A stretch of DNA of 64,000 nucleotides from Candidatus Obscuribacteraceae bacterium (GCA_044226015.1 JBGAHS010000007.1:480001-544000); one strand, 5' to 3'. Shown: positions 1-64,000, numbered from the stretch's first letter. Numbers and translations: made by a program. The notes: generated from the sequence alone by a model not told the origin.

Positions 1-2
1 GC

Positions 3-269
3 CAATGGGAAGGCGGGCGCCGCACTCAGCTAGAGCGCTTCGCAGCATCGGAAGGTAAGCCAGTAACCGACTGGCATGTACAGGTTGACTTCATGATGAA
101 GGAATTGAAGGGCAGCGAATCTGGTGCGTTTGCTAAATTGCAATCAGCTCAAACGCCGAGAGAGGCAGCGGCTATTTTCGACAAATACTATGAGCGCAGT
201 TCAGGAGCCGCTCGTGGAGAACGTATGGCCAATGCTGATAACATTTATCAAAAGGTTGCTCAAGCTTAG
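3..269 (+). CDS. 3' end (partial) of a protein with a phage-tail-lysozyme-like (Phage_lysozyme2) domain
   Basis: Not in ORF track. Frame 3 is open from the window edge to TAG at 267-269: QWEGGRRTQLERFAASEGKPVTDWHVQVDFMMKELKGSE...EAAAIFDKYYERSSGAARGERMANADNIY. This matches the QW..R..L / Q..F...EL / AA..F...YER pattern of that family. Confidence 0.6.
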   Translation, partial: QWEGGRRTQLERFAASEGKPVTDWHVQVDFMMKELKGSESGAFAKLQSAQTPREAAAIFDKYYERSSGAARGERMANADNIYQKVAQA

Positions 270-304
270 TAGCTGATTGGCAAGAGTGTTGTGCGGATTC
301 GCCC

Positions 305-540
305 GTGTGCTGAAGCGGAGCGAGATCACTGCGCAGATCAGTGAATTGCGTTTGTGCGCTGAAGTAGTGCAAGATTATAGTGCGGATCCGTAATGTGTAT
401 GTGCGCTGAAGCATGCAAGACTGTAGTGCGGATCCGTAATGTGCATGTGCGCTGAAGATGTGCAAGATTGTTGTGCGGATCCGTAATGTGCATGAGCGCT
501 TAAGATGAGCGAGATTGTTGTGCGAATCCCTAATTTGCTG
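305..540. repeat. ~47-bp imperfect tandem repeat, 4 clear copies plus 1 degenerate
   Basis: Units start at ~305, 354, 401, 447, 494; consensus gtgcgctgaag-n3-tgcaagattgtagtgcggatccgtaatgtgcat; lies between convergent genes. Confidence 0.85.
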
Positions 541-559
541 TAATTTGCATGTGAGCTAT

Positions 560-1513
560 TCAGTAACCACGCTGAAGGTCGACCAATCCCCGTAGTGCTT
601 GCCCGTTTTTATATCGGCTGAGATTTTCCATGAAACATGCAGTAATCTCTTCTGGAATGCTTGGACCTCCAATGTGAGGTGTCACAATACAGTTCTCCAG
701 AGACCAGAAGGGATGCTCTGGCGGAAGGGGCTCGACTGCAAAAACGTCAAGTATTGCGCCTGCTATTTTTTTTGATTTCAGGCAATTTACCAGAGACTCG
801 TCGTCAATGAGAGCGCCTCTTCCAACATTTATTATCCAGGAATCTGGTCTTAGCTTTTGCAGGACCCGTTCATTGAACATTCCTCTAGTTTCACTCGTTA
901 GCGGAAGTGTCAGCACCAAGACGTCGGTTCCCGACACGAATTCGTCCAGTTGTTTTGTCGAAAAGGTTTGGTCTGCGGTTGCATTTGGCGTACCGCTTCG
1001 ATTCAGTCCCCAGACTTGCATATCGAATGCTCTTGCTACTCGTGCTAGTTCGCTTCCGATGTCCCCGATGCCAGCAATGCCTATCGTTTTTTTCGATATT
1101 TTTTCTATCTGATAAGGTTTCCAATGCTTCTGCTGTTGCTGTTCTTTGCCGGTAAATGCTTTTATTTTGTGCGCTAGAAGATTGCCGAAAACGTAGTGCG
1201 ACAGAAACGAGCCAAACACTCCCCAGGGCTTAGTAATTTTTGGAGTCTGCAAAAATTCAGCGTTCACCAAACCTTCTACACCTGCCCACATAGATTGAAT
1301 CCATTTGAGTTTGCGCGCATTTTTGTATGCGCCAGGTGGTAGATGAACACCGAATATGATGTCAGCTTCCGCAATGCTATTCTCGACTTCTTCGGTTGTT
1401 TGGCAGACGATGAGATGCTCGTCTAGTCCAGATTTTTCCAGAGCCATCGCGTAGGCTTCCGCCTCTGAAGTCCGGTTTGAGTAAAGCAATATTGTTTGTT
1501 TCGACATCTGCAT
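560..1513 (-). CDS. D-isomer-specific 2-hydroxyacid dehydrogenase, NAD(P)-binding
   Basis: GIGDIG Rossmann motif, INVGRG, LDVF..EPLP, TPHIGG, C-terminal VDLQRGY. Confidence 0.93.
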   Translation of the reverse strand: MQMSKQTILLYSNRTSEAEAYAMALEKSGLDEHLIVCQTTEEVENSIAEADIIFGVHLPPGAYKNARKLKWIQSMWAGVEGLVNAEFLQTPKITKPWGVFGSFLSHYVFGNLLAHKIKAFTGKEQQQQKHWKPYQIEKISKKTIGIAGIGDIGSELARVARAFDMQVWGLNRSGTPNATADQTFSTKQLDEFVSGTDVLVLTLPLTSETRGMFNERVLQKLRPDSWIINVGRGALIDDESLVNCLKSKKIAGAILDVFAVEPLPPEHPFWSLENCIVTPHIGGPSIPEEITACFMENLSRYKNGQALRGLVDLQRGY

Positions 1514-1618
1514 AGTCCGACTCTGAAGAGCAGATTTTACAAAATCAGGAGAGCCGATTCAATCTTGAAATGCCAGGCATTTCAGTGGATGATGTGGAAG
1601 TAAGTCAGGGGAGGAGAA

Positions 1619-1879
1619 ATGACGGAACCTAAATCATGGCGTAGTTGTCCATTTGTGAAAGGTCGTTTATATCGTGTTGTCAATTCCTTCTCGGCGTTGC
1701 GCAGTGAGTTTGCTGAAGGGCAACTGCTCACTTTTGAACGCGAGACGTACAGCATTTATGACAGCTGTACGGGGTATTTTTTCATTTGCAAAGCGAGTGG
1801 AGAATTGTGTTCCCTCGACATTTATGATGATGACGAGACAGGGAAGGCTTTTGGAAATTTTGAGCCGATAGCAGAGTAA
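1619..1879 (+). CDS. small hypothetical protein (weak DUF3601-like look)
   Basis: 86 aa ORF with strong GGAGGAG RBS, directly upstream of chrA. Confidence 0.6.
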   Translation: MTEPKSWRSCPFVKGRLYRVVNSFSALRSEFAEGQLLTFERETYSIYDSCTGYFFICKASGELCSLDIYDDDETGKAFGNFEPIAE

Positions 1880-1891
1880 GGAATTCGTCTC

Positions 1892-3139
1892 GTGAGCCCT
1901 GATTTAAATGAAGATGCTAACTCGCCATCGGTAGATTCTACTTTAGTAGGAAAACAAAATGGAGCACCATCTTTGGTGTCATTGATTCCCCTTTTCCTTA
2001 CTCTGGGGTGTACGGCTTTTGGCGGACCAGCTGCGCACATTACAATGATGCGTAAAGAATTCGTCGAGAGAAGAAAGGTACTTGGTGAGGATGAGTTCTT
2101 AGACCTTATCAGCGCTTGCAATCTGATTCCCGGACCAAATTCGACTGAGCTTGCCATCCATCTCGGATATAGATTCGGTGGATACAGGGGGCTCTTTATT
2201 TCAGGCTTATGTTTCATTTTACCAGCTTTTTTCATGGTACTCCTGCTTGCATACATGTATGTCGGGGCTGCATTTCTTCCTGAAGTGAAAGTGATTTTTG
2301 ACGGTGTCAAACCGGTTGTTGTTGCTCTTGTGCTAGATGCTCTGCTGGGTTTATCCAGGACGGTCATGAAGACAAAATTGCAGATTTTTTGTGTTGCTTT
2401 GGCAATTTTGCTTTGCTATTTTGTACGGAACGAACTCTTTGTGCTTTTACTTGCTGGCGCCGTGTCTTTGCTATATGCCTGGAGTGATAAGCATAATTTG
2501 CTACGCCAACAAACGAAATTGACATGCATAACGATATTCGTTTTGAGCTTACTGATGCTGGTTAGCTTTATAAATCCGTTGACGGGAAGTGCCAGCAGTA
2601 TGAATGTTGCACCTTCTTCCATCTTCTTCTATTTTCTGAAATTGGGATCTGTTCTTTATGGTAGTGGCTATGTGTTGTTGGCTTTTCTGCAAGCCGATCT
2701 TGTCCAGAATCTGCATTGGATAAGCTCGCAACAACTTTTTGATGCAATCAGCATAGGGCAGATAACACCTGGTCCGGTGTTTACCACTGCAACATTTATC
2801 GGCTTTCTATTGGGCGGTGTTTCGGGCGCTGTTCTTGCAACCGTGGGGATTTTTGCACCAGCCTTTATTTTCGTGGCAATCACTGCACCTATCTTTCGGC
2901 AGTTGAGAGAAAACGAAGTGTTCGCGACTCTATTGAAAGGCGTTAACCTGGCTTCTTTAGCGCTTATGTTTTTTGTTTTGATTCAATTGTTTTTGGTGGC
3001 TGCTAGCACTGCATATGGTGTAGTAGTGTTTGCCGCTTCTTTTATTCTTTTGCGCTGGGCTAAGGTAAATGTGACCATTTTGATGCTGGCTTCTGCTATC
3101 TTAAGTGTCATATTAAAGCAGTTCTTTTATTCAATATGA
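1892..3139 (+). CDS. chrA: chromate efflux transporter (long-chain CHR family)
   Basis: Two CHR repeats: FGGPAAH...PGPNS and YGSGYV...TPGP; multiple TM helices. Confidence 0.93.
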   Translation: MSPDLNEDANSPSVDSTLVGKQNGAPSLVSLIPLFLTLGCTAFGGPAAHITMMRKEFVERRKVLGEDEFLDLISACNLIPGPNSTELAIHLGYRFGGYRGLFISGLCFILPAFFMVLLLAYMYVGAAFLPEVKVIFDGVKPVVVALVLDALLGLSRTVMKTKLQIFCVALAILLCYFVRNELFVLLLAGAVSLLYAWSDKHNLLRQQTKLTCITIFVLSLLMLVSFINPLTGSASSMNVAPSSIFFYFLKLGSVLYGSGYVLLAFLQADLVQNLHWISSQQLFDAISIGQITPGPVFTTATFIGFLLGGVSGAVLATVGIFAPAFIFVAITAPIFRQLRENEVFATLLKGVNLASLALMFFVLIQLFLVAASTAYGVVVFAASFILLRWAKVNVTILMLASAILSVILKQFFYSI

Positions 3140-4317
3140 TTCTCGCGTTCTTTATTCTTTAATTGTAGGAGTGCCCCCAGTGCGAGCTTTATCTCCTCAT
3201 CCAGCGGGAATAATTGTGACACAAGCGCCATTTCTACTATTGCTTCATCGAGGCGCTGTGTTTTGGCAAGTTGTAGTGCCAGGGCTCGTTGAATTCTGAT
3301 GTTTTTTGGTCGAAGCATCCTTGAGATTTTGTATTCATTGGCGGCTCTGTCATGGTCTCCAATTTTTATATATAGAACTGCCAGCGCGTTGTGTACATCG
3401 ACATCGTTAGGTGCAAGCAACGCTGCCCTCTGGCAAAATCGAATTGCTTCATCAGTTTTGTCCTGATTAGAAAGCACCCATGCCATTACCATGGTGGCAT
3501 CAGAATAGTTGGGATCTAACTCCAGTGCTCTGGCGATTTCTGCTTTTGCTTCGGTCCACCTTTTTAGAGTGCCGAGAGATTGTCCATATCTAAAATGGAC
3601 GTAAGGGTCATCAGGCGCCGCAGCCACTGCGGCTTCGTATTCTTGAACGGCTAACTCAGCTTTTTCTTGCTGCAAATATGTGTTGGCCAGAACTGTGTGT
3701 GCTAGAGGATATGTCGGGTGCGCCTTTAGAATTTCGCTGCATTCAGCACTTGCTCTCCAGAGATTTCCCTGCATTCTGTAGCATTCCGCAGTGAAGACTT
3801 GGGCTGCAGTAGAATCTGGGCTCAATTTGAAACAGGTCTGATATTGGTTGATGGCATCCTCATAATGTCCGCTCAGCCGATATGCTTGCCCAAGCATGAA
3901 ATGTGCTTCTGAGAAATTAGGGTCCACATTAATGGCTTCATTTAGCTGTGTTATGGCTGAATTGAAGTCAGATAGTGCCACCATTGCTGCGCCCAGTAGA
4001 TAGTAGGAACTCGCGACTTTCGGCTCTTCCTTGCGGCACTCAGATGCTTCCAGGTAAGCGTTGGTAAAATCTCTGTTTTGCAAGTAAATAAAGTAATTCT
4101 CTATTCGCCGAGCCAGTTCGCTTTTTGCGTCAATGCTTTGGGATATTGGTTTTGGTATGAGCGCAACAAGAGTGTAAGAGCTGCTTGGTTTTGATTTGCG
4201 CATCGGCGTTAGTACATGAGCTCTAACAGTGTATGAGCTGTACTGGCAAGTTGCACATACTACCTGGAGAGACAAGCAAAGAATGACCGCGAAGATTAGA
4301 TTAGTTGATTGAGGCAT
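3127..4317 (-). CDS. TPR-repeat protein with N-terminal signal peptide
   Basis: Serial 34-aa TPR motifs (e.g. DPNFSEAHFMLGQAY, DPNYSDA); hydrophobic N-terminus. Confidence 0.88.
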   Translation of the reverse strand: MPQSTNLIFAVILCLSLQVVCATCQYSSYTVRAHVLTPMRKSKPSSSYTLVALIPKPISQSIDAKSELARRIENYFIYLQNRDFTNAYLEASECRKEEPKVASSYYLLGAAMVALSDFNSAITQLNEAINVDPNFSEAHFMLGQAYRLSGHYEDAINQYQTCFKLSPDSTAAQVFTAECYRMQGNLWRASAECSEILKAHPTYPLAHTVLANTYLQQEKAELAVQEYEAAVAAAPDDPYVHFRYGQSLGTLKRWTEAKAEIARALELDPNYSDATMVMAWVLSNQDKTDEAIRFCQRAALLAPNDVDVHNALAVLYIKIGDHDRAANEYKISRMLRPKNIRIQRALALQLAKTQRLDEAIVEMALVSQLFPLDEEIKLALGALLQLKNKERENHIE

Positions 4318-4418
4318 GCCAGGCGCTTTGTGAATTCAAGACTGATTATACAACGATTTAAACTTGCCACAGCTTTACTGTATAATCGTGATGGCTAGGC
4401 TTTCGGGTTATTCGCAAA

Positions 4419-5876
4419 GTGAGATTTACTCCCAGCGCTCTGCTTTTTCGGGCTTATCTAATGCTTTGCGTTCTCAATTTTGTGTTTTCCTGGCTATACG
4501 GATTGTTTTCTCTGTGCTCGCCTGACATTAAGTACTTTCAGAAGGATGTGGCGGCGCAACTAAGCTCTATTGAGCGCCGGCTGGCAGAGGGCGGAGCCAA
4601 CTGGCAAGGACAATTTCAGCCAGAAGGTAAAATTTTTTCCTATGGCTTTTACGGTTTGAGCTTGATTAATATTGCTGTTGAGAGGAGGGCTGACTCTCAA
4701 GCTATTGCCACTACCCTGGCAAAGTTGGAGCTGCTGATTCCTCAACTTGAGACATGTGAAAGCGAATATCCTTTCACTTCTTGTTCCAAGCTGAGCCCTA
4801 AGGGTGGTGTCATAGCTGCTGGAATTACTAATTTGGTACGAGCCGGTTATGTTTTTCTTGGCGGGAAAAATCAAAGGGTCATTGAGTCGTTTCACGGACG
4901 CTCAGCCGCTCTGGCGGCTGCGTTCTCGGAATCGAAATTACCATTCCTTGAGAGCTTTCCCGGGCTGCGCTGGCCGGTGGACAACTGCTGTGCCATCGAA
5001 TCGCTTCGGTATCATGATAATCTGTTTTCCTCTGACTATGCCAGGTTGCCTTCGCAACGTTGGGAACAATGGCTAAGAGCAAATGCCGACACTAGCACCG
5101 GAATGATGATTGCTCAAGTCAGTGCAGATGGGCATACCATTGATGTTCCCAGAGGTTGTGCGCTTTCGTGGACGCTTTCGTTTAGTCCTGGATTTGCTCC
5201 TGAGTATGATAAAGAGCAGTACTCTCGATTTCAAAAATATTGGTTTTTGCCCGTGATGGGTACCCTCGGCATAAGAGAGTGGTCAGAGGGGCAAGAGAAA
5301 TTTTCGAAAATACAGGAGGGGCCAGTCTTGTTCGGAGTTGGCGCTGCAGCAAGCGGACTCGGCATAGCTGCGACCCATGCGCATTCTGATGGACAAGCAT
5401 TTGTCTGTCTCTTGCGTGGATTAGAATCGATTGGCTTTCCCAGCATAAATTTGCAAGGAGAGAAATCCTATTTTGGTCAGCTCTTCTTGCTCGGTGACAT
5501 TCTTGCATTGTGGGGAAAGACCTGTATTGTTTGGGACCGTGCTCAAGATAGTGCTTCCTTCTGGCATGATGCGTCGAGCCTGCCAGATTTTTCAAAGCCT
5601 CTCATTCTCGCTGTATTAATAAGTGTTGTTCTGACTATGTCATGTTTTGCCTATTTCTTTGGGGGCATTCGTCTGTTTCGTTCGAGATTTCAGAGTTTAG
5701 AAAGGCGCGATTGGAAGCTTGCATCAGTTGCATTGCTCGCCATTCTTTCAAACCTTTGCTTTCCTGGCTTCCTTTGGATATGGACTGTCCTGGTCTTGGT
5801 GTGCATTCTGTGGGTGGAAAAGTGGAACGCCACCATCAGGAAATTCTCTTCTTCAAGTTCAGCAGAGCGCACATGA
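4419..5876 (+). CDS. membrane-anchored protein with a linalool dehydratase/isomerase-like (alpha/alpha) barrel segment
   Basis: N-terminal TM, three C-terminal TMs; LESFPGLRWPVDN..AIESLRYHDNLFSSDY...RW..W resembles the Ldi-family S-L-x-x-x-D-x-L-x-G-T-D-Y segment. ORF certain, function tentative. Confidence 0.55.
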   Translation: MRFTPSALLFRAYLMLCVLNFVFSWLYGLFSLCSPDIKYFQKDVAAQLSSIERRLAEGGANWQGQFQPEGKIFSYGFYGLSLINIAVERRADSQAIATTLAKLELLIPQLETCESEYPFTSCSKLSPKGGVIAAGITNLVRAGYVFLGGKNQRVIESFHGRSAALAAAFSESKLPFLESFPGLRWPVDNCCAIESLRYHDNLFSSDYARLPSQRWEQWLRANADTSTGMMIAQVSADGHTIDVPRGCALSWTLSFSPGFAPEYDKEQYSRFQKYWFLPVMGTLGIREWSEGQEKFSKIQEGPVLFGVGAAASGLGIAATHAHSDGQAFVCLLRGLESIGFPSINLQGEKSYFGQLFLLGDILALWGKTCIVWDRAQDSASFWHDASSLPDFSKPLILAVLISVVLTMSCFAYFFGGIRLFRSRFQSLERRDWKLASVALLAILSNLCFPGFLWIWTVLVLVCILWVEKWNATIRKFSSSSSAERT

Positions 5877-5877
5877 G

Positions 5878-6330
5878 CTACTCTGTTTTTGCAATCGCGT
5901 CTTTTGTTGCTATTTCAGGACCATTTGGTTTTACTCTGCAAACAACGTGAGCTAGCCCCGTTATACCCAACCTTTTAGCTGCTGCTTTCGAAAGGTCGAT
6001 TATGCGTTTTCCATGAAAGGGTCCTCTGTCCGTTACTCGCACATTGACGGTGGCTCCTGTATCAGGATTTGTGACTAACAGATGGGTGCCGAAAGGTAGT
6101 GTTCTATGAGCACAGGTGTACTGGTTCGGATCATAAAGGCTTCCCGAAGCAGTGCGGCGTCCTTTGAATCGATCCGCATAAAATGAGGCGATTCCTTTAA
6201 TTGGTGCTCTAAGGGTCTTTGTCAACGTATGTTTGACTTTGTTGGGCATTGATTCTTCGTTTGCAAGGGCATCGCCTGTGGTGCAACATATCAATGCCAA
6301 TGAAAATAATAAGGGGATTGCTTTTTTCAT
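5878..6330 (-). CDS. rlpA: RlpA-family lytic transglycosylase (DPBB domain)
   Basis: GIASFYA...TASG, CAHRTLPFGT, VRVTDRGPF..RIIDLSKAAA; signal peptide from MKKAIP (ORF track extends to 6357). Confidence 0.92.
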   Translation of the reverse strand: MKKAIPLLFSLALICCTTGDALANEESMPNKVKHTLTKTLRAPIKGIASFYADRFKGRRTASGSLYDPNQYTCAHRTLPFGTHLLVTNPDTGATVNVRVTDRGPFHGKRIIDLSKAAAKRLGITGLAHVVCRVKPNGPEIATKDAIAKTE

Positions 6331-6547
6331 TGTTACTGTGCCCATGTAAGATTCCATCTGAGAGGACGGGCTGAGTCGATGTCAGTTCCCACATATAGCG
6401 CAGCTGAAATCCCCGATATTGCAGACCAAAGCAAGCCTCTCTCAGAAGCGAAAATGCGCCATTACCGTGCCGGGTCGAGGCTAATCGCTGAGTTGAGTCT
6501 GCGATATCGCAGCTCAATAACATTCGCGAGGCGTATTTCTAGATGGT

Positions 6548-8203
6548 CTAGACCTCTTCGGAAATCATTGAAGAGAGTTCGTTGTAGCGCGATTGAAGAA
6601 CCTTCAAGTTCATACTGAAGACAGGGTCCACGAGCTCCTCATTGCGTAACTGGTCAAGCAGCTTTATTGAGTGCTTGATGGAAATGCGCAAACCTTCATT
6701 TATTTCTGAACTACCAACCTCTGCAACTTCATATAACGGAATGCTTGCATCAAGAAGTGAGGCAAGGGTCTCGGCTGCTACGACTTCCGCATCGCTCCAT
6801 CGTTTTGATTGTCCGGCAACTTGCTCTTTCCATGCCTCGAATGATTTCCGCGGGTGCAATTTGTTGGGTGAACTTACTGAAACTGCTTTTTCCGGATTTC
6901 CGCCCCATGTCAGAGTCTGTTTGTATTCTGGGCGGAAAATCAGCAAATAGCCATGCAGCATTTTTATTGCAATTAGACCTGAGGCTTTCTCTTCGTTGCC
7001 CTTGAAGATCTCAAAGGTGGCTGGCAAACGATTGGTAAAAAATATACTCGACCGCTTCTCTTCTCGGAGACTTTGCACCAGGCTCTGGATTGTTGCTGTA
7101 GCAATTATTTCGCCGCACTGTCCCTCAGTATTTCCATCTTCGGAAGCGTAAATCACAGCGCTTGCATCGAATAAACGAAGGGACTTCTCGCCAATCGAAT
7201 CAAAGAGAGAGAGCCTGTTTTTTGACTCTAGAATCTTTTGACCTATGCTGGAAAATTGCGACACCAGTTGTAGTGCATCCTTCTTTATAATGCTGGCAAG
7301 ATGCTCTGAGGCAAATTTGCCTATGAACTCACATACAGAACGAATCCAGTAGTTCGTGTATTTTGCAGTGCTGTGATGACCGGCAATTAGCCCCCATAGA
7401 CGACCATTAACAATAAGCGAAATTGTCAGGCTCGCGCCGACATTCATGTTCTTCAGGTACTCAATGTGAATCGGCGACGCTTGTCTCAAAGCACTAAGAG
7501 TCATATTGATTGGGCGTCCCCTTCCAGCCGAATGTGAGGGAACCAGCGGAATCGATGGACTGTTTACATCAGCAATCAGGCGGGTCCAATTTGCCGTAAA
7601 GAGCTTTCTTGCAGGCTCTGGAATATCGCTGGCCGGGAAATGATTTCCCATGTAACTGTCCATGCCAGGTCTGAGGTCCTCACCGACGACCTCACCATGC
7701 CAATCTTCATGAAATTTATACAGCATGACCCGTTCTAACCCAGTGACCTTTCTGACACAGCGAACAAGTTCTTCCGCAAATTCCTTGACCGTATTTGTTT
7801 TAGATAAAGTTACGATGCATTCCTGAAGTCCAGAAGCAGCGTTGTCTGCATCATGCATGTCTGTTGACTCATCTCTAGGCTCGAGTTCAATAATCATGCA
7901 GCCGTCGCTAATGTGGGCAATTGCGTTTGCTTTGATTTTGCTTCCAACAACTCCAACAGGCACCAGTGCCCTGTCCTTGTTACTCGCAAACGAATTTAGT
8001 GTTTCAAGTTGTCTTTCCGAAAAAAAGGCGGAACAATGTTCGCCAATAATGCTCTCGGTACTCTCTTCCAGCCAATCAGAAATGTTTGCAGAAGTTTGCA
8101 CTACGTACATTGAACCATCAAGTACCAACAAAGCACCGTAACTCTGAATTTCATTTATGTATGCCACCGGCTCTCTGTCACAATTCGACTCGTCTACTTG
8201 CAC
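6548..8203 (-). CDS. bphP: bacteriophytochrome photosensory core (PAS-GAF-PHY) without a catalytic output domain
   Basis: N-terminal CDREP (biliverdin-attachment Cys), RVMLYKF, FPASDIP, LRQASPIHIEYLKNM, LWGLIAGHH, PHY tongue WGG...PRKSF..W; only ~55 aa follow the PHY domain. Confidence 0.92.
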   Translation of the reverse strand: MQVDESNCDREPVAYINEIQSYGALLVLDGSMYVVQTSANISDWLEESTESIIGEHCSAFFSERQLETLNSFASNKDRALVPVGVVGSKIKANAIAHISDGCMIIELEPRDESTDMHDADNAASGLQECIVTLSKTNTVKEFAEELVRCVRKVTGLERVMLYKFHEDWHGEVVGEDLRPGMDSYMGNHFPASDIPEPARKLFTANWTRLIADVNSPSIPLVPSHSAGRGRPINMTLSALRQASPIHIEYLKNMNVGASLTISLIVNGRLWGLIAGHHSTAKYTNYWIRSVCEFIGKFASEHLASIIKKDALQLVSQFSSIGQKILESKNRLSLFDSIGEKSLRLFDASAVIYASEDGNTEGQCGEIIATATIQSLVQSLREEKRSSIFFTNRLPATFEIFKGNEEKASGLIAIKMLHGYLLIFRPEYKQTLTWGGNPEKAVSVSSPNKLHPRKSFEAWKEQVAGQSKRWSDAEVVAAETLASLLDASIPLYEVAEVGSSEINEGLRISIKHSIKLLDQLRNEELVDPVFSMNLKVLQSRYNELSSMISEEV

Positions 8204-8206
8204 GCT

Positions 8207-9646
8207 TTACACCTGTTCTTTCTTAATGGGGATTCTGAGTATGAAAGTTGAGCCTTTCCCGTACTCACTTTGGCAAGTCAGTGAACCATTAAGGGCTTTT
8301 GCGAGTTGGCTGCAAATTGATAAACCTAGTCCTGTGCCACCAGGTTGTCTGCCCGTGGCTTTTCCTCCTTGTACGAATGGTTGAAATATAAGGTTCAATT
8401 CGCTCTCTTCAATTCCGATTCCTGAATCGCTAATCGAGAACTGTAAGAACATATCATCGTATGGAACGGCTTTGATGGTGACATTGCCTTTCTCTGTGAA
8501 TTTCAGAGCATTGTGTATCAGGTTCGTGAGTATTTGTCGCACTTTAACCTGGTCACCGGTGTACAAGGGCTCTAGTGCTGGGGAAAGCTCCAAATCAAGT
8601 TGAAGATTCTTTTGCTCAGCCAGAGGTGCCATCTGTGTCTTCACATCATTGAGCATTTCTGAAACAGAGAATTTGTTGTCAGAAATGGTGAACTCACCTC
8701 GTTCAATCTTTGCAAAATCGAGAATTTCATTGACCAGTGCCAGCAAATTTTTTGCAGACTTGAAAATCATCGGTGCTAGTTCTTCGGTCGTTTGAGTATC
8801 TGGAGCCTGACAAAGAAGCTCAGCACCCGATACAATGCCCGAGAGAGGTGTTCGAATTTCATGGCTGACATTTGCAATGAATTGGGAACGCATTTGTACC
8901 GCTTGCTCCGAAACACGGTACATTTTCAACAGCTGCGTAGTAACGGCTTCAAGTGCTGAAGTTCTTTCTTCAACCTTGCGTTCTAGCATTTCTTCATTAA
9001 GCTTTCGTTCGGTCACGTCTCGCAGAATAGCAAGGCAAGCAGGCTTACCGCTCCATTGAATTTCTGTTACCCGCATTTCTGCAATCGAGCGATCTCCCTT
9101 AAGGTTAAGAAGATCAATTTCAGTTATGTCCCCACTCACAGCCGGGTAGCCAAAGTCTTCATTCAATTCGAGTTTATTTTGAAAGAATGCGGTAGCGGCT
9201 GGGTTCATATACAAAAGTTTGCCGTCTTCGTCTATCACGAGTATGCAGTCAGTGCATTTCTCGATAATGTTACGAACCTCTCCATCGCGCTGTCTAAGTG
9301 CTTTGCTGAGATTCTGCCGTTCAGCCAAATCACTTACTCTGGTTTCCAAAGTCTCAATTATGTTCAAAACCGACTCTTTGCTTTCTGTCGATTCCGTGAT
9401 TTTTAGAACAGGAATGTTCTTTCCACCAGTTAGAAGGTCTTTTCTGAGTTCCCATTGCTCACCAATAGCGGTGCTTAGAATGACTGCGTTGTAAGAATTG
9501 CTATCGAGATTTAAGGAGCCGTTGTGAAGCTGCTCTTCCGTGATGACATCGGCCAAAATATTCGCCGTTGCTGATAGCCGATCTCGAATCAGCCGCGCGT
9601 TACGCGCGTCAGCAGTCACTACAATCACTTTGTATGGTGAATTCAT
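8207..9646 (-). CDS. cytoplasmic histidine kinase: degenerate receiver - PAS - HisKA - HATPase_c
   Basis: H-box FIANVSHEIRTPL, N-box ILTNLIHNALKF, DSGIGI, GGTGLGL; PAS YMNPAA..RDVTERK; ATG at 9646, 10 nt after the kaiC stop. Confidence 0.92.
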   Translation of the reverse strand: MNSPYKVIVVTADARNARLIRDRLSATANILADVITEEQLHNGSLNLDSNSYNAVILSTAIGEQWELRKDLLTGGKNIPVLKITESTESKESVLNIIETLETRVSDLAERQNLSKALRQRDGEVRNIIEKCTDCILVIDEDGKLLYMNPAATAFFQNKLELNEDFGYPAVSGDITEIDLLNLKGDRSIAEMRVTEIQWSGKPACLAILRDVTERKLNEEMLERKVEERTSALEAVTTQLLKMYRVSEQAVQMRSQFIANVSHEIRTPLSGIVSGAELLCQAPDTQTTEELAPMIFKSAKNLLALVNEILDFAKIERGEFTISDNKFSVSEMLNDVKTQMAPLAEQKNLQLDLELSPALEPLYTGDQVKVRQILTNLIHNALKFTEKGNVTIKAVPYDDMFLQFSISDSGIGIEESELNLIFQPFVQGGKATGRQPGGTGLGLSICSQLAKALNGSLTCQSEYGKGSTFILRIPIKKEQV

Positions 9647-9656
9647 AGTGAGACCC

Positions 9657-11150
9657 TTACTCATCAAACATGTGGTCAAGTCGCGTGAGTTCATTTTGTG
9701 AGTGTTGAACCGGATTACCCGCCAGGATTCCCGTAACATTGAGGAATGGATCGCCGATGTGCATTCCATCATGATCAATGCTGAATTTTCTGATTTGTTT
9801 GTCGTGCATTGAACCTCGCATCTTCAGAACTGTGATGCCTCTCTGCATTTCTCCATTCAACTCAACGTAACGCAATAGAATGATGCTATCCGTGATTGTG
9901 GAAATGTGTGATTCCGTTATCGATGGTCCACCTAACAATGACGGAGTCGTCGAAGTGAGCAAACCTGCAATTTCTTTTTCTTTTAAGAATGAACTCAAAC
10001 TCAACACGAATTCTCTAAATGCCTTCGGCAGTGAGATTCGCTCGAGAGCTGAGAGGCTGTCTACAGCTACGCGGCTGGGCTTGAATTCTTTGATTGATTT
10101 TTGCATGTTATACAGATGTTCTTCGAGACTCGATGTTTCTGGATATTGGCATCGGACGGACAAAAGATTTTTCTGTTCCAATTCTTCAAAGTGCATTCCC
10201 CATCCGGTCGCGTTTCGGAAAAATTGGTCTTTACTTTCTTCAAAAGCGAAGACCATTGCTCTTTCACCTTTTACTGCAGCGCCATTAGCGAAGTGATTTA
10301 CCGTAAGCGATTTGCCTGTTCCGGTAGCTCCTGAAACTAATATGATGGAGTCTCGGAAGAAGCCGCCACCACACATAGAATCGAGCTCATCTACCCCACT
10401 GTGAATTCTCGTTGTGGAAGACCTCTGTGTAAGAGACATTGAAGAGAGTGGGCTAAATGTTAATCCTATGTCCTCGAGAATAGTGAAAGGGCATTCTCCC
10501 TTTTCGTGGTTAGAACCGCGAAACTTCAATATTTCGATTGTGCGCCTTCTTTTCTCCAAATCCAGCGGGTTGCGCAAGAGCACCACGTTGTCTGCGACAA
10601 ACTCCTCCACCCCAAACTGCGAAATGGCTCCGTAATCACTATTGCGTTCTGCTGTGACTATGGAAGTGACCCCGAGCTTTTTCAGCGCTGACACAATAGA
10701 GAAGAGCTCGCGTCTGACGAGCTGATTATTGTCCAGCTGTGAAAACAAAGCTCCCAGGGAATCAAAAGATAGTCTGGTGGCGTTAACTTCTTGTACCGCG
10801 TATTTTATTCGCGCGATAATTGCGGAGAGTTCAAAGTCACCGCTGATGTGGGTTTCCTCATCTAAGATTGGCGATATATCCACAAACGCCCACCTCTTTT
10901 CCTCTTCCCACTTCTTAATATCCCATCCGAAGGCGGCGAGATTATCGCGAATATCTTCAGGCGTCTCTTCAAATGTGACGAAAACACCATTCTCGTTAAA
11001 TCGTTCAATTCCCATAGCTAGAAACTGCGCAGCAAAAAGTGTCTTGGCACTGCCCGCAGTGCCTGCAACAAGAGTGGCTCTGTTGCGCGGCAAACCGCCA
11101 TGCGAAATATGATCAAAGCCCTCAATACCAGTCTTGAGTTTATTCGTCAT
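9657..11150 (-). CDS. kaiC: circadian clock protein KaiC (double RecA-like ATPase)
   Basis: CI GTAGSAKT/TFEE, CII GATGTGKS/AFEE; ITESHISTITDSIILLRYVE keeps the tandem S-T phosphosites (S417/T418 here); KMRGSMHDKQIRKF; A-loop-like GILAGNP and C-terminal tail. Confidence 0.96.
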   Translation of the reverse strand: MTNKLKTGIEGFDHISHGGLPRNRATLVAGTAGSAKTLFAAQFLAMGIERFNENGVFVTFEETPEDIRDNLAAFGWDIKKWEEEKRWAFVDISPILDEETHISGDFELSAIIARIKYAVQEVNATRLSFDSLGALFSQLDNNQLVRRELFSIVSALKKLGVTSIVTAERNSDYGAISQFGVEEFVADNVVLLRNPLDLEKRRRTIEILKFRGSNHEKGECPFTILEDIGLTFSPLSSMSLTQRSSTTRIHSGVDELDSMCGGGFFRDSIILVSGATGTGKSLTVNHFANGAAVKGERAMVFAFEESKDQFFRNATGWGMHFEELEQKNLLSVRCQYPETSSLEEHLYNMQKSIKEFKPSRVAVDSLSALERISLPKAFREFVLSLSSFLKEKEIAGLLTSTTPSLLGGPSITESHISTITDSIILLRYVELNGEMQRGITVLKMRGSMHDKQIRKFSIDHDGMHIGDPFLNVTGILAGNPVQHSQNELTRLDHMFDE

Positions 11151-11158
11151 TCAGCACC

Positions 11159-11449
11159 CTATGAATTTCCTGTACCATCATTTTCAGAGCAAAGGTCTAG
11201 CCTCTGTCTGATGAAATCCGTATCTCTGAGGTCACCAACTATTCGCCGCTTCGGTAGAGGTAGTGTTCTAACCAGCATTGGAGTAGCAAAAACCTTTTCC
11301 TTTTCGGCAATGTCCGGATTTTGAATTATGTCTACGATTTCGAACTCTATTGAGTCGCCATCGCAAATTGTTTTTAGATGATCAATAGCCCGGGCCGTCC
11401 GACTGGACGTCCCCGCGACATAAAGAATTAAGCGCTTTTTGCCTACCAT
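11159..11449 (-). CDS. kaiB: circadian clock protein KaiB
   Basis: LILYVAG.S.R..RAI..L..IC, IVDI..NPDIAE..KVFATPMLVRTLPLPKRRIVGDL; probable start MVGKK at 11449 (ORF track 11494). Confidence 0.95.
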   Translation of the reverse strand: MVGKKRLILYVAGTSSRTARAIDHLKTICDGDSIEFEIVDIIQNPDIAEKEKVFATPMLVRTLPLPKRRIVGDLRDTDFIRQRLDLCSENDGTGNS

Positions 11450-11625
11450 AATCATCAGGACACTTTTCCAAATATCCGCTAAATAGTACTCCATCGTTGA
11501 TGCAATTTTTTTGAATCGGTTCCGACTCTTTTATGCGTTTTTCATAAAACTTCGGCTAAGTTACTACAATCTATTAATAGGTAATTCTGATTGCTAAAAT
11601 TGAATAGTCTGAGCCCAAGCCATTG

Positions 11626-12432
11626 ATGTTTAAAGAAAACGATTCCTACCAACTCTCAGTTTTAATAGTTGATTCTGATTCATCAGATAGACGAGCGATT
11701 GTGCGCACCCTCGCTCAACTTGCGGATGAAGTCCAAATCACTGAGGGACAAACATGTCGTGAAGCCTATGAGCTACTCGTGTCAAAGCAATTCGACATTG
11801 CGTTAATTTGCCAGGACCTTCCAGATGAACTTGGTACCGATCTGCTCGTGCGTTTGAAAGATGAAGGACGATTAGATGCGCCTGTGATCTTGCTAACAAG
11901 TACAGATGACATTGGTGAGGAAGTTATTCGGCTAGGTGCCCATGAATTCATCAGCAAGCAGTCTCGAAGTTTACAGCAGTTCAAGAAATCCATTCGATAC
12001 GCTATTGAGAGGCACCGTCTGTGGCGCGAATTGGTGGAAACTAAATTGCGTTCCGCCAGAGAACGCGAGCTAAGCTCGTTTGAAGCACCTGACTCGAATG
12101 TAACCGTTCAACCTGATCAGAATGCGTTTGAAGAACAGTTTGATAATCTTGTCTCAGAGTATTCGCGAATATTTGAGGAATTTTCGTTGGATAATTCGTA
12201 CAAGAGAGAGCTGAAGGCATCGGCAGCTCTGGTACGAGCGTTCGCGGAGCGAGTAGGGCAAATTGGCTTGGGTCCAAAAGAACTTGTGAGTATACATAGG
12301 AAATATTTGCAGCAAGCTGTAGAAGGCAAATCTTCTTTGCGTGAACAATCGTTGATGAATGAGACGCGCTTTTTTCTACTTCAATTAATGGGAGAGTTGC
12401 TTCTGTATTATCGTGATCGCAAGAAGGACTAG
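11626..12432 (+). CDS. kaiA3: receiver-like domain fused to a KaiA-C-terminal-like helical domain (KaiA3-like)
   Basis: N-terminal REC fold (VLIVD, LPD, PVILLT, FISK). C-terminus LVSEYSRIF...GPKELVSIH...ETRFFLLQLMGELLLYYR parallels the KaiA Y..I / P..I..IH / R..L...L..L...YR pattern; divergent from kaiBC. Confidence 0.75.
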   Translation: MFKENDSYQLSVLIVDSDSSDRRAIVRTLAQLADEVQITEGQTCREAYELLVSKQFDIALICQDLPDELGTDLLVRLKDEGRLDAPVILLTSTDDIGEEVIRLGAHEFISKQSRSLQQFKKSIRYAIERHRLWRELVETKLRSARERELSSFEAPDSNVTVQPDQNAFEEQFDNLVSEYSRIFEEFSLDNSYKRELKASAALVRAFAERVGQIGLGPKELVSIHRKYLQQAVEGKSSLREQSLMNETRFFLLQLMGELLLYYRDRKKD

Positions 12433-12524
12433 CCGGAGTGTTGAACAAGCTGTTTTTGTTCCTGAAGTGAAATTTCTTGCAAGCAAGGTATGCTGTCCAA
12501 AAGTAACTGAGCAGTAGCCGCGGC

Positions 12525-13733
12525 TTGAAATCCGTTGCAGAAATTGGTACAACCACGTTTTGCCACTCGAGAGGCTGGGACCCGACTTTGAACATTTTCA
12601 AGATATGTTTGCTTTCCGCATCGATTCTATTTCTGCAAAATCAAGTTCCTTCATGGGCCGATGACACGTCTCCTGATGCTCCCGCCTCCGCAGAGAATGG
12701 CCCGCCGACTACGACAGATTCGAGTTCCATGAACCCGAATGAGCAAAATTCCGATGATGCCACTGCCGCTGCGTCTGCCCCAGATAATCCGGCTGATGTT
12801 GCGGCTTACTCTGGCGACCTGGGAACTTTAGAGAACCAGTTGTTTCACGCTAATTTTGCCTCTGAATCGATGCAATCGAGGCTTGATAGAATTGAGCGGT
12901 TAATTTATGGTACTGCTAAGAGTGGCACAGTAGCTGAGCGAATGAAAGAACTGCTCACTGATGTTCACATGCAGGCTCCGACTGCGAGCCCGCCTGCAAG
13001 CTCAGGGCCTGTCGCTGCTGCCCCCAGCTCAGCACCTGACGCCCCGTCTCAGAACACCCAGAATTACGAGACACAGTCCGAACAGCCGGAAAGTTCTCAA
13101 GGTAGCCAGTCTTATTATTATCCGTCCCAGAATGCTGCCGCTGGAGCCAATGGCTATCAAAACAGTGCTCAGGCTAATTCTATGACTGGGCAAGCCACTA
13201 TCAAGGGACCGCAAAAATCCTCATCTCTAAAGGCTGAAGTTTCGGCTATGGAAATGCAGGTATATCAAAAGACTTACAATGACAGTCTTAACAGTCGTGT
13301 CGCGCGCCTGGAACAAACAGTTTTCGCCAATCAGCCGCCCCAGCATTTTTCATCCTTACCGCTTCGAGTCAACAATTTGGCTTCTGCACTGCAACCGGCT
13401 TTTGCTCATCCTCAAAATCTATATGAAAGCACTCCTGTGCTGGCGACTTCCAAAGAATCAAAAAAGAGCGATGAAGAGAAGCAAAAGAATGGACATCCTT
13501 TCTTAAAGAAGTTGGGGGCTGAGTTAGCCAGGGGCGCTATGATGGCTGGTTCAATGGCTGGAAGCATGGCTGTATCAAGTATGATGAACGGTGGCTATAG
13601 CAATGGCTATGGTGGCTATGGCGGCGGCTATGGTGGCTACGGTGGCGGTTATGGAAACTACGGTGGCTATGGCGGTTACCCTCCGTTTGGCGGCGTGAGC
13701 AATTTTTCAGGACTGGCAGGAATGCATTTCTAA
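12525..13733 (+). CDS. secreted hypothetical protein with two RL.R.E..(I/V)(Y/F) repeats and a Gly/Tyr-rich tail
   Basis: Signal-peptide-like segment; SRLDRIERLIYG and SRVARLEQTVFA repeats; C-terminal GGYGGYGGGY. Confidence 0.75.
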   Translation: MKSVAEIGTTTFCHSRGWDPTLNIFKICLLSASILFLQNQVPSWADDTSPDAPASAENGPPTTTDSSSMNPNEQNSDDATAAASAPDNPADVAAYSGDLGTLENQLFHANFASESMQSRLDRIERLIYGTAKSGTVAERMKELLTDVHMQAPTASPPASSGPVAAAPSSAPDAPSQNTQNYETQSEQPESSQGSQSYYYPSQNAAAGANGYQNSAQANSMTGQATIKGPQKSSSLKAEVSAMEMQVYQKTYNDSLNSRVARLEQTVFANQPPQHFSSLPLRVNNLASALQPAFAHPQNLYESTPVLATSKESKKSDEEKQKNGHPFLKKLGAELARGAMMAGSMAGSMAVSSMMNGGYSNGYGGYGGGYGGYGGGYGNYGGYGGYPPFGGVSNFSGLAGMHF

Positions 13734-13794
13734 AAGCTTGCTAGATTTTCATACGCCACCCACCTAATTTTCTTAGCGTCTGTCTATTTGCTTG

Positions 13795-13822
13795 GGGACA
13801 TTTTAGGGACAAAGTAGGGACA
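13795..13822 (+). promoter_or_regulatory. three GGGACA direct repeats at exact 11-bp spacing upstream of the Tad-like operon
   Basis: GGGACA at 13795, 13806, 13817; 57 bp upstream of the ATG at 13879. Confidence 0.45.
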
Positions 13823-13878
13823 AGCTCGGCTCGTAGCTTCGATAACCTTTAAGCAGGTTAGTTAAGTGAGTTACGAAC

Positions 13879-14427
13879 ATGAATCTCAGGTCCACAACTT
13901 TAGCTTTTATTTTGAGTGCTCTGTCTTTGGCACCAGCACTTGCCTCAGGACAGGAATTTTGCCAGGCTGCTGTGATTTCTAATTTGGAAGCATGCATCCG
14001 AAAGAATCCGACCGATCTTCAAATGCGAAGACAATATGTACTCGAACTGGTCAAAGTCGGTAAGGCCAGGCAGGCTTCTGCTGAAATGGATGGGCTAATA
14101 AGAGCTGGACTTCGCAGCTCGGATGATTTTCGCTTGCTGGCTGATTGTTGCCGTTTTAGTGGCGAGCAGAGTAAAGCGATTCGCTACTACCAGGAGAGTC
14201 TGAGTCTGAATGCCGCTGATTCTCATGCATCAGCAGGAATGGCATTGAGCTACCTGTTAGCTGGTCAATCGCAAATTGCTTTGAAGGTTTGCAAAGATGC
14301 TCTTCCTCACTCGGTTGAAACTCAGGGACGTCGTGATTTGTTGAACGCTATGTCAAAAATAAATGAGTTTCAAAGAGAACGGACCATTGCTAAGCAGCCA
14401 AACAAGGCTGATGGTGTCAGTTTCTAG
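13879..14427 (+). CDS. secreted TPR protein (possibly TadD-like accessory)
   Basis: Signal peptide, TPR-like helices; first gene of the Tad-like cluster. Confidence 0.75.
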   Translation: MNLRSTTLAFILSALSLAPALASGQEFCQAAVISNLEACIRKNPTDLQMRRQYVLELVKVGKARQASAEMDGLIRAGLRSSDDFRLLADCCRFSGEQSKAIRYYQESLSLNAADSHASAGMALSYLLAGQSQIALKVCKDALPHSVETQGRRDLLNAMSKINEFQRERTIAKQPNKADGVSF

Positions 14428-14470
14428 GTCGTCTAATAGTTTCCGGGTCTAATAAGTAGGAGTTTGAAAA

Positions 14471-16090
14471 ATGATTGCTGTTACGCAAAAGCAAAGAAGT
14501 GAAAGAGGGCAAGCCGTCGCGCTTCCTATGCTGATGTTAGGGCTGATGGTGGTAATGGTTGTTGGCATGTTTTCGTTTGAGTTGGCCAGAACTGCGGTGG
14601 CTAGAGAGCAGCTTCGCACAGCCACCGAGGCGGCAGCACTTGCCGGAGCCGCCACCCTGGCTGGTTCGCCATCCACTGATATTTCCATTTCGCAGAAGAA
14701 TGCAATTTCGGCTGCCAAAGCGATGTTCAAGCAAAATGAAATCTTTGGTACTTCGTTAAAAAATACCACCGAAGGTTCAAGCAAGTTGCAAGCTGAACAA
14801 GCGAATTTGACTTTTCAATTCATAGACCCACAGAACAATAATGCACCAGTTGCCGCAGGTGACCCAAAGGGAAAAGCTCTCGAAGTGAAATCGGCTTATG
14901 GACTGCCATCAGTGGCTGGAAAGTTGATCGGATTGGGTAATGCAACTCTCCCTCTCGAATCAAGAGCCACCGGTGGCGTCGGGCAGCTCGACGTTGTGTT
15001 CTGTTTTGATTGTTCTGGTTCAATGAGATTTCACACTTTCACAACATCAGTTAAGAGAACATGGAATGCGACTACCGGAAAGATTGATTATGTCGAAACT
15101 TCGCATACCAGTTATAGTCCGAGTGGTGGCATGGAGCCACAACAACTTTACTCGTTAAACGCAGCGCTTCGTGGCGAAAACGATAATGCTAAACCTGGTA
15201 ATTTTCCTCCTGGAGTTGCAACAGACGATGGTTTCACCGATCAGGTCGTTAACTTCAATGAGCAAAACAGCTTTTCGAGTACATCTGAAGGTGGTTTTGA
15301 TTTCCCTAATGTGGCGGTTCTTGTCGAAGCTTCGAGGGGAAATCTTGAGAGCGATGCCGTTTTTCAATCCAGCGGTGCCAACACAACCCTTCGTGGAATA
15401 GTCACACCAAAAGCCGGTTACCAGGCTAAGTATTTCGAATTGGCTCGCAAGCACACGCATCCATGGGCAGAGGCTGAGTCTGCTGCACAAGAGTTCTTTT
15501 CTCTGATGAGCAATAACACCAGAGCTCATTTTGGTCTGGTGGCATTTAACCAGGCTGCTGGTCAAAACGAACAAACAAAATTTAATGACATGCGTGTCGG
15601 ATCTGGCTATCCACAAGGTGGCGCTAAAGATTTCCCCTTGCCTGCAATCTCGTTGAAACCTGAGCAAGATAAAACAAATGCTAATGAAGTAAAGGCTGCA
15701 GTCGGAACCCTTGTTCCAGACGGTAATACCAATATTGGTGCCTCGATAGAAAGAGCAAATAGAATGTTTGAAGATAAGACAAGCCGTCCTAATGCGAAGC
15801 GCGCAATCGTATTATTTACAGATGGAACTCCATCACAAGGACAACCTCTAAGTGGAGACCCTCTACAAAATTGCCGACTAGCTGCTCAGCAGTCAAAACA
15901 AAAGGGCGTTGCGATTTACTCTGTTGGTTTAGCGCTTGACCCTTCCGAACTCCAGAGTCAGAAAAGTGTTTTGACAATGATCACCAATACAGCAGGAAAT
16001 GGCGGTCAATTCTTTCAAGTAACCAACGCATCGAATTTGAATAGAGCGTTCGGCGCAATCGCAAGAAATCTAACCCAAATTGTTCAGTAG
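14471..16090 (+). CDS. TadG-like pilus protein with vWA domain
   Basis: ERG/QAV prepilin-like N-terminus, QLRTATEAAALAGA Tad motif, MIDAS DCSGS, GNTNIG, LFTDG. Confidence 0.88.
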   Translation: MIAVTQKQRSERGQAVALPMLMLGLMVVMVVGMFSFELARTAVAREQLRTATEAAALAGAATLAGSPSTDISISQKNAISAAKAMFKQNEIFGTSLKNTTEGSSKLQAEQANLTFQFIDPQNNNAPVAAGDPKGKALEVKSAYGLPSVAGKLIGLGNATLPLESRATGGVGQLDVVFCFDCSGSMRFHTFTTSVKRTWNATTGKIDYVETSHTSYSPSGGMEPQQLYSLNAALRGENDNAKPGNFPPGVATDDGFTDQVVNFNEQNSFSSTSEGGFDFPNVAVLVEASRGNLESDAVFQSSGANTTLRGIVTPKAGYQAKYFELARKHTHPWAEAESAAQEFFSLMSNNTRAHFGLVAFNQAAGQNEQTKFNDMRVGSGYPQGGAKDFPLPAISLKPEQDKTNANEVKAAVGTLVPDGNTNIGASIERANRMFEDKTSRPNAKRAIVLFTDGTPSQGQPLSGDPLQNCRLAAQQSKQKGVAIYSVGLALDPSELQSQKSVLTMITNTAGNGGQFFQVTNASNLNRAFGAIARNLTQIVQ

Positions 16091-16118
16091 TTTGAAATAC
16101 ACCAAAAGGAATTACAAA

Positions 16119-16646
16119 ATGTTCAGTCGCAAGAGAAATTCAAAAGGGAGTTCGATTCTGGAATTGCCAGCAGCATTGTGGTTAACATTGGTTGTCTTCC
16201 TATTGCCCCTCATGTCCCTCGCTTCCATAACCTTGCGTTGTACGCTTTTGAATGTGGCAGTTCTAGAGTCGGTTCATGCAGCATCAAAGGCACGGACATT
16301 CGAACAAAGCAGTGACGAGGGTGCTTCCGCTATTCAGTTAGCAGACCAAGCCTTCGAAAGATATGTCAAAGCTTTTCCAGGACTTGATGCGGACAAAGTA
16401 AAGTTGCGCATCGTCAGCACCGATATTAAGTCTGGTGCAATAAGCAGCACTAATGAGAAGCTAAAGAACCCAGCTGACAGTTCTGGTTTTGTGTATCAAG
16501 TCGAAGGTGATTGCACAGGAAAAATTGAGCCCGTGTTTGCCATGAGTCGGGACATACTCGGTGATATTCCGGGACTGTCCTCGGCAATGAAAGTTAGCTT
16601 CAGTGCTAGAGAAATGTGTGAGAACCCCCAGGGGTTAAATCGTTAA
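16119..16646 (+). CDS. TadE/TadF-like pseudopilin
   Basis: KG/SSILE prepilin motif (G, +5 Glu) followed by a TM helix; AAAGGA RBS before ATG 16119. Confidence 0.8.
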   Translation: MFSRKRNSKGSSILELPAALWLTLVVFLLPLMSLASITLRCTLLNVAVLESVHAASKARTFEQSSDEGASAIQLADQAFERYVKAFPGLDADKVKLRIVSTDIKSGAISSTNEKLKNPADSSGFVYQVEGDCTGKIEPVFAMSRDILGDIPGLSSAMKVSFSAREMCENPQGLNR

Positions 16647-16650
16647 AAGA

Positions 16651-17175
16651 ATGACTGATTGTATTCGAAAGAGTTTTGGAAAAAAGATTGAAAGGAATTT
16701 TGAAATGAAAAGACGTGTTATGAAAGTGAATCGGAAGAACTCTCGTGGATCTGTTGCGATCGAGATTGCAGCTGGAGCACTTGTTTCGATAGGGTTGATG
16801 GCATTGGCACTCAATGTTTGTTTCGGTATGTTGGCTTATGGCGTCAATGATCGCGCTTGTCGCGAAGCTGCTCGAGCTGCAGCGCAGCAAAGTACACTGG
16901 CTTCAGCCAGCAGCATTGCAAAATACGTTGTGAATGGCTTCAATCAGAATAACTCATACATGAATAAAATTCAGGTTACACGCGTTGTGTTCACCGACTT
17001 CAATGGTCTTCCGCCTGAAGATCAAAGTCCATTTGTTTCTGTCACCACAAGCTCCTCGGTAGCCACACCTGCACCTATCGCTTTCTTCGGTCAAAAAGTG
17101 TTTGGCGAATCGATTCCTGTTCAGAAGACTTATACGTTTCCAATCGTTCGTCTGAATGTAAACACCAACTCCTGA
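16651..17175 (+). CDS. TadE-like pseudopilin
   Basis: RG/SVAIE motif, TM, ACREAARAAA TadE signature; true start may be ~16705-16720. Confidence 0.85.
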   Translation: MTDCIRKSFGKKIERNFEMKRRVMKVNRKNSRGSVAIEIAAGALVSIGLMALALNVCFGMLAYGVNDRACREAARAAAQQSTLASASSIAKYVVNGFNQNNSYMNKIQVTRVVFTDFNGLPPEDQSPFVSVTTSSSVATPAPIAFFGQKVFGESIPVQKTYTFPIVRLNVNTNS

Positions 17176-17239
17176 AATTCTGCAATGAAGCGCAATCAAG
17201 CTTCACTGTCATTTTGAGAAGGCAAGCGGAGCAGGAAAA

Positions 17240-17485
17240 TTAGCCGCGTGGTTTGAAGGTTCGCACATTAGTGTCGCTGGGGCGAGATTCCTGATCATCA
17301 CCAGGCAGTCTTTGCCAGCTCAAAACAGCGACAGGAGAGTCTGCCCTTAACCCATTCGTCAGGCGAATTTGTTTTTGAAATTCCATCACGTCTTTTGTGC
17401 TACTGACCTCTTCTGATTCGAGCCAGAAAGTGGCTGAGGCAATTGCGCCGTCGAAAGAATAAGCAACGTGATAACCGTATCGCAA
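17240..17485 (-). CDS. small hypothetical protein
   Basis: 81 aa, TTG start with AGGAG RBS, globular-looking composition. Confidence 0.55.
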   Translation of the reverse strand: MRYGYHVAYSFDGAIASATFWLESEEVSSTKDVMEFQKQIRLTNGLRADSPVAVLSWQRLPGDDQESRPSDTNVRTFKPRG

Positions 17486-17653
17486 CTTGATAACTCCTGA
17501 GCAGACTTTGTGATTATAGTCCTCAAGACTAAATTAGTGGTGAATTTTTGCCAACGTGACGTTCTAGCAGCGATACGCGCCAGAAGCGATTGTCGCTCCA
17601 GTTCCTGAAATGGTCGGTTTGCTTGTGAATTCCGGTTCCAATTTGTCAAAGTA

Positions 17654-17681
17654 AAACGGAGCAGTGCGGGCTGCTCCGTTT
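17654..17681 (-). terminator. intrinsic terminator hairpin
   Basis: Perfect 11-bp stem aaacggagcag/ctgctccgttt with 6-nt loop, 20 nt past the stop of 17702..18418. Confidence 0.75.
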
Positions 17682-17701
17682 AAGATAAGGCATTATTATT
17701 C

Positions 17702-18418
17702 TTATTCTTTCTCGCTCTTGAAACGTGGGTCGATGTGACCCAGTCCTGGCTTGAATGGAAATGGTTTTTCTAAATATGGCATCAGCTTAACTTCTTTGAT
17801 CTTCACTGTGTGACCATCGCGTGTGACTGACTGAATACCGCCATCGTTGAATTTGACAACGGCACCATCCTTAAATTCTACAGTCGTGTTTCCGTTTCTG
17901 TCTGTGGTGGACTTTGAAACATCACCATCAATCTTGTACGTTCCATCAGGGTTTACTGTGATGCTGTCACCATCTTTTGAGATGAAACCATGTGTATCGC
18001 CTTTTTTCACTACATAGTCACCAGTCGATAGCTTCTCAACACCATCTTTGTGAATGAACTTCAGCTCGGAGTCGAGGTCTTTAAGCATTCCCTCAGAGCC
18101 TTTGCCGAATGGGTTATTTGGTTTTTGGTTATCACCGACACGCGGAATAGGTCCGTGGCAATCGGAGGTTGCATTTCCATTTTCATCATATGTAGTGATG
18201 ATGCCATGCTTTTCGCCACTGTTCCCAATCGACAAGCCAGGCAAATGCTCCATACTACTCATGCTGCCGCTCTTAGATAATGAGTCTGCAATGCCACCAA
18301 CTTTTGATGCTGCGTTCATTGCGTCATTTGTCAGAGCTTCTCTTGCTGAAGCATTAGGATTTTCGTTTCTTGCTTCGTTCTTAGCTTCTTGTTTCTCTTG
18401 TACATTCTCAGCTGCCAT
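17702..18418 (-). CDS. hypothetical protein with beta-hairpin repeats
   Basis: 238 aa, AAGGAG RBS; charged N-terminal leader, then DG-turn beta repeats (DGDSITVNPDGT, DGAVVKFNDGG). Confidence 0.8.
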   Translation of the reverse strand: MAAENVQEKQEAKNEARNENPNASAREALTNDAMNAASKVGGIADSLSKSGSMSSMEHLPGLSIGNSGEKHGIITTYDENGNATSDCHGPIPRVGDNQKPNNPFGKGSEGMLKDLDSELKFIHKDGVEKLSTGDYVVKKGDTHGFISKDGDSITVNPDGTYKIDGDVSKSTTDRNGNTTVEFKDGAVVKFNDGGIQSVTRDGHTVKIKEVKLMPYLEKPFPFKPGLGHIDPRFKSEKE

Positions 18419-18804
18419 AGTAATGCGCTCCTTCCGATTTGGGAACCAAATTCAATTCCCTGCCCATGAAAATATTATGTTGTGTTTGACTAAATGACTC
18501 CACAAGGACCCGCGTAAACAGACTGCGTAATTCCGCAAAGCTTTGGGGGACAACATGTTTGTGCATTGTTGAAGTTCGGGGGCCACACCTTTGTGCAGTT
18601 TGTATTTTTTTTTGTTGCATATTAGTGCAATCTCTACTGGTATTCATTTCGGAAGCGAAAAAAGTATAAGAATTGAAGACGATACCCCACAAAATTCGGG
18701 TTTTTGCCAGCAGCTTGGGGGAACCCTTTATAGTCGCCTGTTGCTCACTCCTATAAAATTAGGAGTGAGGCAAGTATCTTCGGTAATTCATCATTTCTTT
18801 GATT

Positions 18805-19482
18805 ATGTTAGAGGCGAATATAAACTCTTTTTCTGGAGTTGAAGGAACTTTGGTTCCGGCATCGTTTGCTGCGATTCCGACGTCGGAATTGCTGAGTCAG
18901 GCAAAGAATCAGAATGAGTTGGCGTTTTCTGAGTTGATGAAGCGCCATAAGAGTTTCATAGATTGCAAGGTACAGAAGTTCGCCCCAGACTGGAATTCTC
19001 GCGTTGAACTCACTGATAAAGTGAACGAGCAAGTTCGTTTGTTGATATCTGAAGTCAGTGCTGTTTCTGATTTGAAGGTTTGGCTGGAGAAGTTGATTCA
19101 ACGTGTATTTTTCGATGAGTTGAAGAGAAAAGAGGCGATGGATCGAGCTGACGGCAATAGTTTGACTGGTACAGAGTTGGTTCGTGCTAGAACTCGCACG
19201 AGCATGTGCAGTATCGAGCCGGATTACGCTGGGGAAGACAGCAAGCTCTGTGATGAAGTGTTTCGCAAGAAGGCTCTCGTGGTGTCGATGATATCGAAGC
19301 TTGAAGATGTTCCTGAGAAGCTGAAAAAGGCTCAGTTTTTGCATGATATAGAAGGATTGTCCTACGAAGAAATTTCTGAGCTCACCCATATTGACACTGA
19401 GACGCTCCAACAGAATATATGCAGTGCACGTGAAAAAATACGAGAGGGGTTGGCACCATTCTTGAGGAATGCTGCTGAGTAG
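18805..19482 (+). CDS. divergent ECF sigma-70 factor (cyanobacterial SigG-like)
   Basis: AFSELMKRH, APDW, W...I...F.DEL..K (region 2); GLSYEEISELT...AREKIR (region 4). Confidence 0.75.
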   Translation: MLEANINSFSGVEGTLVPASFAAIPTSELLSQAKNQNELAFSELMKRHKSFIDCKVQKFAPDWNSRVELTDKVNEQVRLLISEVSAVSDLKVWLEKLIQRVFFDELKRKEAMDRADGNSLTGTELVRARTRTSMCSIEPDYAGEDSKLCDEVFRKKALVVSMISKLEDVPEKLKKAQFLHDIEGLSYEEISELTHIDTETLQQNICSAREKIREGLAPFLRNAAE

Positions 19483-19781
19483 TTCTAATTCTCTCGAGCA
19501 TGTGGCTATCCGTGGTTGCACTGATTTTTAGCAGAACGTTTGTTTTGAGCAAGCGTTTGTTTTGAGCAAGACGTCAACGCCGTCGAGTATGGTGCGAAAT
19601 CTGAATAGTCTCCGCGCATTTGAGACGGCATCAAGCAAAATCGCTGTTGATTGGCGCAGTGCTTAAATAACAATTTTCTAGCACAAGCTGAGGAACTGCT
19701 CCGAATATTTTGAGTCTCATATGCAACTGTCGGTGACAGTATCTTGCGTACAGATATTTAGTTGCAATAAAGGAGAGCCGT

Positions 19782-19991
19782 ATGAACTGGGACCAAGTCA
19801 AAGGTGACTGGAAAACGTTTTCTGGAAAAGTAAAACAGGAGTGGGGCAAGCTCACTGACGATGATTTGCAGCAAATCGATGGAAAGCGTGAAGAGTTGGT
19901 TGGACGCGTGCAAAAAGCATACGGTCAAACAAAAGAAGAAGTGGAAAAAGGTGTGGACAGCTTTTTGAACAAGTGTTCAGGAAACTGCTAG
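19782..19991 (+). CDS. csbD: CsbD/YjbJ family general stress protein
   Basis: MNWDQVKGDWK..GKVKQEWGKLTDDDL..I.GKREELVG.VQ..YG; AAGGAG RBS. Confidence 0.95.
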   Translation: MNWDQVKGDWKTFSGKVKQEWGKLTDDDLQQIDGKREELVGRVQKAYGQTKEEVEKGVDSFLNKCSGNC

Positions 19992-20006
19992 AGTCGAGCT
20001 TAAAGC

Positions 20007-20044
20007 GAAGAGCCGAAGCATGTCAGCTTCGGCTCTTCCTTTTT
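20007..20044 (+). terminator. intrinsic terminator after csbD
   Basis: 13-bp stem gaagagccgaagc/gcttcggctcttc followed by a T-run. Confidence 0.85.
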
Positions 20045-20216
20045 CCAGAGTTGAAACTAGTTTCTGGTTGATCTAGTTTCTGGTTGAATTCTTTTTCCAG
20101 AGTTGAGATCAACTTTCTAGTTGAATCTAGTGAGCCGTTCGAATGTCAGACTCAATTCGGTCCCATTTTGTGAAACCTGAGAATGTGTATCTTGTTTCGG
20201 TCACACATTCTTTGTG

Positions 20217-21176
20217 TTATTTCGCCTGTTGTTCGAGATATGCGTCCAGTTTGTCGAACGAACCAGTGAATCCTTGCGTCATGCCACCACGAGACTTGAT
20301 GAACGTATCCACTTCCTCCTGGTTGAAATTGCCCCATGGCTGCCAATTAATTGTTACGCGTGTCTGGTTGGGACCTTCAGCAGTGAAATAAACTATTGTC
20401 TTCATTGATTCTGGCCAGGTGGGCGCGAAAGGATGGCGAGAGATGTTTCCCTTTTCGTCGAGAAACTCCTGCGTGTAAATCATTTTTGTTGGTTTGTGGA
20501 ACTCAAGATAGTGGCACTGTCCATACATCGTGACACCAGCGCCATTGCTCATTTCGTACACCGACGTTCCACCCTCTTTCACTTCTGCGCGCTTGTAAGT
20601 CATTGTGAAACCGGTTGGTGCCAGCCATTGTGCAATGTGTTTTGGATCAACCCACATCTCCCACATAAGTTCGATGGGTGCCTCGAAAGATCTGTTAATG
20701 ACAAAAAAGTCTTTGCCCGATCGTGTTTTTTCGAGGAATTCTGCGAGTCGATCCCACGTAGTATCGCCACCAGCTTTCTTGATGAAGGCTCTTGTGTTCT
20801 CTGCAGCTTCGGGAGATGACAGGGTCATCGTCATATCCATTTTTGTTTTTCCGTTTGATTCGGAAAAAAGAACCGTGACGCGAAACATTGGTTCTGTTGT
20901 CTCGGTTGCACCGTGGTCATAAACCATTTTCTTGTGTTGTTCGATCTCGAGGTATTTTGTGAGGTTTGGATAATCCTTGCCATCTGGACCGTGCATCACA
21001 TACTTCCATGTGCCACCAACCCTGAAATCCTTACTTTCGGTCGTGATTGTAAATCCTCTTGGACCCCACCATTTAGCAACTTGTTCGGGGTCGGCCCATG
21101 CATCCCACACCAGATTTAGTGGCGCATCAAATTCACGCAATAGTTTGATGTCTGCTGATTTATTCATCGTTGGCAT
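20217..21176 (-). CDS. tandem SRPBCC (AHSA1/START-like) domain protein
   Basis: Two AHSA1 repeats: REFDAP..LVWDAW.DP...KWWGP and RSFEAP..LMW..W.DP. Confidence 0.92.
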   Translation of the reverse strand: MPTMNKSADIKLLREFDAPLNLVWDAWADPEQVAKWWGPRGFTITTESKDFRVGGTWKYVMHGPDGKDYPNLTKYLEIEQHKKMVYDHGATETTEPMFRVTVLFSESNGKTKMDMTMTLSSPEAAENTRAFIKKAGGDTTWDRLAEFLEKTRSGKDFFVINRSFEAPIELMWEMWVDPKHIAQWLAPTGFTMTYKRAEVKEGGTSVYEMSNGAGVTMYGQCHYLEFHKPTKMIYTQEFLDEKGNISRHPFAPTWPESMKTIVYFTAEGPNQTRVTINWQPWGNFNQEEVDTFIKSRGGMTQGFTGSFDKLDAYLEQQAK

Positions 21177-21525
21177 TACTTTTTCCTTTTGCTGCATTTT
21201 CCGACATGATTTGTTTTAGATGGGCATCGAGTCTATCGAAACTCTCTTCCCAGAACACTTTGTATTCCTCGAGCCATTCAGCGACTTCTTGAAACCCAGC
21301 TTGATTGAGTTTGCATTGGCGCCACTGAGCTTCGCGAGTCTTACTTATAAGACCTGCATTTTCCAGTACCTTTAGATGCTTAGTTATCGCTGGCAAGCTC
21401 ATATCATTTAAGAACGGCTCCGCAAGCTCTGAGACACTGGCTTCCCCATTTGAAAGACGAGCAATAATTGCTCGTCTGGTTGGATCGGCGAGTGCTGAGA
21501 AAACTAGGCTTAATTGATCTTGCAC
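21160..21525 (-). CDS. ArsR/SmtB family transcriptional regulator
   Basis: FSALADPTRRAI, SLPAITKHLKVLE.AGLI, REAQWR, FWEESFDRLD; overlaps the SRPBCC gene. Confidence 0.93.
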   Translation of the reverse strand: MQDQLSLVFSALADPTRRAIIARLSNGEASVSELAEPFLNDMSLPAITKHLKVLENAGLISKTREAQWRQCKLNQAGFQEVAEWLEEYKVFWEESFDRLDAHLKQIMSENAAKGKSNANDE

Positions 21526-21530
21526 GGTAT

Positions 21531-21563
21531 TTAACCTGGCGGTTAATTAACTCATAGGTTTAA
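21531..21563. promoter_or_regulatory. putative autoregulatory operator of the ArsR gene
   Basis: Palindrome TTAACC-tggc-GGTTAA at 21531-21546 plus a degenerate second copy, immediately upstream of the GTG start. Confidence 0.55.
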
Positions 21564-21627
21564 TATACGATCTTTAGAGGGTTTCTGTCAAGAAAGTTTT
21601 GAGAACATTGTGTGTGTTGGCCTTCAA

Positions 21628-21935
21628 GATTCTGACTCCCGAACCCGAACCCGAACCCGAACCCGAACCCGAACCCGAACCCGAACCCGAGTGGTGAACC
21701 CCATCCCGAGATTCCGACCCGAACCCGAGTGATGAACAGAATCCCGAGACCCCGACTCCGTACCAGAGTGATTAACCCGAATCCCGAGATTCCGACTTCC
21801 GAACCCGAGTGATGAACAGAATCCCGAGACCCCGACTCCGTACCAGAGTGATTAACCCGAATCCCGAGATCCCGACTCCCGAACCCGAATCTCGATGCCG
21901 CGACTCCCGAACCCGAGTGATGAACCTGAGTCCCT
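21628..21935. repeat. composite tandem repeat: (CCCGAA)x~9 followed by ~40/80-bp units
   Basis: CCCGAA array 21638-21690; near-identical 80-bp units at ~21719 and ~21799, each built of two related ~40-mers. Confidence 0.9.
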
Positions 21936-22017
21936 ATGCCCGATTGCCTGGTCCTGGGCTGAGAGTGTCGACGATGCTCTCGTCACTAAAGATATCGCCG
22001 CATCCACCCGTGGAGGC

Positions 22018-23292
22018 TTACTTCTTCTCTTCAGGTTTGAGATCTTCAGCGCTTGCTGGAATCGGATTGACTTTCGTTCCAGGCTGTAATGAATCATCGC
22101 CTTTTACCGTGATGGTATCACCTTCATGAATATCGCCAAAAATTTCGACCATATTACCCATGAGCTGTCCGCGCTGTACCTTTACCCACTCAATTTCGTT
22201 GTTTGCGTTTATTTTGTCCACGAATGTCTCAAGTGTTGAAGTGGTATCAACTGCCTGTGTTGGAACGAAGCAGGATGCGTTTTTGCGTTTACTTGGCCAG
22301 AATACTTCGCAGAACATGCCCGGCATAATTTTGCCATCAGTGTTCCAATAATTCAGCTCGACCGGCATGGTGCGTGTTTTCTCTTCCAGATAATTGCCGA
22401 TTCTTGCAACTGTTCCGACAAACTTTTCTCCCGGGTGCGTTGAAACTGTGAATTCAACTTTTGCGCCTGGCTCAACTGCACTAACCACCACTTCTGGAAC
22501 CGGCGTGACTATACGCAGTAAATCGAGTTGCTGGACGTGAATAATAGGAGGGTATGCCGAGTCACCTCGTGGACCGACGAAGCTTCCGACGTGCATATTG
22601 CGGTCAGTTACGTAGCCATCGAATGGAGCTTTGATAACCAAATAGTCATTGATGTCTTTGTAGTTTTTTGCGCTCGATTTTGCTGCCAGCAAGGACTTCT
22701 TTTGCACTTCGAGCTGCTTCTCTTCAGCGGCTACATTTTGTTGCCATGCCCTGACTTTCTCTTTGTCAGCGTTCACTTTTTGTTCGAGGACAATCACTTC
22801 ATTTGCAGAGACAACACCGGGTGTTTTCGATGCTTCCTTAGTTCTCTGGTAGGTGTCATTATCACCGTCGAGTTGTGCCTGCGCTTCCAGCAATGTCGCT
22901 TTTGAAGCCGCCAGCCGCGACTCTGCCTCGGCTACACGTCCACTTGCTGCGTCTGCAGCGGAGCGTGCCTCATCTTGTCTGGCGCCCAATTCTGGTGCCA
23001 CCAAGCGAACCATTACCTGCCCTTTCTTGACTGTCGACCCTCGGTCAACTCCGATCCATTCGATGAATCCAGCAACCTTAGGATAGACTGCGACATCCTG
23101 GTATGCTCGAATTTCTCCGGGAAATTGGTCCACTCGGTTGAGCAAGTTCTTGCTCACTTTGATGACTTTAACATCAATAGGACCGTTGCTCGTCTCAGTC
23201 TCTGCACTCGGCTTCTCTTCCTTGCTGCAACCCGATAGCAGGGCGGCGGCAATGACGATTGTAAAAGCTAGTTTGCTGCTCTGGTTTTTCAC
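22018..23292 (-). CDS. RND efflux periplasmic adaptor (MFP), lipoprotein
   Basis: LSGC lipobox, VDRGSTVKKGQ, IKAPFDGYV, PGMF; GTG start with GAGGAG RBS (ORF track 23316). Confidence 0.93.
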   Translation of the reverse strand: MKNQSSKLAFTIVIAAALLSGCSKEEKPSAETETSNGPIDVKVIKVSKNLLNRVDQFPGEIRAYQDVAVYPKVAGFIEWIGVDRGSTVKKGQVMVRLVAPELGARQDEARSAADAASGRVAEAESRLAASKATLLEAQAQLDGDNDTYQRTKEASKTPGVVSANEVIVLEQKVNADKEKVRAWQQNVAAEEKQLEVQKKSLLAAKSSAKNYKDINDYLVIKAPFDGYVTDRNMHVGSFVGPRGDSAYPPIIHVQQLDLLRIVTPVPEVVVSAVEPGAKVEFTVSTHPGEKFVGTVARIGNYLEEKTRTMPVELNYWNTDGKIMPGMFCEVFWPSKRKNASCFVPTQAVDTTSTLETFVDKINANNEIEWVKVQRGQLMGNMVEIFGDIHEGDTITVKGDDSLQPGTKVNPIPASAEDLKPEEKK

Positions 23293-23299
23293 GCTGCCT

Positions 23300-26200
23300 C
23301 TACTCTCCTCGATCATCCGGGTAAACTGATGGTGAGCTGATCGGACTCTTGTTTTGAATCACCGCGAACACCAGGGGCAATACCGTCAAAGCTGCAAGTG
23401 TTGACATAATGAGCCCGCCAATTACCGCTCTTCCGAGAGGTGCACTGGTCTGTCCGCCTTCGCTTAGCGCCAGTGCCATTGGTATCATACCTGCCACCAT
23501 CGCGCTCGATGTCATAAGAATTGGGCGAAGTCTCTCTTGAGCTCCTTCCAAGCCTGCTTCAAAAGATGTTTTGCCCTCAACGCGGTTCTTTTCTGCAAAG
23601 ACAACAAGCAAAATTGCGTTTGATACTCCGACACCTATGGACATAATCGCGCCCATGAATGACTCTACATTGATTGTTGTGTGAGTGAGGAAGAGAGAAA
23701 GCAATACACCGCATGTGATGGCAGGTAGAGTTGAAAGTACAATTGCTGCGACTCTCAGCGATTGGAAATAACCAGTCAGCATCAAGAAGATAACGCCGAC
23801 TGCCAGACCCAAGCCTGTGAAGAGGTGTGTGAATGTCTCATGCAAAACCGGTACCTGCCCTGCGAGTTTGACTCTGACGCTGCGGGGTGGTTTTCCTGCT
23901 CGTTTCATTGCGGCTTCGACTTCATCGCCGACTTTGCCGAGGTCCATACCTGAAATGTTTGCAGTCAGAGAGACAAGGCGCATCATGTTGTCGCGGTCGT
24001 ATTCACCTATGCACTCACCATAATTCACGCTGGCCACGTCACCAAGCAAGGGGTGCAGATTCTTTTCTGTCAACATGGTCGGGAAGTTTTTCAGCGACTC
24101 AATGGTCTGCATTTGGTTTTGTGGAACCTGAACCTGCACCTGGTAAGCTACGCCGGTTTTGCGATCCATCCAGTAATTTTGCAGAATGTAGCGACTTGAA
24201 GATGTTGCAGGAACGATAGAGTCACCAACTTGATGTGGTGTCAGTTTATATTGCCCTGCAAGCTCTCTATCGATGTTTATATCGACTGTGGGGTAGTGCA
24301 AAGGTTGCCCATATTGAAGGTCGCGAAGATACTTGATTTTCTCAAGTTCAACGCGCAACTTTTCAGCATAGGTTCGGCAAACTTCGATATCAGGTCCTTT
24401 AACTAGCACCGAAATTGGTGTCGTCGAACCAAAGTTCATAATCTGGCTTACGAGGTCACCTGGCTCGAATGAGAAGCGCATGTCTGGAAGTTCTTTGCCA
24501 AAAACGTCACGCAGTTTGTTTTTGAAAACTTCGAGATCTATCTTCGCCTCATCACGAAGTTTTACGTCCATAACAGCTTCATGCGGGCCGCTGGTCCACA
24601 AAAACGCAGAGTTAAGTACGAATTGCACTGGTTGTTGACCGGCATAGCCAAGGCTTGCCAGAACATTGCCTGGACCTGCCTCGCGTTTGATTATGTCGAG
24701 TACTTGAAGCACCTTCTTTTCGGTTACTTCAACACGTGTACCGGTTTGGCAGCGAATGCGCACGCGGAATTCATCTGTGTCCGAATTTGGGAACATCTCT
24801 CTTCCGATTAGTGGGAAAAGAAGCACGCTGAGGCTGATGAACACGGCAAGATATATCGCAATCACTATCTTCGGAAACTTCATCAGTGCTTTTACAATCG
24901 ATGCATGGAAGTTCTTCAGATGGGTGAATGGTCCCTCTTTTTCCTCTTCTTCCTTGTGCTTGATGAGATAAACAGATAAGACCGGAACCAGCGAGCTGGA
25001 CATAATAAATGACCAGATCATACAGAAGCCAACGGATAGAGAGAGCGGCACAAACAGTGAGCGAACGATGCCCGTCATAAAGAATGAAGGCACGAAAACT
25101 GCAATGATTGATAACATCGCTAGCAATCGCGGAACGCGAGTTTCAATACCTGCCATCAAGGTTGCACGAGTGATTTTTTCGCCACGCGCAAGATGAGAGT
25201 GAATGTTCTCAATGTCTACTGTCGCTTCGTCGACGAGAATACCAATCGCCAGTGACAAACCAGACAGCGTTTGGATGTTAATTGTTTGTCCAGTTAAGTA
25301 GAGGCTCAAGCATGCGCCAAGCAACACGCAGGGAATTGTGGTTACAACTATTATTGTGCTGCGTATGTCGCGCAAGAAAAGGAAGATCATTATGCCTGGC
25401 AATATGGCGCCTAGCGCGCCTTCCATTAATAGACCAGCGATAGAATTGGTTACGTGCTTAGATTGGTCAAAGTGATAGCTCAAGTTGACGTTTTTTGGAA
25501 GCAAGTCTTGCATTGAAGGCAAGTGATCTTTCAGCGCATTGACCACAGACACAGTGGATGCATCAGCTCGTTTGATAAGAGGAACGTAAACGGTTCGCCT
25601 TCCATTATATAGAGCGTAGCCTGCCAGAATGTCGCTGGCGTCTGAGACGGTCGCAATGTCTCTGAGAAACACTGTAGGACCTGGTCCCATTTTAATGGGC
25701 AAATAATCTAATTGATGGATGTCAGGCAGGTCTGTGTTTATTGGCGTTATTTGCATATAATCGCCAATACGCACGTTTCCGGCGGGAGTCACCATGTTTC
25801 CAGTGGCAAGGGCGTTAACTATCATGTCACCAGAAATGTTGTACTGTCGCAGCTTCTCGGCATTGACATTGATGACAATGGTTCGGGCGTTGCCTCCGAA
25901 CGGTGGTGGCGCAGTTGCACCGGGAATGGTGCCCAGGTCGGGGCGCACACGCACGAAAGCAAGGTCTTGCAACCTATCAATACTTGCGTCTTTGCTATCT
26001 AAGACTAACTGTCCGACGGGCAAGCTACCCGCGTCAAATCTCAAGACGAAGGGTTCCAGTACGCCAGGTGGCATCAATGACCGCGCGCGTGACACCATTG
26101 CGACGCAAGTGGAGAGTGCTTCCGCCATATCTGTGCCGGGGTGGAAGAACACTTTCATCATCGCTACGTTTTGAATTGATTGCGACTCGATGTGGTCGAT

Positions 26201-26428
26201 TCCTGGAATGTACAGGAAGTGCACTTCGTAAGTCGAAACGATGTAACCTTCCATCTGGTTGGGTGCCATACCGCCGTAGCCCTGTACCACGTAAATTACT
26301 GGTAGATTCAGGTCTGGGAAGATGTCTTGCTTCATCGAGCCAATGCCAAAAATTGACACCAGCATGATGCTAACGATAGCAACAAACACGGTTATAGGGT
26401 GTTTCATCGAAACGATTTGCAACCACAT
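23300..26428 (-). CDS. RND efflux permease (AcrB/CusA superfamily)
   Basis: 1042 aa, DIFPDLNLP, AIGILVDEA, RLRPILMT, PLGRAVIGGL. Confidence 0.95.
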   Translation of the reverse strand: MWLQIVSMKHPITVFVAIVSIMLVSIFGIGSMKQDIFPDLNLPVIYVVQGYGGMAPNQMEGYIVSTYEVHFLYIPGIDHIESQSIQNVAMMKVFFHPGTDMAEALSTCVAMVSRARSLMPPGVLEPFVLRFDAGSLPVGQLVLDSKDASIDRLQDLAFVRVRPDLGTIPGATAPPPFGGNARTIVINVNAEKLRQYNISGDMIVNALATGNMVTPAGNVRIGDYMQITPINTDLPDIHQLDYLPIKMGPGPTVFLRDIATVSDASDILAGYALYNGRRTVYVPLIKRADASTVSVVNALKDHLPSMQDLLPKNVNLSYHFDQSKHVTNSIAGLLMEGALGAILPGIMIFLFLRDIRSTIIVVTTIPCVLLGACLSLYLTGQTINIQTLSGLSLAIGILVDEATVDIENIHSHLARGEKITRATLMAGIETRVPRLLAMLSIIAVFVPSFFMTGIVRSLFVPLSLSVGFCMIWSFIMSSSLVPVLSVYLIKHKEEEEKEGPFTHLKNFHASIVKALMKFPKIVIAIYLAVFISLSVLLFPLIGREMFPNSDTDEFRVRIRCQTGTRVEVTEKKVLQVLDIIKREAGPGNVLASLGYAGQQPVQFVLNSAFLWTSGPHEAVMDVKLRDEAKIDLEVFKNKLRDVFGKELPDMRFSFEPGDLVSQIMNFGSTTPISVLVKGPDIEVCRTYAEKLRVELEKIKYLRDLQYGQPLHYPTVDINIDRELAGQYKLTPHQVGDSIVPATSSSRYILQNYWMDRKTGVAYQVQVQVPQNQMQTIESLKNFPTMLTEKNLHPLLGDVASVNYGECIGEYDRDNMMRLVSLTANISGMDLGKVGDEVEAAMKRAGKPPRSVRVKLAGQVPVLHETFTHLFTGLGLAVGVIFLMLTGYFQSLRVAAIVLSTLPAITCGVLLSLFLTHTTINVESFMGAIMSIGVGVSNAILLVVFAEKNRVEGKTSFEAGLEGAQERLRPILMTSSAMVAGMIPMALALSEGGQTSAPLGRAVIGGLIMSTLAALTVLPLVFAVIQNKSPISSPSVYPDDRGE

Positions 26429-26429
26429 A

Positions 26430-27953
26430 CTACTGGCTCGTTGCCTCCGCTTCTCTTACTAAATCCATGAATGGCTTAAGGTCGCCGTTCGCATATGACA
26501 CCGATAATAGTGCCCGCCAGATTCTCACTTGGGCTACTGCATCTTGCACCAGTGCATTTTGCAAGATTCGCTGTGCTTCAGCAACTTCAAGAACATTTGA
26601 AAGACCTACCCTATATCTTTCTGTTGCTTTAAGTTCATTCTCTTTTGCTGCAGTTACCAGCGCTGGCGTTTCATCAGCGAGCCTGTGTGCCTTGTTTAGC
26701 AGCACCATAGCTCGTGCATCTTTCTTCAAAATCTTCTGAACGGCGAGGTCATAGTTCGCCTTCTCATCGGCTTCTGATTGTTGGGCGATACGCTCTTTCG
26801 CTTTAATTTCGTAGTAACTCAGGAATGGAAAGTCTATGCCAAAGCCAGCGATGTAGTTTGCGTTTTGTGGCAGTATTCCTGCCGCAACAGGGGTGGAATC
26901 TACTCTTGAGCCACTGCCGCGCGCCCAGATGCCAGAGTGAAACCACAATCGCGGTCTATACATCTTCTGAACCTGTATCACCTGCGAATGTGCAGTCGAG
27001 ACGATTGCCGCATGATGCATTACAAACGGGTGGTCTTCAGGAGGTTTGCGTGCATTTACATCGCGCTTTGGCGAACGTATCCACGGGGCACCATCGACGG
27101 TGACTATCTTGCCCGCTATGCCCATCGCCTCTGCGAGGTCGACAACAGCAAGTTCCTCTGCGCTTTCTGCATCAATTAATGCCATCTTTGCTGCTGCCAG
27201 GTCGGCATCTGCTCTTGATGCATCTACACCCGGTCGCAAGCCTTTATCAACTAGCGTGTGAACGATCAAGTCGTAAGCTTTCATTCGGTCAACAATGGCT
27301 TGCTGAGCCCTTATCACTTCTCGTGTTTCAACAACTGTAAGAAAGGAATCGGCAGCGGTGCTGGCTACATCTAAGGCCATCAACTTCATACCGGCGTTAG
27401 ATTGAGCGACCATCGAGCGTGCCACCATTACTCGCGAATGGCGCTGCCCCCAGTCATAGATAAGCCAGGAGAAGTTGACACCGAAATCGTTTGAGAAAAT
27501 GCTTTTGAAAGTGGAAGTGTTATTCGCTGGACCAGTTTGAGTTGGAATAACATTAAGTGGCTGCGGAAAAATGGTTCCAGCAATGTTGTTGGTCGTCGAG
27601 CGCATCTCCTGCGCTAACACATCGAAAGTCGGTAGATAAGCGGTTTTCGCAAGTGTGACTTCGTTGCTGCTTCGATTGATCTTCGCTTGCGCTGCACGCA
27701 ACGTCGGGAAGTTGCGAATGGCTGTATCAACCGATGCACTCAGCTTATACACCGGCTTTGGTGGCTCACGCAAAATCGGAGCTTCGACGCTCAATGGTGA
27801 ATCTGTTGCTGCAAAAACCTGCTGCTGGCAAAAGGCTAGCCAGAGCCAGAGCAAAGAAAGCAGAAGTCCACGTATGTTGGTTGCCATTAGTAAGATGCTG
27901 AATGCAGTACGAGCGAACGAGCAATGCCGGTTCGTCAGGAAATCCTGAAGCAT
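26430..27953 (-). CDS. TolC-family outer membrane efflux protein
   Basis: Two OEP repeats, YLPT, RYRVGLSNVLEV; coupled to the RND gene. Confidence 0.9.
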   Translation of the reverse strand: MLQDFLTNRHCSFARTAFSILLMATNIRGLLLSLLWLWLAFCQQQVFAATDSPLSVEAPILREPPKPVYKLSASVDTAIRNFPTLRAAQAKINRSSNEVTLAKTAYLPTFDVLAQEMRSTTNNIAGTIFPQPLNVIPTQTGPANNTSTFKSIFSNDFGVNFSWLIYDWGQRHSRVMVARSMVAQSNAGMKLMALDVASTAADSFLTVVETREVIRAQQAIVDRMKAYDLIVHTLVDKGLRPGVDASRADADLAAAKMALIDAESAEELAVVDLAEAMGIAGKIVTVDGAPWIRSPKRDVNARKPPEDHPFVMHHAAIVSTAHSQVIQVQKMYRPRLWFHSGIWARGSGSRVDSTPVAAGILPQNANYIAGFGIDFPFLSYYEIKAKERIAQQSEADEKANYDLAVQKILKKDARAMVLLNKAHRLADETPALVTAAKENELKATERYRVGLSNVLEVAEAQRILQNALVQDAVAQVRIWRALLSVSYANGDLKPFMDLVREAEATSQ

Positions 27954-28053
27954 TCAGATTATCATATTAAAGTTAGCGATTCCTGACAGGATGCCAATCT
28001 GCAAGGTCTTTTAACGGAATTTGATCTGAAGTGTTCTTGACTAGGGAATCAAG

Positions 28054-29244
28054 TTAGCTGAACTTCGATTTCAATCTGAGAAACGGCTGTTCGATGACGT
28101 AATAGGACAAAGCTGACGCCGCAAATATTGCGGCGAATTCAGCCAGCTCGGCTGGACCAGGGTGCCTGGCGACGAATGCCGCGAAGCATAAAAAGAATGC
28201 ACCATGTACCAGAGTGTGCCAAAGATAGATGCTGTAAGAGAGTCGCCCAACGGCAACCGCCAGCGGGTTCGACAAAAACTTCGCAATGAGCCCATATGGG
28301 GCCGTGAGTATTGAGCATATGCTCAAACAAATTAAGCTCAGGCTAGCAGGCATTTTAACTGCCCAGAAAAATAACTGCCCTGACTTGCCGCCATCTTGAG
28401 GATGTCCCAAATAGATGAATGATATTGCAGTAAGAGTGAACAAGACAATTTGGGCGAATGTTGAGCCCAAGATCTTGCGAGTTTTTTCGCGGAAGTCTTC
28501 GTTAACGAATAAAAGCGCGAGCAGTACGCCTAGCATTATGGTATCAAGTTTGGTATCGAAGCCTGCCGTCAATCTCAGCCATGGTGCCCCTGAATTAACC
28601 AGGTAGATTCGCCAGAAGTAGACTGTTGCGATGATTACTGTTACTGCTTTTGCCGCGTGTTGCTTTAGATATTTCAAGCTCGCCGGCCAGAGCAAATAAA
28701 ACTGTTCTTCCATTGCTAGCGACCACAAATGATTCAGCCCTATGTTTAGTGGTATCACCCCCCAATCAAAAGCCATATTCAAGTTCGTCAGATAGAGCGC
28801 CGCATAGACATACGGTGCTGCATGATGATTGCCTGTGAAGCATTGGAATGCTAGCGCGACGACCAAGAAAGTGTAGTAAGCAGGTGCGATTCTCAAGGAT
28901 CGACGTATGTAGAATTTCTTCAAGCTGAAGGAGCCATCGGCACTTTGAGTTGACTCTTTCAGCAATATTGACGTGATGAGATAGCCGCTTATGACGAAGA
29001 AAACGTCGACGCCGACCCAACCATTGAAGAATTTTCCGATTTGCGCGCTAACCGGGCCAATGCTGTGAAAACCAAGAACGAGCAATATCGAAATTGCTCT
29101 GAGACCATCGAGCGCTGGCAGGTAGCTGATTGCTTGTTTCGCACTGTGAGCTGACTGCGAAGCTGCTTTTCGCGCAACTGCGACCGACGAAGTTTTTGCT
29201 TCGAATGCATTCTCTTCTTCGATTATGGTGCTATGGTTGCTCAA
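28054..29244 (-). CDS. acyltransferase family 3 (OafA/YrhL-like O-acetyltransferase)
   Basis: LDGLRAI...H, GVDVFFVISGYLIT, RRSLRI.P, HLWSLAMEEQFY, SYSIYLWH, IEQPF. Confidence 0.95.
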   Translation of the reverse strand: MSNHSTIIEEENAFEAKTSSVAVARKAASQSAHSAKQAISYLPALDGLRAISILLVLGFHSIGPVSAQIGKFFNGWVGVDVFFVISGYLITSILLKESTQSADGSFSLKKFYIRRSLRIAPAYYTFLVVALAFQCFTGNHHAAPYVYAALYLTNLNMAFDWGVIPLNIGLNHLWSLAMEEQFYLLWPASLKYLKQHAAKAVTVIIATVYFWRIYLVNSGAPWLRLTAGFDTKLDTIMLGVLLALLFVNEDFREKTRKILGSTFAQIVLFTLTAISFIYLGHPQDGGKSGQLFFWAVKMPASLSLICLSICSILTAPYGLIAKFLSNPLAVAVGRLSYSIYLWHTLVHGAFFLCFAAFVARHPGPAELAEFAAIFAASALSYYVIEQPFLRLKSKFS

Positions 29245-29671
29245 TTGCTTCCGTTTGTCAGGCTGTGTAGCGAACGCGAGTGAGAAACCTGTTGCCGGGT
29301 TTCTCCCGCTGCTGTCTTTCGCAGTTCACAAAATGCTGGAAAGTCAGACTGTAGAATCTTAGAGCCAATTTGCCAAGAGTTCATTAGGAGGATCTTACGC
29401 CGGTCGTACACACCCGAAGAAACAGTTAAAGTCTTACTCACGGGCGGAAACCTGTTCGAGATAGGTTTCTTAGGGTGCGCAATAGGACGTTTGCGCATTA
29501 AATTGAACTAAGTCACACTTGCAAAGATAAGGCGGTTGCTTGCGGATGCTGGGTTGGTCTCCCAAACTTCTCTCTGCTTGCTGATGCTGCAGTCGGGATC
29601 GGGTGCTGCGAGACTCAGGCTACGATGTCGGCGGACCGGGGAGCGGCGCAGTTACAGACATCCGGGGCGAT

Positions 29672-29751
29672 CGGGGCTCGGGAGGGGCGCACGGGGCTCG
29701 GGAGGGGCGCACGGGGCTCGGGAGGGGCGCACGGGGCTCGGGAGGGGTGCA
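29672..29751. repeat. 20-bp GC-rich tandem repeat x4
   Basis: cggggctcgggaggggcgca at 29672, 29692, 29712, 29732; related gtta.agacat.cggg.cgat segments flank the array. Confidence 0.9.
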
Positions 29752-29807
29752 GTTAAAGACATTCGGGTCGATCGGGGCTCGTGAGGGACGCCAGGACGGC
29801 GCGCCAG

Positions 29808-29911
29808 CACGGACCTCCAGTACGGACCTCCAGTACGGACCTCCAGCACGGACCTCCAGCACGGACCTCCAGTACGGACCTCCAGCACGGACCTCCAGCA
29901 CGGACCTCCAG
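29808..29911. repeat. 13-bp tandem repeat x8
   Basis: (C/T)ACGGACCTCCAG, eight consecutive units. Confidence 0.95.
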
Positions 29912-30072
29912 TGCCTTGTGACTTACTTCAAAAGGAAACTCGTCAGAAAGAGTCCACAATGTAGTGCAGGGGTGTCTTTTGAGGTTATTTAAGCATCGAA
30001 CTGGGTATGAAAACTGTGTCCGCATTAGCTTGCGGTCGCAGTCGCGAAATCGTTCAATTTCAGGAGTCGATT

Positions 30073-31080
30073 ATGGCACAGCCAGCTGATAAGCCCGATG
30101 AGCAACCAAAAGAGAAATCACTGGGTGGACCATTTGACCCGCCGGGGCAGAAGGTTGATGTGATAGGCGATTTCGTGCAGCAGTTGAATTCTGCCAGCCC
30201 AGACTGCAAAGCCTTGTATAAGTCCAACAAGACTGCTCAAGATATCACAGCATTACAATTTGATTCCTGCTACTACGGTCAAACTAACAAAGCTGGACGA
30301 TCACTCGAACTCACGGCACCTGTTATGAAGCCTGGTGCTGATGGGACGCCACGCCCCGAGCCGGAAAAACTCACAACTGAGGGGCTGACGAAAGACAGCC
30401 GAAGACTTGATGTATATGTACATGCACTGCCTGCGGTGCGTCCTGTGTCATTTGCTATGCCTGATGGTAAGACGGTGGCTGGCACCGCTGCGATGATCAC
30501 ACAAGATGGATTGATGGTCACAAACAAGCATGTAACCGACGGCTCCAACGGTACGTTGCAAGTGAAAATGTTGCGCCCTGATGGCACAGAAGAGCTGCGC
30601 AATGCCAGAGTCGTCAAGGAAAACCCTGGGCAAGACCTTGCACTTTTGCAAGTAGATCGAGCTGTTGGTGAAACTTTCGCTGCGCTGCCTCTAAGTAAGT
30701 CTACTTCATGGCGAAAAGATGAGCCGCTCGTCGAGATGGGGAACGCGAACGGCGAAGGCAAAATCAGCATGGCGAAAGCCACTTACGGACGAATGTTAAA
30801 CCAGAGCGATATCAATTTTAAAGACCCACCTGCTGATGTGCTCCCCGGAAGAACAGTTTTCCAACTTGGTGCGACTGTACCGCATGGTTATTCGGGTGGT
30901 GTTCTGTTGAGTCTGCCTGGCTCTGATAAGGATAGTAATGGTGTGGTGCATAGAAACGGCACTTCTGCAATACGCGGAGTGACTGTTTACAGCGACCTGG
31001 ACCACAAGTCTTACATCATTCCTGCAGCCCGCGTTCAGTTTATGCTTGACCAGTACCTAAAAGAGAGAGACAAGAAGTAG
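30073..31080 (+). CDS. trypsin-like serine protease
   Basis: Triad motifs TNKHV (His), QDLALL (Asp), GYSGG (Ser); AGGAG RBS before ATG 30073; no signal peptide. Confidence 0.85.
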   Translation: MAQPADKPDEQPKEKSLGGPFDPPGQKVDVIGDFVQQLNSASPDCKALYKSNKTAQDITALQFDSCYYGQTNKAGRSLELTAPVMKPGADGTPRPEPEKLTTEGLTKDSRRLDVYVHALPAVRPVSFAMPDGKTVAGTAAMITQDGLMVTNKHVTDGSNGTLQVKMLRPDGTEELRNARVVKENPGQDLALLQVDRAVGETFAALPLSKSTSWRKDEPLVEMGNANGEGKISMAKATYGRMLNQSDINFKDPPADVLPGRTVFQLGATVPHGYSGGVLLSLPGSDKDSNGVVHRNGTSAIRGVTVYSDLDHKSYIIPAARVQFMLDQYLKERDKK

Positions 31081-32420
31081 TGCTAAGTTCAGGTGCTAGA
31101 GGAATTCTTTCACTTGTTCTAATTTCTTTCCTCGCTTATTGTCCAGCTTTTGCTGAGGAAAAAAAATTGAGTGAATCTGAGCAAGCAGAGTCTCTAATTG
31201 AACTGGCAAAACAATTTCGAGAAAAGAGTGGTTCTGTAGGTTTGTTGCAGGAATATTCGCTTGCAGAGCTGATAAAAGGTAAGCTCTCTGACGACGCTGA
31301 CCCGACGGGGTTCTGGCAAGACTTTGCAAATCGTGCATGTTTTTGGGGCGATATAAAAGGATGCGAATTCGCTTATGACCAGGTTAGCCACCGCAGCTGG
31401 TGCCCTCCTGGTCCGTTGTTAGACTGCGAATTGTCAAAATACCGTTCAGCCGATGCAATTGACTTCATCGTTCGAAACGCTGATTCTCACAATGTCATTA
31501 TGATTGGCGAAGAACACATGATGCCACAATCGCGATGCTTGATGCTGCCGATATTGCGTGAATTGAAGAAAAAGGGCTACGAATACTTTGCTGCCGAAAC
31601 CTTCTCTGATGAAATTTCAGTTTCAGCAGAGAGCAAGTACGTAAAGAGACATGCTGGCTATTACACTGAAGACCCTGTATTTGCCGAAGCAGTGAATGAG
31701 GCATTGAAGCTTGGCTACAAATTGGTCTCCTATGAATGTGTGACATTGCCTGAGGACTCTGAGAAAATGAGCCCTACGCAGAAGACCAATTATCGAGAAA
31801 AACAGCAAGCTTCTCGGCTTTTCGCTAAGACGCTTGAAAAGAATGCAGCAGCGAAAGTTCTTGTTTGGGCGGGTCGAGGGCACGTGTACACGGAGATTCC
31901 TGAGTTCACAAAGAAGAGCGATGATCAATGGTGCCCAATGGGTTATTGCTTCTCGCAGCTTGCTGGCTCCAAGCCACTATCGCTGATTTTGCGAGAATTT
32001 TCTATGCTTAGCGCGGAAAAGGAGAGTGCGGAATACCGTTATGCTGAGGACCGTGGGGTGATCAAAACTCCGACTGTCTTTGTTCATGACGAAAATGTGT
32101 TTTCCGATAGTGGCGCCGCCACAGTGTTTTTTCCGCAAAGCAAGTTCTCTCGGGGACGAGCCGATTGGCTAAACACAATTGTCGGACGCTGCTCTGTGCC
32201 AATTCCGAATGAACGATTGCAAAATAAATTTGTACAGCTTGTTAGTGTTTATGAGACTGGGCGAGCTGACGATGCTGTGCCGATTGATTGCTTTGTGCTG
32301 CAAGACGGTATGCCACCGCCAGTGATGATGCTTCCACGCAACGGTAAGTTCACTGTGAAAATGACTAACAACCGCGATGTTCCAATGAGTGAATTCGAAG
32401 TCAGCACAGTTGGCTTGTAG
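31080..32420 (+). CDS. secreted hypothetical protein (possible ChaN/EreA-like fold segment)
   Basis: Signal peptide; MIGEEH, GYEYFAAET, REKQQA..L, VWAGRGH motifs; GTG start overlaps the protease stop. Confidence 0.65.
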   Translation: MLSSGARGILSLVLISFLAYCPAFAEEKKLSESEQAESLIELAKQFREKSGSVGLLQEYSLAELIKGKLSDDADPTGFWQDFANRACFWGDIKGCEFAYDQVSHRSWCPPGPLLDCELSKYRSADAIDFIVRNADSHNVIMIGEEHMMPQSRCLMLPILRELKKKGYEYFAAETFSDEISVSAESKYVKRHAGYYTEDPVFAEAVNEALKLGYKLVSYECVTLPEDSEKMSPTQKTNYREKQQASRLFAKTLEKNAAAKVLVWAGRGHVYTEIPEFTKKSDDQWCPMGYCFSQLAGSKPLSLILREFSMLSAEKESAEYRYAEDRGVIKTPTVFVHDENVFSDSGAATVFFPQSKFSRGRADWLNTIVGRCSVPIPNERLQNKFVQLVSVYETGRADDAVPIDCFVLQDGMPPPVMMLPRNGKFTVKMTNNRDVPMSEFEVSTVGL

Positions 32421-32788
32421 GTGAGTTATCTCATTTTTGAATTTGCTTCTTTGGATTGATACTTAAGCAAAGAACTAATACTTCCACATTGCAATCCCGA
32501 TTTCTCAAATTCCTGTTTTGCAAATTCCCGTTTCGCAAATTCCCGTTTCGCACGTTCGCAGTTTTCAAAATCAGGTTTATTGAGTTGGCTCCTTTCAACG
32601 TTATTCACTTGCGCGCTGGAGAAGTCACCGAGTGAAGCCTGGGCTCAACTTCCGCTCTGCTTGATTCGTCGATCTACGAGGCTTGTTGACATCTCACCTC
32701 TTGATTTCTGCTAAGCATTTCTTCAAACAAGGACTGGGATTTCGCGGCTATCTCGTTACCTGTGCTATCCTGTTCAGACTCAAGTTAC

Positions 32789-32868
32789 GGGCGAGTGGCG
32801 GAATTGGCAGACGCGCTAGACTTAGGATCTAGTGGGCAACCGTAAGAGTTCAAGTCTCTTCTCGCCCA
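32789..32868 (+). tRNA. trnL: tRNA-Leu (anticodon TAG), CCA not encoded
   Basis: Acceptor GGGCGAG/CTCGCCC, D-arm GCGGAATTGGCAGACGC, anticodon arm CTAGA-CT-TAG-GA-TCTAG, variable arm, T-loop GTTCAAGTC. Confidence 0.96.
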
Positions 32869-32879
32869 AACTTTTGTTG

Positions 32880-32910
32880 AATCCGGCGAAAGCCGGATTT
32901 TTCTTTTTGT
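32880..32910 (+). terminator. intrinsic terminator after the tRNA
   Basis: aatccggc-GAAA-gccggatt followed by a T-rich run. Confidence 0.85.
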
Positions 32911-33015
32911 GTATTTTGCTGTTAGCGGACTAAATAGAATTCGTAAAAAGAACTCAGCTCGGCGCAAGATTGTATATCGGGGTGAGTTTGCTGGTTGCGC
33001 AAAACTTCCAAGTCA

Positions 33016-33445
33016 TTAATGAAGTTTGGTGCCGCGTTTGAATAATTCAAAACAGCTTCGTAATTTAGGTTGGAGAATATCGAACGACCTGCTATCTAGT
33101 TTTTCGTATTTACGTTGTATTGCCCAGCAACAGTAATCAGCAATCTGCAAACAGGGGTGTGATGCTGCAGTCCAGCAGGCGGTGGTGTTGCTATTTGAGT
33201 GTTGGTCCACTACATCACACACGGCTTTTTCAAAAGCCTTTAGTTTCTTTTTCGTGCCAAGCGTGCTCGCAACTACGTGTACATCCTTCTGCCTCTGCAA
33301 ATGTTTTTTTTGACATCCAGCCAAACAGAGAATGCCATGCCAATGAATAGAAATAATTCTCGTCAGCAGTGATTCGCGGCTCTGCTTTGCGTTTTTCCAG
33401 CACAACACTGTGGATGCCTGCTTCGTCCGCAAATATATAAGCCAT
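33016..33445 (-). pseudogene. DUF3800-family gene remnant (frameshifted, internally deleted)
   Basis: N-terminal MAYIFADEAG in one frame, C-terminal CLQIADYCCWAIQR in another; total length is short for the family. Confidence 0.75.
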
Positions 33446-33458
33446 GCCAATTCTGCCA

Positions 33459-33522
33459 AAAAAAAGTGGACCGACTAGCCTTCTCAGGGGCAGAGCCCAG
33501 GGGCTCTTTCATCGGTCCATAA
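33459..33522 (-). ncRNA. candidate structured RNA upstream of the DUF3800 remnant
   Basis: Closing stem tggaccga/tcggtcca encloses internal hairpins (agagcc/ggctct; gcc/ggc); T8 run follows on the minus strand. Confidence 0.45.
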
Positions 33523-33651
33523 CTTACCTTTAAAATACCACACAAAAGCCACTTTCCATAGGGGCACGAAGTTAACAAATTGAACTATCGTCACTGGGCG
33601 CAAGTCTATGAGAAACTGTATGCGACTGTAATCCAAGACATCGATATCGCG

Positions 33652-34053
33652 CTACGTTACCTTCAACCGCTGCAGAAGCGAGACGAAAATTCACTTGACC
33701 AAACTGCTACAGCCTGAGGGTCTTTGATGAATGGAAGGATGTCTTTCTTGGCGAGCTCTATGTCGAGGTTCGAAAACTTTTCTTCGAGCAAGTTCAATAG
33801 ATCTTCTCGTGTCATGCAATTCAAAATTACGTTGTGGCTCAAGCAGCGAGAAGTCTATGTTTTCAGAGAAGCGGTCTAGTCCGTAGAGAATTCGCAATGC
33901 GGTGCCACCATAGAATGACGCATGCTCGAAAAACTTCGCGCGCCATAAGCCGAGAAGAGCAATTTCCTGAATTATCTCCTTGAGCGCATTCTCGTAATCT
34001 TGACGGGGCTGGCACTGAACCTTGTTCAGCCTTGATTGAATTGCAAGATTCAA
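33652..34053 (-). pseudogene. AbiEii-type nucleotidyltransferase toxin remnant
   Basis: ALKEIIQEIAL, FYGGTALRILYGLDRFSENIDF (D-to-N against RFSEDLDF); central deletion, with the C-terminal ELAKKDILPFIKDP..VWS piece in another frame. Confidence 0.8.
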
Positions 34054-34590
34054 ATTGCCTCCATTAGTGCCATCACGCTGCTGCTTTTATAATGCTTGTT
34101 TAACAGAAATAACTTTTTTAGATCAAATCGTTGCCAGCTTTCTGGTTCTATTCGAAGCTCGAATTCGAGGAAGTTCTTGGCTTTCGAACTTGTCGTCAAA
34201 GAAACATTTAAGATAATGTAGTCGCAAAGCGCTTTCTCTGGTGAAGCTATAAGAATTGGATGCTGTGAATCTAGCCAGCATTGTTCTATCTCATGCGGAT
34301 ACTTCGATGCGGCTAAATGTTTGTACGTGAAAAGTCCAATGGGTGTGTTGAATTCTTTGTTTTTCTTTGGAGTCACACTTGTGACTATTTCTACTCGTTC
34401 GGGAATCAGTCCGTGATATGCCAGTGCGTATTCCATCGAGATGCAAGACGGTCCGTAGATAAGGTTTGCCAGACTTTCTTTCCAAATCGGGTTTTGCCTT
34501 GTTTTAGTACCAAATACGTAAAGACCTTTCTTGACTCGAACAATAGTTACCGACTAGATTCAATAGTTCATGTATCTTCTGTTGAACAGC
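34050..34590 (-). pseudogene. AbiEi-type antitoxin remnant (5' truncated, frameshifted)
   Basis: IVRVKKGLY...LANLIYGPSCISMEYALAYHGLIPE...IASPEKALCD; upstream KIHELL piece is in another frame, no intact start. Confidence 0.8.
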
Positions 34591-34633
34591 TTTGTACGTG
34601 CATCTTCCGCTTGTTATCTTTTGAATTTTTTTT

Positions 34634-35470
34634 CTATTCTTTGAGCATGCCTATTTGCCTCAGCCCATCCTTAACCCAAGGAAGGTCGCGAGGACTGTGC
34701 TTTTCAAAAGCTTTTATTACTGCTGCTCCCCAATCGTTATCTCCTGCAGCTTTCTTGATTCCTTCTGCTGCTCTGAAAACCATTGCTGTTTCTGGATCTC
34801 GTCCCATAAAAGACAGTATTTTTAGAGAACCATCTGAATTGACAAATTCTTGTCCAAGTTCGAAATTTAAATCTGGCTCATACCAAAGACCTGGGCTATG
34901 CTGTCCTGGTACATATCCGTGGGTTAGTTCGTGGTCGATGACTTCGTGCTCGCGTCCGGCGAGTAAGTTCCTTGGTTCTCTCTCAAACCAGGCGCTCCAC
35001 ACTGAGCGTTCCGGTTCGTGAAGTTCTAGTTCGCCCAGCTTCCCTGAAGCAGCAGCATTTTTTAATTCATTGAGATAAGCTACATCGATTGAACCATTAT
35101 CCCTTACTAGTTCGCGCAGTTTTCCCGGCGTAGTAGCATTTTTTTCTACATTGGTAATAGCTAGATCGACTAAGCCATTATCCACTGATGATGTCGTCGC
35201 ACGTCGCAAGAGTCCAGCTCCGCCAGCAACAGCCAAAGCGGCTGCGGTTATGGCAACGGTCGTTTTATTTTCGGACACCCATTTGTATGCCTCGGTAAAA
35301 AGTTTTTGTGCACCAGTCTCTTCGTCCTTTCCGCCGAGTAAGCTCTCGTTCTTGTGAATTTTTAGCTCCGATTCCGGTTCAAGCTTAGCTTTGTTAACGC
35401 CAATTTCTTCCGCGTTATTTGTGCCAATATTTCGCTCGCCCATTGCATTCTCCAAACTTGCTTGACTCAA
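34634..35470 (-). CDS. hypothetical protein with a TM/Ala-Gly segment and an HExxH motif
   Basis: 278 aa; AITAAALAVAGGAGLL hydrophobic stretch; DHELTHG. Confidence 0.7.
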   Translation of the reverse strand: MSQASLENAMGERNIGTNNAEEIGVNKAKLEPESELKIHKNESLLGGKDEETGAQKLFTEAYKWVSENKTTVAITAAALAVAGGAGLLRRATTSSVDNGLVDLAITNVEKNATTPGKLRELVRDNGSIDVAYLNELKNAAASGKLGELELHEPERSVWSAWFEREPRNLLAGREHEVIDHELTHGYVPGQHSPGLWYEPDLNFELGQEFVNSDGSLKILSFMGRDPETAMVFRAAEGIKKAAGDNDWGAAVIKAFEKHSPRDLPWVKDGLRQIGMLKE

Positions 35471-36021
35471 TAAGATTATGTAGAGCCCTGTGAATAGTCC
35501 GTGAACTGTAGCATGATGAATTATGCGGATTAGCTTCTTATTTCCACAGTCGAAGACCCTAACTCAAACTACTCATTCTTGGCTATTCCGCTTGAGAAAC
35601 CTTGTTTGAATGTTTGAATGGGACCTTGTTCTGCCGATGATGCTTTTCGTGTGGGTGTACTTAAATGAGGACGGATTCGAGAAATACAACGCAGCAATCG
35701 TGACCGCCATAGAAAGCTTGCAAACTTGCTGATAGGATCAATCGAGCCGATGTGATGAACGCAATCTCGACTCAATTTAAGGAACTAGAGAAGGAATGAC
35801 CTATCCAAGCTTGACTGAACGAGCGGATTACTACGATCTCTAAAAATGTGCCGAACAAGGGGCGGAGTAAATTTGTGGGACTGCACCTTGGCGCAGATTG
35901 TATCGAAAAGAAAATTCTACCCGACGAATACTCGCGAATTTGTGAAGCGTGGAATCAAACGCTCCATAATTTGCATCTAGCACTAATGAATGCAAGTATT
36001 TAACTTACTCAAAATGAAGGT

Positions 36022-36460
36022 CTAAGTCTTTGAATTTTGCTCCATATATGAAACAAGAGATTGATGCCATTCTGTCCAGTACTTGGCGCACAATCGCGGA
36101 AACAAGTTTCTCCATTCGCAGTATCTGAACTTTAGCGAGTCACCCCAATCAATGGTGGTAGGGGCTGGCAGCCACAGCGGATAGTTTCGGTTATTGAATA
36201 CCCCATTGCTCAGATTTAGTAGCTCTGAGCAATGTTGAATGTCATCAATCTCAGCCAAAGAATCTGCATCAATGAGAAATTTGCCAAAGAGCTCCTCTCC
36301 GTGAAGAATCAATCCTTGTCGCCAAGTTTCGAAAGACATTGATGATACCTCTCTGCTAATGATTGCAAAAGCGTCCTGTAAATCTTGTGTTTCCGCAGCT
36401 TTAATAATGTCGAGGAGGGCCGCCCATTCTTTCCACCAATCTATTGCTTCGAATGAAAGC
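36022..36460 (-). pseudogene. 5'-truncated gene fragment, unknown function
   Basis: ORF 36022..36339 stays open upstream (EAIDWWKEWAALLDII...) to an in-frame stop near 36461 without an obvious start. Confidence 0.4.
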
Positions 36461-36501
36461 TATAATTGTTATTGAAATTTGGAAGCACTAGGGAGCACCT
36501 G

Positions 36502-37875
36502 ATGGCTGGTTCTGCTGGAATCGAATACACCTATCGGTATCCCTTTAATTCTCAGCTCGTAGAGGCATCTGGTGCGTCAAATCTATTTTTGGCTACGTCT
36601 CAAAGCGACGGTGTTTTCCCTTATTTTTTCGAGGGGCGCATTTTGCGACCTCGCTTAACTGCGCAACTACTTACCGCGTTGGCAAAAGTTGTTAGCACTC
36701 GGTTTTACATTCCACCGAACTTGCTTAAGAAACTCATGGCAGAGCGTGACCCCATAGTTACTGCTGGCGCAGGAATTCTTCGCTTCGAGGGATTTTCAGC
36801 ATGCTGCAGCACCTACGCTAGAGTCGATCTGACACCGGGTGCGTATGATGGTGAGGTCGTGCAACAGGGTACTACCAATGTTGATTTCAATTCTTTAATG
36901 CGAGCTGCTCTTTTGCGCGTAAGAGATGGTGACCGCCTAACGCTTAGTGTAGGACCGGATGAAGTCGCCCTAGCGCTTGGATTTGAGCATATTGTTGAGC
37001 GGAAAGTTGAATTGCCATATCGTTGGTTGAGGAGTCTGGTAGAGGTTCAATCATATCAATCCAAGATGAATCTTCACTTTACTGCGGACAAGCCGGAGCT
37101 TGTGCGATTCTTGCGTTCGCTTCCGAAATCTACTCCTGCAAAATCACGTTTTTTTGTGGTGCGTGCTGCAAAGAATTTGCGCTTGAGCCAGAATGATGTT
37201 CCAGAAGCTGTTCCAATTACTGGGCTTCAACGGCTTCAGCTTCTCACTGATTTGGCGCCGCTCGCCGATTCACTGAGTGTGTTTTGTGATCAATCTCGAC
37301 AAACTTCGGAATGGCATCTTAACTGCGGTCCATTATCGATGATTATCACTATGAGTGCAGAAATTTCCAGAGGCTTCTCGGGTGAAGGTCAAGTTTTGAC
37401 TGATCTTGACGAATGCGCTACAGAACGATTGGCATTATTGCGGGCGGCACTTAAGTGGGAGTCCTTGATCAATACATCAGACCTTGCGAAACGAACAGGT
37501 TTAAGTGAAGAACATGTTCGAAAACTGCTTGCTGTTTTAGGATCACGTGGGCTGGTTGGGTATGATGTTGGTCACGGTGCGTATTTTCATAGAGAGTTGC
37601 CATTCGATTTTGAGCTTATTGAAGAGATGCATCCTCGACTGAGAAATGCTCGCAATTTATTGAGCGAGGGGAAAGTAAAAGTGGTGGCGCGCAGTGACGA
37701 AATTATTGAAATCGAAGTGGAAGGAAGTGGATTTCAACACATCGTCCGTTTTCGTGGGAAAGAATCAAGCTGCACTTGTCCATGGTATGCAAAGTATCAG
37801 GGAGAAGCACGTGGACCGTGCAAGCATATTTTGGCTGCTCGATTAGCAGCTTTTGGATCCGAGAAAAGTGAGTGA
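36502..37875 (+). CDS. SWIM zinc-finger family protein
   Basis: DPIVT...LRFEGFSACCSTYARVD, GTTNVDFN, RGFSGEG, YFHRELPF, C-terminal CTCPWY...GPCKH. Confidence 0.9.
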   Translation: MAGSAGIEYTYRYPFNSQLVEASGASNLFLATSQSDGVFPYFFEGRILRPRLTAQLLTALAKVVSTRFYIPPNLLKKLMAERDPIVTAGAGILRFEGFSACCSTYARVDLTPGAYDGEVVQQGTTNVDFNSLMRAALLRVRDGDRLTLSVGPDEVALALGFEHIVERKVELPYRWLRSLVEVQSYQSKMNLHFTADKPELVRFLRSLPKSTPAKSRFFVVRAAKNLRLSQNDVPEAVPITGLQRLQLLTDLAPLADSLSVFCDQSRQTSEWHLNCGPLSMIITMSAEISRGFSGEGQVLTDLDECATERLALLRAALKWESLINTSDLAKRTGLSEEHVRKLLAVLGSRGLVGYDVGHGAYFHRELPFDFELIEEMHPRLRNARNLLSEGKVKVVARSDEIIEIEVEGSGFQHIVRFRGKESSCTCPWYAKYQGEARGPCKHILAARLAAFGSEKSE

Positions 37876-40378
37876 AGCCGATGCCGAGCAAGAGCTCATT
37901 GCGAAGCTCATAACTGCTGATGAGCAATCACTTATAGAATTGTTCAGGAATAGCTCTGATCGAAAGTCTTTAACTAAGGCTGCATTAAGAGCCTACCAGG
38001 TAATGAGTCTGTTTCCGCTGAGTAATGTCGTATTGAACTCTGTTCTGGCAACTGCAAGCGAAGAGCAATTGAACAATCTGTCAATTTCAATTGTTAGAAC
38101 TGGAGATCTCTTTCTCGAATTTCTACTAGAATACAAACCTCCTCATTTTTCCGCTTGGGTGCATCAGCGCGTTGTAAGTCTTGAGATTGAGTTTGAGCTG
38201 GTAGTAGAACTTGTTAGTCGTGGTCTGTGTTGTGAACCAAGTACCAATGAATACGTCCTGCTCATTATGGAGGACTTGCGCAGTCGTAGCTTTAGCGATG
38301 TCGTTGTGCCTAAGCCGACGAGTAATGAAAGCTTTAGTGATTGCCTTGAGCAAATCTTACAGGTCGAACGGTTGGGCGAGAACAGTCTGGCGACTGACGC
38401 CAAAGAGTCGGGGCGCGAACTCTCGCAGGAAAACTCTTTAACTAAGTTGCGTCGAGCTGGCGTATTCGAACGTTGCAATTTTCTGGATGCTAGTCTGGAT
38501 GCTCTTTCTCGAGAGCTTCCGGTAACTCAGGCTGTCTGGTATACAAGATTTCATGAAGCCCTTGAGCCCACGTTAGATGAGAGGCATCTGAGGCTTTCCG
38601 CATATGCAAGCCTTCTTGGTAGTGCGGCTTCTGCAACCGTGTGTTTCGCGCTGAACGCACTGAAAATTTTGGCGAGGAATAAAACTCTCGATCCGAATTT
38701 GCTAATTTCGAATTTGCGTCTCGCTATAGCTTTTAAGAAAAAATCTGTTGTTCTTGATGCGATTTCATTGATAGAGGTATTGCTAGAAGAAGATTCAAGT
38801 CCGGTAATAGATTTACTATGTGTGGCTGTTGAAGGCTTTCTGCATGAGTCGCCGGATGTGCAGAATCGAATTGCAAAACTCATAATCAGCTACTCAAGCA
38901 ACGACTGTGTTGAGCTTCGCGAGAAACTGGGCGAATTTGAAGAGTGCTTGTTACCGTCGGTTAAAGCAAAGCTGCAAGCTTGGTTAAGCGTGCGCTCTTT
39001 CTCAGTTGCTGCGAGCAATGAAGCTCCGTACTCTCAGAGTCAGCCGTCAGCAATTAGTCCGCTTGAAACAGCAATGCACTTAGTGCCTATTTTGGATCTT
39101 GACCAACTGATATCAACTTGTTCATATGTCCTGGAGAATTCCGCACAGGTCGATGCAATAGAGCAGGCTTTAGATGGCATCGTGAGGCTTAGTATAACTC
39201 CATCTAGTGACCTCCCCAGAATTAGCAAACCTTTGTTGAAACGAGCATCTTCTCTTCGTGCTAGTAATGCTTTTTCCGTATCGTATTTGCAGAAGTTGTT
39301 TGCTTCGTTTGTTTCGTGTTGGCTGACTAATGATGCGAATCTATCAGTTCCCGCAACCCACCCTGACAGTTGCGAGCTATTCATGCACTGCCGCCTGTCG
39401 CTTCTTCTTGCCCGCCTTTTGCAAAGACTTCCTGCACCCTTATTGTCGGCGCCCACTCATGAACGTGGTTGGATTGAACCACGAGTTGTGCACGAGCGTT
39501 GGAAGATTTTCGATGCCATTGGGCAAATTCCTGATGACTATGAGCAATCAATTTGCCTCTTGCGCATGCCTCTTTCGCAAATGAAGTCTCTGCTCCCTGA
39601 GTATCTTTCTCTGCGGGGAAGATTCTGGGATGCTGTGCGTTTTGCCACAAGGATTACCGACGAGTTAGTTGACGATGGCTCTCTTCTTTTCCATGCCGCG
39701 CATTCTTATCGAACACCGCCAGAGTTGGCTGTTTGTTTTGATTTAGGGACTGGTCAATTGTTTCAACATAAATCAAGTCTCGACTCTCTTCGCTGGTTGG
39801 GAACTTACTTTCCATCGATGAGAAATCAGTTCGTTGCCAGCAGTATTCGTAAATTTGGAAATGCTATCGATCGGCGCGAGAGCCAAGATGTAGCATTGAG
39901 AGTTTTCCTTGAAATCATGAGTGATGCCTCCTTTCAATTTGATCGTCAGTCGTACCATGCACTTGGTACGGCTTTGATTGTTGCTAATCCTGAGCTGGCA
40001 TTTCTCGCTCGAGATGTCTTGATACAACTAATTTTTGCGAGGCGATTGTGTGTCGAATCATTCGGAAAAGAAATTGCAGTCTTTCTGTACTGCGAAAGAG
40101 GCATGATCAAACGAATGGTTAGAGCATTGACTGATGTTGCTGCCATGAGTCCGACTCATTCAAGTGCAGTGCGCCAGGTCTTGGAGCGTGCTTTGCAAGG
40201 AGGAGAGGTGGTTCGTCGTGATTTGTATTTGGTGCTTGAACTACTTCACGAATTACTCTGCGCTGAAAAGCTCTCGTCGATCGATCCGCAAACAAAAGCG
40301 CATCTGCTTCGTCTAACCGCTGGCGGAAAAACGGCTATGCTAATTAAGCGTTTGGTCAATTCTGATTTTCGCGGTTAA
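37868..40378 (+). CDS. large helical-repeat protein (DUF6493-like), usual partner of the SWIM gene
   Basis: Overlaps the SWIM gene stop; WYTRFHEALEPT, LLSAPTHERGWIEP motifs. Confidence 0.7.
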   Translation: MSEADAEQELIAKLITADEQSLIELFRNSSDRKSLTKAALRAYQVMSLFPLSNVVLNSVLATASEEQLNNLSISIVRTGDLFLEFLLEYKPPHFSAWVHQRVVSLEIEFELVVELVSRGLCCEPSTNEYVLLIMEDLRSRSFSDVVVPKPTSNESFSDCLEQILQVERLGENSLATDAKESGRELSQENSLTKLRRAGVFERCNFLDASLDALSRELPVTQAVWYTRFHEALEPTLDERHLRLSAYASLLGSAASATVCFALNALKILARNKTLDPNLLISNLRLAIAFKKKSVVLDAISLIEVLLEEDSSPVIDLLCVAVEGFLHESPDVQNRIAKLIISYSSNDCVELREKLGEFEECLLPSVKAKLQAWLSVRSFSVAASNEAPYSQSQPSAISPLETAMHLVPILDLDQLISTCSYVLENSAQVDAIEQALDGIVRLSITPSSDLPRISKPLLKRASSLRASNAFSVSYLQKLFASFVSCWLTNDANLSVPATHPDSCELFMHCRLSLLLARLLQRLPAPLLSAPTHERGWIEPRVVHERWKIFDAIGQIPDDYEQSICLLRMPLSQMKSLLPEYLSLRGRFWDAVRFATRITDELVDDGSLLFHAAHSYRTPPELAVCFDLGTGQLFQHKSSLDSLRWLGTYFPSMRNQFVASSIRKFGNAIDRRESQDVALRVFLEIMSDASFQFDRQSYHALGTALIVANPELAFLARDVLIQLIFARRLCVESFGKEIAVFLYCERGMIKRMVRALTDVAAMSPTHSSAVRQVLERALQGGEVVRRDLYLVLELLHELLCAEKLSSIDPQTKAHLLRLTAGGKTAMLIKRLVNSDFRG

Positions 40379-40478
40379 GCAGACACAAGATAGCGATTCG
40401 AGCAGAGCGTAAATATCTTGCTGGCAATGGTATCTGGCTATTTTCTAAGATGAACTGAAGATCCAACCATTTCAGGAT

Positions 40479-40616
40479 GATTGTGTGTCGAATTCTTCGG
40501 AAAAGAAATTGTATGTCTTAGATTGTGATGGAGGCATGATCAAACCCGTGGTTTGATCTTTGACAAAAACTGCTAAGCTAATTTAGCGTTTGGTCAATTC
40601 TGATTTTCGAAGTTAG
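40479..40616 (+). repeat. degenerate, internally deleted copy of the 3' end of the preceding gene
   Basis: 40479-40565 resembles 40044-40131; 40566-40616 resembles 40327-40378. Confidence 0.75.
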
Positions 40617-40662
40617 ACTACGCTGGCTTACTTGCAGTTAATGCTCGACGCCTTGGAGACCC

Positions 40663-41862
40663 ATGGAAGAAAACTTTGAGATCCGTCACCGGAAGCGACC
40701 CTTGAAGGTCTGTGTCATTCGTTCTCTGTGCGCCTGGGGGCTCGTGCTGGGACTCAGCACTAGTGCCCCGCTGGCTGCTCTATCTGCCGATATACCGACT
40801 GAAGGCGACGAGACTCCGGTGTTGCGCAGTACCATCATCCAGACAGAACACAACCCTCCGAGCCCGACAGTCAACACGGAAGATGTGCGCGTGGTTGACT
40901 CAGGCACGTTGTTGAATCTCTATCTTTCGACCGAGATTTCCCCCGACGCCACCACGGAAGGTGATGAGTTTCTCAGCAAAATCGGCAAAGACGTGATGGT
41001 GGATGGGCGAGTGGTTATCCCCAGGGGTACTACGGTGCACGGGGTGCTCAGCACGATGGAGGGTCCGAAACGCTCTGGTCGCAATGGTTACATCACCACG
41101 CGCTTCGACTATTTGATCACTCCTGACGGGCGTAAAGTTACGATAGACGGCAATAGCACCACGCGTGATTCCAAAGGCAAGGCTGCTGCTAAAGTCGTCG
41201 GACGTGCGGCGGGGTTCACTGCCATTGGTGGCGTGATTGGCACGGTGATGGCGCTGCGGTTTGGCGGTCTTGTTGGGGCGGCAGCCAGCCACGGCTCAGC
41301 CCTTGCGGGAGGTGCCGCTATCGGTGGTGCTGCCGGGCTCACTATCGCTATGCTGACGAAGGGGAAAAGCGTTCTGCTTCAACCCGGCACTGAAATGCAC
41401 GTCAAGCTCAGCGAGCCTCTGACATTGCCGACCATGACTATGCCTGATGAGACAGCGGAAGATTTCAGCATTCCTGGGCTGCAGGTGAAGGTGGCGGACA
41501 TGCGCATTGACACTCGTTCCTTTGGCGAAATTAAGCTGACGCTGGATATTTTGAATCAAACCGAAGATACGTTCTCCACTTTTGAAATCGGACTTGAGGA
41601 CGATATGGGCAAGGTGTTCTTCCCTTCGCCTGTTGGCGACACTGGCATCCTGTCCACGAAAATCACGCCTAGCAGTCACTTCAACAGCAACCTAACTTTT
41701 AGTGTAGACAATGTCAGAAGCCGCTACAAGTTGGTGCTTTTCAAGCCCTATTCCCGTGATCCGCTGGCAAAATTAGCGCTGACAGATGAGATGCTGGCAA
41801 GCAGCAAAGCTAGCCCCAAGTCCAAGCGCGTGGGCATTGCAGCAGCCCGCAAACCTGACTGA
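40663..41862 (+). CDS. secreted hypothetical protein with a TrbI/VirB10-like beta domain and glycine zipper
   Basis: Signal peptide; VIPRGTTVHG...GRNG, Gly/Ala zipper, LQPGTE. Confidence 0.7.
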   Translation: MEENFEIRHRKRPLKVCVIRSLCAWGLVLGLSTSAPLAALSADIPTEGDETPVLRSTIIQTEHNPPSPTVNTEDVRVVDSGTLLNLYLSTEISPDATTEGDEFLSKIGKDVMVDGRVVIPRGTTVHGVLSTMEGPKRSGRNGYITTRFDYLITPDGRKVTIDGNSTTRDSKGKAAAKVVGRAAGFTAIGGVIGTVMALRFGGLVGAAASHGSALAGGAAIGGAAGLTIAMLTKGKSVLLQPGTEMHVKLSEPLTLPTMTMPDETAEDFSIPGLQVKVADMRIDTRSFGEIKLTLDILNQTEDTFSTFEIGLEDDMGKVFFPSPVGDTGILSTKITPSSHFNSNLTFSVDNVRSRYKLVLFKPYSRDPLAKLALTDEMLASSKASPKSKRVGIAAARKPD

Positions 41863-41994
41863 GTTCTGCCCGTGCTACGCAGCACCTCGGGCAGCCTGTT
41901 GCAGTCACTACATCCGACACACTAGCGTCACAATCGTTCGGTATGGTTATTACTTACTGTTAGTTACGGTTACTGTGAAAGTAACGAACAATGG

Positions 41995-43155
41995 ATGATG
42001 AAAACAGTTAAAACACTGGCACTGTGTTTCAGCGCATTACTGCTTGTACTTTCTATATCAGGCTGTCAGGCACTGCCTGGCAGCAAAGAAGCATCGCACG
42101 AAAGTAAGCAGGTCGGCAAACCAGTTGTCGAAGAAGCGGCGCTGAATGATGAAGAAGCATCTCATGTTTATCAGGTCAGTAAACCCCTCGTCAAAGACCT
42201 GACGATGAATGATGAGTATGTCTGCCAAATTAGAGCAATACAACACATTGAAATTCGTTCGTTAGAGAAGGGATATCTGGAAAATGTACTTGTAGACGAA
42301 GGACAAACTGTTCACAAAGGACAATTGCTTTTTCAAATAAAGCCCAGTGTCTACCAAGCCGATGTTCAAAAGTCAGAAGCAGAGGTTGAGCTTTCCAAAA
42401 TTGAGTTGGAGAACAACCAGGCACTCGTTGACAAAGATATTATTTCTGCCACTGAAGCCGCTATGTCTGCCGCTAAGCTGGCTAAAGTAAAAGCGGAACT
42501 AGAGCTAGCTAAAACGCATTTAGGCTTCACTGAAATTCGCGCTCCGTTTGATGGGCTGATAGGTCGCTTCAATGATGTTAGGCTAGGCAGCTTGCTGGAA
42601 GAAAACGAACTGCTAACCACTCTGAGCGATACCCATCGGCTGTGGGTGTACTTCAATGTGCCAGAAGCTGTTTACCTGGACTACATGAAAAACAAGCACC
42701 TTTCTCAGAAAGTCCAGCTAGAACTCGCCAACAAGGAAATTTATCCTGAGACTGGAACGATAGAAGCCATTCAATCAGACTTCAGTAGTACCTCAGGCAA
42801 TATTGCATTTCGAGCGAGCTTTAATAACCCACACGGACTTCTGCGTTACGGGCAAACAGGCACAATACTATGGCCGAAAAAAATCCAGCAGGCGATCATT
42901 TTGCCCCAAAAATCTACTTTTGAAATTTTAGACAAACGCTTTGTTTTTGTTGTCGACAAAGATGGTGTGATTCACGAACGCGAGATAAAAGTGGCTCGTG
43001 AGGCACCAAATATTTTTGTAGTTGCGTCTGGAATAAAGCCTGATGAAATGTACCTGCTTGAACAGCAGAACAAACTAGATAAGGGCGACAAAATTCATTA
43101 CAAGCTGATTGAGCCCCAACGTGCTATTGAGAGCTTGAAACTGTATGCAGAGTAG
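41995..43155 (+). CDS. RND efflux periplasmic adaptor (MFP), lipoprotein
   Basis: ISGC lipobox, VDEGQ.VHKGQLLF, IRAPFDG. Confidence 0.93.
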   Translation: MMKTVKTLALCFSALLLVLSISGCQALPGSKEASHESKQVGKPVVEEAALNDEEASHVYQVSKPLVKDLTMNDEYVCQIRAIQHIEIRSLEKGYLENVLVDEGQTVHKGQLLFQIKPSVYQADVQKSEAEVELSKIELENNQALVDKDIISATEAAMSAAKLAKVKAELELAKTHLGFTEIRAPFDGLIGRFNDVRLGSLLEENELLTTLSDTHRLWVYFNVPEAVYLDYMKNKHLSQKVQLELANKEIYPETGTIEAIQSDFSSTSGNIAFRASFNNPHGLLRYGQTGTILWPKKIQQAIILPQKSTFEILDKRFVFVVDKDGVIHEREIKVAREAPNIFVVASGIKPDEMYLLEQQNKLDKGDKIHYKLIEPQRAIESLKLYAE

Positions 43156-43166
43156 ATTAGGTAGCT

Positions 43167-46100
43167 ATGTTTCGTAACATTCTAAAACGGCCGGTACTCG
43201 GCATTGTTATCTCTGTATTGATCGTTTTTGTCGGCTGCATGGCCATTGTGCAGCTGCCTATTTCACAGTTTCCCAAAATTGCACCAACCGTCGTCAATAT
43301 TTTTATTGCCTACCCCGGTGCCAGTGCAAGTGTGCTTACCAATTCTACGCTGGTACCACTGGAAGCAGCCATTAATGGTGTTCCGGGCATGCGCTACATG
43401 TCCTCTGATGCCACCAGTGCTGGTGAGGCCACCATCCGTGTGGTATTTGAACCTGGTACCGACCCAGACCAGGCTGTGGTCAGCGTCAAAATCAGGGTGG
43501 ATAGAGTGATGACTTCGTTACCTGATCTCGTTCAACGAGAGGGTGTCATCATTTTGCCCCTACAGCCATCTATGTTGATGTATGTGGATTTGTATTCTGA
43601 CTCTGACTCATTTGACCAGAAGTATCTATTTAATTACGCCTATACCAAGCTAATACCTGAAATTCAGCGAATTACGGGGGTTGCTAATGCGACCTTATTG
43701 GGCAGCAGAACGTATTCAATGAGGTTGTGGCTTAAACCAGATCGCATGCGAGCTTACAACATCTCTTCTGAAGAAGTGGTTGAGGCGGTTAAGAGTCAGA
43801 GTTTAATCGCTCGCCCTGGGCAGCTCGGCATCAGCTCGGGGAAAAAAGCCCAGTCTACTGTTTACGTGCTTAATTATGTCGGCCGTTATACCGAGCCCGA
43901 GCAGTACGAAAATATCATTATCAAAAGTTCCGGCTTTGGTGAAATGGTCAAGCTAAAAGACATTGCCTACGTGGAGCTTGGCAGTGAGTTCTATGATATT
44001 TATACGAATCTGGATGGAAGACCATCTGCGTCTATCGTGCTGAAACAGACGCCCGATAGCAATGGTAGGGAAGTCATCAAAAAAGTCAAAGAAAAAATCA
44101 GCGAACTTTCCAAGGCATTTCCAGACGGTATACACGCCCAGTACAGCTACGATGTCTCCAAGTTCTTAGATGCCTCGATTGAGCAAGTCATCGACACCCT
44201 CCGCGATGCTTTTATTCTGGTCACACTGGTCGTGTTCTTGTTTCTGGGAGACTGGCGTTCTACCGTGATTCCTGTTATTGCCGTACCTATTTCATTAGTC
44301 GGGGCATTTTTTGTGCTCACGATGTTTGGTATGTCCATTAACCTGATTACTTTATTTGCTCTGGTATTGGCCGTCGGTATCGTGGTGGATGATGCCATTG
44401 TGGTGATTGAAGCCGTCCACAGCAATATGGAAAAAGACCCGTCGCTAACGCCTTATACTGCGACTCAAAAAGCCATGGGCGATCTGGGAAGCGCTATTCT
44501 GGCCATCACTTTGGTGATGATTTCGGTGTTTGTGCCAATTGCTTTCATTCCTGGCCCGGTAGGTGTATTTTATCGGCAGTTTTCTATCACGATGTCTAGC
44601 GCCATTGTAATTTCGGCTTTGGTGGCATTAACGCTAACGCCTGTTTTATGCGCCATGTTTCTGAAAAATCATGCCGGTCACAAGCGCTCTCGCAACCCTA
44701 TTCAATGGTTTATTGGACTATTCAATTCCATTTTCGAATTATTCACCCGTGGCTACATGTGGCTCTTAAATCGCATCGTCACTCAAAAAATAATATGCAT
44801 GGTGGTCATCCTTGCGTTTGCTGCCGGCATTTTTTACATGAGCCAAAAAGTTTCATCCGGCTTTGTGCCGAATGAAGATCAGGGCACCATCTACGCTATT
44901 GTTCAAACACCACCAGGGTCTTCTCTGGAGTATACAAACAAGGTGATGGGTCAGTTGCAAAAAGTGACTAAGGCTGTTGAAGGTGTCGAGTCCGTGACGT
45001 CGATGGCGGGTTACGAAATCATGACAGAAGGCAGAGGCTCTAACGCGGGCACCTGTCTTATCAATCTAAAAAACTGGGATGAACGCAAGCAAAATGTGCA
45101 TGAAATTATTGAGGAATTAGAGCATCACACTGTTGGGTTGGGCGGACGGGTTGAATTTTTCGAGCCGCCAGCTATTCCGGGCTTTGGAACTTCTGGCGGA
45201 TTTTCGTTGCGATTGCTCGATAAAACCGGCGATCTCCGCTATCAGGAGCTGCAAGTTGCCACCCAGGAATTTATGAAAAACCTGCAAAAACGCAAGGAGA
45301 TTTCAGGGCTGTTTACCTTCTACAATGCGTCCTACCCTCAATATGAAATTAAGATCGATAACCAGATGGCCATGCAGAAAGGCGTTTCTATTAAAGATGC
45401 TATGGATAACCTGGATGTTTTGATCAGCGGCTCTTATGAGCAAGGCTTTGTAAAATTTGGACGGTTTTTTAAAGTCTTTACTCAGGCAGCCCCTGAATAC
45501 CGGAGAAATTTGGATGATTTAAAGAACCTGTTTGTCAAAAACGAGCAAGGGGACATGGTGCCCTATACGTCGTTTATGAGCTTGGAAAAAACAAAAGGGT
45601 CCAATGAAATTACGCGCTATAACATGTACAACTCCGCAGCCATTAGAGGATTCCCTGCAAAGGGGTATACGTCTGGCGACGCCATTCAGGCTATCCGCGA
45701 AGTGGCGAAAGAAACTCTGTCTCGCGAGTTCGACATTGCCTGGGAAGACCTGGCCTACGACGAAGCAAAACGAGGTAATGAATTTGTTGTTATATCTTGT
45801 ATTGTTGTGCTTTTTGTCTATCTAGTGTTGGCGGCCCAATACGAAAACTTCGTGCTTCCTTTTGCGGTACTCTTTTCATTGCCCGTCGGTATTTTTGGCT
45901 CTTTCTCAATGCTTCAACTGATGGGTCTGGCTAACGATGTTTATGCACAAATTGCTATTATCACCCTGCTTGGTTTGTTGGGTAAAAATGCTGTGTTGAT
46001 CGTGGAGTTTGCGGTTCAAAAACGTAATGAAGGACTATCGTTGCGAGACGCTGCCCTTGAAGGTGCCAGGATGCGCTTTCGCCCTATCCTGATGACGTCC

Positions 46101-46391
46101 TTTGCCTTCGTTGCCGGGCTGATTCCGCTGGTGCTGTCACATGGCGCAGGTGCTGTGGGGAACAAAACCCTCGGTTCATCTGCGATGGGTGGGATGATTA
46201 CTGGCACACTCATCGGTGTCTTGGTTATTCCCGGACTCTACTTTCTCTTTGCCACCATGGTTGATGGCAAAAGCCTGCTGAAAGGTGAAGACCATACCAG
46301 CATCACAGATTCTATTGTGAGGAACAGCTGGAGACAATCTCTGAAACAATCAATTAGTTTCTTCATTGATAAAATTAAGCCTAAGGATTAA
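43167..46391 (+). CDS. RND efflux permease, HAE1 (AcrB-like)
   Basis: LPISQFP.IAP, AYPGASA, VLAVGIVVDDAIVV, GLLGKNAVLIVEFA, RFRPILMTS. Confidence 0.96.
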   Translation: MFRNILKRPVLGIVISVLIVFVGCMAIVQLPISQFPKIAPTVVNIFIAYPGASASVLTNSTLVPLEAAINGVPGMRYMSSDATSAGEATIRVVFEPGTDPDQAVVSVKIRVDRVMTSLPDLVQREGVIILPLQPSMLMYVDLYSDSDSFDQKYLFNYAYTKLIPEIQRITGVANATLLGSRTYSMRLWLKPDRMRAYNISSEEVVEAVKSQSLIARPGQLGISSGKKAQSTVYVLNYVGRYTEPEQYENIIIKSSGFGEMVKLKDIAYVELGSEFYDIYTNLDGRPSASIVLKQTPDSNGREVIKKVKEKISELSKAFPDGIHAQYSYDVSKFLDASIEQVIDTLRDAFILVTLVVFLFLGDWRSTVIPVIAVPISLVGAFFVLTMFGMSINLITLFALVLAVGIVVDDAIVVIEAVHSNMEKDPSLTPYTATQKAMGDLGSAILAITLVMISVFVPIAFIPGPVGVFYRQFSITMSSAIVISALVALTLTPVLCAMFLKNHAGHKRSRNPIQWFIGLFNSIFELFTRGYMWLLNRIVTQKIICMVVILAFAAGIFYMSQKVSSGFVPNEDQGTIYAIVQTPPGSSLEYTNKVMGQLQKVTKAVEGVESVTSMAGYEIMTEGRGSNAGTCLINLKNWDERKQNVHEIIEELEHHTVGLGGRVEFFEPPAIPGFGTSGGFSLRLLDKTGDLRYQELQVATQEFMKNLQKRKEISGLFTFYNASYPQYEIKIDNQMAMQKGVSIKDAMDNLDVLISGSYEQGFVKFGRFFKVFTQAAPEYRRNLDDLKNLFVKNEQGDMVPYTSFMSLEKTKGSNEITRYNMYNSAAIRGFPAKGYTSGDAIQAIREVAKETLSREFDIAWEDLAYDEAKRGNEFVVISCIVVLFVYLVLAAQYENFVLPFAVLFSLPVGIFGSFSMLQLMGLANDVYAQIAIITLLGLLGKNAVLIVEFAVQKRNEGLSLRDAALEGARMRFRPILMTSFAFVAGLIPLVLSHGAGAVGNKTLGSSAMGGMITGTLIGVLVIPGLYFLFATMVDGKSLLKGEDHTSITDSIVRNSWRQSLKQSISFFIDKIKPKD

Positions 46392-46401
46392 TCAGCCAAC
46401 A

Positions 46402-47913
46402 ATGAGCGGAATAGACAGAAAAAAAATTGTTAGTCTTCTAACACTCCTGGTTTATTTGGGAGTTGTTCAAGGTCCTGTATTTGCGAAATCGTGGGTTCGT
46501 CCGGCTGTCTTCTCAAAATCGTGGTTTCATCCGCTTCACCTGATCGAAAAAAAGGAGACATTCAACGTACCAAAGAAGTATGACACTCCGCTGATACCGA
46601 ACACTAAGACCACTAATAAAGGTGTTGACAGTGCCGCTACCATTAGCTGGCGGAAATTTTTTTCAGATCCTTATCTCATCTCCCTTATTGAAACAGCCCT
46701 CGCCAATAACCAGGAATTCAATATCGCTATACAAGATATTGAAATTTCTGCCAACGAAGTGAAGGAAAAACAAGCTGAGTATCTGCCTAAGGTTGGCTTG
46801 GGGTTTGGTGCAAGTTACATCCGACCATCCGAAAACACCCCGGAAGGCGTGTTGGATAAAATTGTGTCCAGAGACTTTTATAAGTACCCGGACTATAACC
46901 TGAATCTTGGTCCTTCCTTGAGCTGGGAAGTGGATGTCTGGAAAAGATTTAGAAATGCCAAAGAGGCTGCCAGGCTGCGTATGATTGCACAGTACGAAGT
47001 CCGGAATTTTCTAATTGCCAGGCTGGTTACTGAAATAGCGCGCAACTATTATGAGTTAATGGCTCTAGACACCTCTCTGAAGATATTAGATGAAAACATC
47101 AGGATTCAGGACGCTGCTTTCCTGAAAATGCAAGCCTTAAAGCGTTATGCCAAAGCTAATCAGTTAGCTGTCAATCGATTTGAAGCGCAGTTGCTAAAGA
47201 CAAAGAGTCAGCGGTTTGAAACCAGTCAGAGCATTGTTGAAAAAGAGAATCGTCTGAGGTTCCTCTCTGGTATCTATGATGAAGCACCAATAATCAGGCA
47301 CTCTGACCAGTTTATGACGTTGCCGGTGGATGAATTACAGACGGGGGTGCCTACTCAGCTTCTGGAAAACAGGGCTGATATTCGTCAAGCCGAAGCGGCG
47401 ATTAAGGCGGCGAAGCTCGATCTGAAAAGTGTTAAAGCCCAGCTACTCCCCAACGTGACGATCAAGGCAGGAGCAGGTTACTCGGGGTTTGATCCCGCCC
47501 TGCTGTTTCGCCCAGAGTCGTTGATGTACAATGCGATTGGTGAGTTCATGGTTCCATTGATCAACCGAAAAGCAATTCTTGCGCGAATACAGATAGCCGA
47601 TGCTCACCAGAGTCAAGCGGTTTTGACTTATCAGCAGACTTTGTTAAACGCCTACACTGACGTTCTTAATCAGGTGTCAAAAATTAAAAAAATGCAGCAG
47701 GCTTTTGATACCAAAAAACGAGAAGTCGTGATTCTTGAGGAGTCCATTGGTACTGCAAACTTCCTGTTTAAGTACGCCAAGGCGAATTACGTCGAAGTCT
47801 TGCTCACCCAGGAAGAGAAACTACTTGCCGAAAGAGAACAGGTTGAAGTAAAAATGAATCTGGTCGGGTCCAAAATTGAACTGTATCGCGCGCTAGGCGG
47901 CGGCTGGCGATAA
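46402..47913 (+). CDS. outer membrane efflux protein (TolC/OprM family)
   Basis: WRKFFSDPYL..LIETAL.NN, WEVDVW, LLENRADIRQAE, LYRALGGGW. Confidence 0.94.
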   Translation: MSGIDRKKIVSLLTLLVYLGVVQGPVFAKSWVRPAVFSKSWFHPLHLIEKKETFNVPKKYDTPLIPNTKTTNKGVDSAATISWRKFFSDPYLISLIETALANNQEFNIAIQDIEISANEVKEKQAEYLPKVGLGFGASYIRPSENTPEGVLDKIVSRDFYKYPDYNLNLGPSLSWEVDVWKRFRNAKEAARLRMIAQYEVRNFLIARLVTEIARNYYELMALDTSLKILDENIRIQDAAFLKMQALKRYAKANQLAVNRFEAQLLKTKSQRFETSQSIVEKENRLRFLSGIYDEAPIIRHSDQFMTLPVDELQTGVPTQLLENRADIRQAEAAIKAAKLDLKSVKAQLLPNVTIKAGAGYSGFDPALLFRPESLMYNAIGEFMVPLINRKAILARIQIADAHQSQAVLTYQQTLLNAYTDVLNQVSKIKKMQQAFDTKKREVVILEESIGTANFLFKYAKANYVEVLLTQEEKLLAEREQVEVKMNLVGSKIELYRALGGGWR

Positions 47914-48115
47914 TAAAGATTTCTCGTCGGATTCGTAGACGCTGCTGTTGTATAAGTGCCTGCGCTGTTTAGACCTGACAGATCGCGCTGATTGCTTTGA
48001 TCTCTAACGTCTTGGAAGTCCGTTGCATCTTCTGCATAGAAGCCTGTCAATTTCTGAAATTTACGGAGATTTCAGCTGCATTCTGCTATCTTTCGGAGAC
48101 TTGAATTCGTGTTGG

Positions 48116-49630
48116 TTATTTTGTTGATTTCCATTCGTAAACGTATTTTGTTCCGCACGACCGTCCATTGTACATTGCAATAATCAATGCCATTTTACCT
48201 ATTCCCTGATAGCTTGATCCGGGTGATGCTTGCACCGTCAGCGGTGCAGGATTTGAATTGTCTTTTCCTCCAATTTTTATGCCTCCTACACCAGGTCCAC
48301 CGCCGTATGAGCCAGGGTCAATGTCGACTCGATCAAAAAAGACATCCATGCTCGTGTTTGCGGAATAGTGTTTTATCGTATTCTTGAGAATGTATCCCGA
48401 AAGAGTGAAAGTCAATTTTTTGTCTGGAATAATTATTGCTGGAGCCTCTGAGCACTCGTACCTCACTGAGAGTACTTCTCCCGGGCACCCTGGTGTCGAG
48501 CAACCGTGGGAGTCCCATGTCAGCGTGTAGTTTCCAGCCGCCCCAGAATTAGTGTAGTTAGCATCGCTTATTTGAAATTCTTTAGTACCTACTCTTACCC
48601 AAGCCATAGCTGGTATGGGAGCGGGACGAGGACTTGAAGTTGTTTTTGTGCGTTGCTTTTGGGAATAAACAGCAGTACTCGAAACTGCTTGCGGCGGTTT
48701 GATGAGTGCTTTTAGTATTTCAAGTCTTTGCGCATTCGGCATTCCCTTTAACTTTTCGAACCAAGTGAGGTAGTTCTTTCCCCATGATTCAGGTAACTTG
48801 CCACCATTTGCTTCGATGGCGAGTTTACGCAGGTCTTCAAAATCTTGTGTGCTTATCTTTCCACAATCAAGATCCCAGTTTTGCATAGCGTTTGGTGTCT
48901 TCAATAAGAGTTCCGAATAACGCAATGATTGATTGCATACCTCGCGCCATGAATCACGCATCTTGTCGTTAAGATTAACGAGTAAGCTTGAGTCGGCCAG
49001 TTCGCCGAGAACTTTTGTTCTTAGAATGGTATTTTCTTTGCGCAGATCGTCCTCGGACACGCCGATGTGTTTCGATAAAAAATCGAATGGAATCGATACC
49101 TCGTATGGAATTTTTCCGACTGTGCTGCGCAGGTATGCTGTCATTTGAGCCTCTTGCAGCGCATGAATTGATTTTTGTTCAGCTGTGTTATAGCGGAATG
49201 TGTCACCTGTAGTGCCGTTTACTTTTGGATGCACGTTGAGGTCTGTCGCACAATGTGAGTACCAACCAAATGCAAAAGCGAGTTGCTTTCGCGCTTGATC
49301 AATCTCAGCTGGTGTTTTTGCATTGTGGTAATTTCTCCGGGCATCAGTGAGCATTGATGCAGCAATATCTGCAGTCTGCTTGTAATGGGTTGCTGACTCT
49401 GCCAGGTCGGGACCCACACATCCGCCGTTGAATGCCTTTACTGCGTCTGGATATTGCAGAATCTGTTTTAGCTCTGGGTCTACATCAACTCGACCCGAGC
49501 TGATGTTTTCCACAAGCTTCTGCCCAATAAGGAAATGACCCAGGGGACCAGCTGCCTGCGCCATATTGTCCGCGAATATACATCCTAAGACAATTATGAT
49601 GGACCAGAACTTTCTATATTTGAGCAACAT
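48116..49630 (-). CDS. secreted zinc-dependent phospholipase C/P1-nuclease-fold protein with a C-terminal beta domain
   Basis: Signal peptide; GPLGH, GCVGPDL, GWYSHCATD.NVH, H..QE metal-ligand pattern. Confidence 0.7.
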   Translation of the reverse strand: MLLKYRKFWSIIIVLGCIFADNMAQAAGPLGHFLIGQKLVENISSGRVDVDPELKQILQYPDAVKAFNGGCVGPDLAESATHYKQTADIAASMLTDARRNYHNAKTPAEIDQARKQLAFAFGWYSHCATDLNVHPKVNGTTGDTFRYNTAEQKSIHALQEAQMTAYLRSTVGKIPYEVSIPFDFLSKHIGVSEDDLRKENTILRTKVLGELADSSLLVNLNDKMRDSWREVCNQSLRYSELLLKTPNAMQNWDLDCGKISTQDFEDLRKLAIEANGGKLPESWGKNYLTWFEKLKGMPNAQRLEILKALIKPPQAVSSTAVYSQKQRTKTTSSPRPAPIPAMAWVRVGTKEFQISDANYTNSGAAGNYTLTWDSHGCSTPGCPGEVLSVRYECSEAPAIIIPDKKLTFTLSGYILKNTIKHYSANTSMDVFFDRVDIDPGSYGGGPGVGGIKIGGKDNSNPAPLTVQASPGSSYQGIGKMALIIAMYNGRSCGTKYVYEWKSTK

Positions 49631-49842
49631 AGGTACACCTGTGGTTTCTTGCTCTTTTGAAATGGTAGCTCCTTACGCTGGCGAATTCATCGAGCGAAGG
49701 GCTGATTGAGCAGGCTGAAAATGGTCATCCTATTGGTATCAGTCCATGTTCTGCGCAGCGAGTTCTGAGCATCTTTTTAGAGCTGTGGCTTTCAGGGTGA
49801 TTCCTTTTTTGAAACTGCCATACAGTTAACCAAGTTTGCAAA

Positions 49843-49874
49843 GTACAGCGGATGCGTAAAGCATCCGCTTGTAC
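49843..49874. terminator. hairpin/terminator downstream of oxdC
   Basis: gtac-agcggatgc GTAAA gcatccgct-t-gtac. Confidence 0.55.
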
Positions 49875-49955
49875 AAACTAAGATTTATTCTTTAGCTAGA
49901 AACTTGGCGAATTTAGGCGCTTGGTTAATCTACTAGAGTTTAAACCGCTTCTGAA

Positions 49956-51152
49956 CTATTTATTGGTTTTCGTTTGGGAGAAGTTGGTAGGGTTGCTGAA
50001 CAACTCTTGTTTCTTTTGAAGTCCTTTAATAACTTCAGGTGAAACGCCGAGGTTGGTTTCAAGCAAATATGATGGGTTGCTTGCTAACCATTGCGACAGT
50101 GAAATTTCTTGATAATCGCCGCTATTGAAGACTGCAAGCATTTCGCAATCTTCTTCGCCGATTGATTCGATGTAGTGTCCATAACCTTGTGGAACGTAAC
50201 CAACATCACCAGGTCCGAACTCACGAGTAATCTTACGTCCTTCAGAGCCGAATACTGTCATTCGAGCGCGACCCTTGAGGTAATATTGCCACTCGTCTGC
50301 GTTTGGATGCCAGTGCATTTCTCGGATTGCCAGCGGCTTTAATTTGAGAATTGCTCCAGTCATTGTAGTTGAGATGGGAAACTCTTTTTGTGATACCAGA
50401 TTGAAGGTTCCACCAGGCACCACTTGCGGTGCCTTGGCACCAAGTCTAAATCTGTGTGTCAGAGGTGGTGGGTTCTGGCTTTCTGGCGGTGGTTCTGCCG
50501 GCAGTGAAGTAGGTACGGGTCCCTGAGCTATGTACACTTCGCTGCGTGGGAACTTATCGAAGGCTGAAACTGGCATTCCAAATTCTTTTGCTAGAACTTC
50601 TTTAGGAGTTTGGGCAAGCCAATCGCTCATGCTGAATGTTGCGAATTCGGAAAAATATCCGTTATCGAAAACAAGGATGAAATGACATTCTTCAGTTCCT
50701 ATTCCTTGAATCGAGTGACCATGACCGCGAGGAAAATACCATACATCGCCAGGTCCAAAATCCTTCACTTCTGAACGTCCTTGCGGGTCTATCACAGTGA
50801 TGCGGGCATGTCCCGAAATGACATACGACCACTCAGCAGCGTTAGCATGCCAGTGTAATTCGCGCAAACCGCCCGGCTTCAGGTACATGTTTACGCCAGC
50901 TAGTCCCTTTGAAATTGGGAAATTCAAAGCTGTTGCTTCGTTTGAGCGCCCGCCCTGGTAATCTTTTGTTGGCTGTTTGCTGAGTTCATACCTTATTTCA
51001 GGCATTGATTCTTTGCTCGCGTCAACAGCATCAGCGATAGTATTGATAATTTTGCTTCCAGCCAAATGTGACTCTTTTGCACAGACTGACAAGTTAAAAG
51101 AAGCGACGCTTAGCAAAGCAGCTAGGGCCGCCATTTTCTGAAGGAATGCCAC
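49956..51152 (-). CDS. oxdC: oxalate decarboxylase (Mn bicupin) with N-terminal signal peptide
   Basis: Two cupin Mn sites, RELHWH..AAEW and REMHWHP.ADEW; GHSIQG, FDNGYFSEFATF lid; GTG start with CAGGAG RBS (ORF track 51278). Confidence 0.92.
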   Translation of the reverse strand: MAFLQKMAALAALLSVASFNLSVCAKESHLAGSKIINTIADAVDASKESMPEIRYELSKQPTKDYQGGRSNEATALNFPISKGLAGVNMYLKPGGLRELHWHANAAEWSYVISGHARITVIDPQGRSEVKDFGPGDVWYFPRGHGHSIQGIGTEECHFILVFDNGYFSEFATFSMSDWLAQTPKEVLAKEFGMPVSAFDKFPRSEVYIAQGPVPTSLPAEPPPESQNPPPLTHRFRLGAKAPQVVPGGTFNLVSQKEFPISTTMTGAILKLKPLAIREMHWHPNADEWQYYLKGRARMTVFGSEGRKITREFGPGDVGYVPQGYGHYIESIGEEDCEMLAVFNSGDYQEISLSQWLASNPSYLLETNLGVSPEVIKGLQKKQELFSNPTNFSQTKTNK

Positions 51153-51353
51153 GATTGTCTCCTGATTCAAGTTCAGTAATTTTATCAAGGACATGAATTC
51201 GAAACCTGCTTGCCAACTGGCTTGGCGGCACTCACCGGCAAGAAAGTGTCTGGCTGTCAATGAGTAATTCCAAATCATTGGAAATAACTGGAAAGCAACA
51301 GTTCCGATAATTTTGATAGAATTGCCAAGGCGTGATATTCAAGTCCGCCAACG

Positions 51354-53696
51354 ATGAGATTAGAAACACAAAACCTTATGACAAATTCAGACGAAGAAAA
51401 AAGCACTAGTAAAGGTGCGCCAACACCATCTCATCAGAGGCATTACTCACAACAAGATTATCATCATCCGGCAGCTGCCTGGGGAGCCGCTTTCAGCGTT
51501 GGCCGAATACTTTTAGAGCAAGGCACCATCATCGATGGCGTCAAGTCCATTTTCAAAATGAATCATGAGAATGGTGGTTTTGATTGTCCAGGATGCGCCT
51601 GGCCTGATGATAGAAAAGGCTTGCGCATGGACATTTGTGAGAATGGCATCAAGCATGTAACGTGGGAGATGACCAAGAAAAGAGCTGACCGCAATTTTTT
51701 TGCCAAGCATACTGTCAGTGAATTGCTAGGCTGGAGCGATTTTCAGCTTGAAAACGAAGGACGCCTCACAGAGCCAATGCGATATAACTCAGCTACAGAC
51801 AAGTACGAGCCGGTAAGCTGGGATGAGGCATTCTCAATTATTGGTAAGCACCTCAAGAGTTTGTCATGCCCTAATAAAGCAAGTTTTTATACCTCCGGTC
51901 GCCTGTCTAATGAAGCGACCTTTCTGTATCAGTTGTTTGCCAGAGAATATGGCACCAATAATTTGCCCGATTGTTCAAACATGTGTCACGAAGCCAGTGG
52001 TCGTGCACTTGCGGCTTCTATTGGGACGGGGAAGGGCACCGTTGATTTAGAAGACTGGCAGAAGTCTGATGCTATTTTTGTTATGGGTGTGAATGCTGCG
52101 ACTAACTCACCGCGCATGCTGAGTGCTCTGGTCGATGGTGTCAAAGAACATGGCACCAAAATTGTTCACATCAATCCGCTTGTCGAAATTGCTGCTACAA
52201 CCGCAATTACGCCACACGAGATTTTGGACATGATTACTTTCAAAACCACTGAAACCAGCACTCTAAATTTGCAAGCTCGCGTAGGTGGTGACATGGCGAT
52301 AATGCGTGGTTTTGGTAAATATCTTTTTGAACAGTACGAACAAGACAAGTCCAGCATCGACATGGATTTTGTGCAAAAACATACTAATGGAATAGACGCA
52401 TACAAGGCTGTCTGCGCGTCGACTAGCTGGGAAGACATCGAACGATATTCTGGTGTGCCACTTGCGAAAATAAAGCAGTCAGCTGAGATTTATCGTCAAG
52501 CCAAATCTAGCATTATCGCGTGGTGCCTTGGTGTCAGCCAGCAGGAGTTCGCTGTTGATACCATAAGAGAGATTGCAAATGTTCTATTATTGCGCGGAAA
52601 TTTGGGCAGACCAGGTGCCGGTGCTTGCCCAATTCGCGGGCACAGCAATGTTCAGGGAAACCGAACTTGTGGAATACACCATGCTCCACCAGAAGCCTGG
52701 CTTGCAAAAATGGATGCAGCTTGTGGTATCAAGTCACCTCGTGAGCACGGTCTCGATACTGTTCGCACCATAGAAGGAATGTACAATGGTTCTGTCGAGG
52801 TATTTTTCGGAATGGGTGGGAACTTTGCTTCCGCGACCCCAGATCGCGATAGGACATTTGAGGCGCTGCGCCGATGCAAATTGACCGTGCACGTCAGTAC
52901 GAAACTGAATCGCTCGCATGTTGTTCACGGAAAAGAGGCTTTGATTCTTCCTTGTTTGGGTCGTACTGAGAAAGACTTCCAGAAGGCAGGGCTTCAACAA
53001 GTGACGGTAGAAGATTCGATGAGCATGGTGCATTTGTCTGTTGGGATGAATGAACCAGCTTCACCGCACTTGCTTTCGGAACTGGCGATTATTGCTGGAA
53101 TGGCGAAAGCCACTATAGCTGATACCAAGACTCCGTGGGACGAATACATCGCAAACTATGATCTTGTTCGCGATAAGATGGCAGAAGCAATCAGTGGCTT
53201 TGAAGATTTCAACAAGAGAGTTCGCAAGCCATTAGGATTCAGGCTATACCAGCATGCGCGCGAATTGAAATTTGTGACTCCCAATGGAAAGGCAAATTTC
53301 TCAGATGCGCGACTTCAAAATACTTTGCCCCCAGATGGTAAGTTGATGCTTTTCACCATGCGGTCGCATGACCAGTTTAACACGACTGTCTATTCAGATA
53401 ATGACAGATACCGTGGTGTCAAAGGGATTAGAGAGATTCTCTTCATGAATGAGCGTGACATGAATAATCTTGGACTTAAGCAATTTGATTTGATTAAGAT
53501 CACCAGTTTCGCAAAAGATGGAAGTACGAGAGAGGTGAGCTCTTTTCGTGCCGTGAAATACAATGTGCCGGAGGGCTGTGTGGGCGGTTACATGCCTGAA
53601 CTAAATGTCCTCTGTCCTATCGGTGATTTCAGCGCGCAGAGTGATCAACCCATGATGAAACAAGTTCTTGTCGAGGTACGCCCTCAGGCGCAGTGA
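51354..53696 (+). CDS. FdhF/YdeP family molybdopterin oxidoreductase
   Basis: GFDCPGCAWPD, CENG.K, YTSGRLSNEA, LPDCSNMCHE, RGHSNVQG, RSHDQFNTT. Confidence 0.95.
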   Translation: MRLETQNLMTNSDEEKSTSKGAPTPSHQRHYSQQDYHHPAAAWGAAFSVGRILLEQGTIIDGVKSIFKMNHENGGFDCPGCAWPDDRKGLRMDICENGIKHVTWEMTKKRADRNFFAKHTVSELLGWSDFQLENEGRLTEPMRYNSATDKYEPVSWDEAFSIIGKHLKSLSCPNKASFYTSGRLSNEATFLYQLFAREYGTNNLPDCSNMCHEASGRALAASIGTGKGTVDLEDWQKSDAIFVMGVNAATNSPRMLSALVDGVKEHGTKIVHINPLVEIAATTAITPHEILDMITFKTTETSTLNLQARVGGDMAIMRGFGKYLFEQYEQDKSSIDMDFVQKHTNGIDAYKAVCASTSWEDIERYSGVPLAKIKQSAEIYRQAKSSIIAWCLGVSQQEFAVDTIREIANVLLLRGNLGRPGAGACPIRGHSNVQGNRTCGIHHAPPEAWLAKMDAACGIKSPREHGLDTVRTIEGMYNGSVEVFFGMGGNFASATPDRDRTFEALRRCKLTVHVSTKLNRSHVVHGKEALILPCLGRTEKDFQKAGLQQVTVEDSMSMVHLSVGMNEPASPHLLSELAIIAGMAKATIADTKTPWDEYIANYDLVRDKMAEAISGFEDFNKRVRKPLGFRLYQHARELKFVTPNGKANFSDARLQNTLPPDGKLMLFTMRSHDQFNTTVYSDNDRYRGVKGIREILFMNERDMNNLGLKQFDLIKITSFAKDGSTREVSSFRAVKYNVPEGCVGGYMPELNVLCPIGDFSAQSDQPMMKQVLVEVRPQAQ

Positions 53697-54601
53697 TGAA
53701 CAGTTCAAAGAATGAGCCGAAATTATGTGTGAAAACTGCAGTCAGTGCGACTGGTCAACCTGGCGGATTTTCCGCAATTGAGCGAGGGGCTAAAGAGTTT
53801 CTTGTGAGGAAAGTCACGGGAGCCGAGGTCGTCGAACAGGCTGATCTGGTCAGCACTGAGCTGCCTCTGGAACTTAGAATAAGCAGCAAGCAATTGGGTG
53901 AACGGTTCTCACTTGCCGTCACTATGAGAACACCAGGGCATGATGCAGAGCTAGCTGCTGGATTTTTGTTTACGGAGGGACTGGTCACTGATCGCAATGC
54001 CATCGAAGACATTTTCGTCGAAAAGTGCAATACAGTGACGGTTAGATTGCGAGATTCTGTAAATATCGATAAGGCGAAGTTAGAGCGCCATTCTTATGTT
54101 GCCTCCAGTTGCGGTGTCTGCGGAAAAAAGTCCATCGAGTCAGTTAGAGTTAGCCGGAAATTTGAAATGAAGGATGAGCTTCCCTTGGTTTCAGCTGCGC
54201 TCATTCAAAGCCTTCCTGCAAAACTTCGCGAAATGCAAACGAATTTTGACTGCACCGGTGGTGTTCATGCGTCGCTTCTTGTTGATAGCGAGAGCAGATT
54301 TCTCGGACTGAAAGAGGATGTGGGAAGGCATAATGCGCTCGACAAAGTTATCGGTGAGCAATTCTTGCGGGGCAATCTTCCGCTTTCCGATGCTGTACTC
54401 TTAGTGAGTGGTCGAGCAAGCTTTGAACTCGTGCAAAAGGCTGCTCTGGCAGGCATTCCTGTTCTACTTGCGGTTGGCGCTCCTTCTAGTCTTGCTGTCG
54501 AGCTTGCAATCGAGAGCAACATGACGTTGATTGGGTTTGTTAGAGACATGAGATTCAATGTTTACTCTGGTGCCCAGCGAGTTCTGCTAAACCAAGCGTA
54601 A
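53693..54601 (+). CDS. fdhD: formate dehydrogenase accessory sulfurtransferase
   Basis: TMRTPG, SSCGVCG, TGGVH, EDVGRHNALDK, SGRASFELVQK, VGAPSSLAV. Confidence 0.96.
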   Translation: MMNSSKNEPKLCVKTAVSATGQPGGFSAIERGAKEFLVRKVTGAEVVEQADLVSTELPLELRISSKQLGERFSLAVTMRTPGHDAELAAGFLFTEGLVTDRNAIEDIFVEKCNTVTVRLRDSVNIDKAKLERHSYVASSCGVCGKKSIESVRVSRKFEMKDELPLVSAALIQSLPAKLREMQTNFDCTGGVHASLLVDSESRFLGLKEDVGRHNALDKVIGEQFLRGNLPLSDAVLLVSGRASFELVQKAALAGIPVLLAVGAPSSLAVELAIESNMTLIGFVRDMRFNVYSGAQRVLLNQA

Positions 54602-54956
54602 CTTGAAGCCTCTGATGGGCAGAAGAATCTCGAATTGTTCCAGGCAAAAACTTTGCCTCATTTTTGCGTAGTTGTTCCGATAGGAGAAGCGCGAAAATGC
54701 TTAACTCGATCGGGTGAGTTTCTCGCTGCTGTGTTTCAATTTTATCTCAGATTTAGGACCTAGTCTTTCATTGTTCATAGTGATTGGAATCAGGGACCAA
54801 TCACGACATGTGATTTAGGGCGGATCGAGATATGAACCATACTATGTATATTTGTGAGATTTGCTGCGAGCAAATTTCAGGGAAATGATCTGAAAAATCC
54901 GTCTAATTTATCTCGCTGACGCGTAGAACATGGATTCATGTCCATGGAGATCTTTT

Positions 54957-56075
54957 ATGCCGCCAGATAAGGTTGAACAATGTTTGGACGAAAGCTCAAG
55001 CTCTGGAAAGTCGAAGGATCTTTCGACAAGCAATCAGGAAGAGAGCGACGGACTAAAAGATCAAAAAGCTCAGCAATGTGAGGCGCGCAAGATCGGTGCA
55101 ACGCCGAGCAGCGTTGATCTCCCAAAAATAAATATGGCGGAGTTTGAGAAATGGAAATCGGTAGTTAATACATCATCTATGCCACTTGAGAGTAATCCTG
55201 AGCCTCCTGTTTGCTCAAGTGAGACCGACGGCAATTCAAAGCCTGGTGGCGATACAGATCCAACAAAGCCTGTAGCTACCGAAACTGACAGTACGGGTAG
55301 AGTTGTGCGGGAGAGATACTCGAACGGACAAGATGTTGTGGTGGCGTATGACGAAAACGGTGAAGCCCATCGCTTCAAAAATGAACCGATTAAGGAGATG
55401 CCACCAAAGTTTGACGATGTGCCAGCGTGGCGGCAAAAGCAGCTCGATGAGAAGGCTAATGAGGTTTTTGGTAAATACTACACTCCTGAGACCCCGGGCG
55501 AAGCGCCGTATATGGATTTTCAAAAAGTGGCTGATATGCAAAAGGATATTGCTGCTCGGGAAGACTTAACTGAAACTGAGAAGTGTCTTCTGTATTCGAA
55601 AATTCAGGTGAATATGCGTGAAGGTGGTATTACCGTCGAAAACTGGAATGAGAAACCTGAGATGGTTGATTCCTGGCAGGGTGAAGGCGACCCATGGCAT
55701 GCAATTGCTCCGATGGACGATAAATATCATAACAGGCTGCTTAAGATGACTCCTGAAGATGCGTCCAAAGCAATCTTCGTGCAAGAGGATTATGCCGAAG
55801 GCGATATGCACTCCTCATTGGCCGATAAAATTAAGTGGAAGGGTGCCAGGCTTGTGATGGGTATAAATCAGGGTGATGTGAATGCATCTGAAGGACAATT
55901 GAAGTGTATGCGGGAAATGCAAAACAAAGGAACTTTTGCTGCATATGCGGAGGAGTGGGAGAAGCAATACGTCAATAAAGATGCCTTGAATCCGAGGGAT
56001 CCCCTCGGTGGAGAAGGCGCACCGCCTTACGGTCGCCAGCGTCCTCACTTTGTTCCGAAAGACGCAAAGGAATAA
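54957..56075 (+). CDS. hypothetical protein
   Basis: Long open frame with GGAG RBS; acidic disordered N-terminus, no recognised domain. Confidence 0.75.
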   Translation: MPPDKVEQCLDESSSSGKSKDLSTSNQEESDGLKDQKAQQCEARKIGATPSSVDLPKINMAEFEKWKSVVNTSSMPLESNPEPPVCSSETDGNSKPGGDTDPTKPVATETDSTGRVVRERYSNGQDVVVAYDENGEAHRFKNEPIKEMPPKFDDVPAWRQKQLDEKANEVFGKYYTPETPGEAPYMDFQKVADMQKDIAAREDLTETEKCLLYSKIQVNMREGGITVENWNEKPEMVDSWQGEGDPWHAIAPMDDKYHNRLLKMTPEDASKAIFVQEDYAEGDMHSSLADKIKWKGARLVMGINQGDVNASEGQLKCMREMQNKGTFAAYAEEWEKQYVNKDALNPRDPLGGEGAPPYGRQRPHFVPKDAKE

Positions 56076-57681
56076 GTACTTCCGCCGATTTATTGATGGA
56101 GTGCTTCTTTTCAAACTCAAGCATTTCGGTTTCAAATCTGGACAATAATGACTGCTTTTCCTGGTCGGGTAGAAACGCAAATCGCAGGCTATTGCGCCCC
56201 AGTTCTTTAATGTCTCGCCATGCAAGTTGCGGATGGTTTTGTATTAGTTTCTGGAACTCACTGCTCATAGTTGTTCCAAATATTCCCCCATCATCGGTGC
56301 TAATAGAAACAGGAATGCCTTCGTGAAGAAGTTTGATTAGCTGCTGCTTTTGTACTGGTAGTCCGAGGAGAATTTGATTGCTAGTTGGGCAAGCCTCTAC
56401 GAGAATTTTTCTTTTCGCAAGAACCTTTCTAAGCGCTTTTGATTCCTTGCAGTTTATTCCAAGGTTGACACCATGCCCGATTCGAGTTGCTCCAAGCATA
56501 AGTGCCTCGGAGATGTGATTATCCCACTTTCGTGATTCACCAGCATGTATCGACAGCGCCACTGAGGGATATTTTTTTCGAAGCAGACGAATTGTTTTTG
56601 CCACCAGTAATGGGTCGATAAGCTTAACTTTGGATGCTTGCTTATTTGGGTATTCATCTCCACATAGATTTATTCCCGCTACAATTTTGCTTAAAGTGGG
56701 ATCTGATGCCAATGCAAATGCGAGGGGAAGCTTTCCCAAAACGCCAGGGTTCTCTCTGTTTAACGATATCAGAAATCGGACGCAGACTCGTTTTGAAGGC
56801 TGAAGGCTCGCATTGACGCTATCAGCAGCGCGGTCCAGACGAATGAGATTTTGTTTCAGCCTTTCAAATGAGAGAGGGCTTCGCTGCTTCCCAGATGGAA
56901 GGGTGCTACTTGCAACGGGCTCTTCATTTTTTTCTGTCACAGGAAGCGGATCAACGAAACTTGGATCAACTTGAATCTCGATATAGCAGAGTCTTTGCTT
57001 CGATGCTTGAATTACAGCTTGTTTTGCTATAGTTTCAGCGGAACTCATCTCTCTTACCAGGCTTCGTCGTCTTTGAAAAATTACCTCGCAGAATTTTTGA
57101 TGTGGGTCGCTATCTTGCGTGGATACTGTCTGTGCTCTGTTGAAATCAATCTTCGCTGCTTTCACTCTTACTGTTTTGGGTGGCAGTAGTGAATCTGGAG
57201 ACATGAACTGCGAACTTTGGAGAGCCGCTACAGGTGGCATTGCCACAAAAGAGTACGCGTCAGGATCTCGAATCCAGTGCTCGTTCGCTGGTAGCCGCAA
57301 GAGAAATCGAAAGCGTTTTTTATTTGATGCAATCTTCAGCAGTTCTTCCGGAGTTGGAATGCCACTTAGATGCGTATGAAGCTCAGCTCCTTTTGGCATT
57401 CTCTCGACGAACAGTTTTAGATCGGAGGGATTGTGGCGAATTCTCTGGAAGTATTGCTCGCAACAATTTTGAATTCGTGTCTGCTTCTGGTTCTGGTGCT
57501 CAGAATTACCTCTTTTGGCTTTGCTTGCTGAATAGTCATATCTGCTTTTGCTTTGTCCAACCGTTTTCGCTTCACTAGTTGTCGAAGCGTAGGATACGTA
57601 GTTGCTGTCGGCTGCCAGACCAATTAGTGTAAAGCCAACTAAGATGAGCTGGCTTTTGCGGAAGTCCTTCAGAAATTTCAT
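55972..57681 (-). CDS. adenosine/AMP deaminase family protein with N-terminal export signal
   Basis: MPKGAELHTHLSG, IHAGE, RIGHG, CPTSN, STDDGG; all metal and catalytic motifs present. Confidence 0.9.
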   Translation of the reverse strand: MKFLKDFRKSQLILVGFTLIGLAADSNYVSYASTTSEAKTVGQSKSRYDYSASKAKRGNSEHQNQKQTRIQNCCEQYFQRIRHNPSDLKLFVERMPKGAELHTHLSGIPTPEELLKIASNKKRFRFLLRLPANEHWIRDPDAYSFVAMPPVAALQSSQFMSPDSLLPPKTVRVKAAKIDFNRAQTVSTQDSDPHQKFCEVIFQRRRSLVREMSSAETIAKQAVIQASKQRLCYIEIQVDPSFVDPLPVTEKNEEPVASSTLPSGKQRSPLSFERLKQNLIRLDRAADSVNASLQPSKRVCVRFLISLNRENPGVLGKLPLAFALASDPTLSKIVAGINLCGDEYPNKQASKVKLIDPLLVAKTIRLLRKKYPSVALSIHAGESRKWDNHISEALMLGATRIGHGVNLGINCKESKALRKVLAKRKILVEACPTSNQILLGLPVQKQQLIKLLHEGIPVSISTDDGGIFGTTMSSEFQKLIQNHPQLAWRDIKELGRNSLRFAFLPDQEKQSLLSRFETEMLEFEKKHSINKSAEVLIPLRLSEQSEDAGDRKAVRLLHRGDPSDSRHLY

Positions 57682-58415
57682 TTTCGTATGTTCTGATACT
57701 CAAGTGAGAAATAATTTGTCGGAGGCATCAAGCACTTAGTCAGGCTTGCTGCCTCCAACAAGGAGGGCTCTTTCCATACTGATTTTGTGCGATAACAATG
57801 GAATGTATCGGGAACAACTTTGTGAGGTATGCCTGCTGCGAGCGTTTGGCAATTCCAGTGCCAATCTTCGTAAAAGAAACCTCCCGCCAGGTCGACAGCG
57901 CAGTACGGAAATTCAAGATAAATTTCACGCAGACCAAACGACGAGGGGAACCACGGGTTGTATTCGAACAAAATTGATTCGTCAAATGCTGAACTCTCTG
58001 AGTCTTGCATTTGCCAGATTCTATGTTCTGCGTCGAATAGTATCGCTGTCTCTGTATGGTAAACGACCCTTCTCGTATCCGATTCAGCCATTTGAATTGC
58101 TGCGAACAACCAGTTTTGGCTCCAGAGATCATCACCATCAACAAATGCCAGATATCTTCCTGTGGACTCTTGTGCTCCCAGGTTTCTGGCTAAGCCAAGG
58201 TCACCGAAATCGGCGTCTATGATTTGGGCAGTTTTGCGACAGAATTCATTGGTGAAGTTGACTGTTGCATCGTCTGCATCATCTCGGATAAACAGCGCCT
58301 CAACAGAAATAAAGTTCTGTTTGCAAAACTCTATGCTGGCATTGATAGCGTCTACAGTCTGGCGCAGCTGCCTGCCCTCGTTGTGACAGTTTACTATGAT
58401 TGAAATGTCAACCAT
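57678..58415 (-). CDS. glycosyltransferase family 2
   Basis: ISIIVNCHNEG, DLGLARNLG, FVDGDD, YEDW. Confidence 0.92.
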   Translation of the reverse strand: MVDISIIVNCHNEGRQLRQTVDAINASIEFCKQNFISVEALFIRDDADDATVNFTNEFCRKTAQIIDADFGDLGLARNLGAQESTGRYLAFVDGDDLWSQNWLFAAIQMAESDTRRVVYHTETAILFDAEHRIWQMQDSESSAFDESILFEYNPWFPSSFGLREIYLEFPYCAVDLAGGFFYEDWHWNCQTLAAGIPHKVVPDTFHCYRTKSVWKEPSLLEAASLTKCLMPPTNYFSLEYQNIRK

Positions 58416-60126
58416 TGTTTCCTCCCAACTCACCTTTCGTAGGACCAGAGTAACGCATCAGCCATAGAGTTTTTAAATTTGGAAGCTCCTCTATTTGAAA
58501 GTAAGCGCTCTTCTGAAAACGTGTGAAACATTCGTATGTGGGGTTGAAGATATACAGAGATTTGAATCCATTTGGTAAATCAGGTATTAGCTCGCTACTA
58601 CAAACTAAGAGCTTAACTTCGGGGTTCACGTAGTGGCTCAGTGTGAGCATGTAGGACATGTATTTGCGACCAATGGGGCAGATCACTAGCGGAGTGTCAG
58701 CTTGGTTGAGTACCTTTGCGATTTCTCTAGGCGTAACCTGGTGCATTGGCAAATCAGCATGTTCACTCGCCCTAGCTATATTCATTGAAGAAAGCAGTTC
58801 TAGTGAGAGGAACATTGACAGCAAGGTGTATCCCGTGAATCTAAGTGTGCGAGTTTTTGCAGCAACTAAATTCCCTAGAAGGAAAGCAACAGGAACAAGA
58901 AAGCCCAGAGCGCAAGGTATGAGGTATCGCGGTGTTTGGGATCTTACGCCACCATATATGATGTCGGGTAATGCCAGAGGAAGCAATACCGACAATATTA
59001 GGCACAATGCGTAGGCAAATTGTTTCTTGCCATTTTTCCACAACGAAAATGCACCGCTTACCGTTAGTAGAACTGTTAGTCCTGTTAAGACGATTTCGTA
59101 GCCGGGCAATTGAAAATAGAGATGATTCAGATTGTTCAACCATGCTTCAGTAAGCGATTGCATAGGGACTCTTCTTGTAAGCCACTTCAGCATTTCGTCA
59201 CTGACCTGTTTGTGAATCAGCATCTGAGTAGCCCAGGGAAGAAACAAGAGTCCTGCTACAGACAAGGCTATGGCATTGTTTGCTACTTGTTTTGACAGCC
59301 GTAATTTATTCGCACAACTGGTGTAAAGTAGCTGGGCAGCTCCGACCATAGCAGCAAATGGGTGTGTAAATAAACTGAGGACGCTGGTGGCACAGTAAGC
59401 AATCCAGCATGAACTCATACCGCTTCGCAGTGAGCGAAGAAGAAGATAGGAAGTCAAAGCTGTGAGTGTTATCCAGAGGCTGTATTGACGAGCGTACTGA
59501 GCGTACAGCAATTGGAAGGGCGACAGCGTAACTATGCAGCTCGCTATTGTCGCTGTTCTCAGGGCGGTTCGATTATAGCTATCTGTAGCTGAGCTGTCGC
59601 GGAATAGTTCGAAGAAGAAAAGAAAAGTGCATGGTATCAGGAATATGCTTATGATTGCTGGCAAAAGCCTCATCGCATGAACTTCATTGCCAAATCGATT
59701 TTGCCATGCCCAGGACAAAAGGAAGTATAGCGGCGGATGCTCGCCCCCGTTTTTCGCTAATGCACTTATACATCTAATCGGAGAATTTTGTGCTTCCTGG
59801 TACTTTTGCAAATCGCCCATTTTTATTATTCTGTTGGCAGATTGCAGCGGCACAACATCTTTGTAAGTGAAGCCGGCAACGTTTAGCGATGTGAGTGCTT
59901 CGTCGATGTAGTATTCTCGTTGTTCGAGATTGTTTAGTCTGAATAAAACGCCAATTACGAAGCAAGTTGCAAGAAGACTGTACAAGAGCTTGTGTTTCTT
60001 GAAGCCGTAGGCTTCAATTTTCGACGACTGTTTTCGTTCTTCTTTAACGTTGACTTCTCTTGCTGCAGCACTTGAAGCACAGCATTCTTCTTCGCATCTC
60101 GGCAATGTGTTGGACTGAGGCATCAT
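58408..60126 (-). CDS. GT-C fold membrane glycosyltransferase (PMT/ArnT-like)
   Basis: R...L......DE, EHPPLYF, R..PA, YAQYARQYSL, many TMs. Confidence 0.88.
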   Translation of the reverse strand: MMPQSNTLPRCEEECCASSAAAREVNVKEERKQSSKIEAYGFKKHKLLYSLLATCFVIGVLFRLNNLEQREYYIDEALTSLNVAGFTYKDVVPLQSANRIIKMGDLQKYQEAQNSPIRCISALAKNGGEHPPLYFLLSWAWQNRFGNEVHAMRLLPAIISIFLIPCTFLFFFELFRDSSATDSYNRTALRTATIASCIVTLSPFQLLYAQYARQYSLWITLTALTSYLLLRSLRSGMSSCWIAYCATSVLSLFTHPFAAMVGAAQLLYTSCANKLRLSKQVANNAIALSVAGLLFLPWATQMLIHKQVSDEMLKWLTRRVPMQSLTEAWLNNLNHLYFQLPGYEIVLTGLTVLLTVSGAFSLWKNGKKQFAYALCLILSVLLPLALPDIIYGGVRSQTPRYLIPCALGFLVPVAFLLGNLVAAKTRTLRFTGYTLLSMFLSLELLSSMNIARASEHADLPMHQVTPREIAKVLNQADTPLVICPIGRKYMSYMLTLSHYVNPEVKLLVCSSELIPDLPNGFKSLYIFNPTYECFTRFQKSAYFQIEELPNLKTLWLMRYSGPTKGELGGNNG

Positions 60127-62507
60127 CTGACACCACCAGTGTTACTGGTGCCTTGCACCGATAATAAGTGCTCTAGTGTTACCGTGCTCGGGCTGAAATC
60201 TGCCACCGCATAGTTGTTTTCTCTAGCTGTATTCTTTTGCGTCTGTTCATCAATGTCCCAGAAGGTGCTTACAAGTATTTTCCACTGATTCTCTTGTTCA
60301 AGGGAGAGCCGGTTAGTAATGTAGTTCATCACTTCGTCGCTGGTGACGTGTAATTCGTCAATAAAATCCATGCACCAATTCAGATTTGAAAGTTCGATTT
60401 TGTCTAGTTTGACTGAACTTTGCGTACTGCCAGCAAGGCAGACTTTCAATCTTGTGTACTGTTTGAGCTGTCGGTGGTAATCGCGAATCGCATTCCAGCC
60501 TATTTGCGAACCCACATTGAGCACAGAGTCTGGAGCTGATTGCAAAACCAGTCGCACTAGAATTTCTACTCGCTGTTTCGCATTGAGATTCTTGCCGATT
60601 TCGTTTAAGCAGATGCTGCGATAATTGTTAGCGCTTTTAATCAGCTTCTTTTGCTCATCAGTGTACAAAATCAAAATATCATCGGAATTTTGAATCGTTG
60701 TTCGGCACAGGTTGAAAGCGAAATTTGTTGATTTCTCAGTGGCGGTGCTTCCCAGCAAAATTAGATGTGTGAATGGCCGACTGAGCAGTTTCGACAGCTT
60801 GAGATAAGCCGCGCCCGCTGCTGATGTATCTGGCGCCTCGTACTTCGTATATCTACTTGCGTCTTTTAACTCCAGGAGCAGTGGCTCAATCTCGCATAGC
60901 TTTTGATAGTTGTCCTTCAGCGGACCGAGTAGCTTCTCCAAGTGTTTACTGCTGTTCAGATAGTCCGCGGACAGGCGAACAGGTGTTGTATCTTGAATGA
61001 TCTTGTGGTTGCGAACGCTCGCTGGTTCTTGAGAGCTTGGGTCTGTTGCACCGGTTCCGCTATTCGCGTAGCCTGTTAATTCTCGGTTGGGCTGAACGGT
61101 TGTCTTGCTGACTTCTTTGAGCAGCTGCAGGCTTGATTGTCTTTGGTTCAGTCGAATATTCTTCGGCGCTAGTCTTGGATTCGTTTTTTTGTAGATGCTT
61201 CGGTCGAATAACGCTGAATCCTTTTTCTCAGAGTCTAATCCAAAAAGTCTCCGCACATATAACATGACTTCGTCGAATATTCTTATTAGCTTCCAAGACT
61301 GGCTGTGTCTCACCCTTCTTATTTGAGAACGCAGATAATGTAAATATGATGTCTGGTTTTGAAGAAGTGATTTGCTGCTTTTATCAGATGAAAATTCGAG
61401 TGAAGGTTTTGCGGCAACCCCCTCAAAGAATCGATAATTCAATACTCGACTGGTTTCTCGCAGAGGTCGTGTAATGTGCCAGCCTGGTGCGATGAGCAGC
61501 TGTTGAAGATAGCGCTCCATGCGAGCTATGTGTCGTTCGTTGAGTTCTACCTTTCTCTCCATTCCCGGATGGACAATTTCTTGTTTGCTGTTTGCAATAA
61601 GTAAGAGCGAATGAAATGTAACTTCGTACAACGGGTTCTTTTTAGCGAAGTTTTCGAGTATTGAAATTTGCTTCTTATCTTTGATTGTGTAGTTTAGATG
61701 CTGTGACAACTCGATGATAGTGCTGCGGAAAAAACTCTCAGCTGAATAGCCGATCGCTGCAACGGAAGAGGCTATTCCTTTTGCAAACTGAATGTAATCG
61801 GTTGCGATTGCCAGACTTTGCATATTCTCAACAGACTGGCGTTTGGAATGCTCTCGAATGCTGCAGAGTTTTTCAGATGTGCAAACTAAGCTACCGCTCT
61901 CCAATAGCCGAAGCCAGTATTCCAGGTCACCTAAATGCTTATATCGAGTGTCGAATCCGCTAGCAACCAGGGCTCTCGGGAAGAGCACTGCTGCTGGTTC
62001 CCCTATTAAGTTTGTGATTGGGAAGACTGAACATTGCAGTACTTTCGAGCGTGAAACTAGCTGACCAGTGGAAAAAATGTCAGACACCGAAGGAATCGTC
62101 AGATAGTTGTTTTTGAGAATGATGCCATCACTATCAATCCATTCTCTGGCGGCGCAAGCCAGAGCCGTGTTTGAGTCGGACTGAATAAGTTTGACGAGTT
62201 TTTCAATTATTCGCGAATCGAATAAATCGTCTTGCGCAAAGGGTTTTATGTATTCACCTTTTGCAAGGCTCATACACTTGTTGTAATTTTCGAATAAGCC
62301 TAGCCGAAACTCGTTCTGGTAAAAGCGAATTCTCTTATCTTGAGCGGCCAGTCGCCGCACAATAGCTGCCGTGTCGTCGCTTGAACAGTCGTCAATAACT
62401 ATAAGTTCAATTTCATTGTGTGTCTGAACGAGTACGCTTGCTATGGCGCTCTCAATGTACTTGGCGCCATTCCAAACTGGCAGACAAACTGATACAAGAT
62501 GAGCCAT
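60123..62507 (-). CDS. multidomain glycosyltransferase (N-terminal GT2, long C-terminal extension)
   Basis: VSVCLPVWNG, IDDCSSD, FAQDD, IGEPAAVLF, DLEYWLR. Confidence 0.9.
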   Translation of the reverse strand: MAHLVSVCLPVWNGAKYIESAIASVLVQTHNEIELIVIDDCSSDDTAAIVRRLAAQDKRIRFYQNEFRLGLFENYNKCMSLAKGEYIKPFAQDDLFDSRIIEKLVKLIQSDSNTALACAAREWIDSDGIILKNNYLTIPSVSDIFSTGQLVSRSKVLQCSVFPITNLIGEPAAVLFPRALVASGFDTRYKHLGDLEYWLRLLESGSLVCTSEKLCSIREHSKRQSVENMQSLAIATDYIQFAKGIASSVAAIGYSAESFFRSTIIELSQHLNYTIKDKKQISILENFAKKNPLYEVTFHSLLLIANSKQEIVHPGMERKVELNERHIARMERYLQQLLIAPGWHITRPLRETSRVLNYRFFEGVAAKPSLEFSSDKSSKSLLQNQTSYLHYLRSQIRRVRHSQSWKLIRIFDEVMLYVRRLFGLDSEKKDSALFDRSIYKKTNPRLAPKNIRLNQRQSSLQLLKEVSKTTVQPNRELTGYANSGTGATDPSSQEPASVRNHKIIQDTTPVRLSADYLNSSKHLEKLLGPLKDNYQKLCEIEPLLLELKDASRYTKYEAPDTSAAGAAYLKLSKLLSRPFTHLILLGSTATEKSTNFAFNLCRTTIQNSDDILILYTDEQKKLIKSANNYRSICLNEIGKNLNAKQRVEILVRLVLQSAPDSVLNVGSQIGWNAIRDYHRQLKQYTRLKVCLAGSTQSSVKLDKIELSNLNWCMDFIDELHVTSDEVMNYITNRLSLEQENQWKILVSTFWDIDEQTQKNTARENNYAVADFSPSTVTLEHLLSVQGTSNTGGVR

Positions 62508-63004
62508 TGGCTCGGGGACCCCAGGTTCTAAGGCAATGTGATTGAAGAGACTCGTGATGAGAGGATGATACAGTTTTCAACAGGAGGCAAAAAGTATGTC
62601 GCCCTTATATATTCAAAAATTCATTTGTGCTCTGAATTTCGCGTGCTTGAAACTCCTGTAGGAAGCTCGTTTTCAGCTGTGCTCTTAGCTGAATTCTGAA
62701 CATGTCAGTTAATTCTCTCTAAGGCAGTGCCGTAAATTGTTCTATCGAGTGCTGGAAGTGAAATAGAGCATTGCCACCTCCGCATACAAGCGAAGTTGAG
62801 CCCTGGATAATGGGTTCAAGACCGAAGGTTCTCGCGGCTTCGCTGTCTAAATCGTGAGGTTTGGCGTAATTTGTAGTCCAGCCAACAGAAAAAACGTCGA
62901 CGATCGCATAAAATGGTCGGATTGTCGCAGTACCGTTGTACCGTTGTGGCTGGTCGATTTATTCCTTTCGGATGAATTGCAGTCGCAACTCAGGAGTTTT
63001 CGCA

Positions 63005-64000
63005 ATGTCTTTTAGAAAACGTACAGAAAAAGTTGGTGTTTCAGTGCTCGCTTTGTCACTGTCGCTGAGCCCATTACTGACACCCAAGGTACATGCTCAA
63101 AGCGCGGGACGACCTGGAGCTACTGCGACTACGGGAAATTTTGCCAATGCCAATCTCACTAATCTAGACCTGTCCTCATCATCGGCTGCGGTGTCCACGA
63201 AAAACACCACTCCTGTCAATATCGTGGTGGGTGGGTCAATGCAGCATGGAGCTGTTGCAGGCGGCACAGCGCTCACGATTTTGCCGGGTCAATTGGTAAC
63301 TCCGGCTCAATATCTTGCTGTTTTAGGTGCGATGAGCGGTCAGCAAACTCTTCTTTTGAATAATCAGGGCGCAGCCTTCGGTGGAACGACAAATTTGCGT
63401 TCGAGCAGCTTGCAAAATCTGACAGGTTTGACCGTACCTGCTGGGGTGTCGCTTCATGCCATAGGTTATAACGCCAATACTCCCTTGAATGTTGCTGGTG
63501 CCGTAAACATTGCGGGTGCGATGTATAACTTGCAAACGGCACCAAATGTGATGGCAGTGCTGAACATGGTGAATCTGAATGTCGCACCGGGCGGGTTATT
63601 AACTAGCAATCTGCCCACTGGGATGAGCATGCCGGGTGTGTTTGGCTCTTCGGGAATGCAACTGAACGTCTCGGGCAACGTCGTTAATCAAGGCACCATT
63701 AGCAGTACTGGTGACGTGAATATTTCTGCTCTCGGAAGTGTAACAAATCAGTCTGTATCGTCAGCAGCTCTTATATCAGGACAAAACGTCAATCTGTCGA
63801 TAGGTTCGGGATCTCTCGTGAACTCCGGGCTTATTCAAGCAGTTCAGTCTCTAAACATAAATAGCCCTAGCTCAAGCACGGACATTTCAATCAACAATAC
63901 AAACGGCATGCTCTCTGCGCTTGGAGCTGGAGGCATTCAAGGAATCATCAATATAAGAGAAGATGGTGCTGCTCTTGAGTTGGCAAATGTACGAGTTGTT
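63005..64000 (+). CDS. N-terminus (partial) of a large secreted filamentous-haemagglutinin-like beta-helix adhesin
   Basis: Not in ORF track. CAGGAG RBS, ATG 63005, MSFRKRTEKVGVSVLALSLSLSPLLTPKVHAQ signal peptide, then Asn/Gly/Ser-rich repeats (LNVSGNVVNQGTISSTG); open to the window end. Confidence 0.85.
   Translation, partial: MSFRKRTEKVGVSVLALSLSLSPLLTPKVHAQSAGRPGATATTGNFANANLTNLDLSSSSAAVSTKNTTPVNIVVGGSMQHGAVAGGTALTILPGQLVTPAQYLAVLGAMSGQQTLLLNNQGAAFGGTTNLRSSSLQNLTGLTVPAGVSLHAIGYNANTPLNVAGAVNIAGAMYNLQTAPNVMAVLNMVNLNVAPGGLLTSNLPTGMSMPGVFGSSGMQLNVSGNVVNQGTISSTGDVNISALGSVTNQSVSSAALISGQNVNLSIGSGSLVNSGLIQAVQSLNINSPSSSTDISINNTNGMLSALGAGGIQGIINIREDGAALELANVRVV

Follow-up and report, generated by a model that had tools for sequence, protein, structure and literature searches.

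KaiA3-KaiB3-KaiC3 sets of two cyanobacteria have been published as oscillating in vitro, with a damped rhythm of low amplitude. According to the main text of Koebler 2024 (PMC11372060), the phospho-acceptor Asp65 is kept by most KaiA3 members, with Pleurocapsa and Microcystis named as exceptions; that text also states that the cognate kinase of KaiA3 is unidentified, and leaves the signal input to KaiA3 open. The word phytochrome occurs in the same main text only within the title of a reference on CikA. It describes Synechocystis CikA as a true chromophore-binding photoreceptor whose clock role is unclear, so the premise of a preliminary description of the present DNA, that cyanobacterial clocks have no dedicated photoreceptor, carries a caveat. 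Outside the cyanobacteria, many KaiC systems are reported as stress-related in the published excerpts available to us.

The locus considered here lies in a stretch of 64,000 nucleotides (hereafter the window) from a Candidatus Obscuribacteraceae bacterium (GCA_044226015.1, JBGAHS010000007.1:480001-544000). Its core is the published KaiA3-KaiB3-KaiC3 system; the linkage to a phytochrome gene is the part for which no published account was found in a literature search covering mostly the main texts of non-subscription papers.

Gene content of the locus and its host genome

The five genes and their orientation are as previously described, and the coordinates reproduce the gaps of 8, 10 and 3 nt that separate kaiB, kaiC, the kinase gene and the phytochrome gene. 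The features are as follows:

6548..8203, minus strand: phytochrome (kinase-less bacteriophytochrome), 551 aa, PAS_2-GAF-PHY plus a tail of ~60 aa (Pfam; PDB bacteriophytochrome matches)
6551..6727, minus strand: phytochrome C-terminal tail, residues ~493-551 (alignments; AlphaFold)
8207..9646, minus strand: histidine kinase, 479 aa, with Asp-less pseudo-receiver, PAS, HisKA and HATPase
9657..11150, minus strand: kaiC, KaiC3 group, 497 aa (NF006799 and TIGR02655 above cut-off; identity; tree)
11159..~11455, minus strand: kaiB, ~98 aa (Pfam KaiB, E=1.4e-18; alignment)
11456..11622, no strand: AT-rich intergenic spacer, about 173 nt, 35% GC, presumed site of both promoters
11623..12432, plus strand: kaiA3, 269 aa, pseudo-receiver plus KaiA-like helical C-terminal domain (residues ~165-268)

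None of the five reading frames is damaged. The kaiB gene, the only one in the genome, has an ambiguous start codon (11449, 11455 or 11494). The divergent gene for a receiver protein with a KaiA-like C-terminus does lie across an AT-rich spacer, at 35% GC against 46% for the window. A promoter scan was at chance level (10 sites versus 9.9 expected), as was a terminator scan; from gene spacing alone, kaiB, kaiC and the kinase and phytochrome genes are predicted to be co-transcribed.

KaiC matches NCBIfam NF006799 at 684.7 bits (cut-off 408) and also passes TIGR02655. It retains, as first reported, both ATPase domains, the tandem Ser-Thr phosphosites (S417/T418, corresponding to S431/T432) and a short C-terminal tail, together with both catalytic EE pairs and the P-loops GTAGSAKT (CI) and GATGTGKS (CII); the GSAKT variant in CI also occurs in named cyanobacterial matches, e.g. 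Gloeothece PCC 7424. Identity is 63-64% to cyanobacterial KaiC3, 52-55% to KaiC1 and 33-40% to KaiC2, and with no extended C-terminus the protein belongs to KaiC3 by domains, motifs and identity. The KaiC phylogeny proposed in the preliminary description was run as a quick tree of 70 rows, which places the protein outside the KaiC1 and KaiC2 clades (support 100 each) and leaves the KaiC3 group as a polytomy. Membership of the canonical KaiA1B1C1 type does not hold, KaiC lying outside the KaiC1 clade and the KaiA-like protein having no PF07688 match.

A KaiA3-type oscillator gene set is present, comprising kaiA3, kaiB and a kaiC of the KaiC3 group. The window KaiA3 is 23% identical over 279 aa to a 299-aa cyanobacterial KaiA3 (E=9e-11) and aligns with KaiA1 in hhalign (E=3e-4), and the best three PDB matches of its C-terminal profile are to KaiA (E=0.002-0.005), RsbU scoring less well. 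In its predicted model the C-terminal part forms four helices (mean pLDDT 84), and fold searches with the model returned receiver domains alone (Z about 17). The architecture is that of KaiA3, an N-terminal receiver followed by a C-terminal KaiA-like helical bundle, as is the synteny, the gene adjoining kaiB and kaiC though divergently. The phospho-acceptor differs: where the 299-aa cyanobacterial KaiA3 has Asp65, the window protein has Cys63 (codon 11809-11811), and Cys, Thr, Gly or Ser occupies that position in 10/10 close orthologues. Since published exceptions exist in Pleurocapsa and Microcystis, the missing Asp does not disqualify the protein; Asp-less KaiA3 is also found without a linked phytochrome in G003 and several cyanobacteria.

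The host genome is Obscuribacterales-like and 92% complete, with no second KaiC. A non-photosynthetic host had been proposed, and the PsbA and PsaA families indeed had no match in the genome, while a positive control did match. The description of the locus as self-contained did not survive, because it encodes neither a heme oxygenase, of which the genome has one on contig C8, away from the kai locus, nor an Asp-bearing response regulator. A recent foreign origin of the locus was considered and is not supported, since its tetranucleotide distance stands only at the 65th percentile among 466 genome windows.

Phytochrome and kinase

The phytochrome has no HisKA and no HATPase domain in Pfam searches. 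It is of the biliverdin type, as had been proposed: Cys8, DIP193-195, His246, Tyr249, His276 and PRxSF 451-455 are all intact, and a heme oxygenase is encoded elsewhere in the genome. At what we take to be the GAF position used by Cph1 there is no Cys. The motif residues are invariant in 9/9 aligned proteins of 544-556 aa, and the eight orthologues (38-83% identity) every one end within that range of lengths; on this comparison of sequences the protein is apparently under constraint. In a full-library profile search only three representatives matched through the tail (648-991 bits, the next scoring 402), and a DNA search across 107 genomes of the order did not find a close orthologue of the gene.

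The conserved tail is a candidate output surface; AlphaFold places helices in it at residues 503-520 and 527-549 with pLDDT under 50. It has no family match, and an ESM Atlas search yielded no usable match. A by-eye resemblance to a degenerate DHp was set aside, as hhalign against 89 phytochrome-kinase segments matched only the shared PHY helix. A complex prediction for two copies of phytochrome residues 285-551 with the KaiA3 receiver scored 0.01, short of the mark of 0.32.

The kinase gene, whose orthologues come after kaiC in seven aligned relatives, encodes His262 in SHEIRTP and intact HATPase N/G boxes; its N-terminal pseudo-receiver without Asp was recognized by hhalign at 97% probability. 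With a kinase-less phytochrome, and with no Asp in the receivers of either KaiA3 or the kinase, a light-to-KaiA3 phosphorelay cannot run in the window. The classical route from light through kinase to receiver is thereby ruled out for this copy, and any light coupling would have to proceed by protein contact. A canonical BphP kinase with its cognate response regulator is absent from the window and present at two sister loci, G027 and G088.

The missing output domain, the two receivers without Asp and relics at sister loci would all fit a degenerating locus in which the phytochrome is the truncated, decaying remnant of a phytochrome-kinase. We consider this very improbable, as nine proteins down to 38% identity share its length, tail and chromophore residues, the five reading frames are intact and the tail has no detectable DHp homology.

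Phytochrome linkage in relatives and beyond

The linkage recurs in relatives, so the objection anticipated in the preliminary description, that it might be conserved in none, does not apply. Several close relatives with kaiA3/kaiC nonetheless have no phytochrome there or a deleted one. Five contigs matched by size (16834, 22704, 10321, 68590 and 14075) apparently each carry orthologues of the phytochrome, KaiA3 and KaiC, and window-type linkage would appear common to five relatives, as judged from matching contig sizes rather than contig DNA. In G027 and G088 an intact phytochrome-kinase gene lies directly upstream of an Asp-bearing kaiA3, divergent from kaiBC, and in G089 a different, tail-less phytochrome lies 2.5 kb upstream of kaiA3BC. 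In G019, G105 and G108 the bphP-kinase of G027 and G088 survives at its position as deletion relics, both ends being retained in G019; in G098 kaiA3 and a phytochrome are on separate contigs. A heme oxygenase was found in G000, G027, G088 and G089. The closest sequenced genome, G003 (KaiC 78%), keeps kaiA3, kaiB, kaiC and the kinase, with no phytochrome or relic near its kai locus and none detected genome-wide; the phytochrome link is dispensable.

Among genomes of the family that have both KaiC3 and an intact phytochrome, the phytochrome adjoins the KaiC3 locus in four of the five with kaiA3 and in none of the nine without it (Fisher p=0.005, or 0.014 excluding the window, for genomes that are kin and not independent), a figure of 0/9 that is weakened by kaiC lying near a contig end in four of those nine. 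Random placement would give an expectation of 0.04 for such adjacency. The states of the partners also match: the kinase-bearing phytochromes occur with Asp-bearing KaiA3 (2/2) and the kinase-less ones with Asp-less KaiA3 (the window clade and G089).

The Kai proteins might form a non-rhythmic or one-shot switch for stress or energy, with the phytochrome and the Kai complex feeding the operon's histidine kinase, which integrates light and ATP status, and no daily timing. The order kaiBC and then kinase is the usual non-cyanobacterial layout in the available text of de Luca 2011 (PMC3164672) and at many of 80 loci, Kai proteins of Legionella and Pseudomonas are described in stress roles in the excerpts available, kaiA3 is missing from 12/21 family kaiC3 loci, and the window phytochrome gene adjoins, at 3 nt, the kinase gene and not kaiA3. 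This account is rather doubtful: intact phytochromes are adjacent only where kaiA3 is present, despite a downstream kinase at 8/9 kaiA3-less loci (the ninth, G120, is cut by a contig end), the phytochrome-kinase of G027 and G088 adjoins kaiA3 itself, and KaiA3B3C3 of two cyanobacteria oscillated in vitro.

The phytochrome might also be a mere co-regulated neighbor or an output, its expression gated by Kai or a shared promoter and its signal directed at unrelated targets. Signaling genes often cluster, and this phytochrome has been lost repeatedly. Kinase-less phytochromes are frequent as stand-alone genes in the family, including a second orphan in the window's own genome, and since their contexts vary they have non-Kai roles. 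On the best trees, the phytochromes of the window, of G027/G088 and of G089 fall into three separate clades, although a single-clade origin of the window-type and G027/G088 proteins was not rejected (AU test p=0.09, 24/58 rows used). We judge a neighbor without input to be improbable, because recurrence at the same module, in up to three phytochrome lineages, far exceeds random placement, and because mere neighborhood leaves the matched kinase and Asp states unexplained.

Outside the family, a phytochrome was found in the operon at 0/80 metagenomic kaiC3 loci and 0/26 cyanobacterial kaiA3 loci. A first metagenome scan using kaiA3 gave no match, a plasmid search gave three distant kaiC records, and in an Acidobacteriota-centred sample KaiA3 matched 2/401, with a phytochrome near neither. 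In the cyanobacterium G146 a cph1-like gene lies 3.6 kb from kaiA3B3; this adjacency is likely coincidental, because the gene comes with a receiver gene of its own, is separated from kaiA3B3 by three unrelated genes and is not so placed in four congeners.

A proposed light-biased timer and comparison with known systems

The chances seem evenly balanced that the locus is a KaiC phosphorylation timer whose state is biased by red/far-red light through protein contact, not phosphotransfer. By analogy with Synechocystis KaiA3B3C3, KaiC3 would autophosphorylate at S417/T418, stimulated by the KaiA3 helical domain and opposed by KaiB. The pseudo-receiver-PAS kinase, whose motifs are observed, would signal the state of Kai to a response regulator whose gene lies outside the locus. 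The phytochrome, to judge from its motifs, would bind biliverdin supplied by the unlinked heme oxygenase at Cys8 and photoswitch; in the least supported step, its conserved two-helix tail may bind the Asp-less receiver of KaiA3 or of the kinase in a light-dependent manner. G027 and G088 would represent a phosphorelay version, in which light would phosphorylate KaiA3 because the phytochrome-kinase gene adjoins an Asp-bearing kaiA3. The light module is an accessory that has repeatedly been lost. A bolder proposal, which we regard as unlikely and put forward tentatively, is that in Obscuribacteraceae-like bacteria, which are non-photosynthetic sisters of cyanobacteria, a KaiA3BC3 clock sustains itself and is entrained through a phytochrome dedicated to it, wired in one of two ways: a phytochrome-kinase phosphorylating the KaiA3 receiver, as its missing cognate kinase, or, in the window, kinase-less contact with an Asp-less KaiA3, parallel to the canonical KaiA pseudo-receiver.

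The family bears on the input and cognate kinase of KaiA3 and on Kai-based daily time in non-photosynthetic bacteria, and it offers a small purifiable test system in the five window proteins and the sister loci with a light-regulated kinase gene adjoining an Asp-bearing kaiA3. Should light reset KaiC phosphorylation via the phytochrome, a Kai oscillator in a non-phototroph would be receiving input directly from a photoreceptor, of which we found no example in print. Synthetic work would then also gain a protein timer that can be switched by light, and the result would be relevant to whether daily timing in the phylum depends on photosynthesis.

Biliverdin bacteriophytochromes of known structure (PDB 9jry, 8uph, 6bap and 4r70) share the PAS-GAF-PHY core, N-terminal Cys, DIP and PRxSF with the window protein, which differs in having no enzymatic output and a clade-specific tail of ~60 aa. 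A link between a bacteriophytochrome and KaiC has been proposed in Myxococcus macrosporus, likewise a non-phototroph (available text of PMC11832031); there the bphP operon has no kai gene, kaiA was not found and the link is speculative, whereas the window joins a phytochrome to a full kaiA3BC3 set. In Ramlibacter (de Luca 2011, PMC3164672) and Bradyrhizobium ORS278 (BRADO1478-1481, PMC3899966) a kinase gene adjoins kaiC or kaiB, as in the window, and co-transcription of kaiC and kinase was shown by RT-PCR in Ramlibacter. Unlike the window, neither kai operon has a reported phytochrome in the available texts of these papers, the Ramlibacter phytochromes are at distant locus tags, and Ramlibacter has neither kaiA nor kaiB.

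Synechococcus elongatus KaiABC with CikA/SasA also combines an Asp-less KaiA pseudo-receiver with a pseudo-receiver kinase (in part from the main text of PMC11372060). Its KaiC1 forms a separate long-branched clade, outside which the window KaiC falls, and its CikA senses plastoquinone redox, not light, whereas the window has a full PAS-GAF-PHY sensor. The KaiA3-KaiB3-KaiC3 system of Synechocystis sp. PCC 6803, as given in the same main text, is likewise clustered and comprises a receiver plus KaiA-like activator, KaiB and a KaiC3 of ~500 aa; both KaiC proteins have the Ser-Thr sites and neither has the extended KaiC2 tail. Synechocystis-type kaiA3 is upstream and co-oriented, whereas the window kaiA3 is divergent with an Asp-less receiver, and the window adds a pseudo-receiver kinase and a phytochrome after kaiC, in a non-photosynthetic host with a single KaiC.

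The Kai core and its host genome

All five genes of the locus lie in the window where the preliminary description placed them, and the gaps it gave for the minus-strand run of kaiB, kaiC, histidine kinase and phytochrome (8, 10 and 3 nt) are correct; the divergent spacer before the receiver gene measures 173 nt at 35% GC. The window is part of contig C10; the genome, 92% complete, measures 8.19 Mb, and the locus is native to it in composition. This genome contains a single double-domain kaiC, a single kaiB, one heme oxygenase (contig C8), a photolyase-family gene and a second, tail-less phytochrome (contig C6). The proposal of a non-photosynthetic host is borne out, as no PsbA- or PsaA-family gene was detected in it by a search that gave matches in a Synechococcus control. 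Elsewhere in the window, a cluster of Tad/TadE-like and vWA genes (14471-17175; Pfam Tad and VWA on 14471-16090) is probably pilus-related, and two long ORFs, at 4419-5876 and at 12525-13733, the latter with a C-terminal Gly/Tyr-rich repeat, have no Pfam matches at E 0.01.

KaiC scores above the cut-offs of the curated KaiC models and retains S417/T418 as well as the two P-loops and the two EE pairs; its nearest named match is from Candidatus Obscuribacterales (78% identity), the basis on which the family is assigned here. Matches in cyanobacterial genomes form three identity bands: 63-64%; 52-55%, where a canonical kaiA adjoins 23 of 26 scanned loci; and 33-40%, with reading frames of 550-600 aa, like KaiC2. 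The suggested comparison with the KaiC1/2/3 clades, made as a quick tree of 70 rows, leaves the window protein outside the clades of the two lower bands; it falls in the KaiC3 group, where family genomes and close orthologues join it in a clade of 15 rows (support 96). The divergent gene aligns over its full length with a 299-aa cyanobacterial KaiA3 (23% identity, E=9e-11). The top three PDB matches of the KaiA3 C-terminal domain profile are KaiA structures (E=0.002-0.005), with RsbU ranking lower, the same signature as that given for KaiA3 by Koebler 2024 (PMC11372060). From a KaiC3-group KaiC and a KaiA3-like divergent gene with a KaiA-type C-terminus we identify the locus, on sequence grounds, as a KaiA3-KaiB3-KaiC3 set. 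Such sets are already published and widespread, and kaiA3 is present at 43 of 80 metagenomic kaiC3 loci.

Several variants of this set were observed. The kaiA3-kaiB-kaiC cassette is duplicated in tandem on one metagenomic contig (L170:1701-7239). In relatives G097 (L084:7524-10841) and G098 (L085), kaiC is preceded by two kaiB-domain genes and a shortened KaiA3 of 214-225 aa with no Pfam receiver match. Three small genomes of family f8, in the same class as the window, have KaiA3-like C-terminal domains whose surroundings, to about 7 kb, contain neither kaiB nor kaiC (L253:7774-9528 in G465, L254:7825-8715 in G461 and L255:7299-8255 in G045, the last with no KaiC match); the domain may have a Kai-independent role. 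At L107:5583-7211, L149:6033-7643, L150:6457-7680, L176:5696-7627 and L257:6767-8245, the KaiA3 C-terminal domain is joined to histidine kinase or PAS domains in place of the single receiver, which shows that inputs to this activator are interchangeable.

Parts of a possible signal route

In the window phytochrome, PAS, GAF and PHY domains are present but, a point missed earlier, no kinase domain. A one-off truncation is ruled out by eight orthologues (38-83% identity), all of 544-556 aa, in which Cys8, DIP, His246, Tyr249, His276 and PRxSF are kept and a ~60-aa tail is common to all. This tail is predicted, at low confidence, to be helical, and has no detectable homology to DHp; in a profile search of 1.84 billion representatives, three matched through it, far apart from the rest. 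Bacteriophytochromes without an output domain, of about 495-540 aa and with tails of 8-46 aa, make up at least two further clades in the family and occur as stand-alone genes (L031:9513-11012, on C6 of the window genome, and L039, L041, L044, L049, L051-L053, L055, L056, L058, L063 and L065).

The phospho-Asp position of KaiA3 is Cys63, and the Asp is also missing in all ten of ten close orthologues. In the operon kinase the H box and ATP lid are intact, and the N-terminus is an Asp-less receiver. Since the phytochrome lacks a kinase and both receivers lack the Asp, a classical phosphate route from phytochrome to KaiA3, or from kinase to receiver within the locus, is impossible here.

Phytochrome linkage in relatives

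Our family sample comprised 104 genomes, with KaiC at ≥57% identity in 21, a KaiA3 domain in 9 and a phytochrome in 49; the DNA around all 20 other family kaiC3 genes was read for neighbours. The window-type link appears to be kept in relatives, some close relatives lack it, and none was found outside the family. Its conservation is indicated indirectly, by matched contig sizes: five lengths (16834, 22704, 10321, 68590 and 14075) each occur for a phytochrome, a KaiA3 and a KaiC orthologue alike. In G027 and G088, an intact phytochrome-kinase gene immediately precedes a kaiA3 that encodes the Asp, the pair being divergent from kaiB-kaiC-kinase; this gene is the best candidate seen for KaiA3's cognate kinase. 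G019, G105 and G108 carry broken pieces of this gene at the same position; thus all five subclade members have the gene or a relic.

Phytochrome-kinase genes and relics in the subclade
L026:11087-14042 (G027), phytochrome-histidine kinase gene, overlaps or abuts Asp-bearing kaiA3
L080:6791-10017 (G088), phytochrome-histidine kinase gene, overlaps or abuts Asp-bearing kaiA3
L027:8653-8983 (G019), deletion relic beside kaiC or kaiB
L082:8859-9008 (G105), deletion relic beside kaiC or kaiB
L083:10955-11123 (G108), deletion relic beside kaiC or kaiB

The G019 relic, between kaiC and kaiA3, retains sequence from both the first and the last codons. With kaiB not detected in G019 and kaiA3 not detected in G105, the relics suggest stepwise decay of the module. 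In a further relative, G089, kaiA3 encodes Glu in place of the Asp, and a phytochrome without the tail lies 2.5 kb upstream of it.

Where a family genome has KaiC3 together with an intact phytochrome, the two are adjacent in four of five cases with kaiA3 versus none of nine without, four of these nine having kaiC near a contig end (Fisher p=0.005, or p=0.014 with the window left out, the kin not being independent); random placement would give 0.04. In trees, the linked phytochromes fall in three clades, and a single origin of the window and G027/G088 types is not rejected (AU p=0.09).

The linkage is also missing from several relatives. The closest sequenced genome, G003, has kaiA3, kaiB, kaiC and the kinase but neither a phytochrome nor a relic of one; none was detected in G097; in G098 it is on a different contig from the Kai genes; three relatives lost the gene by deletion; and kinase-less phytochromes are common orphans in the family. 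Outside the family, no phytochrome was linked to kaiC3 at 80 metagenomic loci, of which only 20 could be read for 4 kb or more in each direction, and 45 selected neighbour proteins from 15 of these loci included no photoreceptor family (E cut-off 1e-12). None of 26 cyanobacterial kaiA3 loci has a phytochrome in the operon. One has a cph1-like gene 3.6 kb off, part of a cph1-rcp1-like pair downstream of kaiA3-kaiB3 (L258:11632-14332, G146); this arrangement was not seen in four congeners and is likely coincidental. The phytochrome-Kai linkage is real, restricted to the lineage and dispensable.

Light input and known systems

What the sequences show is the gene content, the motifs, the losses of kinase and Asp, and the recurrence and loss of linkage. 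By analogy to Synechocystis, whose KaiA3-type cycle in vitro is ~24 h and damped (Koebler 2024, PMC11372060), KaiC phosphorylation could serve as a timer, with output passing from the operon kinase to a regulator elsewhere in the genome; the phytochrome would photoswitch with biliverdin and feed light into the timer. The best hint that it acts on KaiA3 is the pairing of kinase-bearing phytochromes with Asp-bearing KaiA3 and of kinase-less ones with Asp-less KaiA3, although Asp loss also occurs without a linked phytochrome. We give an even chance that light feeds functionally into the Kai timer, and consider a true light-entrained circadian clock, as first proposed, rather improbable.

The literature searched yielded no account of phytochrome linkage to kaiA3BC3, nor of Obscuribacterales Kai genes, although one listed paper (PMC10438808) contains both 'Obscuribacter' and 'kaiC'. 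The locus lends itself to a clear, cheap biochemical test. Operons of kaiBC with a kinase have long been known (PMC3164672), and a phytochrome-KaiC link in a non-phototroph was proposed earlier, without gene linkage (PMC11832031); the Kai core is familiar, and what appears new here is its linkage to a phytochrome.
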